NCBI GenBank assembly: GCA_022565235.1
Contig: JADFJW010000002.1
Coordinates: forward strand, 1 to 42,105
From: Nanobdellota archaeon
GTDB lineage: Archaea > Nanobdellota > Nanobdellia > Woesearchaeales > GW2011-AR4
DNA: 42,105 bases
Reading direction: 5' to 3'
Shown here: positions 1 through 42,105 of the stretch, one piece after another
Position numbering within the stretch: position 1 is the stretch's first letter
How the letters are laid out: every line of letters starts with the position of its first letter
Notes under the pieces: generated by a model
Databases searched by the model: none
The model's input: the letters and a program-made list of their open reading frames with translations, nothing else
What the model was told of the DNA's origin: nothing
Position numbers and translations under genes: made by a program

Positions 1-331
1 TATATGCGTGCGCTTGCATCAAAAAAGGAACAGTGACGAGACATTCAAAGATCCATGCCAGTTCTATGTGTTGTGGGACTTCAGATTGTCTGAACATGAT
101 TACTTTTTTTGGATCAACACCAACAGCTAAATAGTCAATAGCAATGTTAAGTATATTTTCTTTTAGCGCTTTTGGGTCTTTGAGTGTCGTGAGAGCATGA
201 TAGTCCACTATCAAGAGAAAACTCTCAAATTTCTGATATTCATCTAAAAAAGGCCTCAGAACGCCGAAATAATTTCCAATATGAAGCTCGCCGGAAGGCT
301 GTAAGCCAGTGAGTAATCTCTCTTTCTGCAT
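1..331 (-). CDS. trpS: Tryptophan--tRNA ligase, bacterial type, N-terminal part (gene continues beyond the left edge)
   Basis: Absent from the ORF track because it is truncated. My translation from the ATG at 331 (complement) reads MQKERLLTGLQPSGELHIGNYFGVLRPFLDEYQKFESFLLIVDYHALTTLKDPK...FRQSEVPQHIELAWIFEC. PSGxLHIGNY plus VDYHALT is the bacterial TrpRS signature. Confidence 0.8.
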   Translation of the reverse strand, partial: MQKERLLTGLQPSGELHIGNYFGVLRPFLDEYQKFESFLLIVDYHALTTLKDPKALKENILNIAIDYLAVGVDPKKVIMFRQSEVPQHIELAWIFECLVTVPFLMQAHAY

Positions 332-623
332 AGGCAAAATAGTACCAGAAAATAAGGCTCTTTGGAAGATTAGAGAATCTATAATATAGAAATAGAAAGC
401 TTGACACTGTATATTGGCAAAAGTTATGATGTGAAAAGAGTACAAGTAGCTGCATTATGGAGGATAAAGCTGATGATAGGAAAAGTCATGTTGGTCCTGC
501 ACATGCCTTCTGCTAAGGATCTTTGTTTCATAGTAATATGCCAGAAAAACGACGTGGAAGATGTAGAGTTTTTCAGAACCGATCCAGCTACAGAGTCTGA
601 GCATTTGCAATTATGTAAAGAAG

Positions 624-1505
624 ATGACAGGGAATACACAAGAATGTGCTGATACCATGATCAAGATTATGAGAGGCGAAAAGATCAAGGGAGACTGGGG
701 ATCTCCTTCATACAAAGATGTTTTGGACGCAACCAAATGGCTCGTAGAGCAAGCCTGGGGCAAATCTCCTATCATCATTCAACCAGGCTCAGATTCAGGA
801 TATGACATCAGACGGATGATTCTATTGGAACTACAAAAGAAAGATGAACAAGAGAAAAAATTAAGGGAAAAGGAAAGAAGAGAAAAGTTAAGGGAAGATA
901 ATAGAAAAAATATGAAGAAAAAACTCTTTAATTTCTTTCATGATTTAGGCCTAGTTAGGACTGAGAAGGAGAAAAGAGAGTTCATGAAGCAAAGAGCGGC
1001 AAGAAGAAAGTATAGAGAGCTCGAGAGGAAAAAGGGGGAAGAGGAAAATAGGAAGATAGAAGCGGAAGAAGAGAGAAGGCAAGATACTGAAAGAAAAAAT
1101 GAGGAAGGAAAGCAGGGGAAATTAGAGGAAGAGAGAAAACTAATAGCTACAGAGAAGAGAGAAAGAGAAGAGGTTAGGAGGAATAAACAGGAAGAAGAGA
1201 AAAGGAGAGAAGAAGCTGGAAGAAAAAGAAAATACGAAGAAGAAAAGGAAAAGCACAAAAAAGAAGCTGAGTTAGCAGAAAAAGCCAGGATAGAAATAAA
1301 TAAAAAGAGGGAGGGCAAGAGCCGCGATTTCATCAAATGTCATAAATTATTGTTAAAAGCTGGCAAGGAACTGCAGAATAATAATGCTGCCGAAGCAAAG
1401 AAACTTTATTCAAAAACAAGGAAAGTGTACATCAAACTGGGATATTTTGAGAAAAAAGAGATGTATCATGAATTGACAGGTTTATATAACAATTTAAAGA
1501 GATAA
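624..1505 (+). CDS. Lys/Glu/Arg-rich coiled-coil protein, paralog of 20449..21600; start uncertain (possibly ATG at 816)
   Basis: 293-aa ORF. Its conserved island KKLFNFFHDLGLVRTEKEKREF matches KKTFEFFHGVGLVKTEQEKKEF in the 20449 protein. Both also share a Tyr/Leu-rich C-terminal helix. The first ~64 aa differ in composition and G+C. Confidence 0.55.
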   Translation: MTGNTQECADTMIKIMRGEKIKGDWGSPSYKDVLDATKWLVEQAWGKSPIIIQPGSDSGYDIRRMILLELQKKDEQEKKLREKERREKLREDNRKNMKKKLFNFFHDLGLVRTEKEKREFMKQRAARRKYRELERKKGEEENRKIEAEEERRQDTERKNEEGKQGKLEEERKLIATEKREREEVRRNKQEEEKRREEAGRKRKYEEEKEKHKKEAELAEKARIEINKKREGKSRDFIKCHKLLLKAGKELQNNNAAEAKKLYSKTRKVYIKLGYFEKKEMYHELTGLYNNLKR

Positions 1506-1552
1506 TTCTAAAAAAGAATAATAATAAATAATATGTTACAATACTTGTAAGA

Positions 1553-2677
1553 ATGGATAAGGTTATTGGGGACAAAACAGGAAAGAAAGACTCTACATTA
1601 GAGAAAATAAAGGAATTAGAAGAACAAATAAGCAAGACAAAATACAACAAGAAAACGCAGCATGCCATTGGCCTGTATAAGGCACAACTGGCTAATCTCA
1701 AGGAAAAACAGAAAGCGCGTTCAGGAGGTAAAAAAGGGGAAGGTTATTCGGTAAGGAAGACCGGAGATGGTACAGTGGTTTTGCTTGGATTTCCATCTGT
1801 AGGTAAATCAACTTTGCTTAACGCTACAACTAATGCAAATTCTCCTGTCGGCAGCTATGCTTTTACAACTTTAACCGTTATTCCGGGAATATTGAGCTAT
1901 AAATATGCCAAGATACAAGTCCTGGATGTCCCTGGAGTTGTGCATGGCGCTGCTGCCGGTACAGGCCGCGGAAAGGAGGTTTTGGCCGTTATCCGGAATG
2001 CAAATCTGATTTTATTTTTGATAGATGTCTTTCATCCGGAGCATTATGAAGCCTTAAAGAAAGAGGTCTATGATTCCGGTGTTAGGATTAATGCAAAGAT
2101 TCCCGATGTTAAGATTGTTAAAACAGCCAGAGGAGGAGTAAATGTTGGGACGACGGTTAAATTGACGAAATTGGATAAGAAGACTGTTGAGGATATTTTA
2201 AAAGAATTTAAGATAAGTAATGCTAATGTCGTTATTAGGGAAGATATAGATGCTGACCAATTGATAGATGTTATCGAAAGCAATAAGATATATCTGCCGG
2301 CAATAACTGTTTTGAATAAGATAGATATGATTGAAAAAGAAGGACTTAATAAAATTAAGAAGAAAATAAAGCCTGATTTATGCGTTTCTGCTGAGAAAAA
2401 TATCGGAATTGATGATTTAAAAGAGCTTATATACAAGAAACTTAGAATTATCAGGATTTATCTTAAGGAATACAATAAAAAAGCAGATATGGAAGAGCCT
2501 TTGATAATGTGGCAAGATTGCACATTGAAGGATTTATGCCTTAAGTTGCACAAGGATTTTGTGGATGAGTTTAAGTTTGCCAAGATTTGGGGCTCTAGCA
2601 GATTTCCCGGACAGATGATCGTAAAATTAAGTTATGAACTAAAAGACAAGGATGTAGTTGAATTACGTATGAAATAA
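1553..2677 (+). CDS. drg: Drg/Rbg-family GTPase (OBG-like) with C-terminal TGS domain
   Basis: G1 motif GFPSVGKSTLLN, G3 DVPG, G4 NKID. It has the N-terminal helical segment and C-terminal TGS-like segment typical of archaeal/eukaryotic DRG. Confidence 0.85.
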   Translation: MDKVIGDKTGKKDSTLEKIKELEEQISKTKYNKKTQHAIGLYKAQLANLKEKQKARSGGKKGEGYSVRKTGDGTVVLLGFPSVGKSTLLNATTNANSPVGSYAFTTLTVIPGILSYKYAKIQVLDVPGVVHGAAAGTGRGKEVLAVIRNANLILFLIDVFHPEHYEALKKEVYDSGVRINAKIPDVKIVKTARGGVNVGTTVKLTKLDKKTVEDILKEFKISNANVVIREDIDADQLIDVIESNKIYLPAITVLNKIDMIEKEGLNKIKKKIKPDLCVSAEKNIGIDDLKELIYKKLRIIRIYLKEYNKKADMEEPLIMWQDCTLKDLCLKLHKDFVDEFKFAKIWGSSRFPGQMIVKLSYELKDKDVVELRMK

Positions 2678-2678
2678 T

Positions 2679-3581
2679 TTAAAGTAAACTCTGCAAATAC
2701 CCTTTTTTAGTGGAAAAGTTATGTTTTTTTGCCAGCTTGTCTATGCCTTTTACAAAATTGCTTCCGTACTGTGCTGCTTTTTTCTTGCGCCATGCAAATT
2801 CTTTTTCCAGGCCAAATTCTTCTGCTATTTCCCTCAGTATTAATTTCTTATCAGTTTTATCTATTTTATACATCGGATTTACCTGCATAGCAGCTTTTAT
2901 CAATTCCAAATCCATGTAGGGTGTTTTTAATTCTATGTTCAGATGCTTCGCTATTTTGGAGTCTCTTAGTAAATCCCTGGCCCACATATTTTTAAGGCCG
3001 TTCCAGGACTCTTTATGGACAGCTTCAAAGTTGTTTTGTTGCAATGCTTCTTCATGCCTTTGATAGCCTGCAAATGTTTCTTCTGTTCCTAAACCACCAA
3101 ACAATATTTTTATGTTGTTTTGCAAGGCTAGCTGCGCTGTTGCGTATACAACAGAGCCGACAGAAACCCAGACAATTTCGGCGCTTTTTAGAATTTTAAT
3201 GGTTTCCTTGATTGTATTTTCTAATTCTTCTAAGGTTAATATTTTATATTTTAGGTCAAAATTATATTTTTCTGCTATAATTCTCGCATATTCAATGTCC
3301 TGGGAATTTTCAAGGCCTATTGTAAAGCAGGTAAAATCATAATTATGTTTTTTGCACAGGAAGGCAATTAAGGTACTATCAACCCCGCCAGAGAACAATA
3401 TACCGAATTTTCCCAGGTTGTTTGCCCTCGTAGTTACTGCTTTTTCTATCAAATTCTTGAGTTTTCTCTTTGCTCTTTCTTTATTTGTATCTAGATCCTC
3501 ATATTTAGTTTCTATAGAGGCTATGAGCTTTTCCCATTCTTCTTTTTCTATTAAACTGTTTTCTTTAATGAAAATTTCCAT
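2679..3581 (-). CDS. Asparagine synthase-related PP-loop ATPase (synthetase domain only)
   Basis: PP-loop motif ILFSGGVDSTLIAFL. Overall layout resembles the AsnB C-terminal domain, with no glutaminase domain. Confidence 0.7.
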   Translation of the reverse strand: MEIFIKENSLIEKEEWEKLIASIETKYEDLDTNKERAKRKLKNLIEKAVTTRANNLGKFGILFSGGVDSTLIAFLCKKHNYDFTCFTIGLENSQDIEYARIIAEKYNFDLKYKILTLEELENTIKETIKILKSAEIVWVSVGSVVYATAQLALQNNIKILFGGLGTEETFAGYQRHEEALQQNNFEAVHKESWNGLKNMWARDLLRDSKIAKHLNIELKTPYMDLELIKAAMQVNPMYKIDKTDKKLILREIAEEFGLEKEFAWRKKKAAQYGSNFVKGIDKLAKKHNFSTKKGYLQSLL

Positions 3582-3742
3582 TTGTTTTGGAATACAGGGC
3601 GGTTTTAAAAATTTTATTGAATTATCATAGATTTTCTACATGTCAAAAACCAGCGAAAACCAACAGAAGGACTATATCGTTTTTCTGGGCTTGCTAACAC
3701 AAACCAACAGACTATTTTGACTCGGTTTTTGAGCATGAACTG

Positions 3743-3815
3743 AGAAATTTGCAAAGCAAATTTCTGGTTTGATGAAAATCAAAGATTTTCAAGTGCCAGA
3801 AACCATAGGTTTCTG
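3743..3815. repeat. Three consecutive perfect short hairpins (stems 10, 8 and 8 bp, 3-nt loops)
   Basis: AGAAATTTGC-aaa-GCAAATTTCT at 3743-3765. TGAAAATC-aaa-GATTTTCA at 3773-3791. CAGAAACC-ata-GGTTTCTG at 3797-3815. They lie in a 323-nt divergent intergenic region. Confidence 0.6.
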
Positions 3816-3904
3816 AGCATGTTAAAAATCCATTGGGAATTTTAAACACTTGGAGATCTTTGGTTTCCGACATATTTAAATAATGCAATTATTACTTATT
3901 TACT

Positions 3905-4150
3905 ATGGCAAAAAAAGAATCCAACGCAAACACGGATGAGCAGATAGGTTTCCATAAGGGTGCACTGACAACATTAGCTAAGGAAAGGGAAGAAATGCTG
4001 AGGATACTGCAGATAGTTGAGCAGCTGATGCAGATGCACATAAAATCATTGAAGGGTTTAGGGGTAGATTTGGCAGAAGCTGCTAAAAATGTTAAAGTAT
4101 CTGAGAAAAAAGAATGGAAGAAAAAGCGAATAGAAGATATAATAAAATAG
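3905..4150 (+). CDS. Small helical hypothetical protein (81 aa)
   Basis: Only the ORF in an otherwise empty interval and a Lys/Glu-rich helical composition support this. No motif recognised. Confidence 0.4.
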   Translation: MAKKESNANTDEQIGFHKGALTTLAKEREEMLRILQIVEQLMQMHIKSLKGLGVDLAEAAKNVKVSEKKEWKKKRIEDIIK

Positions 4151-4183
4151 TGCTATAAATTATATAATTCTTGATTAATAAAA

Positions 4184-4603
4184 ATGAAATACTCTTTTAC
4201 ATGTTATGGGCACAAAAACATTACATCCAGGCATAAAACTACATTGGAGTTTACAAAAGACAATGAAATGGGATTGGAAGGGGAGTGTATTGTTGGGGTA
4301 AAGGCTGATTTTTCTTTAGATCCATTAAAAAAATTCATTAAATCTCATAACAATTATAAGAAAATAACAATAACTATAGAAACTATAAACAATGACTCAG
4401 ATAAAAATAAGATAATCGAGGAAATTAATGCTGAGATCAATCCTAGGTTTAATTCTGACAATGATATGGTGATAAGGAAGAGTGATTTTATTGATGGAAG
4501 AACTTTTGCAATAAAGGCTGATAAGGCTGCATGCGATCTGAATAAGGGTTTAATAAGAAATATTGCTAATTCACATAAAAAACTAAGGATTATAATTAAA
4601 TGA
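4184..4603 (+). CDS. DUF371-family protein
   Basis: YGHKNITSRHKTTLEFTKD...GECIVGV matches the DUF371 pattern (GHxNIxxxHxTTxExTKD...GDCIIGV). Confidence 0.65.
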   Translation: MKYSFTCYGHKNITSRHKTTLEFTKDNEMGLEGECIVGVKADFSLDPLKKFIKSHNNYKKITITIETINNDSDKNKIIEEINAEINPRFNSDNDMVIRKSDFIDGRTFAIKADKAACDLNKGLIRNIANSHKKLRIIIK

Positions 4604-4695
4604 TTTTTTACCAAAGTTTATAAATAAATGTGCTATTCCTGTATGTTATATAATTTATATATATTATAGATATCAAGAGGGGAGTATATCATAAA

Positions 4696-5679
4696 ATGGG
4701 AATGATAATAGACTATAATAGGGAAGGTGAACTGTTAAAAGAATTAGAAGGTATAGTAGATGCCGAAGAACGAAAATCAAGATTATTGGAAGTCATTGAA
4801 GGTATTGAAGGTATACTTGTACCTCAATATGCAGATGGTCTGAAGGATGTAAAAAAGCTTGAACATAGGCTGACTCAAAGAACAAGTTTCACTAGAGAAG
4901 CATTAGAAATATTTTCAAGAGGGGTACAAGAACCATTAAAGCGCGGATTAGATGATTTAAAGGGTTATAATAGAGATACCGTAAATGGAGTATTTATTGC
5001 CCTTTATGAACACTTAGTTAATGAAATTAAAACAAGACAATTAGATTACATTGTAGACCATAACAGGGATGACGATACGAATGCGGAACTAGCAGAACTC
5101 ATGGATCAAATAAATATTTATCATGCGTATTCTACATGGGTAAATCAGAATGAAAGGTCTATTGAAGGATTAGATCAACAGGAAATGGAAAAAGCTTCTA
5201 AGCAATTCAGGGATTTAAAAAAGTCTGCTGTGGGTTTTATGAGTGCATTTAGAAGTCTTCTGTGGCAGGACAATAACATTGTATCTATATATGCTTTGTT
5301 TGATGGCAGTAAAACGTTGGAAAATTACGACGCTTCTGTAGAAGTATTAGATGGAACTATTACTGATTGTGCAATGATAGTTTCGAGCTCCTCCAACATA
5401 AGAGGTAATGGTTGGTCTGCGGTAATAAAACTAGCTAGTACTATTCGACTAAATGCAGAATATTATTTTTTGAAAATGGGTTATGATGTATATCATGATA
5501 ATAATATGAGGGCCAATTTGCAGGATCCAGAACAGTTCAAGCAGGATTTGATGAGCAGGGCGAGATCTATGAGATATTTGCATGTTACAAATATAATTGG
5601 CGGTCCTTCAGCGCTGCAATTATCGACTAAAGAGCGAACGTTTTATGAAGTAGAATTAAATCCTAAACCATCGAAGTAA
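4696..5679 (+). CDS. Hypothetical protein (327 aa), orphan by eye
   Basis: Long ORF preceded by the SD-like GAGGGGAG about 10 nt upstream. Its composition is less Lys/Ile-rich than its neighbours. No motif recognised. Confidence 0.6.
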   Translation: MGMIIDYNREGELLKELEGIVDAEERKSRLLEVIEGIEGILVPQYADGLKDVKKLEHRLTQRTSFTREALEIFSRGVQEPLKRGLDDLKGYNRDTVNGVFIALYEHLVNEIKTRQLDYIVDHNRDDDTNAELAELMDQINIYHAYSTWVNQNERSIEGLDQQEMEKASKQFRDLKKSAVGFMSAFRSLLWQDNNIVSIYALFDGSKTLENYDASVEVLDGTITDCAMIVSSSSNIRGNGWSAVIKLASTIRLNAEYYFLKMGYDVYHDNNMRANLQDPEQFKQDLMSRARSMRYLHVTNIIGGPSALQLSTKERTFYEVELNPKPSK

Positions 5680-6115
5680 TTCTTCTGCTCTTACTAACAT
5701 AATTCAAAATTCTGCTATTCTTATATTTCCCAGTACCTAAGAAATCATCCTTATTTTTAATTATTACAAAACCATCAAAATTTTCGTTGATTTCCAAATC
5801 TTCTCCCCGAAACCATTGCTTTACCTGCCCTTCATCAATTTCTACTATATTTTTTGCTGCTTTTGGGCCTATAATTTGGCTGCCTTCTATGCTCAACCTT
5901 ATGCCATGTTCAAGGTCGCAGAAATACATTCCAATAGAATTAATCCTTAATTTCTCTAATTCAATTTTTGAAATGTCTTTATTAATGATGAAAACCCTGT
6001 TTTTGTTGTTTTTAAGTAATGCGCAGTTTAGTTTTAATTTTGCAGCCCATTGGTTTTCTATCAGCTTTAGAATCTCTTTTTTTTCTTTGCTGTTCAGGAT
6101 TTGCAGCTGAGGCAT
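5663..6115 (-). CDS. NIP7/PUA-like small RNA-binding protein (tentative)
   Basis: I prefer the ATG at 6115 (MPQLQIL...), 2 nt after the aIF5B stop codon. The C-terminal ...DGFVIIKNKDDFLGTGKY... resembles the PUA-type domain of NIP7-like archaeal proteins. Confidence 0.5.
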   Translation of the reverse strand: MPQLQILNSKEKKEILKLIENQWAAKLKLNCALLKNNKNRVFIINKDISKIELEKLRINSIGMYFCDLEHGIRLSIEGSQIIGPKAAKNIVEIDEGQVKQWFRGEDLEINENFDGFVIIKNKDDFLGTGKYKNSRILNYVSKSRRITSMV

Positions 6116-6117
6116 CT

Positions 6118-7881
6118 TCAGACTCCCCAAACCAGATTCTTTTTTCTCATTATCTCTGCTATTTCCTTTAAGATAGATTTCTCTTCCTCTGATAACAGCC
6201 CTTTAAGCTCTTTTAATTTCATAAAGTCGCCTTCCGGCACCGCTGAATACAGGATGTCGCCTTCATTAATTTGCCTTCCTACTGTAACTTTCGGCAACGA
6301 GATAGCTACCTGCTTTCCCTTCTCTGCCTCATTGATGTTTTTCTGGTTTTCCTGGATGCTTTTTATTTCTGTTATTTTTTTCCCGTCTTTTTTCATCAAG
6401 GGTATATCTACCTTGATTTTTCCTTCCAGGACATCAACACCTACAACAGCCGGGTTGTTCTGCCTAAAAATATAGCCTTTTAGTATCTGGAGCTTGCATG
6501 GCCTCACCAGGAACTCAATTTTATGGCTTTCCAGAAGTTGTTTCTCTTCTTCCTTATATTTTTCAAAATCTTCAATAAGCTTGTAGATCACATTATTTGT
6601 AAGCACTTTAACATTCTGATATGCTATTATGTCGGGCGTTAGCTTGACGTTAAAACCCAGAATAATGGAGTTTAAAGGGTCTTTTTCATAGTTAATGGAT
6701 GCATCTGAAATGTCTTTTTTTGATATGCTTCCGATAGATGCCCTTTTTACCGGAATATTTTTTTCTTTTAATAACTTAATAAGCGCTTCCAGGCTCCCTA
6801 AAGAGTCTGCTTTTATTACTATGCCTTCTTTGTCGGTCTCAATTATCACTTCCTCTACTTCTTTTTTGATTTCCTGCTTTACCTTTTCTATTTCATTTTT
6901 CATACATGACCTTAGCGGCATTCCTGCTACAACATTTTCTATGTCCGGGGCTGAAATTTTGATGCCTGTAGCGGCAGAAACTTTAGAAGCATTAACAAAT
7001 TTTGTTTTTTTATCGCTGATGTCTTTTAAAGGTAATGGTTCTAACAAAGCTTTTACTTTTGTGGCTATTGGTTCATCAAGAGTTCCTATTACCACTACAT
7101 CATTTTTCTTTAGAGTCCCGTCATAGATTATGACATCCATTGTTTTTCCTATCCCTTTGTCTTCTTTGACCTCTAAAACAGTACCTTTTGCATTTCCATC
7201 TATATTTACGTTTAAGCTTTGTTCCATGAATTTTTGAGCTAAACCTGTAAGGACCATTAATAACTCCTGGATACCTTCTCCGGTTTTTGCTGATGTGGGT
7301 ATGATTGCAATTTGTTTTGTATGATCTTCTATGCGATCAAATCTTTCAGCATTAAAACCTAGTTCTGAGAGTTTTCCGACTAATTCGTAGAGTTTCGTAT
7401 CCAGAAATTTTTGTATGGTTTCTGACTGGGATTGTATGTTTTGGATTAAGAAGATGTTTTTAGGCTGCCAGCCGGGAATTAAGTCAATTTTGTTTAAGGA
7501 TATGATGAAAGGTGTTTTATACTGCTTTAATATGTCAATGCATTCAAGAGTTTGCAGCATTATGCCTTCATTTATGTCTATGACCAAGATTGCTATATCT
7601 GCTAAATTGCCTCCGCGCTTTCTTAGTGATGTAAAGGCTGCATGGCCCGGGCTGTCGATGAACAGCAATCCAGGGATTGTAAGCTTTAATTTTAGCGTAT
7701 CTAAAAGATTTCCGCATATTTTTTTTACTGTTTCCAGGGTAATGTTGCTGCAACCAATGTGCTGGGTGATTTTTCCAGCTTCTTGCTGGGCTGTAGAGGT
7801 CTGCCTAATAAAATCCTGCAAGCTGGTTTTTCCATGGTCAATATGACCCATAAATGTTATTATTGGCTGCCTTAATTTCAT
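6118..7881 (-). CDS. infB: Translation initiation factor aIF5B (IF-2 homolog)
   Basis: MKLRQPIITFMGHIDHGKTSLQD (G1), DSPGH (G3), NKIDL (G4), then domains II-IV. The ORF track extends to 7938, but the conserved N-terminus begins at the ATG at 7881. Confidence 0.9.
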   Translation of the reverse strand: MKLRQPIITFMGHIDHGKTSLQDFIRQTSTAQQEAGKITQHIGCSNITLETVKKICGNLLDTLKLKLTIPGLLFIDSPGHAAFTSLRKRGGNLADIAILVIDINEGIMLQTLECIDILKQYKTPFIISLNKIDLIPGWQPKNIFLIQNIQSQSETIQKFLDTKLYELVGKLSELGFNAERFDRIEDHTKQIAIIPTSAKTGEGIQELLMVLTGLAQKFMEQSLNVNIDGNAKGTVLEVKEDKGIGKTMDVIIYDGTLKKNDVVVIGTLDEPIATKVKALLEPLPLKDISDKKTKFVNASKVSAATGIKISAPDIENVVAGMPLRSCMKNEIEKVKQEIKKEVEEVIIETDKEGIVIKADSLGSLEALIKLLKEKNIPVKRASIGSISKKDISDASINYEKDPLNSIILGFNVKLTPDIIAYQNVKVLTNNVIYKLIEDFEKYKEEEKQLLESHKIEFLVRPCKLQILKGYIFRQNNPAVVGVDVLEGKIKVDIPLMKKDGKKITEIKSIQENQKNINEAEKGKQVAISLPKVTVGRQINEGDILYSAVPEGDFMKLKELKGLLSEEEKSILKEIAEIMRKKNLVWGV

Positions 7882-7998
7882 GCTAAATAGTAATAGAATG
7901 TGTTTTTTAAAGGTTGTTGTTATTTTGTTGTATAGCATAAAACATAGAAATATTTAAATATAAGATACTATTCTTGAATAGTATCAGTTCGTGGTGGT

Positions 7999-8346
7999 TT
8001 GATGAAAAGTTACAAAATCTTATTTGTTATGTTTATAGCATTGGGCTTGATTGGATCTATCAGGGGCAATGATCCTGTAAGTTTTGGAGATATGTTCTTT
8101 ATGCATGTCAATGTCATCAATGATGGAACAAAAGACTTAGATGATCTGAAGGTAAGAGTTGTTATTTATGATTTGGGTGTCATTATGCAGACAAATCCTT
8201 TTGACCTGAATGATGGTGATACAGACGGCAAATTCCTATTCTGGGATGTTCCAAGATATGTGGAACCAGGATATTATTGGGCCAGAATAACTGTAAGCAA
8301 TGATGATGTCAGAGAAGTTACTCATAGAGTTATCACAATAGTTTAA
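7999..8346 (+). CDS. Small secreted protein, CARDB/Ig-like fold suspected
   Basis: N-terminal signal-like segment MMKSYKILFVMFIALGLIGSIRG. The stretch VNVINDGTKDLDDLKVRVVIYDLG resembles CARDB-type beta-sandwich repeats. ATG at 8002 is an alternative start. Confidence 0.5.
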   Translation: MMKSYKILFVMFIALGLIGSIRGNDPVSFGDMFFMHVNVINDGTKDLDDLKVRVVIYDLGVIMQTNPFDLNDGDTDGKFLFWDVPRYVEPGYYWARITVSNDDVREVTHRVITIV

Positions 8347-8386
8347 ATCCAATAGTTTTTTATTTTAACTATAATTCTAGCATATT

Positions 8387-9508
8387 ATGTATGATATCGT
8401 TAATGAAGGGTCTGCAGTCATAAAAATAAAGAAAGCAGATAAAATATCCAAAGAGATGGATGTTTTCTATAATCCAGTAATGAGGATTAATAGGGATATT
8501 TCTATTTTGTTGTTAAACGCTATTGATAATGAAAATATGCAGATTGCCCTGCCTTTGGCCGGTTCTGGCATCAGGGGAATGAGGTTTCTGAAAGAGTTAA
8601 GGAAAAATAAGGTTAAGAGTGTGAGTTTCAATGATTACAGTGCAAAAGCAGTTGCATCAATGAAAAATAGTTTAAAGCTCAATAAATTAAAAAATAAAAA
8701 AAAAATCCAGATTCATAATGAAGATGCCAATCTGTTCTTATTAAACTCCAAGGGTTTTGACTATATAGATGTTGACCCTTTCGGAAGCTCAAATCCTTAC
8801 TTAGATGCTGCAGTCAAAAGAATTTCTAGAAACGGAATTTTGGCTGTAACCAATACGGATACTGCTGCTTTGACTGGAACTTATCCAGAGGCCTGTGCCA
8901 GGAAATACTGGAGTTCTCCTAAAAGGGATTACATGATGCATGAAATTGGATTAAGAATATTGATCAGAAAGGTACAATTAACAGGAATGCAGTATGAAAA
9001 GGCTTTGTTTCCCATATTTTCGTATTTTAAGGACCATTATTTCAGAATATTTTTTCAATGCATCAAAGGGAAGAAACTATGTGATGGAATTGCTTTGGAA
9101 CATGGTATGTTTAATAATGCGGGGCCGTTGTGGTTGGGTAATTTATTTGATAGTAAGTTAGTCAATAAGATGCATAGTGCACTAAAAAATTACAATGAAA
9201 AAAATCCAATTAAAAATAATAATGTCATGAAAATCGAAGATTTTCAGGACACCGGAAATCGTAGATTTCCGCGTGAACTAATTAAATTCTTAAAAACTAT
9301 TAAAGATGAATCAAAAATTGATGTTGTTGGGTTTTATGATCTTCACGATATTACTGGAAAGAAAAAAATGAGGACGATGGACACAAAAATCAATATTATC
9401 AAAAAAATAAATAAGAAAGGGTTTAAGGCTTCAAATACTCATTTTTCCGGGACGGGAGTTAGGTCTGATATCCCTTATAATAAATTATTGCCGTTATTGA
9501 AAGAATAA
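8387..9508 (+). CDS. trm1: tRNA (guanine26-N2)-dimethyltransferase Trm1
   Basis: VFYNPVMRINRDISILLL is the hallmark Trm1 N-terminal motif. An SAM-binding region LAGSGIRGMRF is also present. Confidence 0.9.
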   Translation: MYDIVNEGSAVIKIKKADKISKEMDVFYNPVMRINRDISILLLNAIDNENMQIALPLAGSGIRGMRFLKELRKNKVKSVSFNDYSAKAVASMKNSLKLNKLKNKKKIQIHNEDANLFLLNSKGFDYIDVDPFGSSNPYLDAAVKRISRNGILAVTNTDTAALTGTYPEACARKYWSSPKRDYMMHEIGLRILIRKVQLTGMQYEKALFPIFSYFKDHYFRIFFQCIKGKKLCDGIALEHGMFNNAGPLWLGNLFDSKLVNKMHSALKNYNEKNPIKNNNVMKIEDFQDTGNRRFPRELIKFLKTIKDESKIDVVGFYDLHDITGKKKMRTMDTKINIIKKINKKGFKASNTHFSGTGVRSDIPYNKLLPLLKE

Positions 9509-9556
9509 ATTTTTATATTAGTATTGTTATATTATGCATTACAAAAAAGAGGCAGA

Positions 9557-9803
9557 ATGAGAAATCTAAAATTTAATAGTAATTTGCTTTATATTGCGAC
9601 CGTTGTTATAGTTGTTATTATACTCTTCTTGGGGCAAAGAAGGGGAGGAGAATCGGGATTGTGCCGGCATAAATGGCCAGTTTGAATGGCTGTATAGCGG
9701 GCAGAGCCTTTGCGTCATAACAAAAGAAGGCCGAATAGCAGCAATAGGCAGCACTTGGGAAGATACAGAAAATGTGGAGCTTACTTTTAAAGTGTTTAGC
9801 TAA
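9557..9803 (+). pseudogene. Small membrane-anchored protein split over two frames (frameshift, sequencing error or two tiny ORFs)
   Basis: The ATG at 9557 gives MRNLKFNSNLLYIATVVIVVIILFLGQRRGGESGLCRHKWPV*, a TM anchor. The overlapping frame 9612..9803 has no ATG but encodes 63 aa with normal composition (...CAGINGQFEWLYSGQSLCVITKEGRIAAIGSTWEDTENVELTFKVFS). One indel near the G-runs at 9631-9650 would fuse them. Confidence 0.3.
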
Positions 9804-10078
9804 CCAATTGCCCTTCTAACATCAACTGCTTCTACAGAATTAACTCCAGGAATTGTTTTTATGCTTTCTTCTAAAGAGTCTGTAGAGCCTTTGCTTTCAT
9901 CCATTACAAATATTATTTTTATTGCTTTAAGGCCGAATGCTATTGGCTCCTGCTCTGTCTTAATTTCCCGAGTTTGGGAGAAATCTATAATTTTCTTTTT
10001 TGCGTCAGTCTCTATGGTGTTTAAATTAATCTCAGGGCTTTTCGGCATTATTTTTAATGTTATAACTACTTGGGACAT
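9800..10078 (-). CDS. ef1b: Elongation factor 1-beta (aEF-1beta)
   Basis: 92 aa. VVITLKIMPKSPEINL...FGLKAIKIIFVMDE...IPGVNSVEAVDVRRA is typical of archaeal EF-1beta. Confidence 0.85.
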   Translation of the reverse strand: MSQVVITLKIMPKSPEINLNTIETDAKKKIIDFSQTREIKTEQEPIAFGLKAIKIIFVMDESKGSTDSLEESIKTIPGVNSVEAVDVRRAIG

Positions 10079-10080
10079 TT

Positions 10081-10257
10081 TTAATTAGGTCCTTCGAACT
10101 TACAATTCCCACATACATATTTAGCTGCTATTTTCCTGCAATGTGCACACCTGATGATTTCTGTTTTGCCGCAATCGGGGCAATTAAATCTAGCAGTACC
10201 TTTTGAATTTGTAACACTTTTCTTGCATGACGAGCATACTAATTTTTCTTTTGGCAT
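10081..10257 (-). CDS. Four-Cys-pair zinc-ribbon protein (COG2888-like) upstream of aEF-1beta
   Basis: Not in the ORF track. My translation is MPKEKLVCSSCKKSVTNSKGTARFNCPDCGKTEIIRCAHCRKIAAKYVCGNCKFEGPN*. The stop lies 2 nt before the ef1b start. Pairing of a Zn-ribbon gene with ef1b is a conserved archaeal arrangement. Confidence 0.7.
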   Translation of the reverse strand: MPKEKLVCSSCKKSVTNSKGTARFNCPDCGKTEIIRCAHCRKIAAKYVCGNCKFEGPN

Positions 10258-10304
10258 ATATTTTAGAATTGGAGTTTTATTTATAAAGGTTATTATTTAG
10301 GAGT

Positions 10305-11405
10305 TTATTTGATCTTTGTAGAAATAGTATTATCGTTTCCGCCTATTGAGAAAGTTTTTCCCAGGAATTTTTCTATTGCATAGATGTTTGTTTTTGCGTG
10401 GTCAGTTATTTTTGATACTTTAATGCTGCTGTTGGAAACCAAAGCCATTATTGGCAAAATTTGATCTGCAAGATGCGCATCTACTGGTGCTTTGCTTTCA
10501 ATTTCTTTAATTAAATTCTGAGCTGCTTCTTTGCCGACAATTTCGGCTTTTTTTCCTCTTTCCCCTAATGCATCTGCACCAAGCCTTATCGGGTTTCTAA
10601 TATCTATCTCATCCTCATCTTTTGAAAATACTGCCCACAGAGCTATTCCAGAACCGGTTGATAAAGTATTACCATATTCTATTCGTATATTTATTGGGCA
10701 TTTATATTGCTGCAAAGTAATTTCAGTTGCCTTTGCCTGCCGTTCTGCTACTTGCGCATTCTGCAAATCAAGAGAAGCGTGAGAAATACCCTTTATCTGA
10801 ATCAAATTTCCTTGCTCTGTAAGATTTATTTTTGGAGCATTTTCTTTTAGATTATTATGGAATTCATTGAAATCTTTGAAATCAGAAATTTTGTATATTG
10901 GTTTAATCTTTATTTGTACTTGACCATTGCCTTTCGGATAATAGCCGCGTTTAATTAATTTGCATTCTATGTCTGCGTATTTTTGTAATTGCGGTAGGAA
11001 AACTTCCTTGAAGTAGTCTATCGGCGCTGCAAATTTTGCATCTGTACCGCCAGTTATGTTTAATTTTACAGTCTTGTTTGCAAACATTGATGGCAATAAA
11101 ATTGCTTGTAAGAATAAAGAAATTGATCCTGCAGTCTGTATATCAATATCTATTGTTTTTCCCTCAATTTTTCCAGGAGAATATTTTAAGGATACAGAGC
11201 CTAATGATGCCCCTTCTGATTTTGCACTACATAGTTTTTCCAGAGCTTTGATGCAGAACAAATGCTGGTTCTTTAATCCTGATTGCGGCCTGTTTTTCCT
11301 TATATTTGTTATTTCAAACGGCTGTTGGGTTATTGTTGATAGTGCTAGAGCTATGCGGGCTATGGATCCACCTCCTTCATTATGGGCTCCATCTAATCTT
11401 ATCAT
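10305..11405 (-). CDS. rtcA: RNA 3'-terminal phosphate cyclase
   Basis: MIRLDGAHNEGGGSIARIALALSTITQQPFEITNIRKNRPQSGLKNQHL is the RtcA N-terminal signature. Length of 366 aa fits the family. Confidence 0.9.
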   Translation of the reverse strand: MIRLDGAHNEGGGSIARIALALSTITQQPFEITNIRKNRPQSGLKNQHLFCIKALEKLCSAKSEGASLGSVSLKYSPGKIEGKTIDIDIQTAGSISLFLQAILLPSMFANKTVKLNITGGTDAKFAAPIDYFKEVFLPQLQKYADIECKLIKRGYYPKGNGQVQIKIKPIYKISDFKDFNEFHNNLKENAPKINLTEQGNLIQIKGISHASLDLQNAQVAERQAKATEITLQQYKCPINIRIEYGNTLSTGSGIALWAVFSKDEDEIDIRNPIRLGADALGERGKKAEIVGKEAAQNLIKEIESKAPVDAHLADQILPIMALVSNSSIKVSKITDHAKTNIYAIEKFLGKTFSIGGNDNTISTKIK

Positions 11406-11445
11406 AGAAATAAAGAATAAGGTTATTGTTTAAAAAGATATATAA

Positions 11446-11844
11446 ATGATTAGTTTAAATTTTATTAAAATGGGAATGCAAGATAAGATTAATGAACTAT
11501 TCCGGGCTATCGATTCAATGGACGCAGATAGATTTATTACTTTTCTTACAGAAGATGCTCAGTTTAAGTTTGGAAACAATCCAAAAGTAATTGGCAAAGA
11601 TGCAGTAAAGGAAGCAGTTAAAGAGTTCTTTTCAAGCATTAAGGGCTTAAGCCATGAAGTTATTAATACTTGGTCGCATCCAGATACCATCATATGCCAG
11701 GGTGAGGTCACCTACACGAGGAAGGATGACAGCAAAGTTACAATTCCGTTCGTTAATATATTTGGTATAAAAGAAAATCTTGTTAAGGATTATTTGATTT
11801 ATATTGATATTGCTCCTCTTTTTGCAAATCTTGGTAAGAATTAA
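11446..11844 (+). CDS. SnoaL/NTF2-like fold protein
   Basis: INELFRAIDSMDADRFITFLTEDAQFKFGNNPKVIGKDAV fits the SnoaL-like domain pattern. The start could be an internal Met at 11470 or 11476. Confidence 0.55.
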   Translation: MISLNFIKMGMQDKINELFRAIDSMDADRFITFLTEDAQFKFGNNPKVIGKDAVKEAVKEFFSSIKGLSHEVINTWSHPDTIICQGEVTYTRKDDSKVTIPFVNIFGIKENLVKDYLIYIDIAPLFANLGKN

Positions 11845-12095
11845 ATATTCTCTATGTCTGCAAGTATAGCATCTATATCTCCTAGTTCAGATGCATCAAG
11901 CTCATCATCTATATTTCCGGCATCAGAAATGTCTTCTGCAATCTCATCTATGGAAGCTTCCCCCGTTGTTTCTGCAGGCGCTTGAACTGGCGCTTCCGGT
12001 GCAACAGGTGCTGCAGGACCCGGCTTAGGTGCACAACTAGCTATTAAAACCAATGCCAACATTATTAATAAGCTAAAATTTAATTTTTTAATCAT
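11841..12095 (-). CDS. Small acidic lipoprotein-like secreted protein
   Basis: Signal peptide plus lipobox-like LIASC, a Pro/Ala-rich linker and an Asp/Glu-rich tail. It sits 15 nt downstream of the coiled-coil gene. Confidence 0.45.
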   Translation of the reverse strand: MIKKLNFSLLIMLALVLIASCAPKPGPAAPVAPEAPVQAPAETTGEASIDEIAEDISDAGNIDDELDASELGDIDAILADIENI

Positions 12096-12110
12096 TTAAT
12101 CACCAATTTT

Positions 12111-13811
12111 TTATTCAAATTCTGTTTCAATTTCTATTTTTACTTTATCTTCTGTTGTTTCGACTAAACTTTCTGCTAATTCGTCCACTAAAGCTTGTTG
12201 TTCGTCTGTTAGTGTTCCTTCTATTTCTTTTTTGATCTCGATTTCGTCATCTTCTACCTTTGCTTCTATCTCTATTTCTGCGTTAGTTTTGGTTTCTTCC
12301 AAGCTGCTTACTAATGAATCTACAGTTGATTGCTGATCTTCTGTCAATAATCCTTCTATCTCTACCTTGACGGTTTGCTTTCCTTCTATCTCTTCTTCTT
12401 CCTCATCTTCTATTTCCACTAATTCGTCTTCATCTTCTGCTTCGAAATCAACTTCTTTGTAAACTGCCTTGATTTCCCTTGTTATTTCCTTTAATATGCC
12501 ATGTGCCTCTTTTAGGCTGTCATGAGCTTCTCTTGTAAAGGATTTTGCTTCCTTCAACAGAATTTTTCTGTCTTCATCAACGCCAGTTGCCTTTCCTTCT
12601 TTGAACTTTTCTTGGGATTGTTTTAGTTTTTCTCTTGCATCAGCGACTTTATTGCTAAATTCAGCAACTTTTTCATCTATATCATCTACTTCAATCCCTT
12701 TCTCTTCCATCTCTGCAAGAATCCTGTCAAGTTTTCTCTCTAATTGCTCACTATTCCTTAATATGCTCCTTATTTTTCCATTGACAACTTCTCTTGAATG
12801 CTGATCTGCTTTTACCTTTATTCTCTTCCAGGATGCATTTATTTTCTTTGCTGCTGCCTTTATCTCTTCTTTTGTTGCTGCTGCCTCTACATTCGCTTTT
12901 GCATCATTAATCTCGGAAATTTTTTCATCTAAATCAGCTGCAATAACATTAACTTCTTCTTCAGTTAAATCTTCTGATTCGAGAACTTTGTTTTTTACCT
13001 TCTCAAGGTGAGCCATTATTGCATCTGCTGCCCTTAGCAAACCTTGCTTTGCATGCTCTATTACTGCATCGTCATCTCCTGTGTCTTTTGCCTCTAACAA
13101 TAATCTTCTTCTTTCCTTTACTTTTTCATTAGCTTCATTAAGCTCTTCTTCTGCTTGTTCGAATTTTTCTCTTATCTCAATTTTTTTGTCTTCTAAAACT
13201 ATCCTTTTCTTGAATTTTAATCTTTTATCAACTACCTTGATTTTTATCTTATCCAGCCTTTCCTTCATTTCTGCTTTTCCTAGTTTAGAAATCTCTTCTA
13301 ATCTTGCCCAGTCTAAATTGGAAAGCTTTTCTATTTGTCTTGCATCAAGATCAGCTATTTTTTTGAGCTGCTCTTCACTCAAGCCAACCATCTTACGAAA
13401 CCTGGATTCTTTGACTTCTGTTAGTTTAGATATTTGATCTTGCCTTAAACCTGATAATTTTTCAATTTTTCTTTCATCTAATTTTCTGACTCTTTCAAAT
13501 TTTTCTTTTCTGAGATCTGTAAATTTTCTTTCTTTAAGCAGATCGTCTTTTGAAAGTCTTGCTCTGATGAGTGTTGGTCTTGAAACATCTCTTAAAATTC
13601 TATCACTATCCTTTATTCGATTTTCAAGCACTTTGAGCCTATCTTTCTCTAAATCATCAGCTTCTTTTTGCTGATCTTCAATTGCTTTTAGTCTATCTTC
13701 TCTTAAGTCGCTAAGTCTCTTTTGTTCATCTGTAAGATCCTGAGCGATAGAAATAGGCATTATGCTAATTAAAAAAACTGCTAATGTAAATATTGTTGCT
13801 ATTTTATTCAT
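12111..13811 (-). CDS. Secreted acidic coiled-coil protein with internal repeats
   Basis: I prefer the ATG at 13811 (MNKIATIFTLAVFLISIMPISIAQ, a signal peptide), which is preceded by GGAGGT 8 nt upstream. There are repeated xxQIxKLSxL heptad-like units. A duplicated ~40-aa C-terminal unit reads EIEG(L/T)LT(E/D)(D/E)QQ..VD.L..SL.ET. Confidence 0.65.
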   Translation of the reverse strand: MNKIATIFTLAVFLISIMPISIAQDLTDEQKRLSDLREDRLKAIEDQQKEADDLEKDRLKVLENRIKDSDRILRDVSRPTLIRARLSKDDLLKERKFTDLRKEKFERVRKLDERKIEKLSGLRQDQISKLTEVKESRFRKMVGLSEEQLKKIADLDARQIEKLSNLDWARLEEISKLGKAEMKERLDKIKIKVVDKRLKFKKRIVLEDKKIEIREKFEQAEEELNEANEKVKERRRLLLEAKDTGDDDAVIEHAKQGLLRAADAIMAHLEKVKNKVLESEDLTEEEVNVIAADLDEKISEINDAKANVEAAATKEEIKAAAKKINASWKRIKVKADQHSREVVNGKIRSILRNSEQLERKLDRILAEMEEKGIEVDDIDEKVAEFSNKVADAREKLKQSQEKFKEGKATGVDEDRKILLKEAKSFTREAHDSLKEAHGILKEITREIKAVYKEVDFEAEDEDELVEIEDEEEEEIEGKQTVKVEIEGLLTEDQQSTVDSLVSSLEETKTNAEIEIEAKVEDDEIEIKKEIEGTLTDEQQALVDELAESLVETTEDKVKIEIETEFE

Positions 13812-13868
13812 TTTTATTACCTCCGCACTCAAAGTTTATAAATTTTTAGTTCTACTTTTATATAGTTA

Positions 13869-13892
13869 ATGCTCATTATTGATAATGAGCAT
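13869..13892. promoter_or_regulatory. Perfect 11-bp inverted repeat (candidate operator)
   Basis: ATGCTCATTAT-tg-ATAATGAGCAT. It lies just upstream of TATA-like TATATAAAAG/TTTATAAA boxes for the minus-strand coiled-coil gene. Confidence 0.4.
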
Positions 13893-14059
13893 AAAGAAGA
13901 TATGCTATTTTATTTATAAAGAAACTTTTTTTATCAAAAAAATAAGGTTTTTATAGTGCTTTTAAAGCTTCACAAAGCTTTATTCGGGCTTATTTTACTT
14001 TTTAGAGGTATTTTTATTCATGTTTGGGGATTATGATATATTATTGTGCTTTTTTATGT

Positions 14060-14196
14060 TTAGAAATCGCAATACCCACAACTTTAGTTGTGGGACGTAG
14101 CGATTTCTGACATCCTAGAAATCAACCTGTCAAAAGAAAGTGCATCTTCAAACTCCATACTTTAGTATGGGCTGATGCACTTTCGGCTGATTTCTA
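14060..14196. ncRNA. Tandem pair of nested hairpins (candidate small structured RNA or palindromic repeat element)
   Basis: Unit 1 spans 14060-14110. Its outer stem is TTAGAAATCGC/GCGATTTCTGA and its inner hairpin is CCCACAAC-ttta-GTTGTGGG. Unit 2 spans 14116-14196. Its outer stem is TAGAAATCA/TGATTTCTA, its middle stem is GAAAGTGCATC/GATGCACTTTC and its apex is CCATAC-ttta-GTATGG. Confidence 0.35.
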
Positions 14197-14240
14197 TGAT
14201 TTTGAGAAAATTTTTATATAGCACTAACTAATCAGAGATT

Positions 14241-14897
14241 ATGAGACTTATAATTCCATTTGTAATGCTGTTATTGTTTCCCCAATTAGTTTTTTCTGCA
14301 ACTATATATGGAACCATTTATGACCTGTCTTTAGATAAAGCAAAGGATGTCAGAGTTGAAATCAATACGGAGCCAAAACAGCTTTACGTATCGAAAAACG
14401 GGAGTTATGCATTTAATGTCCCGAATGGCAATTATAAAGTAGAAGCAAAGCAGTATATTGGAAATTTTTTGGAATCTTCGGTATTGGAGAATATTACAGT
14501 CAAGGACGATGGCAATTATGTCCTTGATTTGATTTTATTTCCCAGCTTAGATGAAGGTGAGCTTGAATATGATATTGACATTATAAATCCTTTTCCTGAA
14601 ACAAGGACAAATATTCAGCTTTTGATTTTATTTTTGGTCATAGCTTTCATTGTATTTTATATCATAAGAAATACCAGTTTTAAGGCTAAAAAAGAAGAAG
14701 ATATAGATCTGGAGAGAATAATAAAAATAATTAAGCAGGAAGGCGGAAGGACCACGCAAAAACATATAAGGAAGCAAATACCCTTATCGGAGGCCAAAAT
14801 AAGCCTTATGATTGATGAGCTGGAGCATAAGGAAGTTATTGAAAAAATAAAGAAAGGCAGAGGGAATATAATTATTTTGAAATCAAAAACATTATAA
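14241..14897 (+). CDS. Membrane-anchored protein: signal peptide, CarboxypepD_reg-like beta-sandwich, TM helix, cytoplasmic winged helix-turn-helix
   Basis: ATIYGTIYD...VSKNGSYAFNVPNGNYKVEAK fits the carboxypeptidase regulatory-like domain. The TM helix is IQLLILFLVIAFIVFYII. The C-terminal IIKQEGGRTTQKHIRKQIPLSEAKISLMIDELEHKEVIEKIKKGRGNII is wHTH-like. Confidence 0.6.
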   Translation: MRLIIPFVMLLLFPQLVFSATIYGTIYDLSLDKAKDVRVEINTEPKQLYVSKNGSYAFNVPNGNYKVEAKQYIGNFLESSVLENITVKDDGNYVLDLILFPSLDEGELEYDIDIINPFPETRTNIQLLILFLVIAFIVFYIIRNTSFKAKKEEDIDLERIIKIIKQEGGRTTQKHIRKQIPLSEAKISLMIDELEHKEVIEKIKKGRGNIIILKSKTL

Positions 14898-14934
14898 ATC
14901 TCAACTGTTTCAATATTTTTAGGGGGTGTAGTTA

Positions 14935-15723
14935 TTGTCAGCTGAAAAAGAAGTTGTTAATTTTTGGCTTAACAGGAAAGGATATTTTACTGTTAATAAT
15001 CTTAAGAGTGGAAACAAAGATATTGGAATTCTTGCTTTAAAATTCGATAAGGGAACTTTAACCCATATAATGCATGTCGAGGTTAACTGCTCAATAACAG
15101 GGTTTAGTGAGCAAAACAACGCAATTTACGGGCTTGTAGGAGATAAATTTGAAAACAAAAATATTACTGACACAATAAAAAGATATACAAAAGAGATGAG
15201 CAAAGATGTCGAGATAGAGAATGTTGCTGTTTTAAACTCATTGCCGAAGGATAAGGATAGCATAGTGAGGAAGTTGGAGAAAAACGGCATTATACTGATG
15301 GAGTTTGAAGACATAATTTCTGATGTCATGAAAGAGCTGAAAACAGAGTATTTCAAGAATGATGTCATAAGGACTATGCAGCTTACAAAATTTTTACTGA
15401 TATCTAATCCTAAAAAGTTTGTTGATGTCCTATATGACACATTAAGCCAAGGAAAAAGAAAGGAGTTCTTGGCCGAGTTGTTGAATAGAGATGATGTGAT
15501 AAGGGAGTTCAGGCAAACAAATGAGGAAAGATTAGCTTTAATTTTAAAGGAATCCGCGATAAAGCCAGAGAAGCTTGCAGAGATTTTGGAGAAAGATGTC
15601 CTGAACAGGAGAACGAGGAAGCCCTTTATTACAGCTTTAATGGAGCAAAAGAGGATAGGAAAGGTTTACAAAAAAGAGTTACGGGTCAAAAAGGAAAAGC
15701 CGTTGAGTAAGTTTTTTGGTTAG
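14935..15723 (+). CDS. Hypothetical protein with possible N-terminal PD-(D/E)xK (YraN-like) nuclease fold
   Basis: TTG start 6 nt after a strong SD (AGGGGGTG). EKEVVNFWLNRKGYFTVNNLKSGNKDIGILALKF resembles the E...L...GY.....N......IDIIA pattern of UPF0102/YraN. Confidence 0.5.
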   Translation: MSAEKEVVNFWLNRKGYFTVNNLKSGNKDIGILALKFDKGTLTHIMHVEVNCSITGFSEQNNAIYGLVGDKFENKNITDTIKRYTKEMSKDVEIENVAVLNSLPKDKDSIVRKLEKNGIILMEFEDIISDVMKELKTEYFKNDVIRTMQLTKFLLISNPKKFVDVLYDTLSQGKRKEFLAELLNRDDVIREFRQTNEERLALILKESAIKPEKLAEILEKDVLNRRTRKPFITALMEQKRIGKVYKKELRVKKEKPLSKFFG

Positions 15724-15847
15724 GAGAATTATTGATAAAAATAAATCTTGTTACTAGCATCTATTGTTTTTGGAGTTGTTGGTTTTTTGCCCTGGAGTAT
15801 GTATAAGGCCAGTACAACAAAATAAAAACAATTTTAATAATAATAAA

Positions 15848-17266
15848 TTACCTAGGCGTTAATTTTGCAATTCCAGACCAATCTGACAGTATCCATAAAG
15901 AACCATTATAGAATTCAACATCCCTGATTCTGCGATCTAGGTTGCTCTTCCTTTGTGTATCTATGTTCACAAAAAATATTTCGTCATATACAACCTTATC
16001 GTTTTCTATTACAAAACGATGAAGATGCTTTCCACGAAGCCCTGCTACAAACAGATTACCATACCATGGATGGTTTTTATCAGTTACAAATACCGCACCA
16101 GATGGAGCCAAAGTCCAATTCTTGAAACATTTTAAGGGGAACGTTGCATTTCCTTGTAAGGGTACATTCTGATCCATAACTTCGTCACATTTCATGCTTG
16201 GCCATCCATAATTCCCTCCTTTTTTAATTAAATTTATTTCGTCATATCTCCAGTTTCCATGTTCAGTTGCATAAAGTTCCAGAGTCTCCGGGTGCCAGGC
16301 TAAGCCTTGTGAGTTTCTATACCCTCTTGAATAGACATAACTATTACTGTAGGGATTATCTCGGGGTATAGTGCCATCTGGATTTATTCTTAATATCTTG
16401 CCCCCTAAAAAGTCAATATCTTGTGACCTTTGAGGTAACCCGGCGTCTCCGGTAGTAGCATATAATTTTCCATCTGGGCCAAATTCCAATCCACCACCTG
16501 CATGGAATAAACTTCCCGGTATGCCATCTAAAAGTATTTTCTCTCCAAATAATTGTCCATCTTTATATGTAAATCTTGAAATTCTGGTTTTAAGGTAATA
16601 ATCTTTTTTCGGATAAGAATTATCAAATGAAGTGGCATAGTATAAGTAGATATAATTGTTTTTTTCATATTCTGGATCTATTGCAAGGCCCATAAGACCT
16701 ACCAAGTCCTGATCTAATACTTCTAATTCTGATACATGCTCAAATGTTCCCTCCCTATAATGAACTAATCTCCCGTTTTTTTGGGTTACCAAATAAGAGC
16801 CATCAGGAAGAAATTCGAGATCCCAGGTTTTAACTAATTTTTTGCCTTCTTGGGTTAATAAAACAAATCCGGTGGGAACGAATTTGTAATGTCTGGGCCT
16901 TATTGGATCTTTTTTCAGGATTTCTACTAAATATTTTTCTTCTGTAAATTTTCCGGTGACATAATTTGCAGGATCCGCTATTAAACTTAGATGCTCTATA
17001 CCATCTGAAGTCATGTTGCATTTAAGTTCTTCTAAAGGTTCGTCAACATACCATTCATCACAATTCTCTATGTTTAAGTCAACAATTTTATTTTCACATC
17101 TTTTATTTTTATCAGAACAATCCAATACTGCACCATTGTTATATTGACCAGGATAATCATAACTGTAAGAAGTATCAATACTGTAAGAAGCCACCAAAGT
17201 TATGAGTGTAACTATTAGAACAAACATAAAAATGCCCATATGATGTTTTTTGTTCAAGAATTTCAT
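15848..17266 (-). CDS. PQQ-dependent (soluble glucose/sorbosone dehydrogenase-type) sugar dehydrogenase, membrane-anchored
   Basis: N-terminal TM segment. Beta-propeller motifs are GLAIDPEY..NNYIYLYY, HAGGGLEFGPDGKLYATTGDAG, GGKILRINPDGTIPRDNPY, YSRGYRNSQGLAWHP and GGNYGWP. The start overlaps the ribH stop (ATGA). Confidence 0.85.
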   Translation of the reverse strand: MKFLNKKHHMGIFMFVLIVTLITLVASYSIDTSYSYDYPGQYNNGAVLDCSDKNKRCENKIVDLNIENCDEWYVDEPLEELKCNMTSDGIEHLSLIADPANYVTGKFTEEKYLVEILKKDPIRPRHYKFVPTGFVLLTQEGKKLVKTWDLEFLPDGSYLVTQKNGRLVHYREGTFEHVSELEVLDQDLVGLMGLAIDPEYEKNNYIYLYYATSFDNSYPKKDYYLKTRISRFTYKDGQLFGEKILLDGIPGSLFHAGGGLEFGPDGKLYATTGDAGLPQRSQDIDFLGGKILRINPDGTIPRDNPYSNSYVYSRGYRNSQGLAWHPETLELYATEHGNWRYDEINLIKKGGNYGWPSMKCDEVMDQNVPLQGNATFPLKCFKNWTLAPSGAVFVTDKNHPWYGNLFVAGLRGKHLHRFVIENDKVVYDEIFFVNIDTQRKSNLDRRIRDVEFYNGSLWILSDWSGIAKLTPR

Positions 17267-17673
17267 TCTCTACTGATCTTAACCATTTCCAAAGCGGCTT
17301 TTACTGCCCTCTTGGAATATTCTAATGCTCTTTGCTCAGCTTGCTGCCACGTTACTCTTGGGCCCATTACTCCAAAACCAATAGGTTTTTTATACTGCAA
17401 GGAAAGGTCTAAAAGTTTGGATGCAACACTATTTACAATTACTATATCATGATCCGTATCACCCCGGATTACTGCCCCTAACACAACAACAGCATCGATA
17501 TTTTTTTTCTTTAATAAAATCCTGGTTGCATAGGGCACCTCAAATGCTCCGGGAACATGGATTTTTTTTACAACTTTTGCGCCTAAAGAACCAGCTACTT
17601 TCTCTGCATTTTCCTCCATCTTTGAGGTTATTTTACTGTTGAAATCCGAAATAACTAGGGCAATATTTGTCAT
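17263..17673 (-). CDS. ribH: 6,7-dimethyl-8-ribityllumazine synthase
   Basis: IALVISDFNSKIT...VPGAFEVPYATRILLKK.NIDAVVVLGAVIRGDTDHDIVI is the lumazine synthase signature. Confidence 0.9.
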   Translation of the reverse strand: MTNIALVISDFNSKITSKMEENAEKVAGSLGAKVVKKIHVPGAFEVPYATRILLKKKNIDAVVVLGAVIRGDTDHDIVIVNSVASKLLDLSLQYKKPIGFGVMGPRVTWQQAEQRALEYSKRAVKAALEMVKISRE

Positions 17674-17674
17674 T

Positions 17675-18533
<859 letters not shown>

Positions 18534-18721
18534 TTAGAAGAATTATTTGGCTTATAAAGTTTACCGAAAATCTCTGGAAGTTATCTAGACAAAACGGAGA
18601 ACACAAATGATTGATTAAAATAGTTTGTGTCCTCTGATATAGTGGCAAAATAACATACTCACTATCGTTCGTAGATTTCAATCAGAGATTGAAATTATTG
18701 TTCAATTATTTAGTTTCACCA

Positions 18722-19144
18722 CTATAAATCCTTAAATCTTATATTAAGTTTTTTTCCTGTCTTAATGTCTTTTGCGAAGACCTTTTTGTGTATACCCATT
18801 ATTTTTATTTTTTCTCCTTTGTAGTCTATTACATCCCCTTTTTTGAATTTCGGGATACGGAAAAGCATATTTACCCTATGGACTTCTTTGCTGGTTATCC
18901 TGTTTCTTGTATGCAGCTTTGTGCTTGCTATTAGTTCCCCTCCAAAATGATTTTGGAGCGTGTTTCCCAAGTTACGAAGAAATCTTTGTTTAGACACATA
19001 AATGTCAAATCCGTTCCTCACTTTTTGTATCTTAGCTATGTTTATGTTCTCATTTTTCTCTATTTCTTTTATTATAAATTCTACTACTTCGTCCCCTATA
19101 TTCCTTAATTGGAGAATTCCTTCAAAATATTGCGGATTATCCAT
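18722..19144 (-). CDS. NMD3-like small protein (tentative)
   Basis: YFEGILQLRN near the N-terminus resembles the NMD3-domain motif (FEAILQLR). Length is 140 aa. Confidence 0.5.
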   Translation of the reverse strand: MDNPQYFEGILQLRNIGDEVVEFIIKEIEKNENINIAKIQKVRNGFDIYVSKQRFLRNLGNTLQNHFGGELIASTKLHTRNRITSKEVHRVNMLFRIPKFKKGDVIDYKGEKIKIMGIHKKVFAKDIKTGKKLNIRFKDL

Positions 19145-19161
19145 CTTATACTACTAAAAAC

Positions 19162-19339
19162 GATGTTGGTGCGAAACTCTGTGGATTGCGAGCGACCCGC
19201 AGTCGCTCGTCGTGTTTACGGCTTGCGCGAGGCCTTAGCATACCTCTCAACTTCGCTTCGCTCAGGTCGAACAGCACAATCCTACGGAACTATCTACATG
19301 GGCAAAATACGCACAAGCACCGACTTTCGCACCAACCTC
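19162..19339. mobile_element. MITE-like non-autonomous element (alternative reading: GC-rich structured RNA gene)
   Basis: The TIR GATGTTGGTGCGAAA (19162-19176) pairs with TTTCGCACCAACCTC (19325-19339) at 14 of 15 positions. It is directly flanked by the perfect 9-bp direct repeat ACTAAAAAC (19153-19161 and 19340-19348). G+C is about 54% by hand count. An internal hairpin CGAGCGAC-ccgca-GTCGCTCG lies at 19189-19209. Confidence 0.5.
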
Positions 19340-19367
19340 ACTAAAAACAAAAGCTTTTTATGCTATC

Positions 19368-19991
19368 TTGTTGTTTTTTTGGCTTATGAACAAAAAGGAG
19401 TTTAAAAAACTACTCAAAAAAACTTGGTATTTTATCTGGGAAGACAACAGTATATGGAGCTGGATTGTAAATATAATACTAGCGTTCATCCTCATCAAAT
19501 TTGCAGTATATCCTGGATTGGGCCTTATATTAAGCACAAGCCATCCAGTTGTTGCGGTTGTATCAAGCAGCATGGAGCATGATATGGATTTTGAGGCATG
19601 GTGGGAAGAAAATAAGGAGTGGTATATGGAAAATGGAATCAACAAAGAGGATTTTGAAACATCTTCATTTAGAAACGGCTTTAACAAGGGAGATATCATG
19701 GTTTTAGTCGGAAAAGATGCAGAAAATATTGAGGTTGGAAATGTGATAGTTTTCAGAAGCAGTAAAAGGGATCCCATAATACACCGGGTTGTGAAAAAAT
19801 TTGAGGATGATAAGGGTATTTATTTCCAGACAAAAGGAGACAATAATGAGGATTCGATAAAAAACGATGCGCTAGACGAGACAAACATAAGGGAAGATGT
19901 TATCATAGGGAAGGCTGTTTTAAGGGTACCTTTTTTGGGTTATATAAAGATATGGTTTGTTGAGGCCTTGAAATTTTTAGACCTGGCATGA
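19368..19991 (+). CDS. Signal peptidase I, archaeal/Sec11 type
   Basis: VAVVSSSMEH is the Ser box, followed by GDIMVLVG, IIHRVV (His box) and TKGDNN. The likely start is the ATG at 19386 (MNKKEF...). Confidence 0.8.
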   Translation: MLFFWLMNKKEFKKLLKKTWYFIWEDNSIWSWIVNIILAFILIKFAVYPGLGLILSTSHPVVAVVSSSMEHDMDFEAWWEENKEWYMENGINKEDFETSSFRNGFNKGDIMVLVGKDAENIEVGNVIVFRSSKRDPIIHRVVKKFEDDKGIYFQTKGDNNEDSIKNDALDETNIREDVIIGKAVLRVPFLGYIKIWFVEALKFLDLA

Positions 19992-20037
19992 CAATTTAGC
20001 AAAATTATTAAATAAAAGCTAAAATCAGAGTTTTAAG

Positions 20038-20352
20038 ATGTTTTGTCCAAAGTGTGGTTCGCTTTTGCTGCCTAAAAAGGAGGGCAGCAAAAAGGTTTTG
20101 ATGTGTAGCTGCGGCTATAAAAGCAGCAATGTGGAACAGACGAAAATAACTGAAACTGTAACTAAAAAAGAAAAGGATGTTGAGGTAATAGAGAAAGAGG
20201 TGAATGTACTTCCTAAAATAAAGGAAAAATGCGAGAAATGCGGACATGACACAGCTTTTTACTGGACTATGCAGACAAGAGCAGGAGATGAGCCAGAAAC
20301 CAAGTTCTTAAGGTGCGAAAAATGCAAGCATACCTGGAGAGATTATGATTAA
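20038..20352 (+). CDS. tfs: Transcription factor S (TFS / RpoM)
   Basis: N-terminal Zn-ribbon MFCPKCGSLL...CSCG. The C-terminal TFIIS-type ribbon is CEKCGHDTAFYWTMQTRAGDEPETKFLRCEKCKHTW. Confidence 0.9.
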   Translation: MFCPKCGSLLLPKKEGSKKVLMCSCGYKSSNVEQTKITETVTKKEKDVEVIEKEVNVLPKIKEKCEKCGHDTAFYWTMQTRAGDEPETKFLRCEKCKHTWRDYD

Positions 20353-20448
20353 GGTTTGCTTCTGTTTTGGTAATCAGAGATATCTAATTATAAATTTATA
20401 AACATTTAAATATCATCTTTAATATACTTAATAAAAAAGGGGTGTTAG

Positions 20449-21600
20449 ATGTCATTAAGGTACTTAATAACAATTTCTGGTATTTTCAGTAAAAGTGATG
20501 ATTTAGACATATTACCACCTCCACCACCTTTTCCCGAGATAGGTAGAGAGGATCAAGAGGCAATAAATATCAAGGGTACAAGGAAAAAAGAAATAAGGGA
20601 GTTAAAAAATGATAGGAATCTTGAAGCAGAAAAACGGAGAGAATCTGAGAGGAAGAAAAGTGAAATTGAAAAACAAAGGAAGTTAATGCTTAAAAGAAAA
20701 CAAGAGTTAAAGAGAAATAATAAGGTACTGATGAGCAAGAGAGTAAAAACCCTCAAGAAAAAGACATTTGAATTCTTCCATGGTGTCGGTTTGGTTAAGA
20801 CAGAACAGGAGAAAAAAGAGTTTGAGAGGCAGAGGCTGGAATATAAAAAGCGCAGAGAGATAGTAAAAAAGAAGATAGAAGAAGATAGGAAGATAGGACT
20901 ATCCAGGAAAAATAAAATTAGAAAGGAATCAGAAAAAGTAAAATTAGAACCAGAAAAGAAAATATCTAGAGGCAAGAGCCAAATTTTATCAAGAATGAAT
21001 GATACAAAACAGAAAACAGAAAAGAGAACAATATTTGGCAGAATTTTTGGGAAGAAAGAAAAAACAGAGTTTGATAAGATTCTGGAAAAGCAAAGGTTTT
21101 TCTGGGAAACGGGAAATTCCAAAGGAATTTCCAAATTAACTGGAAAATCAAAGTATTTTCAAGTTCGCCGGAAAAGCGAAGCTTTTCCGAGCGAGTTGAA
21201 GGATTTAGAAAAATTAGAGGCTCCAGAGCTTAAATTACCGAAGATAGAAAAGGATAAAGAAGAAATACAAGAGGCAATTTCCGGAATAAAGGTAAAGAAG
21301 ATGTCTTTTATACCTAAGAGTTTGATCAGGAGGAAAGAGCATGCAGAGGAGAAAATAGAGACTCCAGAGGTAATGCCAAGAACCTATGATAAAATAGATT
21401 ATGTTGAAGAGATAGAGGAAAAGATGCATAAAGCAAGGTTAGCTTTGATGGACTTTAAGTTTGAGGAAGCCAAAAGAGTTTATATTGGGATAATGAGGAT
21501 GTACAACCAACTTGAGCCTAAAAAGAGATCGAAAGTCTACCAAGATATTAAGGATTTGTATTATGAAAGGAAAAGTGCGGAGAAGTTCAGGAAGAAGTAG
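20449..21600 (+). CDS. Lys/Glu-rich coiled-coil protein with N-terminal polyproline segment, paralog of 624..1505
   Basis: SD AGGGGTG lies upstream. DDLDILPPPPPFPEIG is followed by long K/E/R-rich helices. The shared island is FEFFHGVGLVKTEQEKKEF, and the shared C-terminal block is EEAKRVYIGIMRMYNQL...VYQDIKDLYYE. Confidence 0.6.
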   Translation: MSLRYLITISGIFSKSDDLDILPPPPPFPEIGREDQEAINIKGTRKKEIRELKNDRNLEAEKRRESERKKSEIEKQRKLMLKRKQELKRNNKVLMSKRVKTLKKKTFEFFHGVGLVKTEQEKKEFERQRLEYKKRREIVKKKIEEDRKIGLSRKNKIRKESEKVKLEPEKKISRGKSQILSRMNDTKQKTEKRTIFGRIFGKKEKTEFDKILEKQRFFWETGNSKGISKLTGKSKYFQVRRKSEAFPSELKDLEKLEAPELKLPKIEKDKEEIQEAISGIKVKKMSFIPKSLIRRKEHAEEKIETPEVMPRTYDKIDYVEEIEEKMHKARLALMDFKFEEAKRVYIGIMRMYNQLEPKKRSKVYQDIKDLYYERKSAEKFRKK

Positions 21601-21647
21601 GTTTACTTTCCATAAATTTAATAAATTCAACATTTTTCTTAAGTTTT

Positions 21648-22265
21648 ATGGTTAAAGGAATTTTTATTGTTCTGGATGGGTTGGATGGCAGTGGCAAGAG
21701 CGAGACGGTAAGGCTTTTACATGACTATCTTTCAAAAAATATCAAGTATAATGTTTTAATGACGATGGAACCGACAGAGGGCAAATATGGGAAAGAAATA
21801 AGAAGCATTTTGGCAAGTGAGAAAGACCCAAAAATAAACGGCCAAAAGATGCTTGATCTGTTTATAAGAGACAGGGAAGAGCACTTGAGAGATACGGTTG
21901 TTCCTTTCCTGAATAGATTAGATGATCATGAAGCAAACATAGTGATATGTGACAGGTATTATTACTCAACCATCGCTTTTCAAGCCACACAAGGCTTAGA
22001 TATAAAAATGCTTATTGAGATAAATAAGGAATTCTTAAAGCCGGAAATTGCCTTTATAATGGACATAAAGCCGGAAATTGCATTAGAAAGGATAAAAAGC
22101 AGGGAAAAGGAAAAGTTTGAGAATATTACGTTTATGAGCAAGTTAAGAGAGAGATTTTTAGAGATGCCTAGATTATTAAATGATAATATCAAGATCATAG
22201 ATGCTTCCAGAGATGTAGACAATGTTTTTGAGGATATAAGGAAAGAAGTTGATAGGCTGCTTTAG
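21648..22265 (+). CDS. tmk: Thymidylate kinase
   Basis: P-loop IVLDGLDGSGKSE, a DRY motif (CDRYYYS) and a lid region. Confidence 0.9.
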   Translation: MVKGIFIVLDGLDGSGKSETVRLLHDYLSKNIKYNVLMTMEPTEGKYGKEIRSILASEKDPKINGQKMLDLFIRDREEHLRDTVVPFLNRLDDHEANIVICDRYYYSTIAFQATQGLDIKMLIEINKEFLKPEIAFIMDIKPEIALERIKSREKEKFENITFMSKLRERFLEMPRLLNDNIKIIDASRDVDNVFEDIRKEVDRLL

Positions 22266-22274
22266 AGTAAATAA

Positions 22275-22373
22275 TCATTTTTGCTCTTCTTCATCTTCCT
22301 CCCCTTTCATATTTTCTTTGTCAAACTCATCTAATTTTTTGTTTTTCTGCATTGTTTTATAGCTTACCGGCAT
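22275..22373 (-). CDS. Possible 32-aa acidic micro-protein downstream of dut
   Basis: Not in the ORF track. My translation is MPVSYKTMQKNKKLDEFDKENMKGEEDEEEQK*. The ATG is preceded by GAGGTGA 4 nt upstream and lies 13 nt after the dut stop. Confidence 0.25.
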   Translation of the reverse strand: MPVSYKTMQKNKKLDEFDKENMKGEEDEEEQK

Positions 22374-22385
22374 TTTTCACCTCTT

Positions 22386-22817
22386 TCAAAGACCTGTACT
22401 TCCAAAACCATCCTCATTCCGGGTTGTAGCGCTTAGCTCTTCTACCTCCTCAAATACGGCTTCCTCGACCTTTGTAAATATTAACTGGCCTATTTTCTTT
22501 CCTTTCTCTATTTTATATGACTTATCGCTTAGGTTTATCAATGGGATTTTTATTTCTCCCCTATAGCTGCTGTCTATTGTCCCAACAGCATTTGCATGGC
22601 TTATGCCATCATTTATTGCCAAACCTGACTTGGGGCGTACCTGACCCTCATAGCCATAAGGAATTTCCAGCTTTAAGCCAGTAGGCATTAACTTGCGTTC
22701 CATCGGTTTTAATTCATATTCTTCTGCAGCATACAAGTCGACTCCTGCATCCCCCTTATGAGCATAGCTCGGCGTCGGCAGGTCAGAAAGTTTTTGCATT
22801 TTTATTGTCAGAGTCAT
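22386..22817 (-). CDS. dut: dUTP diphosphatase (trimeric dUTPase)
   Basis: Motifs GDAGVDLYA, PKSGLA, GTIDSSYRGEI and RNEDGFGSTG. Confidence 0.9.
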   Translation of the reverse strand: MTLTIKMQKLSDLPTPSYAHKGDAGVDLYAAEEYELKPMERKLMPTGLKLEIPYGYEGQVRPKSGLAINDGISHANAVGTIDSSYRGEIKIPLINLSDKSYKIEKGKKIGQLIFTKVEEAVFEEVEELSATTRNEDGFGSTGL

Positions 22818-22841
22818 GCTTAAAAATCCTCCGGGTCACTT

Positions 22842-22908
22842 GGAAATTTGTTCAAGCAAATTTCCTGTGCGCCAAAAATCGCTTTGTGATTTTTGAGTAT
22901 TTTGGCGC
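22842..22908. promoter_or_regulatory. Structured region 25-95 nt upstream of the dut start codon (two hairpins, one with competing helices)
   Basis: GGAAATTTGT-tcaa-GCAAATTTCC at 22842-22865. CAAAAATC-gctttgt-GATTTTTG at 22873-22895 overlaps the long-range helix GCGCCAAAA (22869-22877)/TTTTGGCGC (22900-22908). Confidence 0.4.
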
Positions 22909-23026
22909 CAACTATCGTTGGTCTCTAGAAATGAATTTTCATTAGCAAACTTATATTTAAATAATGTGGAAATGTAAAATATAGTTTGCAAAATTATTTA
23001 TTTTATATAAATCGGTTCGAATTTTA

Positions 23027-23518
23027 TTATTTTTTGACAAAATCCATTAGAGATTCTAAACTATGATCCAATATTTTTCCGTTTTCCGGGCTAATCTTCA
23101 TATTTAATGTCTTGAATGAGTGCATCACAAAGGTCATATTCCATATGGTCCCATATTGCTCCAGGTTCTGCAATATTGCTATTGTTTTGCTTGTTAGTTC
23201 CTTGGGATATTTCTTTTTTTGAAATTCTTCTGCTTTTTTTAATATTTCTTCAAAAGGGATTTTTGCTTTTTCTATTTCTATCGGTTCTACTTCCATACCG
23301 GGTTTTTTGAATATTTCCTCTTCTTGCTGCATTTCAATTTCTTTGTTGATAATGAATGTCGTCATTTTGTCTGTTTTTTTATTGTAAAAGCCCAGCTGCC
23401 ATGCATCATTATCCGATGTTTTCATGGCATAAGAGAAAAATGTATCTGGATTTTTTTTGTTCCAGTCTTTAAATTGTTTGCTCGGTTTTAGTTTTTCTAA
23501 TGCTAGGTTTAATTCCAT
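23027..23518 (-). CDS. Hypothetical protein (163 aa)
   Basis: ORF with normal composition. A weak two-lobed PepSY-like impression is all I see. No firm motif. Confidence 0.45.
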   Translation of the reverse strand: MELNLALEKLKPSKQFKDWNKKNPDTFFSYAMKTSDNDAWQLGFYNKKTDKMTTFIINKEIEMQQEEEIFKKPGMEVEPIEIEKAKIPFEEILKKAEEFQKKKYPKELTSKTIAILQNLEQYGTIWNMTFVMHSFKTLNMKISPENGKILDHSLESLMDFVKK

Positions 23519-23570
23519 AAATGGGTTATTATGGAATAAATTTAAATATGTTTGGATATTACTCTATCGC

Positions 23571-24542
23571 ATGTCAATTGCCCTAAATGTATTCCAGGAA
23601 CAGAAGGATCTTAAGAATAAGCAAAGATATAGCGAGGGCTATCGCTTAGTCGGAAAACATTCTGCTGTTAAGATATGCGCTTACTGCAAAAAGGCCATAA
23701 AAGGCCAGGATGTTTGTTATAAGAATACTTTTTATGGTATAGAGAGCTGGAGATGCGTACAGATGTCTCCTACGTTCTTTTGCGACCATAGGTGCGTTTT
23801 TTGCTGGCGCGATATTGAGTATGTATGGCCTAAGTGGCAGGGTCCGGTAGATGACCCTAAGGATATTGTGGATGGCTGCATTAAGGCCCATATAGAACTG
23901 CTGCAGGGATTTAAAGGAAATTCTAAGGTGATTGAGGAGAGGCTTAAGGAAATGGGAAAACCGTTGCATTTTGCCATTAGTTTGACTGGGGAGCCAACAA
24001 TGTATCCCCGGTTGCCGGAGATGATTGATTATTTAAAAGAAAAGGGCATCACTTCTTTTTTAGTTACTAATGGCACTTTGCCGGATATGATTGAGAAATT
24101 AATAGATCATCAACCTACGCAGCTGTATATTAGCGTTTATGGCTCTAATAAGGAGATGCATCAACGCACTGCAAATCCGATAACCAAGGATGCATGGGAG
24201 AAGTTGCAGCAAAGTTTGTCTATGATGCACAAATTCAAGAGGAATGTCATGAGATTGACTTTAACAAGAGGATTTAATTTTATGGATCCAGAAGGTTATG
24301 CAAAGCTTGCAGAGAAATATAGACCTATGTTCATAGAAACAAAAGGTTTTTCCTATGTGGGCCATGCTCAGGAACGCTTGGAAGTAAAAAATATGCCTTA
24401 TCATGATGAAATATTGGAGTTTGCCAAGAAAATTGAGGAAAATTCCAGCTATAAAGTGATTGACAGCAAAGCTGAGAGTAAGGTTGCTCTGCTGGTAAGA
24501 GAAGATTTTGAAGGGAGGAAAATGGATTTTGAGGGTCTTTAG
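23571..24542 (+). CDS. taw1: 4-demethylwyosine synthase Taw1/TYW1 (radical SAM)
   Basis: The radical-SAM cluster FCDHRCVFCWR follows the upstream Cys motif (KICAYCKK...). I chose the start at 23571 (MSIALN...) because the 23457 extension overlaps the neighbouring gene. Confidence 0.85.
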   Translation: MSIALNVFQEQKDLKNKQRYSEGYRLVGKHSAVKICAYCKKAIKGQDVCYKNTFYGIESWRCVQMSPTFFCDHRCVFCWRDIEYVWPKWQGPVDDPKDIVDGCIKAHIELLQGFKGNSKVIEERLKEMGKPLHFAISLTGEPTMYPRLPEMIDYLKEKGITSFLVTNGTLPDMIEKLIDHQPTQLYISVYGSNKEMHQRTANPITKDAWEKLQQSLSMMHKFKRNVMRLTLTRGFNFMDPEGYAKLAEKYRPMFIETKGFSYVGHAQERLEVKNMPYHDEILEFAKKIEENSSYKVIDSKAESKVALLVREDFEGRKMDFEGL

Positions 24543-25141
24543 ATTTTTATGATTTTCCCGTAAGGTCCTGGATTAATAATGTGAGTTTTCTTTATATGGT
24601 CTTTTTTATTGAAGTTCTCATGCAGATGACCGCATATGTATAGATCTATCTTATTTCTTGATACAAAGTTTCTGAAAGTCTTGTTGCCGCAATGGCTCCC
24701 CACAATTAGGTCTAGTTTTGTATTGTATGGTGGGGCATGAGTAATTAAGATTATTTTTTTGTCTTTATTTTTTCTTATTATTTTTTGGAACTTCTCGCCT
24801 GTTTTGTAGAATCCTGGTTCTATTAGTGCAAATCCAGAACCTCCATAACCAAAGAAGATGTGATTATCTTGTTTATAGTGTTTTTTATGAATAAAAATCA
24901 AATTATTGTATTTTAAACAAACTTTCTTTAAAACTTTATCAGTTTCGTGATTTCCATGAATTATTAAGATTTTTTTCTTTAACTTATTTAATTTATTTAA
25001 CATAAAATCAAGACCTTGCTCAAAAATAGAAACATCTCCGGCACATATTATTAAATCTGGATCTTGCCTTTTTACCTTCGATTTTATTTTTTTGAATGCG
25101 TAAGATGAAAGATGTAAATCAGTAAAGGCTAAGAGTTTCAT
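24539..25141 (-). CDS. Calcineurin-like metallophosphoesterase
   Basis: Motifs FTDLHLS, AGDVS, GNHE, THAPP and GHLH in canonical order. Confidence 0.8.
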   Translation of the reverse strand: MKLLAFTDLHLSSYAFKKIKSKVKRQDPDLIICAGDVSIFEQGLDFMLNKLNKLKKKILIIHGNHETDKVLKKVCLKYNNLIFIHKKHYKQDNHIFFGYGGSGFALIEPGFYKTGEKFQKIIRKNKDKKIILITHAPPYNTKLDLIVGSHCGNKTFRNFVSRNKIDLYICGHLHENFNKKDHIKKTHIINPGPYGKIIKI

Positions 25142-25255
25142 TTTATACTCTAATTTTTGGTTGTATTTAAAGGTTTTGTGTATTTACTTATCAATAGTGA
25201 AAAATAGAAAGGTTTATAAATGGCCATTTTTCCTTTAAACATAGTGTGATGAATT

Positions 25256-25759
25256 ATGGCAACGCAAAATAAAGGGCAGGGGGATGGAGAAGCAGATATA
25301 GGACTAACAGAAAGTGATTTAAGAGACAGAATTGATAATGAAGCCCCAGAGAAAATTAAAGAAACATTAGGATATATAGAACGTCTTCCTCAAACTACTT
25401 ATTTGTTGTTAGAACTTCCAACTTCGGGCAAGGGAATTGATATTTACGCACCTAAGAAAGCTGTAGAAAAATTGAAAAATATGTTGAATCAAGTGGGAAT
25501 ACGTGTTGTAAGAGATCATGAAATTACTATACCAGATATTTATACTGTCGCAGACACTATAGAAACAGCTGTTTTGAATGCCGAAGACTTTGCTAGGTAT
25601 TCTTTAGGAGCTCCTGATGATTTAATCCAGTATGCTAAGGAAAGTGTCAGGGAGGGAATAAATTCTCAGCTAAGTCCACATTTAACAAAACCAAGAATAA
25701 TTAATAATCTTTTTTTGGATACATTAGTTCGAACCTACGCTTCTCAAGGCCCTAAGTGA
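25256..25759 (+). CDS. Hypothetical protein (167 aa), orphan by eye
   Basis: ORF in an otherwise empty interval with a TATA-like TTTATAAA about 40 nt upstream. No motif recognised. Confidence 0.5.
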   Translation: MATQNKGQGDGEADIGLTESDLRDRIDNEAPEKIKETLGYIERLPQTTYLLLELPTSGKGIDIYAPKKAVEKLKNMLNQVGIRVVRDHEITIPDIYTVADTIETAVLNAEDFARYSLGAPDDLIQYAKESVREGINSQLSPHLTKPRIINNLFLDTLVRTYASQGPK

Positions 25760-25771
25760 ACGTTGAGTCCA

Positions 25772-27004
25772 TCAACAAACACTATAATAATCCTCCAAAA
25801 CAACCTTATCAATATTCTCAACATCCTTAACAACATACAGTTTTCCTTGTCCCAGCTCAACAATTTTCTCAGCTAATTGCTTTCCTTTTTCATTTAAATT
25901 AATTCCAATTAAAGAAATAGTTATGCCCTTGTTCCTTGCAATAGAAACTTCTTGTAATGTCTCTTTTTCCGGCTCTTTTCCTGTTGTTGGTAGTGCATCT
26001 GTTATCAAGATCAAATGTTTGGTTATATTTTCATTAGGGAACAATTCTATTGCTTTTCTTAATGAAGCTACTAAGTCTGTCTCTCTGGAAGCTCTTGCAC
26101 CTACAATGTTTTTCAATAAATAAGAGAAATCTTGTGTAGGTTCTACTACTGTTTTGATTTCAGAGCCAAAAACTATCAAACCAACTTTATCTTTTTCATC
26201 AATAGCTTTGTAAGCTAATGCAATGCCTGCGCGCTTGCAGGCATCTATTTTAGCTCCCTTCATGCTGCCAGACGCGTCCAAAGCATAAACAATATACGAC
26301 TGACCTCGACTTTGTCTTTCATAAACTTTAAGATCTTTCTCATGTAGTTTTTTATGTCCTCTTCTTATTGCTAATTTAACTGATTTTTTTATTGCTATGT
26401 CTCTGTATCTGTCACTTTTTTTATAATTCCTGGTATCTTCTTTAGCGCCATATATTGATGCTTTTTTATGTATTTTTTCTCCAAGAATACCTTTTGGAAC
26501 TAATTTATCCAATTCCTCAAAATACATCACCAGAGAAGCTAGCTCAATGCCTTTATCACTGATCTCATTATCTCTTCCCAATAAACCTTCTTCCTTTAAT
26601 TTTTCTATATTCCTTTGTATTCTAAACCTTAATTCTTTCTGGAACTCAGGAATGTTTATGTTTTTCTTAATATAATCTGGGTTATAGCCGGTTGCTAACT
26701 TTAACAAAGAAGGTCCAAAGATATGTTTAGCCATAGAATAATTTTTTACAAGCTGTTGGTAGATTAAGTCTGGTGTAAATGCATCAAGACCTTGATTAAT
26801 TGAGTCACTAATCAATTTTCCTTTTTCTATAGTTTCTTTGTCATTCTCCAGAACAGATTTCATTAATTTATCTTCTTCCTGTTGTGTGGAAAGCTTGCCA
26901 GTTAATTCTTCAATATTCTCTTTTTCATGTATTTGCTGCGAGCTGTCAAAGTAAATCACCTTTTTTTTCTTCTGGAACTTCACTATCAATAATATTTTTC
27001 TCAA
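25772..27004 (-). CDS. von Willebrand factor A domain protein (MoxR partner)
   Basis: MIDAS motif YALDASGSMKG with downstream LITDALPT. The start is uncertain. ATG 27004 overlaps moxR by 59 nt; alternatives are GTG 26959 or ATG 26863. Confidence 0.75.
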   Translation of the reverse strand: MRKILLIVKFQKKKKVIYFDSSQQIHEKENIEELTGKLSTQQEEDKLMKSVLENDKETIEKGKLISDSINQGLDAFTPDLIYQQLVKNYSMAKHIFGPSLLKLATGYNPDYIKKNINIPEFQKELRFRIQRNIEKLKEEGLLGRDNEISDKGIELASLVMYFEELDKLVPKGILGEKIHKKASIYGAKEDTRNYKKSDRYRDIAIKKSVKLAIRRGHKKLHEKDLKVYERQSRGQSYIVYALDASGSMKGAKIDACKRAGIALAYKAIDEKDKVGLIVFGSEIKTVVEPTQDFSYLLKNIVGARASRETDLVASLRKAIELFPNENITKHLILITDALPTTGKEPEKETLQEVSIARNKGITISLIGINLNEKGKQLAEKIVELGQGKLYVVKDVENIDKVVLEDYYSVC

Positions 27005-27878
27005 ATTGTTCTTTTATATATGTTTCCGGGCTTTGTAGATATTTAATAGACGGTTTTAATCTTATCCTATGAGCTAAAACAGAAATAAAAACATCTTTTA
27101 TGTCATCAAAAGTGACATTTTTTCTTTTATTCAATAAAGCATTTGATTGTGATCTTTCATATAAACCTAAAGAAGCACGTACAGAAGGCTTTTTCTCTAA
27201 ATTTTTATCTTCTCTCAATAATCTTACAAAATGTATCATCAGTTCCAATAACTTATCACTAACATCAATATTATCAATTTTATTTCCTTTTTTTATTACT
27301 ATTTCTTTTTCTATATGGATGTTCTCCGGATAACACATGTAAATTAAATCAAACCTGTCCAGCAAAACGTCTGAAAGCTTTTCTGTAGATGTGTCCTCTG
27401 GATTCATTGTTCCTATAAAGATAAGGTCAATGTCAAAATCAACATCATAACTTCCAATAGTAGCTTTCTTTTCCTCAAGAACCTGCAGTAAAGCATTTTG
27501 CACTTTCTCCGGGCACCTGTTTAACTCGTCAAAAAATAAAATTCCTTTATCTGCCTTGAAAATCTTTCCTTTGGTAAATGCCTCTATGCTTAATGGACCA
27601 TACTTTAAAGCCTTAATCGGATCTATGTCCCCCAGCAAATCTTCTACTGTTAAATCTGGACTGCCTTGTATACGTATGAAGGGGGTTTTCTTGCCTAACA
27701 GCTTAGCTATATTTTTGGCCAGGGTTGTTTTCCCTATACCTGGAGAACCTACGATGATTATGTGTCTATTAGATAATAAAGCTGATTTTACTGCTTGCTT
27801 TGCCTTATCTTGCCCAATAATATCTTTAAAAGGGTCTTTTTCATTCAATAATGTTTTTATCAGTTCTTTTGTGTTCAT
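26946..27878 (-). CDS. MoxR-family AAA+ ATPase
   Basis: Walker A GSPGIGKTTLAKNIAKLL, Walker B ILFFDELNR, and sensor/arginine region FIGTMNP...LLDRF. Confidence 0.85.
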   Translation of the reverse strand: MNTKELIKTLLNEKDPFKDIIGQDKAKQAVKSALLSNRHIIIVGSPGIGKTTLAKNIAKLLGKKTPFIRIQGSPDLTVEDLLGDIDPIKALKYGPLSIEAFTKGKIFKADKGILFFDELNRCPEKVQNALLQVLEEKKATIGSYDVDFDIDLIFIGTMNPEDTSTEKLSDVLLDRFDLIYMCYPENIHIEKEIVIKKGNKIDNIDVSDKLLELMIHFVRLLREDKNLEKKPSVRASLGLYERSQSNALLNKRKNVTFDDIKDVFISVLAHRIRLKPSIKYLQSPETYIKEQFEKNIIDSEVPEEKKGDLL

Positions 27879-27952
27879 TTTTTATATTGTAAAGACCTAG
27901 TAGTAGGTCTTGCAGTTTTATAAAGGTTGAGGTTTTGTTAAATAAATTAGAG

Positions 27953-28540
27953 TTAAATCAAAGAATTAAGTGAACTCATAACAACAGCTGCTACTATAGG
28001 TATCAGCAGATTATCATCTATCTTGAAACCTTTTATCTCTAAGTCTATGCCCTCAATTAACATGGAAATGGATGCGGCAATTAATGCAAACAACCAAGGC
28101 ACAAAAAATACGGCTCCGAGAAATCCGGCTATGGCTCCTGCTATGGCTCCTTCAAAAAATTTTTCATTGTGGAAAGGGTGCTTTAAGTATCCATACGGCC
28201 CTACAAGCCTTGAAACTGAGTCACCTAAAGCAAGAATCATTATGGAAGCCATAGCTATTTCCTTTGGAAAAATCAAAACTACAACAAAAGCGCCAATGAC
28301 ATAAAACACGGCTCCTTTTCCAGGAAAATTTTCCAGGTCTTTTTTCCTGTCGAAAATCTGCAGGAAGCCGTATATTACCGGAATGTTGAATTTTCTGCTT
28401 AGAAAAGATAAGATTAATCCTATGGCAGATACTGCAAATAATATTGCTGCGCTAATTATGCTAAAGTAAAGCAAAATTACAATTATTATCCCAAGAAGCG
28501 CGTGAATTAACTGCCGTTTTATCTCTAATTTAGTCAACAT
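27953..28540 (-). CDS. Polyprenol/dolichol kinase-like membrane protein (CTP-dependent kinase / CdsA superfamily)
   Basis: Multi-TM protein. It has EIKRQLIHALLG at the N-terminus and the LALGDSVSRLVG motif typical of the dolichol kinase/phytol kinase family. Confidence 0.55.
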   Translation of the reverse strand: MLTKLEIKRQLIHALLGIIIVILLYFSIISAAILFAVSAIGLILSFLSRKFNIPVIYGFLQIFDRKKDLENFPGKGAVFYVIGAFVVVLIFPKEIAMASIMILALGDSVSRLVGPYGYLKHPFHNEKFFEGAIAGAIAGFLGAVFFVPWLFALIAASISMLIEGIDLEIKGFKIDDNLLIPIVAAVVMSSLNSLI

Positions 28541-28543
28541 TTT

Positions 28544-29182
28544 CTATAAAATGTATTTTATAGCAAAAAATCCTCCTATCAACAAGATAAGGAATATTAT
28601 TGTAAGCAAATTAAAGTATTTGTCAATAAATTCCTTCATCTTTGGGCCAAAAAAATATATTGATGTAGCAACTAAAAAGAATCTCGCACTTCTTGATATA
28701 GTGGAGGCTATAATAAATGTCAAAAAACCTATTCCAAACAGGCCTGCACTTATCGTGATTATTTTGTAAGGGATTGGCGTAAAACCTGCCGTAAATACAA
28801 CCCAGAAGTTATAAAGCTCATACTTATCTTGGATGATGTTGAATATTTCAGGAGTAAATCCCGGAATGTACGTAAAAAAAAAGTCTTTTAGAATCCCCCA
28901 TAATTTTAATCCAATAAAATATCCTAAAATTCCACCTAAAACCGATCCTACTGAAGATATTAAAGCATAAAAAAACGATTTTTTCGGTTTTGAGACTGAT
29001 AATGCGATCTGGAGTACATCCGGAGGTATCGGGAAGAATGATGACTCTGCAAAAGCTAAGATGAACAGAGCAGCAGAAGAATATTTCTTGTGAGACCATG
29101 AAAGAATCCAATCGTAAAGCTTTCTTAACTGCCCAAATGTGTAAAAATGGAACGATCCCAGCTTAGATTTAATGGATGTCAT
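28544..29182 (-). CDS. DedA/YqaA-family (SNARE-associated) membrane protein
   Basis: AESSFFPIPPDVL is the family signature. Multiple TM helices. Confidence 0.7.
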   Translation of the reverse strand: MTSIKSKLGSFHFYTFGQLRKLYDWILSWSHKKYSSAALFILAFAESSFFPIPPDVLQIALSVSKPKKSFFYALISSVGSVLGGILGYFIGLKLWGILKDFFFTYIPGFTPEIFNIIQDKYELYNFWVVFTAGFTPIPYKIITISAGLFGIGFLTFIIASTISRSARFFLVATSIYFFGPKMKEFIDKYFNLLTIIFLILLIGGFFAIKYIL

Positions 29183-30200
29183 GCCGTATTTTTCCCCTTA
29201 ATTTTTTATTTGGCCATATTTTGCAGCCTGCATCAATGACAACATTATCTGCCTTGACATTATCAGCTATTACGGCACCTAGTCTGTCTACTTTTATTTT
29301 TTCGTTCTTTACAGTTGAATAAATATTATTTTTAGCGATTATTTTTCCACTAAAATGGACATTTCTCCCAATAATGGAATCTTCAATTATAGAATTTCCA
29401 TCAATTACACTAGTATCCATTATAATAGAATTTTTAATATTGCCGTTTATCAAACAGTTATTACCTATAGAACAATTTTTTATATTGCCTTTTATTTTTG
29501 AATTTTTCCCTATTACATTCCTGCCTTTTCTTATTTCCTTATCTGCCGCCAGCAAATCCCAGGGATAGCTTATCTGGAAACAAGAGGAGCTTTTTACACA
29601 ATAAACGTCATTTTTTACAGAAAGCTTTTTTATTGCATCTGTAAGTTCATATTCGCTTCTTTCAGATTTTTTTATGTCTTCAAGGAGACCAAATATTTTC
29701 TCATCAAAAGAATACAAAGCGCAACTCACAATGTCAGAAACAAATTTTTTGGGCTTTTCGATAATATCGGTAAGAATGTCGTTTTTTTCCTTTACGACGC
29801 CAAACAGCTCCGGGTTTTTTACCTTCTTTACAAGAATAGAGTATTGATGCTTTGCTATCTTATTTACATCTTTTCTTGAATAGATATTGTCTCCCATCAA
29901 AAGAATGAATTTGTTTTTTATTTTATCCTTAAGGAGGGAAACTGCGTGACCGGTTCCGAGCTGCTCGCGCTGTTCAATAAATCTAATGTTCAAATCCGGA
30001 TAATTTTTTTTAATGAACTTCTTAATCATGCCTTTTTTATAACCTACAACTATTATTATCTCTTCTGCAAGGTCTTTTAACGCCTCCAGGTTATATTCAA
30101 GAATTGTCTTGTTAGAAACTTTAAGCAGGGGTTTGGGTATGGTCAGAGTAAGTGGATAGGTTCTTGTTGAGCTTCCTGCTGCTAAAATTACTGCTTGCAT
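29169..30200 (-). CDS. Sugar-1-phosphate nucleotidylyltransferase with C-terminal left-handed beta-helix
   Basis: MQAVILAAGSSTRTYPLTLTIPKPLLKV is the NTP-transferase signature. Hexapeptide-like repeats fill the C-terminal third. Confidence 0.8.
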   Translation of the reverse strand: MQAVILAAGSSTRTYPLTLTIPKPLLKVSNKTILEYNLEALKDLAEEIIIVVGYKKGMIKKFIKKNYPDLNIRFIEQREQLGTGHAVSLLKDKIKNKFILLMGDNIYSRKDVNKIAKHQYSILVKKVKNPELFGVVKEKNDILTDIIEKPKKFVSDIVSCALYSFDEKIFGLLEDIKKSERSEYELTDAIKKLSVKNDVYCVKSSSCFQISYPWDLLAADKEIRKGRNVIGKNSKIKGNIKNCSIGNNCLINGNIKNSIIMDTSVIDGNSIIEDSIIGRNVHFSGKIIAKNNIYSTVKNEKIKVDRLGAVIADNVKADNVVIDAGCKIWPNKKLRGKIRHDIH

Positions 30201-30201
30201 T

Positions 30202-31443
30202 TTAAATAAGCTTAATACTGTTTACATTATCCTTGACATTAGAGGCCTTGATAATATTTTTTATTAAATCTCCGGCGACGGTGAATTTTCTCTTTTCTAC
30301 AGCAAATATTCTCTTGTTTTTAACGAATGTCTTTTTGTGCTTTTTCTTGAAAATAGCTGCATGTTTTTCAACCTTTAATGGCGGCCCGAATACCTCTATC
30401 ATTTTCGATAATTTATCATTTTCAAGAGTGTAATAGAATAATGAGCTGTCTTTAACGTGCCATAGCATATCACTTTCTATTATCTTAAATCCATAAGAAA
30501 TTAATTCTTGCTCTATAAAATGGAAGGCCTTCAGCATTTTTGCACCTGCTACATCTTCTTTTTTGTTTAATGGCTTTGTTTTGAGCATTATAAGCCTGTT
30601 TTTCCGGAATTTTTTCCTTACATCCTGTTCTGTCAGAATTTTTACCTCAAAAAATTCCTTTGAGGGATTTTTCAAGAATTCTTTTGCCCTATGTTTTGCT
30701 ATTTCAAATTTTTCATGATCTAAAGCAGCGGCGGCATTCCTGTCTTTTTGGACAGGGTCAATTACGACTAATGGGCTAGTCAGTTTTGATTTATTTATTT
30801 CCATCAAAACATCTTTTCCTTTATAATATCCTTTAACATCAATAATTTCTTTATCTTTCCATCTGGGTATCGCCTTTATTAATTTTAAAAAAGAGCCATA
30901 GTAAATTGTCAATATTTCGCAAACATAACCGGAAAAGCCGCGGATATAGCTTTCAGCCCCATAAACCTTTGCTGCTTTAAAGAATTGTTTTGTGAGCCTT
31001 ACCTCATCAACCAGTTTTTTATGCTTTAATACGAAATCTGAATGTAATGGGCTTACGTCAGTTATGTTCTTTGCCTGCTCTGACCTCTTTATTTCCAATA
31101 TTGGAACTATCTCAAAGGTAAATTTCTGCTGTCTTATCTGGAAATAATCTCTTGAGCCATGCAATCTTATTATTTTGAAATGCTTTTTAAGAAATTTTTC
31201 AAGCATATCTGACAGCTTATTGCTTTTATCCTTGAATCTGCTATAGTTGAATTTGACAAAAATATCTGCATCAAAAGTCTTTAGCCATGTGCCTTTTGCT
31301 CCTGATCCGGCAAGAACAGCTTTTGCTCCTTTCATTCCTTTATTTATCTGGGTTATTATGCTGTTGGATTTATCGAGTATTTCTTTTTCATATTTCTCAC
31401 TTGGCCTTATCTCCAATATTACTTCTGAAAGCAACTTTTTCAT
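30202..31443 (-). CDS. cca: CCA-adding enzyme, archaeal class I
   Basis: LAGSGAKGTWLKTFDADIFVKF matches the class I motif GSxAKGTWL...DxDIFV. Length of 413 aa fits. Confidence 0.85.
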   Translation of the reverse strand: MKKLLSEVILEIRPSEKYEKEILDKSNSIITQINKGMKGAKAVLAGSGAKGTWLKTFDADIFVKFNYSRFKDKSNKLSDMLEKFLKKHFKIIRLHGSRDYFQIRQQKFTFEIVPILEIKRSEQAKNITDVSPLHSDFVLKHKKLVDEVRLTKQFFKAAKVYGAESYIRGFSGYVCEILTIYYGSFLKLIKAIPRWKDKEIIDVKGYYKGKDVLMEINKSKLTSPLVVIDPVQKDRNAAAALDHEKFEIAKHRAKEFLKNPSKEFFEVKILTEQDVRKKFRKNRLIMLKTKPLNKKEDVAGAKMLKAFHFIEQELISYGFKIIESDMLWHVKDSSLFYYTLENDKLSKMIEVFGPPLKVEKHAAIFKKKHKKTFVKNKRIFAVEKRKFTVAGDLIKNIIKASNVKDNVNSIKLI

Positions 31444-31478
31444 ATCATTTTGTTATTTTCGTCAATATAAAAAGATTT

Positions 31479-31621
31479 AGTTTTGTGCGTGCCCGCACAC
31501 TAGCGTATGAGGTATTTTCAATACAACAAAACTTTCGTGCGGTACGAAGTACTGCACACCGTTGTACGGGAACGTACAACTGTTTTACAGCAACGTAAAA
31601 TCTGGCACGCAAAATTTTACG
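31479..31621. ncRNA. G+C-enriched array of perfect hairpins (candidate structured RNA)
   Basis: GTGCG-tgcc-CGCAC at 31486-31498. GTGCGGTAC-gaa-GTACTGCAC at 31537-31557 (one G-U pair). GTTGTACG-ggaa-CGTACAAC at 31561-31580 (GNRA loop). CGTAAAAT-(12 nt)-ATTTTACG at 31594-31621. Possible closing helix TTTTG(TG)CGTGCC/GGCACGCAAAA. About 44% G+C by hand count. Confidence 0.3.
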
Positions 31622-31670
31622 ATAACTATTTATATGTGCTTTTTAAGGAAAAAGTAAAGGAGGTATATTA

Positions 31671-32861
31671 ATGATCAGTGTTTTGCTGCTTTTGACTTAT
31701 TTGGCGATTATTCTGTTGATTGGCTTATTGACGTCTATTATCAGTCATAAGTTTAAAATTCCGAATATTCTGATGCTTTTGCTGATAGGTGTAGGGCTGG
31801 GAAGAATAGATTACAGGGGAGGACCCCTTATAGAGTTTCCAGAGCTTTTTATTACCGGTATAAGCATAATGGCTTTGGTCATGATTGTTTTTGATTCAGC
31901 TTCCAGGTTTAGCTTAAAGAAAATAGATTATTTTTCGTTGCATACCCTATGGCTTTCTCTTGTTTTTCTTGTTTTTAACTTGATTTTCTTAACAGCTTTT
32001 ACCATGCTTATTTTCGATGTAAAATCTATCTTTCTTGCTTTAATTTTTGCAGCGTTGATGGCAGGCACTTCTCCAGCAGTAGTGCTGTCAATGTTTAAAA
32101 ATGTGAAAAATAAGGTGTTTGATTTTTTAGGCCTGGAATCTTTGCTAAATACGCCATTGGTTGTTTTGATGCCATTCATTATCCTGGATCTGAAGACGAC
32201 GTTAAAGGATGAGCTCATAATAGCAACATTCATAGATCAGTTTGTGCCTTTATTGCAGCAGTTTGTTGTGGGTGTCGGGGCTGGAGTTCTGGTCGGATTG
32301 ATTATGTTCAAATTCATGAGAAAGGCGTATTCAGCTGTTTTATCGCCTTTGGCAGTAGTTACCTCTGCTTTACTCGCCTACATCATTGCAGAGAATTTGG
32401 GTGGTAATGGTGTTTTAGCTGTTACTTCGATGGGATTTCTGTTCGGTAATGTTTATTTAAAACAGAAATTTCAGCTTAAAGAGTTTGCTTCTGTCTTTTC
32501 AAATTCTTTGGAAATATTGGTTTTTGTTCTTATAGGCATCGTAATTGCAATTCCATTTTCTAATGAATTTTTAATGAAATCCATTTTATTGTTTGCATTG
32601 TACCTAGTTATTAGGTTTGTTTCAATACTGTTTTCATTGAGGGGCATGGATTTTACCTTAAAGGAGAAAATATTCATGTCATTGAATGCGCAAAAGGGAA
32701 TTGCGGTTGCTGTTGTCGTGTTTTCCCTTGCCACCCTGCAAATAGAAGGCATGCAAACCATACTTAACCTTTCATTGGCCTTTATGCTTTACTCCATTAT
32801 TTTATCTTCTCTTGTTTTTAGGACGGCAAATTTTTTTATTAAGGATATTGTTGAGAGGTAA
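31671..32861 (+). CDS. Cation:proton antiporter (Na+/H+ exchanger family)
   Basis: Strong SD AGGAGGT upstream. About 11-12 TM helices with layout and length typical of CPA1/CPA2 exchangers. Confidence 0.7.
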   Translation: MISVLLLLTYLAIILLIGLLTSIISHKFKIPNILMLLLIGVGLGRIDYRGGPLIEFPELFITGISIMALVMIVFDSASRFSLKKIDYFSLHTLWLSLVFLVFNLIFLTAFTMLIFDVKSIFLALIFAALMAGTSPAVVLSMFKNVKNKVFDFLGLESLLNTPLVVLMPFIILDLKTTLKDELIIATFIDQFVPLLQQFVVGVGAGVLVGLIMFKFMRKAYSAVLSPLAVVTSALLAYIIAENLGGNGVLAVTSMGFLFGNVYLKQKFQLKEFASVFSNSLEILVFVLIGIVIAIPFSNEFLMKSILLFALYLVIRFVSILFSLRGMDFTLKEKIFMSLNAQKGIAVAVVVFSLATLQIEGMQTILNLSLAFMLYSIILSSLVFRTANFFIKDIVER

Positions 32862-32863
32862 GG

Positions 32864-33346
32864 TTGTTTATTTTTGAGAATTATATCAGTAAAAGTTATA
32901 AGCAGATATACGTTTCCAAACTTATGCAAACTATCTATAAGCCCTTAGGCAGAGCAATCACAAAGGAACTTAATAGGAATGATTTTACTCCCACTTTCTT
33001 GTCACCGCATTTAGCAAGTGTCATGGGCTTTGATAGTGGAAGTAAAAATCTTTCCAGCGGATTTGCTGAGTATCTCCGTAATGTTACAGGAGGTTATGTA
33101 TATGGCAAACCTAATTTTCCTAGAGATTCAGAACATGGCTTGGAAAGGTTATCCATCTTGATGGATGCACTTAATTTTTCAGAAAGGTATCCAAATATAA
33201 TAGATAAAATAAAGGAAATTGATGAGAGACTGGAATACCCTCCACTGGAAGATAAAAGAGTATCATATGATCAACTCAAAGCTGCATACGAAGCAATGAA
33301 AAATGGTCAAGAATCACCAGCAAAAGGTATAGAAGCTATCGTTTAA
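32864..33346 (+). CDS. Hypothetical protein (160 aa), orphan by eye
   Basis: TTG start in the ORF track. An internal ATG (MQTIYKPLG...) is an alternative start. No motif recognised. Confidence 0.45.
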   Translation: MFIFENYISKSYKQIYVSKLMQTIYKPLGRAITKELNRNDFTPTFLSPHLASVMGFDSGSKNLSSGFAEYLRNVTGGYVYGKPNFPRDSEHGLERLSILMDALNFSERYPNIIDKIKEIDERLEYPPLEDKRVSYDQLKAAYEAMKNGQESPAKGIEAIV

Positions 33347-33390
33347 TTATTTCTTTAGTTTTGAGATTAAGAGGGTGATTAGAAATTCAA

Positions 33391-35859
33391 TTACTCTTTC
33401 ACAATCTTCGCAACACTTACCAATTTATCGTTTTCATGCAGGTTAATCAATCTTACTCCTTGCGTGGTCCTTCCTATGATGCTTATCTGGGAAATTGCCA
33501 TTCTTATCGTAATTCCGTTTTTCGTTATGAGCATTATTTGGTTTTCGTCTGTAACCGAGTTTATGGAAACAACTTTACCATTCCTTTCGGAACAAATAAT
33601 ATTTCTTACGCCTGAACCGCCGCGGCTGATTAACCTATATTCGGATATTGCAGTTCTTTTTCCATAACCATTCTCTGTAACAGTAAGCAGTGTTTTGTCT
33701 TCTGTAGCAACGACCATCCCTATAACCCTATCATCTGATGACAGTCTAATGCCTCTTACACCTCGTGATGATCTTCCAGTAGTCCTGACATTATTTTCAT
33801 TGAACTTTACTGCTATGCCATTCCTTGTGGCTATGATTATTTCTTTGCTTCCATCTGTAAGCTTTACATTAATTAACCTATCATTAGTGTCTAGCGTAAT
33901 GGCAACTATTCCCCCCCTTCTTGGATTACTATACGCAGCAAGGCTTGTCTTCTTTATCGTTCCATTCTTTGTCGCCATAATCAGGTATTTAGTGCTATCA
34001 AATGCTTTTACCGGCACGTATGCAGTGACTTTTTCATCACTTTTAAGATTTAGTAAATTAACTATGGCCTTTCCGCGAGCTTGACGAGATGCTTCAGGTA
34101 TATCATAGACTTTTACCCAATGCACTTTTCCTTCATTTGTAAACAAGAGGATATAGGAATGTGTACTTGCAATGAATATATCTCTTACAAAATCCTCTTC
34201 CTTTGTCGTTGTTGCTATGAGGCCTTTACCGCCGCGCTTCTGCTGCCTGTAAGTCTGTAGAAGCTGCCTCTTTATGTAGCCAGAATGAGTAATTGTAATG
34301 ACGCAGTTGCTCTCCTCTATGACGTCTTCCATTTCAAAGCTTTGCGCTTCTGCCTCTAAAATCTCGGTTTTTCTATCATCTCCGTAATTTTGTTTCAGCT
34401 CTAGAAGTTCTTTTTTTATTATATCAAGAATTTTTTGTGGTAATCCTAAAATAATCTTTAATCCTGCTATCAATTTCAGCAAATCTTGGTGTTCTTTCTT
34501 GACTTTTTCCTGCTCCAAAGAAGTTAAACGCTGCAACCTCATCTCCAGGATTGCTGTACTTTGTTCTTCTGAAAGGCTAAAATTAGATATTAAGCTGGTT
34601 TTAGCATCCTCCACTGAATGGGATTCCTTAACCAGTTTTATTGTTTTATCAAGATTATTTAATGCTATAATTAAGCCTTCCAGAATATGGGCTCTTTTTT
34701 GGGCTTTGTTTAAATCAAATAAAGTCCTTTTCCTTACAACATCTTTCCTATGCTCTATGTAATAATGGATTAACTGGCTTAAATTAAGGACTTTAGGGAC
34801 ATTATTCACCAAAGCCACCATAATGATCCCAAATGTAACCTGTAAGCGAGAATGCATGTAAAGCTGATTTAAAAGAACATCAGTATTTACATCTTTTTTT
34901 AATTCAATAAGTATTCTTATCCCGTGCCTGTCAGATTCGTCTCTTATATCTGAGATGCCATTTATTTTTTTGTCTCTTACCAGGTCAGCAATGTGGGTTA
35001 TCATCTCTGCTTTGTTTACCATATAAGGTATTTCTGTAACAATAATTCTTTTTTTGTCTTTTATGTCTTCTATCCGTGTTTTTGCCCTGACGATTACCTT
35101 ACCACGGCCTGTTTTGTAAGCGGCTACGATCCCATTTTTACCGCAAATAGTTGCTCCGGTTGGAAAGTCCGGACCTTTGATGCTCTGCATTAACTCTTCT
35201 ATGCTTATATCTGGATTATCTATTTGTGCTATTACCCCCTCAATTATTTCTGACATGTTATGCGGGGGTATGTTTGTTGCCATACCTACTGCTATTCCGG
35301 AACTGCCATTTACAAGAAGATTTGGAACTTTCGATGGCAGAACTGTCGGTTCTTTTGCAGAATTGTCAAAATTCGGTATAAATTTAACAGTTCTTTTTTC
35401 TATATCCTGCAGCATTTCTTCTGCAAGTTTTGTTAGGCGTACCTCCGAATATCTCATCGCTGCAGCATTATCTCCGTCAATGGAACCAAAATTGCCCTGA
35501 CCATCAACCAGCATGTACCTTAATGAGAAATCCTGGGCCATCCTGACCAAGGTGTCATAGATAGATGCATCTCCATGTGGATGAAATTTAGCCATACAGT
35601 TTCCAACTACATTTGCAGATTTCCTGTATGGTTTGTTATGCAACAAGCTGGATTCAAGCATCGTGTATAAAACACGCCTATGCACTGGCTTTAAGCCGTC
35701 TCTTACATCTGGCAAAGCACGTCCAACAATAACTGACATAGAATAATCCAGGTAAGACTGCTTCATCTCATCCTCTATTACTCTTTGGATTATAGTGGTT
35801 CCTGAGTGGGTATTTTGCTCTTTTTCTGAGCTGTTTTTTTCGTCTGTTTTTTCATCCAT
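33391..35859 (-). CDS. gyrA: DNA gyrase subunit A
   Basis: IEDEMKQSYLDYSMSVIVGRALPDVRDGLKPVHRRVLY, then AAMRYSEVRL with the active-site Tyr region, then C-terminal beta-pinwheel repeats. Length 822 aa. Confidence 0.95.
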   Translation of the reverse strand: MDEKTDEKNSSEKEQNTHSGTTIIQRVIEDEMKQSYLDYSMSVIVGRALPDVRDGLKPVHRRVLYTMLESSLLHNKPYRKSANVVGNCMAKFHPHGDASIYDTLVRMAQDFSLRYMLVDGQGNFGSIDGDNAAAMRYSEVRLTKLAEEMLQDIEKRTVKFIPNFDNSAKEPTVLPSKVPNLLVNGSSGIAVGMATNIPPHNMSEIIEGVIAQIDNPDISIEELMQSIKGPDFPTGATICGKNGIVAAYKTGRGKVIVRAKTRIEDIKDKKRIIVTEIPYMVNKAEMITHIADLVRDKKINGISDIRDESDRHGIRILIELKKDVNTDVLLNQLYMHSRLQVTFGIIMVALVNNVPKVLNLSQLIHYYIEHRKDVVRKRTLFDLNKAQKRAHILEGLIIALNNLDKTIKLVKESHSVEDAKTSLISNFSLSEEQSTAILEMRLQRLTSLEQEKVKKEHQDLLKLIAGLKIILGLPQKILDIIKKELLELKQNYGDDRKTEILEAEAQSFEMEDVIEESNCVITITHSGYIKRQLLQTYRQQKRGGKGLIATTTKEEDFVRDIFIASTHSYILLFTNEGKVHWVKVYDIPEASRQARGKAIVNLLNLKSDEKVTAYVPVKAFDSTKYLIMATKNGTIKKTSLAAYSNPRRGGIVAITLDTNDRLINVKLTDGSKEIIIATRNGIAVKFNENNVRTTGRSSRGVRGIRLSSDDRVIGMVVATEDKTLLTVTENGYGKRTAISEYRLISRGGSGVRNIICSERNGKVVSINSVTDENQIMLITKNGITIRMAISQISIIGRTTQGVRLINLHENDKLVSVAKIVKE

Positions 35860-35999
35860 TTTTTACATAGAAAAACGTATTTTTCTCGACGATAAAAGGT
35901 ATATTTGATGCTTTATAAGTATTACTATTTTTAGACTTTATTTTCTATATGGAAAAGAAATAGACTTTATTTAAGTTTTTATCATATTTTTTCAGAAGA

Positions 36000-36143
36000 T
36001 TATAGTTTTTGAAGGGTATTTGAACGGACAGAAAATGACTTCCCACAATATACACATCTTTTCTTGTTTTTCTCAGAAATAGGTTTTAGTGTCTGATACT
36101 TCATCTTATTCCTGCACTTGGGGCATTGCAAAAGAAACATCAT
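36000..36143 (-). CDS. Small zinc-ribbon protein (47 aa)
   Basis: Not in the ORF track. My translation is MMFLLQCPKCRNKMKYQTLKPISEKNKKRCVYCGKSFSVRSNTLQKL* with a CPxC...CxxC ribbon. It starts 18 nt after the scpB stop. Confidence 0.4.
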   Translation of the reverse strand: MMFLLQCPKCRNKMKYQTLKPISEKNKKRCVYCGKSFSVRSNTLQKL

Positions 36144-36161
36144 TTTCAACAAGATATCTTA

Positions 36162-37205
36162 TTATCCCTTTTCCTTCTTTTTGTTTTCTTCCATTGAAGC
36201 TTCTAAGAGGTCTTTTGGCCCTTCATCTGATGATTTTTCTTTTTCTTCATCCTTTTTTTTATCTCCCTGCCCTTCTTTTTCCGGGTGCAATATTTTTTCT
36301 ACCTTTTCATCTACCAGTTTCTCTTCCTCTTCACCCAATTTAATTCCAGAACCTTCAAATTTTTTCTTTTCCCCTGATTGTGAGTCTTTTTCTTTTATTT
36401 CTTGGAGCCTTTCTCTTTCTTGCTCCAGTTCTTCTTCTGAGGGCTCATCAACAACCTCCAAGTCACCAACTTTTTCTTCTATTACTTGCGTTTTAGGTTT
36501 TTCATCCTTCTTTTTCTGTTTTTCAAAATCAATTCTATTTCCTTCTTCATCTAATAGTCCCGGCCCTTTTTGAAAAGTCTCCAACCTTTCTAAACCTTTC
36601 TCGCTTTCGCTCGAAAGTTTGCTTAATTCCTCATATTTTTGTTTTTCTTCCTCTGCTTTTGCTTTCTGCTCTTCTTTGATTTGTTTAATCTCCGTTTCCT
36701 TATTCTCAATCTCTTTTGCTATGCTTGCAAAGTCCTTAAACACTTCCTTTAATTTTTGTTCCGGAAGATCAAAATACTCAAAGAACTTTTGAGTCAGCTT
36801 TATTAGATTAGTTCTTCCATGCTTCTGTCTGGTTATATAACCCATTTCCTCAAGTTCTTTTAAATGATCATAGGCCTTATTTGTCCTTATATTGATAAGA
36901 TTGGATTGTTTAATGGGATACTTAAATGCTATAACTGCGAGCGTTTCCATTATAGTTTTGCTTAGTTCCGTCTCTGTGACAATTTTCTGAACCAATGGTA
37001 AAAATTGTTCGCGAACAGTGAGCTTCCAGGAATCCCCTTCCTCAATAATCATCACACTAGAATTTTTATCGTCGTATTCTTTCTTCAATTCTTCTAATGA
37101 TTTTTGTATATCTCCAGTTTGGGCATCAGACAACCTAGAAAGTTCTTCCAGACTCATCTTCCTGCCAGAAGAAAATAGCAATGCTTCCAATTTATTTTTC
37201 AGCAT
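36162..37205 (-). CDS. scpB: Segregation and condensation protein B with ~170-aa acidic C-terminal extension
   Basis: LEALLFSSGRKMSLEELSRL and a second wHTH (IAFKYPIKQSNLINIRTNKAYDHLKELEEMGYI) match ScpB. The tail is Glu/Lys/Asp-rich low complexity. Confidence 0.8.
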   Translation of the reverse strand: MLKNKLEALLFSSGRKMSLEELSRLSDAQTGDIQKSLEELKKEYDDKNSSVMIIEEGDSWKLTVREQFLPLVQKIVTETELSKTIMETLAVIAFKYPIKQSNLINIRTNKAYDHLKELEEMGYITRQKHGRTNLIKLTQKFFEYFDLPEQKLKEVFKDFASIAKEIENKETEIKQIKEEQKAKAEEEKQKYEELSKLSSESEKGLERLETFQKGPGLLDEEGNRIDFEKQKKKDEKPKTQVIEEKVGDLEVVDEPSEEELEQERERLQEIKEKDSQSGEKKKFEGSGIKLGEEEEKLVDEKVEKILHPEKEGQGDKKKDEEKEKSSDEGPKDLLEASMEENKKKEKG

Positions 37206-37220
37206 ATTTTGCCCTGTTTA

Positions 37221-37805
37221 TTAAACTAAACTATAAATCCCGTTTTCTTTCTTTATTTTGTTTTCTTTTATTAAAGCATTCAAAATCGTTTCCAGCTCTT
37301 TTTCAGGTATACCTGTAGCTTTTGAAAGATTTTCTTCGCTTAGTCCTCCGGGCGCCAATGATACAAGAATTGTATTACTTGCAGCTTTATTAAGATTTTT
37401 CCTTAAAAAATCATTTTCATTTTTCTGATTTTTTATTATCATATCTACCTCATGCAATCGAGCTTGTAAATCATTTACCAGATTTTCCACTGTTGATTTT
37501 TTCATGACAAACTCTTCTGGCTTGGTTATCTCTACAGAAGAAGGCATATAATCAAAACAAAAAGCTATTAATTTAGGTATTCCTTTAATGATCATATCCA
37601 GTTCAACAAAAGTTGCCCATAATTTTTCTTTTTCAGCTGCTTCTGAAAACTCCGAGTTTAGAATTACAAGATCGGAGTCATTCTTTATTTTATCAACATA
37701 TATTCTTAGCGTTTTTTCTACATGCTCCTTCGGTTTGCCCAATATTTCGATTATAATTCTACATCTAATATGGGCCTGCTCTGCAATTAATTTTTCTTCT
37801 GGCAT
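37221..37805 (-). CDS. Hypothetical protein with C-terminal winged-helix, in the position usually occupied by scpA
   Basis: 194 aa. The C-terminal LSEENLSKATGIPEKELETILNALIKENKIKKENGIYSL is wHTH-like. No ScpA N-terminal motif recognised. Confidence 0.5.
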   Translation of the reverse strand: MPEEKLIAEQAHIRCRIIIEILGKPKEHVEKTLRIYVDKIKNDSDLVILNSEFSEAAEKEKLWATFVELDMIIKGIPKLIAFCFDYMPSSVEITKPEEFVMKKSTVENLVNDLQARLHEVDMIIKNQKNENDFLRKNLNKAASNTILVSLAPGGLSEENLSKATGIPEKELETILNALIKENKIKKENGIYSLV

Positions 37806-37936
37806 GAGTTTCTAGAATGGAGTTAGGTTTAAAAATGTTTTGATGTAGAATTAATTGATTTGTAGTCAGTAATGCGTGACAAAAAATTGATGATTATATA
37901 AGAAATTTTTTAAAAGTGGCTTAATTTCTATCTAGT

Positions 37937-38575
37937 ATGACTAATATTATTCATTGGCTTTTGCCAAAAGAGGAAAAATTCTTTTTGATGCTCAGAGACC
38001 AGGCTTCTAATGTTGTTGAGGGGGCTAATGAGTTCAAAAACCTCATTGATAACTATAACTCTTTAAGTGATGTGAAGAGGGGAGAGCTAGTGAAAAAAAT
38101 AAAGGAGATAGAGAGTAAGGGGGATAATATTGTTCATAAGATAATTGGAAGTTTAGATAAGACATTTGTGACACCAATAGATAAAGAAGACATTCATAAT
38201 TTGACTTCCCTGTTGGATGATGTTATAGATTTGATATATGCTGCTTCTATCAGGCTGAAGATTTTTAAGATAAAGATAGTTGACGTGCACATGAAATCTT
38301 CAGCGGATATCATTCAGGATACTATCAAAAAAATAGAGATGGGAGTAATTGGAGTAAGTAAATTAAGAAGTATGAACAGATTTTACATCGATATACACAC
38401 ACTTGAAAATAAGGCAGATGACCTGTACCATAAAGCACTTGAGGACTTATTCAACAACAGGAATCCGGTCGTGATAATAAAATACAAGGAAATTTATGAT
38501 TTCTTGGAAGATATAACAGATAAATGTGAGGATATTGCAAATGTCATAGAAAGCATAGTGGTGAAGCATGCTTGA
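37937..38575 (+). CDS. PhoU-like DUF47 protein (phosphate transport regulator-like)
   Basis: LLPKEEKFF.ML..QA..V..G...F and two DxxxD-type helical repeats fit the family. It overlaps the downstream PiT gene by 8 nt, the conserved DUF47-PiT pairing. Confidence 0.8.
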   Translation: MTNIIHWLLPKEEKFFLMLRDQASNVVEGANEFKNLIDNYNSLSDVKRGELVKKIKEIESKGDNIVHKIIGSLDKTFVTPIDKEDIHNLTSLLDDVIDLIYAASIRLKIFKIKIVDVHMKSSADIIQDTIKKIEMGVIGVSKLRSMNRFYIDIHTLENKADDLYHKALEDLFNNRNPVVIIKYKEIYDFLEDITDKCEDIANVIESIVVKHA

Positions 38576-39569
38576 TTTATTTTTTATGTTAGTGGTTTTT
38601 ACTGTAATTCTTGCTTTGATTTTTGATTTTGGTAATGGTTTGAATGATGCTGCAAATGCTATTGCTACCGTAGTCGCTACAGGGGCCTTGCCATTATGGG
38701 CTGCTGTCTTGATGGCGGCTATAGGGAATTTTGCCGGTGTATTTATTTTTGGTGTTGCGGTAGCTACAACCATAGCTAAAGGTCTAGTTGATCCATCAAT
38801 AGTGACTGTTTATGTAATACTTGGAGGCCTAGTAGGATCTATCTTATGGGTATACGTTGCATCCTATAAAGGTATTCCAGTTTCGGCATCACATTCTTTA
38901 ATTGGTGGTTTTGTAGGGGCTGCCTTTGCTAAAGCAGGTTTAGAATCATTGCAAATGGCAGGTATTTCTAAGGTTCTGATTTTCATAGTTGTTGCTCCGG
39001 TTTTAGGCATGATTGGCGGATTTTTGTTTTTTACTTTGATTATGTGGGTTTTTAGAAGAGCTGATCCCAGAAAGATGAACAGATGGTTTAGACGCCTGCA
39101 GCTTATTTCAGCTTCATCCTATGCCATAACTCATGGAGCGAATGATGCACAAAAAACAATGGGGCTTATTGCAATACTATTGTTTAGCACCGGATTCTTG
39201 GGAGATGAATTTTTTATTCCGTTGTGGGTCATAATTGCATCCTATACAGTAATTTCTCTGGGAACTTTAGCCGGTGGCTGGAGAGTAATAAAAACAATGG
39301 GAGTTAGGTTGACGAAATTGAGGCCTGTCCATGGATTTTGCGCAGAAACTGCTGGTTCGATAGTTCTAGCTTTTACAAGCATAACCGGAATCCCGGTTTC
39401 AACAACTCATGTAATAGCAGGCTCAATAACAGGAGTTGGAGTGACAAGAAGGCTATCTGCAGTAAGGTGGCCAATAGCAAGAAAAATGGTATGGGCGTGG
39501 ATCTTGACAATACCTGCTGCTGCAACTGTTTCCGGAGTTAGTTATTTTTTTATTAGTCTGTTTATTTAA
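38568..39569 (+). CDS. pit: Inorganic phosphate transporter, PiT family
   Basis: GNGLNDAANAIATVV near the N-terminus and the repeated motif HGANDAQKTMG. Multi-TM. Confidence 0.9.
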   Translation: MLDLFFMLVVFTVILALIFDFGNGLNDAANAIATVVATGALPLWAAVLMAAIGNFAGVFIFGVAVATTIAKGLVDPSIVTVYVILGGLVGSILWVYVASYKGIPVSASHSLIGGFVGAAFAKAGLESLQMAGISKVLIFIVVAPVLGMIGGFLFFTLIMWVFRRADPRKMNRWFRRLQLISASSYAITHGANDAQKTMGLIAILLFSTGFLGDEFFIPLWVIIASYTVISLGTLAGGWRVIKTMGVRLTKLRPVHGFCAETAGSIVLAFTSITGIPVSTTHVIAGSITGVGVTRRLSAVRWPIARKMVWAWILTIPAAATVSGVSYFFISLFI

Positions 39570-41282
39570 TCAACGCCTCCATATCAGCACAATATTTATC
39601 AAAACAGATAAAATAATCAGGAATATTGGCACCAGATTTTTTGCTTTTTCCGTGGTTGATTCATAAACAAAACCATAATTGGGCATCAAAATGTTATTGG
39701 CAGTGATTATATTTTCATTGGCAGTTTTTTCATCTTCTATATTTTTATTTGATTGAGTATGTATTACTATGTCCTTTGTTATTTCATTGTTTGTTTTTTG
39801 ATTGTCTTTATTGACCAGAACTTTAATTTTATAATTTCCATCTTCAGCTTCCTCAACCACGTTGATTAAATCAACAATATGCAATGAGTTTGCTTTTAGA
39901 ATGAATTCTTTCTTATTTTCTTCTCTGTCCCCTGAATAAGATTTTGAGCCGCGATATACATAGCTCCATAATTTTATAGGTATGTCGACATTATTGTTGT
40001 TGTCTAATACTACTCTAGTTTTAAATTCTTTATCTACTTCTATATTTTCGTTAAAATCTTGTATGTCGAAATTGAATTTTTTGGCAGAGAAAGGCTTGGA
40101 TTCAACTATTTTAACCTCACACATTGAGTCAGTTAAATCTTCAATCTCAACAACTTCTTCGTCTTCAGAATCTAAGCCGCGAGCTATTATAGTATAATCG
40201 TCGTCATCAAATTCTTCATCGCAATTTGGCTTTATCTGTACAGGTATTGTCAAAGAGTAATTCGTGTATTTTAGTTCCAGATTTATTTTTGATTGCTTGC
40301 TCAACCTTTCTCCTTTATTACTTTCTATCCATACTGCAATACTTTTTTTATTGGTATTGCCTTTGTAGGCATTTAACTTTATCCTTATTGTCTGTCCAAA
40401 TTTTGCTTTTTTATCCTTGCCCAAATCAAAAATCTTTTCTATATCAATAGAAGAATCTTCCCTTAAAGGTTTTCCTTTTATGGTTATAATTCTTGTATCA
40501 AAATTATTTTTTGAGTTAGTATCGTTACACTGTACAGTTACATTAGAATCCATAAAATAAGATTTTCCTTCCTCTAAATTGGGTGTGAATTCACTTGAAG
40601 TTCTCTGCCGGGTTATAGATTGGTTAGTAAATGGTTTATACTCCCTTATCAATTTACCATTAAGGTCTTCTATTTTAGCTCTCAGGGTAAAATTAGTTTT
40701 CTGCCCAGATATTTTTGATGTCCTTATCCTAAAAGAAAATTCCGAGGAATTGTCAAATACAGTTTTTGCAAGAATGAATTCTACCGCATAGTCGCAACCC
40801 GATAATAAGCTCCCATCATTAGCAAAACCTGGAGTGGGATTTGCTTTATGCAGGCTTCCATTTAAATATGCCCAACTTAAATCCTCTGTAGTTTTATTGT
40901 AAGTCTTTTTATCAATAAGGTTTCCATTGGTGTCATAAAGATATATTGTTTCTCCATCATTTTTTAAACCATTTCCAATGGCGCCATCATCAACATAAAG
41001 CCTTATTGCATCACTACTTACATTAAAATTATTATAGACGCGGGTTTTATCATCGGTTATTATTGCATATCCAAATGCAGGTATTATAGTTCCTTCTTTA
41101 TTGAATAAACCACCTTCAATGATATCAATATCACTATCATCTCCGATGCTCCAATTGCTTACATTAACTTCTACGCTATCATTATTATATATCTCTATCC
41201 ATTCATTTAAGGACTCATCTGTAATATCGCCAGGAGGGTTAGCCATTATCTCATTAATAATCATCGCATTAGAAATCTGCAT
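39570..41282 (-). CDS. Lamin-tail-domain (LTD) surface protein with C-terminal TM anchor
   Basis: IINEIMANPPGDITDESLNEWIEIYNNDSVEVNVSNWSIGD is the LTD signature. The C-terminal helix is LVPIFLIILSVLINIVLIW. Confidence 0.7.
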   Translation of the reverse strand: MQISNAMIINEIMANPPGDITDESLNEWIEIYNNDSVEVNVSNWSIGDDSDIDIIEGGLFNKEGTIIPAFGYAIITDDKTRVYNNFNVSSDAIRLYVDDGAIGNGLKNDGETIYLYDTNGNLIDKKTYNKTTEDLSWAYLNGSLHKANPTPGFANDGSLLSGCDYAVEFILAKTVFDNSSEFSFRIRTSKISGQKTNFTLRAKIEDLNGKLIREYKPFTNQSITRQRTSSEFTPNLEEGKSYFMDSNVTVQCNDTNSKNNFDTRIITIKGKPLREDSSIDIEKIFDLGKDKKAKFGQTIRIKLNAYKGNTNKKSIAVWIESNKGERLSKQSKINLELKYTNYSLTIPVQIKPNCDEEFDDDDYTIIARGLDSEDEEVVEIEDLTDSMCEVKIVESKPFSAKKFNFDIQDFNENIEVDKEFKTRVVLDNNNNVDIPIKLWSYVYRGSKSYSGDREENKKEFILKANSLHIVDLINVVEEAEDGNYKIKVLVNKDNQKTNNEITKDIVIHTQSNKNIEDEKTANENIITANNILMPNYGFVYESTTEKAKNLVPIFLIILSVLINIVLIWRR

Positions 41283-41328
41283 TGAAATTATAAATAATAT
41301 TAAATAAATAATTTATAGATTAAAAAGA

Positions 41329-41934
41329 GTGATGGATAAAAGAAAAATAAACTGGTTGATTTTACTATTTACTATAGTTTATACTGTTGGTGCGGGAATT
41401 TATTTTCTTAGTATTGGTAATTATGAATTTTTATTGTACGTTGGAATTTTAGGTGTTTTGATAGTATCAATGATTTTTTTGCATAAAAAATTTAAATTTA
41501 GTTCATGGGTTTTGTTTGGAAGTAGTTTATGGGGTATTTTACATATGTTAGGGGGAGGTTTGTATATCAAGGGAACTAGACTCTATAATTATATTTTGTT
41601 TGATCTTTATAGCGGAGAAATTCCGGGCATGCAAATTTTAAAATACGACCAGTTTATGCATTTTTATACATATGTTGTGATGACTTTTATTCTGTTTTAC
41701 ATCATAAAGAATTATTTGAAAAAAGACGCCAATTGGAAAGTTATTTTCGCTATATTGATTTTGGCAAGTGTAGGAGTTGGGTCCATGAACGAGATTATTG
41801 AATTTATTCCTGTTGTATTCTTTGACAACACTGGAGTTGGAGGATATCATAATACTTTATTAGACATTATTTTTAACACACTGGGAGCAATTGTTGGTGT
41901 TATATGGTTGAATTGGAAAAGGAAGTTGGTTTAA
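41329..41934 (+). CDS. Integral membrane protein (DUF2238-like, tentative)
   Basis: About 6 TM helices with SMNEIIEF and HNTLLDIIFNTLGA motifs reminiscent of the YjdF/DUF2238 family. Confidence 0.5.
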   Translation: MMDKRKINWLILLFTIVYTVGAGIYFLSIGNYEFLLYVGILGVLIVSMIFLHKKFKFSSWVLFGSSLWGILHMLGGGLYIKGTRLYNYILFDLYSGEIPGMQILKYDQFMHFYTYVVMTFILFYIIKNYLKKDANWKVIFAILILASVGVGSMNEIIEFIPVVFFDNTGVGGYHNTLLDIIFNTLGAIVGVIWLNWKRKLV

Positions 41935-41971
41935 ATAAAGAAATTTAAATAGTTCTTGAAATTACTGATTC

Positions 41972-42105
41972 TATGAAATCAAAAAAAATTATTACAAAAA
42001 GCAAACAAGGGAAAAAGAACCGAGCGGCCGGAGCTAGATTTGAATTGAAAGTTAGAAATAATCTAGAATCTGAAGGATGGATTATAGATAAATGGACTAA
42101 TAATT
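41972..42105 (+). CDS. Hjc-like Holliday junction resolvase / PD-(D/E)xK nuclease, N-terminal part (runs off the right edge)
   Basis: My translation is MKSKKIITKSKQGKKNRAAGARFELKVRNNLESEGWIIDKWTNN. The pattern G..FE......LE..GW.. resembles the Hjc N-terminus (KG...ERE....L...GF). Confidence 0.4.

Follow-up and report, generated by a model that had tools for sequence, protein, structure and literature searches.

A probable MITE family of Woesearchaeota and Nanoarchaeota with insertions placed non-randomly beside promoter-like sequences

The stretch of 42,105 nucleotides of Nanobdellota DNA that was analyzed here (the window) carries, between divergent genes for an NMD3-like protein and a signal peptidase, an element of 178 bp whose parts are listed in Table 1. 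An earlier note on this DNA, made from its letters alone, had placed the element between these genes and had described its length, its terminal inverted repeats (TIRs) and the perfect direct repeats that lie flush with them, and all of these were recovered, with the neighboring genes identified by PF04981 and by the names of homologues. Over 15 bp the TIRs, GATGTTGGTGCGAAA (19162-19176) and the reverse complement of TTTCGCACCAACCTC (19325-19339), match at 14 positions, the sole mismatch being T versus G at position 3, and the pairing extends beyond the 15 bp first noted to ~17-18 bp (GATGTTGGTGCGAAACTC / GACTTTCGCACCAACCTC), next to which lies a second, inner inverted repeat. The direct repeat ACTAAAAAC is perfect over 9 bp and has zero spacer to the inverted repeats on both sides. 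The G+C content, which had been put at ~54% against a background of about one-third, was measured as 54.5% for the element and 34.5% for the window, and the window has no stronger G+C island than the element (150-nt maximum of 0.56; window mean 0.345, sd 0.05). A perfect 8-bp hairpin (CGAGCGAC/GTCGCTCG, loop of 5 nt, 19189-19209) is also present as described. No further copy of the element was found within the window, either by a repeat search or with the covariance model described below.

Table 1. Parts of the element and of its host locus, in positions of the window
Feature	Position	Strand	Basis or remarks
Left target-site duplication ACTAAAAAC	19153..19161	.	Sequence; single copy of the 9-mer at the empty sites L058 and L003
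Probable MITE, 178 bp, subtype B of the family	19162..19339	+ (family consensus orientation used)	Sequence, G+C, covariance model
Left TIR GATGTTGGTGCGAAACTC, 5' arm of helix P1	19162..19179	.	Family consensus GAGGTTGGTGCGAAA(N)TC
G+C-rich hairpin module, ~45 nt, containing the 19189-19209 hairpin	19176..19221	.	Optional; position varies between copies
P2 inner inverted repeat, 5' arm GCTTGCGCG	19221..19229	.	One C/A mismatch to partner
Asymmetric interior	19230..19309	.	Blocks GAGGCCTTAGCAT, CTCAACTTCGC, GCTCAGGTCG, CAATCCT..GGA and GGCAA conserved (alignments, consensus)
Central variable hairpin, minimal form GC-TTCG-C	~19254-19262		Lengthened with complementary changes in other copies
P2 inner inverted repeat, 3' arm CGCACAAGC	19310..19318	.	
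Right TIR GACTTTCGCACCAACCTC, 3' arm of P1	19322..19339	.	
Right target-site duplication ACTAAAAAC	19340..19348	.	Sequence; empty-site comparison
Putative host promoter: BRE-like AAAAGC, then TATA-like TTTTTATG	19349..19362	+	Sequence only
NMD3-domain gene, 140 aa	18722..19144	-	Pfam PF04981
Signal peptidase I gene, ATG 19386	19386..19991	+	Homologue names in JGI and NCBI

The insertion is polymorphic among relatives (loci are given by L numbers). In L058, the signal peptidase of which is 92% identical, the exact empty site CTTATACT-ACTAAAAAC-AAAAGCTTTTTATG was found, that is, the window sequence minus the element and one repeat, and the element is likewise missing from the corresponding sites of L059, L064 and L060-63 (81-74% identical), where the intergenic regions measure 52-107 bp. 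In L003, whose flank is 99.7% identical to that of the window, the 9-mer is present once and the element is absent. A single ACTAAAAAC at the orthologous site, as in L058 and L003, was what the earlier note had proposed to look for in relatives. The empty allele of L003 could have arisen by precise excision or could be a recombinant; the first 60 nt of this locus, which is located at a contig end, are far more diverged than the remainder. The strain of L001 has the same element, assembled independently of the window, and several contigs break inside the element, as would be expected at a repeat or a presence/absence variant.

The site of insertion is a divergent intergenic region of only 53 bp, at which the nearest relatives have no element. 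A TATA-like box, TTTTTATG, lies ~24-31 nt upstream of the signal-peptidase ATG, and this box reads CATAAAAAG on the opposite strand, where in the empty alleles no other TATA-like element is at promoter distance from the ATG of the NMD3-like gene; the stretch ..TAAAAACAAAAGCTTTTTAT.. is conserved in all relatives at the locus. In the filled allele the signal-peptidase start codon is 46 nt past the end of the element, the most frequent spacing in the family, and the NMD3-like start codon is 17 nt from the element on the other side. Since the element was inserted so close to the NMD3-like start codon, the NMD3-like gene appears to be cut off from the shared TATA box, and the putative signal-peptidase promoter appears to be spared. 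The NMD3-like gene would now be transcribed through the element, or else would be down-regulated. The NMD3-like protein is identical between filled and empty strains.

Further copies of the element were sought by means of its ends and its fold. A search of species-representative genomes with the end-pair pattern TTGGTGCGAAA-N133-163-TTTCGCACCAA gave 21 matches, where by our estimate ~1 would be expected by chance, and 16 of these are in Woesearchaeota/Nanoarchaeota MAGs; three MAGs have 2-3 copies each, on different contigs. The five bacterial matches (L013, L015, L016, L020 and L022) were rejected as unrelated, since GG prefix, interior and duplications are all missing there. In Woesearchaeota/Nanoarchaeota, 16 genome loci have the ends GAGGTTGGTGCGAAA, and the right end of the type found in the window gave 33 matches (32 metagenome contigs). 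A covariance model built from 11 short copies scored the window element at 92.5 bits (E 1e-22) and identified 29 distinct subtype-B copies of 145-248 bp in metagenomes and relatives. The core GGTTGGTGCGAAA is common to all subtypes, and GGTTGGTGCGAAA / TTTCGCACCAACC are conserved across the 16 genome loci and the 29 subtype-B copies. Single contigs were found to carry three copies (L046) or two (L035 and L052), and the closest paralogue found to the window element is L036:10075-10261. Eight subtype-B copies have perfect 9-bp duplications, all different (for example TTTTGAACC, TATATTTGC, TCTTTCACT, TTCTAATAC and AGATATAAG), five more have duplications that match at 8/9 positions, and perfect 9-bp duplications also flank copies of other subtypes (L005, L006 and L025). 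All 29 of the subtype-B copies sit between ORFs, and the lengths of copies differ by non-multiples of 3. The search for further copies that the earlier note had suggested was therefore productive, in that many were found at unrelated loci and with differing 9-bp duplications.

The 'Methanosarcinales' labels of some MAGs suggested a host range beyond DPANN, and this was rejected for one record, CAYYLB01 (L008 and L017), the ThrRS of which groups with Woesearchaeota/Nanoarchaeia proteins; the similarly labelled records L011, L021 and L023 lay outside the ThrRS test. A blastn search with the element against plasmid and phage collections gave no match, nor did a search of viral contigs with the end-pair pattern at two gap ranges. 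In the literature, the end sequence GAGGTTGGTGCGAAA matched only unrelated primers, in a search that covered text outside the supplementary MITE lists of an automated MITE census. A Woesearchaea genome is among the archaeal genomes of highest MITE density in that census (PMC11602168), so the remark in the earlier note that such an element would be unusual in a reduced archaeal genome was overstated. The kind of element is known, and the family itself appears to be undescribed.

Based on these observations we consider the element to be a MITE, a non-coding, non-autonomous DNA transposon belonging to a family of Woesearchaeota/Nanoarchaeota (DPANN), with a probability of about 0.9. It is small and has no coding capacity, as is true of the family at large (145-248 bp); its TIRs are conserved among copies; its duplication is fixed at 9 bp and differs between copies; and the family has multiple copies per genome at unrelated loci, with only one in the 42-kb window. 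This was also the leading reading of the earlier note, which had recognized the TIRs and a target-site duplication as those of a non-autonomous element mobilized by a transposase, and the empty sites and the further copies with different duplications bear it out. A transposase supplied in trans would bind the conserved ~18-bp ends (GAGGTTGGTGCGAAAnTC), excise or copy the element and integrate it through a 9-bp staggered cut, the repair of which would yield the flanking ACTAAAAAC duplication; the chemistry would be as expected of a DDE-type enzyme. Since no autonomous element was found, we infer the enzyme, its family and the DDE chemistry only from the ends and the 9-bp duplication.

Candidates for the source of such an enzyme were sought in several ways. 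Of the ORFs in the window, 28 are 200 aa or longer, and Pfam analysis of these found no transposase, in agreement with what the earlier note had said of the window. The IS with matching ends that the note had proposed to search for was found neither in the window nor in ~440 kb of related loci, where no end pair encloses a transposase-sized ORF; end pairs spaced 0.3-4 kb apart in the related loci consisted only of two L046 MITEs that flank sugar-modification genes, plus noise. There was no autonomous partner among the 33 right-end matches, and an all-against-all comparison of 316 ORFs from the related loci gave only syntenic orthologues and no multi-copy protein. The IS5 family is a lead rather than an assignment. 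The IS5 terminus GGAAGGTGCGAATAAG and the MITE end have a G-rich start and the octamer GGTGCGAA in common, with the octamer 2 nt off from the tip, an overlap whose probability by chance we put at a few per cent, with the choice among IS families taken into account. The IS903 group of the IS5 family makes 9-bp duplications and IS5 itself makes 4-bp duplications, and duplications of 8-9 bp are made as well by IS256, IS4/IS10/IS50 and IS1; no IS5-like transposase was found near any copy. Known prokaryotic MITEs include the Correia elements of Neisseria and SM1-SM4 of Sulfolobus, and the family resembles these in being small, non-coding, multi-copy, intergenic and strain-variable, with TIRs, a duplication of fixed length and a stable hairpin-like fold. 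It differs from them in its asymmetric conserved interior, its movable hairpin modules and its fixed BRE/TATA offset (see below), and in being without a known parent IS.

The G+C-rich interior, with its inner inverted repeat, conserved blocks and optional hairpin modules, is a conserved part of the architecture of the element, and is probably needed for transposase binding or hairpin formation. The hairpin module of the window element is absent from the 145-nt core copies and occupies the same place in L036 and L052:1521-1736, and related modules are located in the central hairpin (L011, L026, L035 and L039) or, inverted, in the 3' part (L040 and L047). At the C/A mismatch of P2, L001 has a T in the 5' arm that restores the pair, and across copies 3/11 of the P2 pairs show two-sided changes that keep the pairing. 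The predicted minimum free energy of the element is -68 kcal/mol, with z scores relative to shuffles of -5.7 (+ strand) and -3.4 (- strand), and pair-keeping two-sided changes were seen at 6 pairs versus 1.0 +/- 0.9 in shuffles. Because the element folds better than shuffles and has these six pairs, a structural constraint beyond transposase binding is possible, as is a role of the element at the level of RNA or of a hairpin. The balance of G.U to A.C among one-sided changes gave conflicting signals as to the strand of such an RNA, being 9 versus 21 in the two long helices (+ strand) and 34:2 in two short helices, where it is driven by one conserved pair, and hence led to no conclusion on strand.

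Motifs picked out by eye, such as GCGAAAGUCGG on the minus strand and CAGGUCGAAC..AGCA on the plus strand, prompted a number of RNA candidates. Of these, RNase P RNA, SRP RNA, 5S rRNA, an intron-containing tRNA and an H/ACA or C/D sRNA were rejected because none of them appeared in Rfam at E<=10 and ARAGORN identified no tRNA on the element. The Rfam search, which the earlier note had also advised, gave no match at gathering score (Rfam 15) in the window or in 18 further loci, and for the 300-nt element region the only match at E<=10 was STnc240, with 19.4 bits relative to a gathering score of 55, which is at chance level.

Three other explanations of the element were weighed against the MITE reading. 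The most substantial of them is that the element is primarily a functional structured RNA, either an sRNA gene or a cis-regulatory leader, in which the ends form a closing helix, the high G+C content results from selection for a stable RNA against an AT-rich genomic background, and mobility is secondary or ancient. G+C islands mark non-coding RNA genes in AT-rich archaeal genomes, as described for AT-rich hyperthermophiles, and the element is similar to such islands in that it is a sharp island, the strongest of the window, in an AT-rich archaeal genome and has a significantly stable predicted fold. In addition, its interior blocks have been kept among hosts that share only 70-75% identity in their genes, the central hairpin has been extended by complementary changes, the six pairs noted above were changed on both sides with pairing kept, a U.G pair conserved in one helix is a standard pair on the + strand alone, and the shared TATA box of the filled allele would transcribe into the element on its minus strand. 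Unlike RNA-gene islands, however, the element is multi-copy, mobile and without an Rfam family; it is present or absent among near-identical strains and is absent at the locus in four related lineages; and dozens of copies lie at unrelated loci with duplications of their own, which is what the earlier note had named as telling against its competing reading of a stand-alone structural RNA gene. Copies face the adjacent promoter with either end (17 right ends versus 12 left ends), the 9 G.U versus 21 A.C of the long helices give no consistent strand signal, paired changes in inverted repeats would also be expected if both ends have to fit one transposase, and the two-sided changes come from an alignment that was fitted to the structure, with copies chosen by their exact right end. 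We regard the structured-RNA explanation as improbable, and nothing shows the element to be a free-standing RNA gene. Given that the element is mobile, multi-copy and has duplicated targets, its G+C island is no indicator of an RNA gene in these genomes.

A REP/REPIN-type palindrome mobilized by a tyrosine HUH transposase, or a scar of recombination or integration with remnants of attachment sites, would account for an element that is highly structured, intergenic and multi-copy and for which no DDE transposase was found. To our knowledge, insertion of REPIN/RAYT and IS200/605-type elements leaves the target unduplicated, and a site-specific recombinase uses the same attachment sequence each time. 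The copies described here do have duplications, and these are always 9 bp, are specific to the copy and equal the single copy at the empty site, which is the signature of staggered-cut integration; moreover, there is no RAYT-like gene among the 28 window ORFs tested. An origin of this kind is considerably less probable still than a structured RNA. Least of all can the repeats be put down to coincidence or to an artefact of assembly. It is true that this AT-rich window has many perfect 9-bp direct repeats at spacings of 60-400 bp (354 pairs versus ~181 in simulations) and that, as noted, several contigs break inside the element. But a 9-bp repeat flush with an inverted repeat of at least 14/15 occurred once in the window and in 0 of 200 first-order Markov simulations, and the simulated mean was only 0.08 per window when an inverted repeat of at least 11/15 was allowed. 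Given also that L001 and the window were assembled independently and that dozens of members come from independent assemblies, this explanation, of negligible probability in any case, is already refuted by the existence of the family.

The insertions of the family are non-randomly placed. At 33 of 39 independent insertions a BRE/TATA-like promoter, called in all cases by sequence alone, starts 13-18 nt past an element end, and at the same fraction (33/39) a layout of 9-bp duplication, A-rich hexamer and TATA-like box recurs. A null model that excludes ORFs and the 37 nt upstream of start codons predicts 24-28% for such placement versus the 85% observed (binomial P about 1e-13), with neutral space overestimated in that any DNA outside ORFs of 90 aa or more counts as free in the model. 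TATA-like starts cluster at offsets 15-19 from element ends (85/190, with a background of 2-4 per offset). Typically ~6 nt separate the end of the 9-bp target from the TATA-like box downstream of it, and the target thus borders the BRE/TATA on its upstream side, ~46 nt before the start codon. The offset is also seen in hosts of 55-61% G+C (L008 and L017), and each of the 11 copies that have perfect duplications shows it. Furthermore, there are two pairs of independent insertions in which both members of the pair occurred at the same nucleotide, in different lineages. The first pair consists of the window element and L035:3336-3516, which have different module layouts and between which the intervening lineages are empty, and the second of L035:5632-5813 and L060:4373-4581, which are in opposite orientations.

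Two explanations for this placement were considered. One is that the MITE has no target preference, with transposition random or AT-biased and all other insertions purged because they destroyed genes or promoters, so that the constant BRE/TATA position is what purging leaves in compact genomes. Intergenic regions are indeed tiny (47-53 bp at the two recurrent sites), tandem gene pairs often leave only 0-28 nt free on the non-promoter side, and the duplicated 9-mers are AT-rich in AT-rich hosts. Against this, a null model that spares ORFs and upstream sequence falls well short of the observed frequency, and the offset peak is sharp (about +/-2 nt) and without the one-sided tail of a minimum-distance constraint. 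L040, L043, L047 and L034 are at the fixed offset despite hundreds of ORF-free nt on their other side, and the G+C-rich hosts have the TATA-like box at that offset although their target 9-mers are not AT-rich. The damage to the NMD3-like promoter arrangement in the window also implies that avoidance of harm is not absolute. We think that purging without any preference is a serious contender but the less likely one, and that selection in very compact genomes could account for part of the placement. It is more probable than not that the integration machinery itself selects promoter-edge DNA, through promoter geometry or bound TBP/TFB, rather than that selection acts alone. A more specific proposal, to which we give somewhat less than even odds, is that the transposition system reads archaeal promoters, making its 9-bp stagger in either orientation with an edge ~6 nt upstream of the TATA, at the BRE border, and that it does so by recognizing the geometry of the DNA in the TBP/TFB pre-initiation complex or by being tethered to that complex.

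No description of a fixed BRE/TATA offset for archaeal or bacterial MITEs was found in the literature searched. Among eukaryotes, elements that target promoters include Ty3 and Ty1 (Pol III genes via TFIIIB), TRE5-A of Dictyostelium (~48 bp upstream of tRNA genes), Tf1 and rice mPing. The MITE family is like these in its narrow, fixed distance from an initiation site defined by TBP, its reuse of sites and its sparing of the promoter. It is unlike them in that most are retrotransposons with known tethering proteins, whereas here the element is an archaeal DNA-type MITE and tethering to TBP/TFB is hypothetical. Promoter-guided integration, if true, would make the family a prokaryotic DNA-transposon counterpart of the targeting of TBP complexes by Ty3 or TRE5-A, and a compact system for determining how a transposase senses the archaeal pre-initiation complex.

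For the annotation of these genomes, the results caution against taking every sharp G+C island that has a closing helix for an RNA gene when the DPANN genome around it is AT-rich. At the locus in the window, the insertion would rewire a shared bidirectional promoter, and the filled and empty alleles constitute a natural pair for examining effects on the NMD3-like gene. More generally, the very reduced genomes of Woesearchaeota still carry a transposon population that is active or was recently so, and that differs between near-identical strains. If integration is indeed directed to promoter edges, the success of a mobile element in DPANN genomes with hardly any DNA to spare would be explained, and, with each copy marking a promoter, the family would provide a sequence-based promoter map of uncultured archaea.

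Re-reading of the sequence recovered every structural feature claimed for the element, at the positions claimed (see table), and its hand-counted G+C content of about 54% was borne out: the 178-bp element has 54.5% G+C versus 34.5% for the window, of which it is the strongest G+C island. The two terminal repeats pair at 14 of their 15 positions. Direct repeats of 9 bp are by themselves frequent, the window having 354 pairs at spacings of 60-400 bp. Only at this element does a 9-bp repeat lie flush with an inverted repeat matching at 14/15 or better, and none of 200 first-order Markov simulations produced that combination.

Features of the element and its neighbours in the window
Feature	Position	Strand	Remark
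9-bp direct repeat ACTAAAAAC	19153-19161 and 19340-19348		both sides of the element
Left terminal inverted repeat GATGTTGGTGCGAAA	19162-19176		directly abuts the left 9-bp repeat
Right terminal inverted repeat TTTCGCACCAACCTC	19325-19339		directly abuts the right 9-bp repeat
Perfect 8-bp hairpin	19189-19209		inside the element
NMD3-domain ORF	18722-19144	minus	Pfam; one flank of the element
Signal peptidase I gene	starts ATG 19386		other flank of the element; homologues so named by sources

The element had been read either as a transposase-mobilised MITE or as a stand-alone structural RNA gene. An exact-identity lookup of the NMD3-like protein led to four short contigs, one with the element (locus L001), two that end within it, and one without it (L003), whose flank is 99.7% identical to the window and has one GTTTTTAGT. 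Remoter relatives were reached via signal-peptidase homologues. In L058 (signal peptidase 92% identical) the locus reads CCATCTTATACT-ACTAAAAAC-AAAAGCTTTTTATGCTATCTTG, exactly the window minus the element and one 9-mer copy, so that the empty site with a single 9-mer proposed as a check was found in both L003 and L058. Also empty are L059 (81%), L060-63 (77%) and L064 (74%), with 52-107 bp separating the two genes. These empty sites in relatives indicate that the empty state is ancestral and that the window copy is a lineage-specific insertion, which duplicated 9 bp of its target. The contigs of L002, L003 and L004 all terminate in or at the element. At the start of the L002 contig (positions 1-37, versus window 19256-19300), from a strain otherwise 99.9% identical, the central hairpin is 10 nt longer and substitutions are clustered, reflecting either exchange of the allele with a different copy or a contig end made chimeric by the repeat.

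When the end pattern TTGGTGCGAAA-N133-163-TTTCGCACCAA was scanned against one genome per prokaryotic species, 21 matches were found versus an estimated ~1 by chance; 16 were in Woesearchaeota/Nanoarchaeota MAGs, and three MAGs had two or three copies each, on separate contigs. Many of these copies have 9-bp duplications of their own (e.g., GTTTTTACA, GATTTGTCA and ATTTGTTCC). The interiors split into subtypes with only the ends in common, the window copy belonging to subtype B. A 26-nt pattern of the subtype B right end gave 33 matches on 32 metagenome contigs, and a covariance model from 11 short copies, run on the loci collected in this analysis, identified 29 distinct B copies, including three on one contig (L046), two each in L035 and L052, and the one in the window. 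Among them, eight have perfect 9/9 duplications, all different, and five more have 8/9. Copy lengths (145, 152-156, 178-191, 216-220 and 248 bp) are not multiples of three apart, and the element is therefore non-coding. Two 248-bp copies from one metagenome (L029:1014-1261 and L031:1731-1978) both contain a further ~95 nt of inserted AT-rich sequence that includes two hairpins; the family is thus able to carry added cargo.

Every host whose identity could be checked is a DPANN archaeon. Four MAG records (CAYYLB01, CAZTBE01, CAZFPU01 and CAYIKL01; loci L008, L011, L017, L021 and L023) are titled "uncultured Methanosarcinales archaeon". In CAYYLB01 (L008 and L017), the only record of the four tested, the closest named relatives of the threonyl-tRNA synthetase are all Woesearchaeota/Nanoarchaeia, and the label of that record is therefore wrong. 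The five bacterial end-pattern matches show no other part of the signature and seem unrelated. Bacterial loci L020, L022 (Olsenella MAG), L015 (Arsenophonus) and L016 (Melainabacteria) matched via their own, different inverted repeats, and tandem CCTTGGTGCGAAA / TTTCGCACCAAGG arms on the Olsenella contigs may be a separate bacterial repeat family.

A multi-copy family with its own 9-bp duplications and empty sites supports the MITE reading. The RNA-gene reading was rejected on the ground that the earlier note itself had named, namely further copies elsewhere, each with its own 9-bp duplication. The proposed cmsearch of the whole window against Rfam 15 gave no match at the gathering score, the sole match in the element region at E<=10 was STnc240, at chance level, ARAGORN found no tRNA, and there was no Rfam match in 18 further loci carrying family members. 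The island is structured: compared with shuffled sequence, the predicted fold is more stable on either strand (z -5.7, plus; z -3.4, minus).

The 145-nt core comprises ends of ~17 bp (P1), an inner inverted repeat (P2, GTGCTTGTGCG/CGCACAAGCAC), an interior that is asymmetric and contains conserved blocks (GAGGCCTTAGCAT, CTCAACTTCGC, GCTCAGGTCG, CAATCCT..GGA and GGCAA), and a central hairpin that varies in length and has a stem altered on both sides with pairing kept (GCAATAC/GTATTGC, GCAAAAC/GTTTTGC, GCAAGAC/GTCTTGC and GCAACAC/GTGTTGC). Longer copies have an extra G+C-rich hairpin module of ~40-45 nt (GTGAAyTGCGAGCGA...TCGCTCG..TTCAC; window 19176-19221), the tip of which is the 8-bp hairpin picked out by the earlier note. 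In the window, L036 and L052 the module comes after the left end; L011, L026, L035 and L039 have a related module within the central hairpin, and L040 and L047 have one, inverted, in the 3' part. Occurring at three positions and in both orientations in otherwise collinear copies, it resembles a nested or shuffled sub-element, and TGCGAGCG-like motifs recur in other subtypes too.

In the model-fitted alignment 95% of cells pair, and two-sided changes that keep pairing were found at 6 pairs, versus 1.0 +/- 0.9 after shuffling and 1-3 for slid controls. This covariation is modest evidence of a structural signal, because the alignment was structure-fitted, the copies were picked for matching the right end exactly, and the need for one transposase to fit both ends is also expected to produce paired changes in the terminal repeats. 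The strand signal from one-sided changes was inconsistent, with G.U versus A.C at 9:21 in P1 and P2 and 34:2 in two short helices, the latter due to one conserved pair. We interpret the interior as conserved element architecture that may act through DNA binding sites, DNA hairpins or RNA.

Conserved ends and a constant 9-bp duplication of variable sequence point to staggered-cut integration, which is typical of DDE transposases. Pfam identified no transposase among the 28 window ORFs of 200 aa or more, giving housekeeping families or nothing; there is no multi-copy protein among 316 ORFs, and the 33 right-end matches were all MITEs or contig ends, with no transposase. In the sequence searched, the proposed check for copies and a parent IS yielded further copies with the same ends and no IS with matching ends. 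A verified IS5 terminus, GGAAGGTGCGAATAAG, has the octamer GGTGCGAA in common with the MITE end, and the IS903 group of the IS5 family makes 9-bp duplications; because IS256, IS4-type and IS1 elements also give 8-9 bp, a possible IS5-family link is a lead only. End pairs 0.3-4 kb apart, sought in ~440 kb of related loci, were limited to two MITEs around sugar-modification genes in L046 (Ga0187827_10008893). That contig has three copies within 7 kb (1560-1755, with a degenerate left end, 4972-5125 and 8390-8570), two of which enclose ~3.2 kb coding for epimerase-like proteins and a radical-SAM-like protein in a composite-transposon-like arrangement.

All 29 B copies lie between ORFs, and the 23 with both neighbours called are in 12 divergent, 11 tandem and no convergent gene pairs. 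At least 10 independent flanks have an outward-reading start codon 44-47 nt from the element end. When 82 flanks of all subtypes were aligned at the element ends, an A-rich hexamer came next after the 9-bp duplication (at offsets 10-13, counted in nt outward from the end, A makes up 51-59%), and after it a T/A box, with TATA-like hexamers starting at offsets 15-19 in 12, 18, 23, 22 and 10 cases versus 2-4 at other offsets. Judged from sequence, this outward layout matches the BRE/TATA arrangement of archaeal leaderless genes; example flanks are window 19340-19362 and those of L055, L030, L052, and L005 on both sides. Orientation is mixed, the promoter being faced by 17 right and 12 left ends in subtype B.

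Selection in compact genomes certainly contributes to such placement. A null model, which overestimates neutral space, was built by removing the elements in silico and letting 9-bp targets fall anywhere except in ORFs of 90 aa or longer and in the 37 nt preceding start codons. It predicts that 24-28% of insertions have, on one side or both, a TATA-like box that begins at offset 13-18, versus 33 of 39 independent insertions observed (binomial P about 1e-13); other 6-nt offset windows gave 6-18. The offset is kept in all 11 perfect-duplication copies, in copies with hundreds of ORF-free bases opposite (L040, L043 and L047), and in hosts of 55-61% G+C with targets that are not AT-rich (L008, GTGCCAGGC-AACAAC-TATTTAAGG; L017, GATCCGACC-AAAAGA-CTTATATAG). 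Sites also recur. L035 is syntenic with the window at ~75% nucleotide identity (signal peptidase 70% identical), and its B copy at 3336-3516 occupies the same site as window 19162-19339, upstream of the signal-peptidase promoter and with the same right flank ACTAAAAACAAAAGCTTTTTAT; the module layout differs and four lineages nearer the window are empty, two independent insertions being the simplest reading. Similarly, L035:5632-5813 and L060:4373-4581 lie in opposite orientations at one site upstream of a thymidylate-kinase promoter (..TTTTCC-AyAAAkTTAATAAAT..) and look like independent hits. Based on the offset, null-model and recurrent-site results together, we favour active selection of promoter-edge DNA over pure selection, at a probability of about 0.55-0.6. 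L035 also has, at 2326-3321 between the NMD3-like gene and the MITE, a gene for a 331-aa NAD-binding dehydrogenase (Pfam NAD_binding_2) that is absent from the window and other relatives, a gene gain directly beside the element.

In the empty alleles both start codons are preceded, at 23-31 nt, by one and the same palindromic-like box (CATAAAAAGC/GCTTTTTATG); neither gene has another TATA-like element at promoter distance. The quasi-palindromic TATA region AAAAGCTTTTTAT (window 19349-19362; L058, L059, L060 and L064) is conserved among loci whose proteins are 74-92% identical, and both divergent genes appear to use one compact bidirectional promoter in the 53-bp intergenic region. On the signal-peptidase side the insertion is just upstream of the BRE/TATA, the family's usual layout, with the ATG 46 nt past the element end. 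On the NMD3-like side it separates the box from the ATG, leaving 17 nt between that ATG and the element. Since the element's left end has no TATA-like sequence at the right distance for the NMD3-like gene, either transcription of that gene would run through the element, giving a structured ~190-nt leader that ends in a T5 run, or the gene would be weakened; the NMD3-like protein is identical between filled and empty strains.

MITEs are a well-known kind of element. The element is a MITE of a family for which no description was found in the literature searched, where its end sequence returned only unrelated primers; plasmid, phage and viral-contig searches gave no match. An automated archaeal census counted a Woesearchaea genome among those densest in MITEs (PMC11602168), so such elements have a precedent in DPANN, and the expectation that the element would be unusual in a reduced archaeal genome is overstated for the MITE reading. 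Our literature search found no report of a fixed BRE/TATA offset for archaeal or bacterial MITEs, and promoter-edge placement is the feature that could set this family apart, if active targeting is shown.
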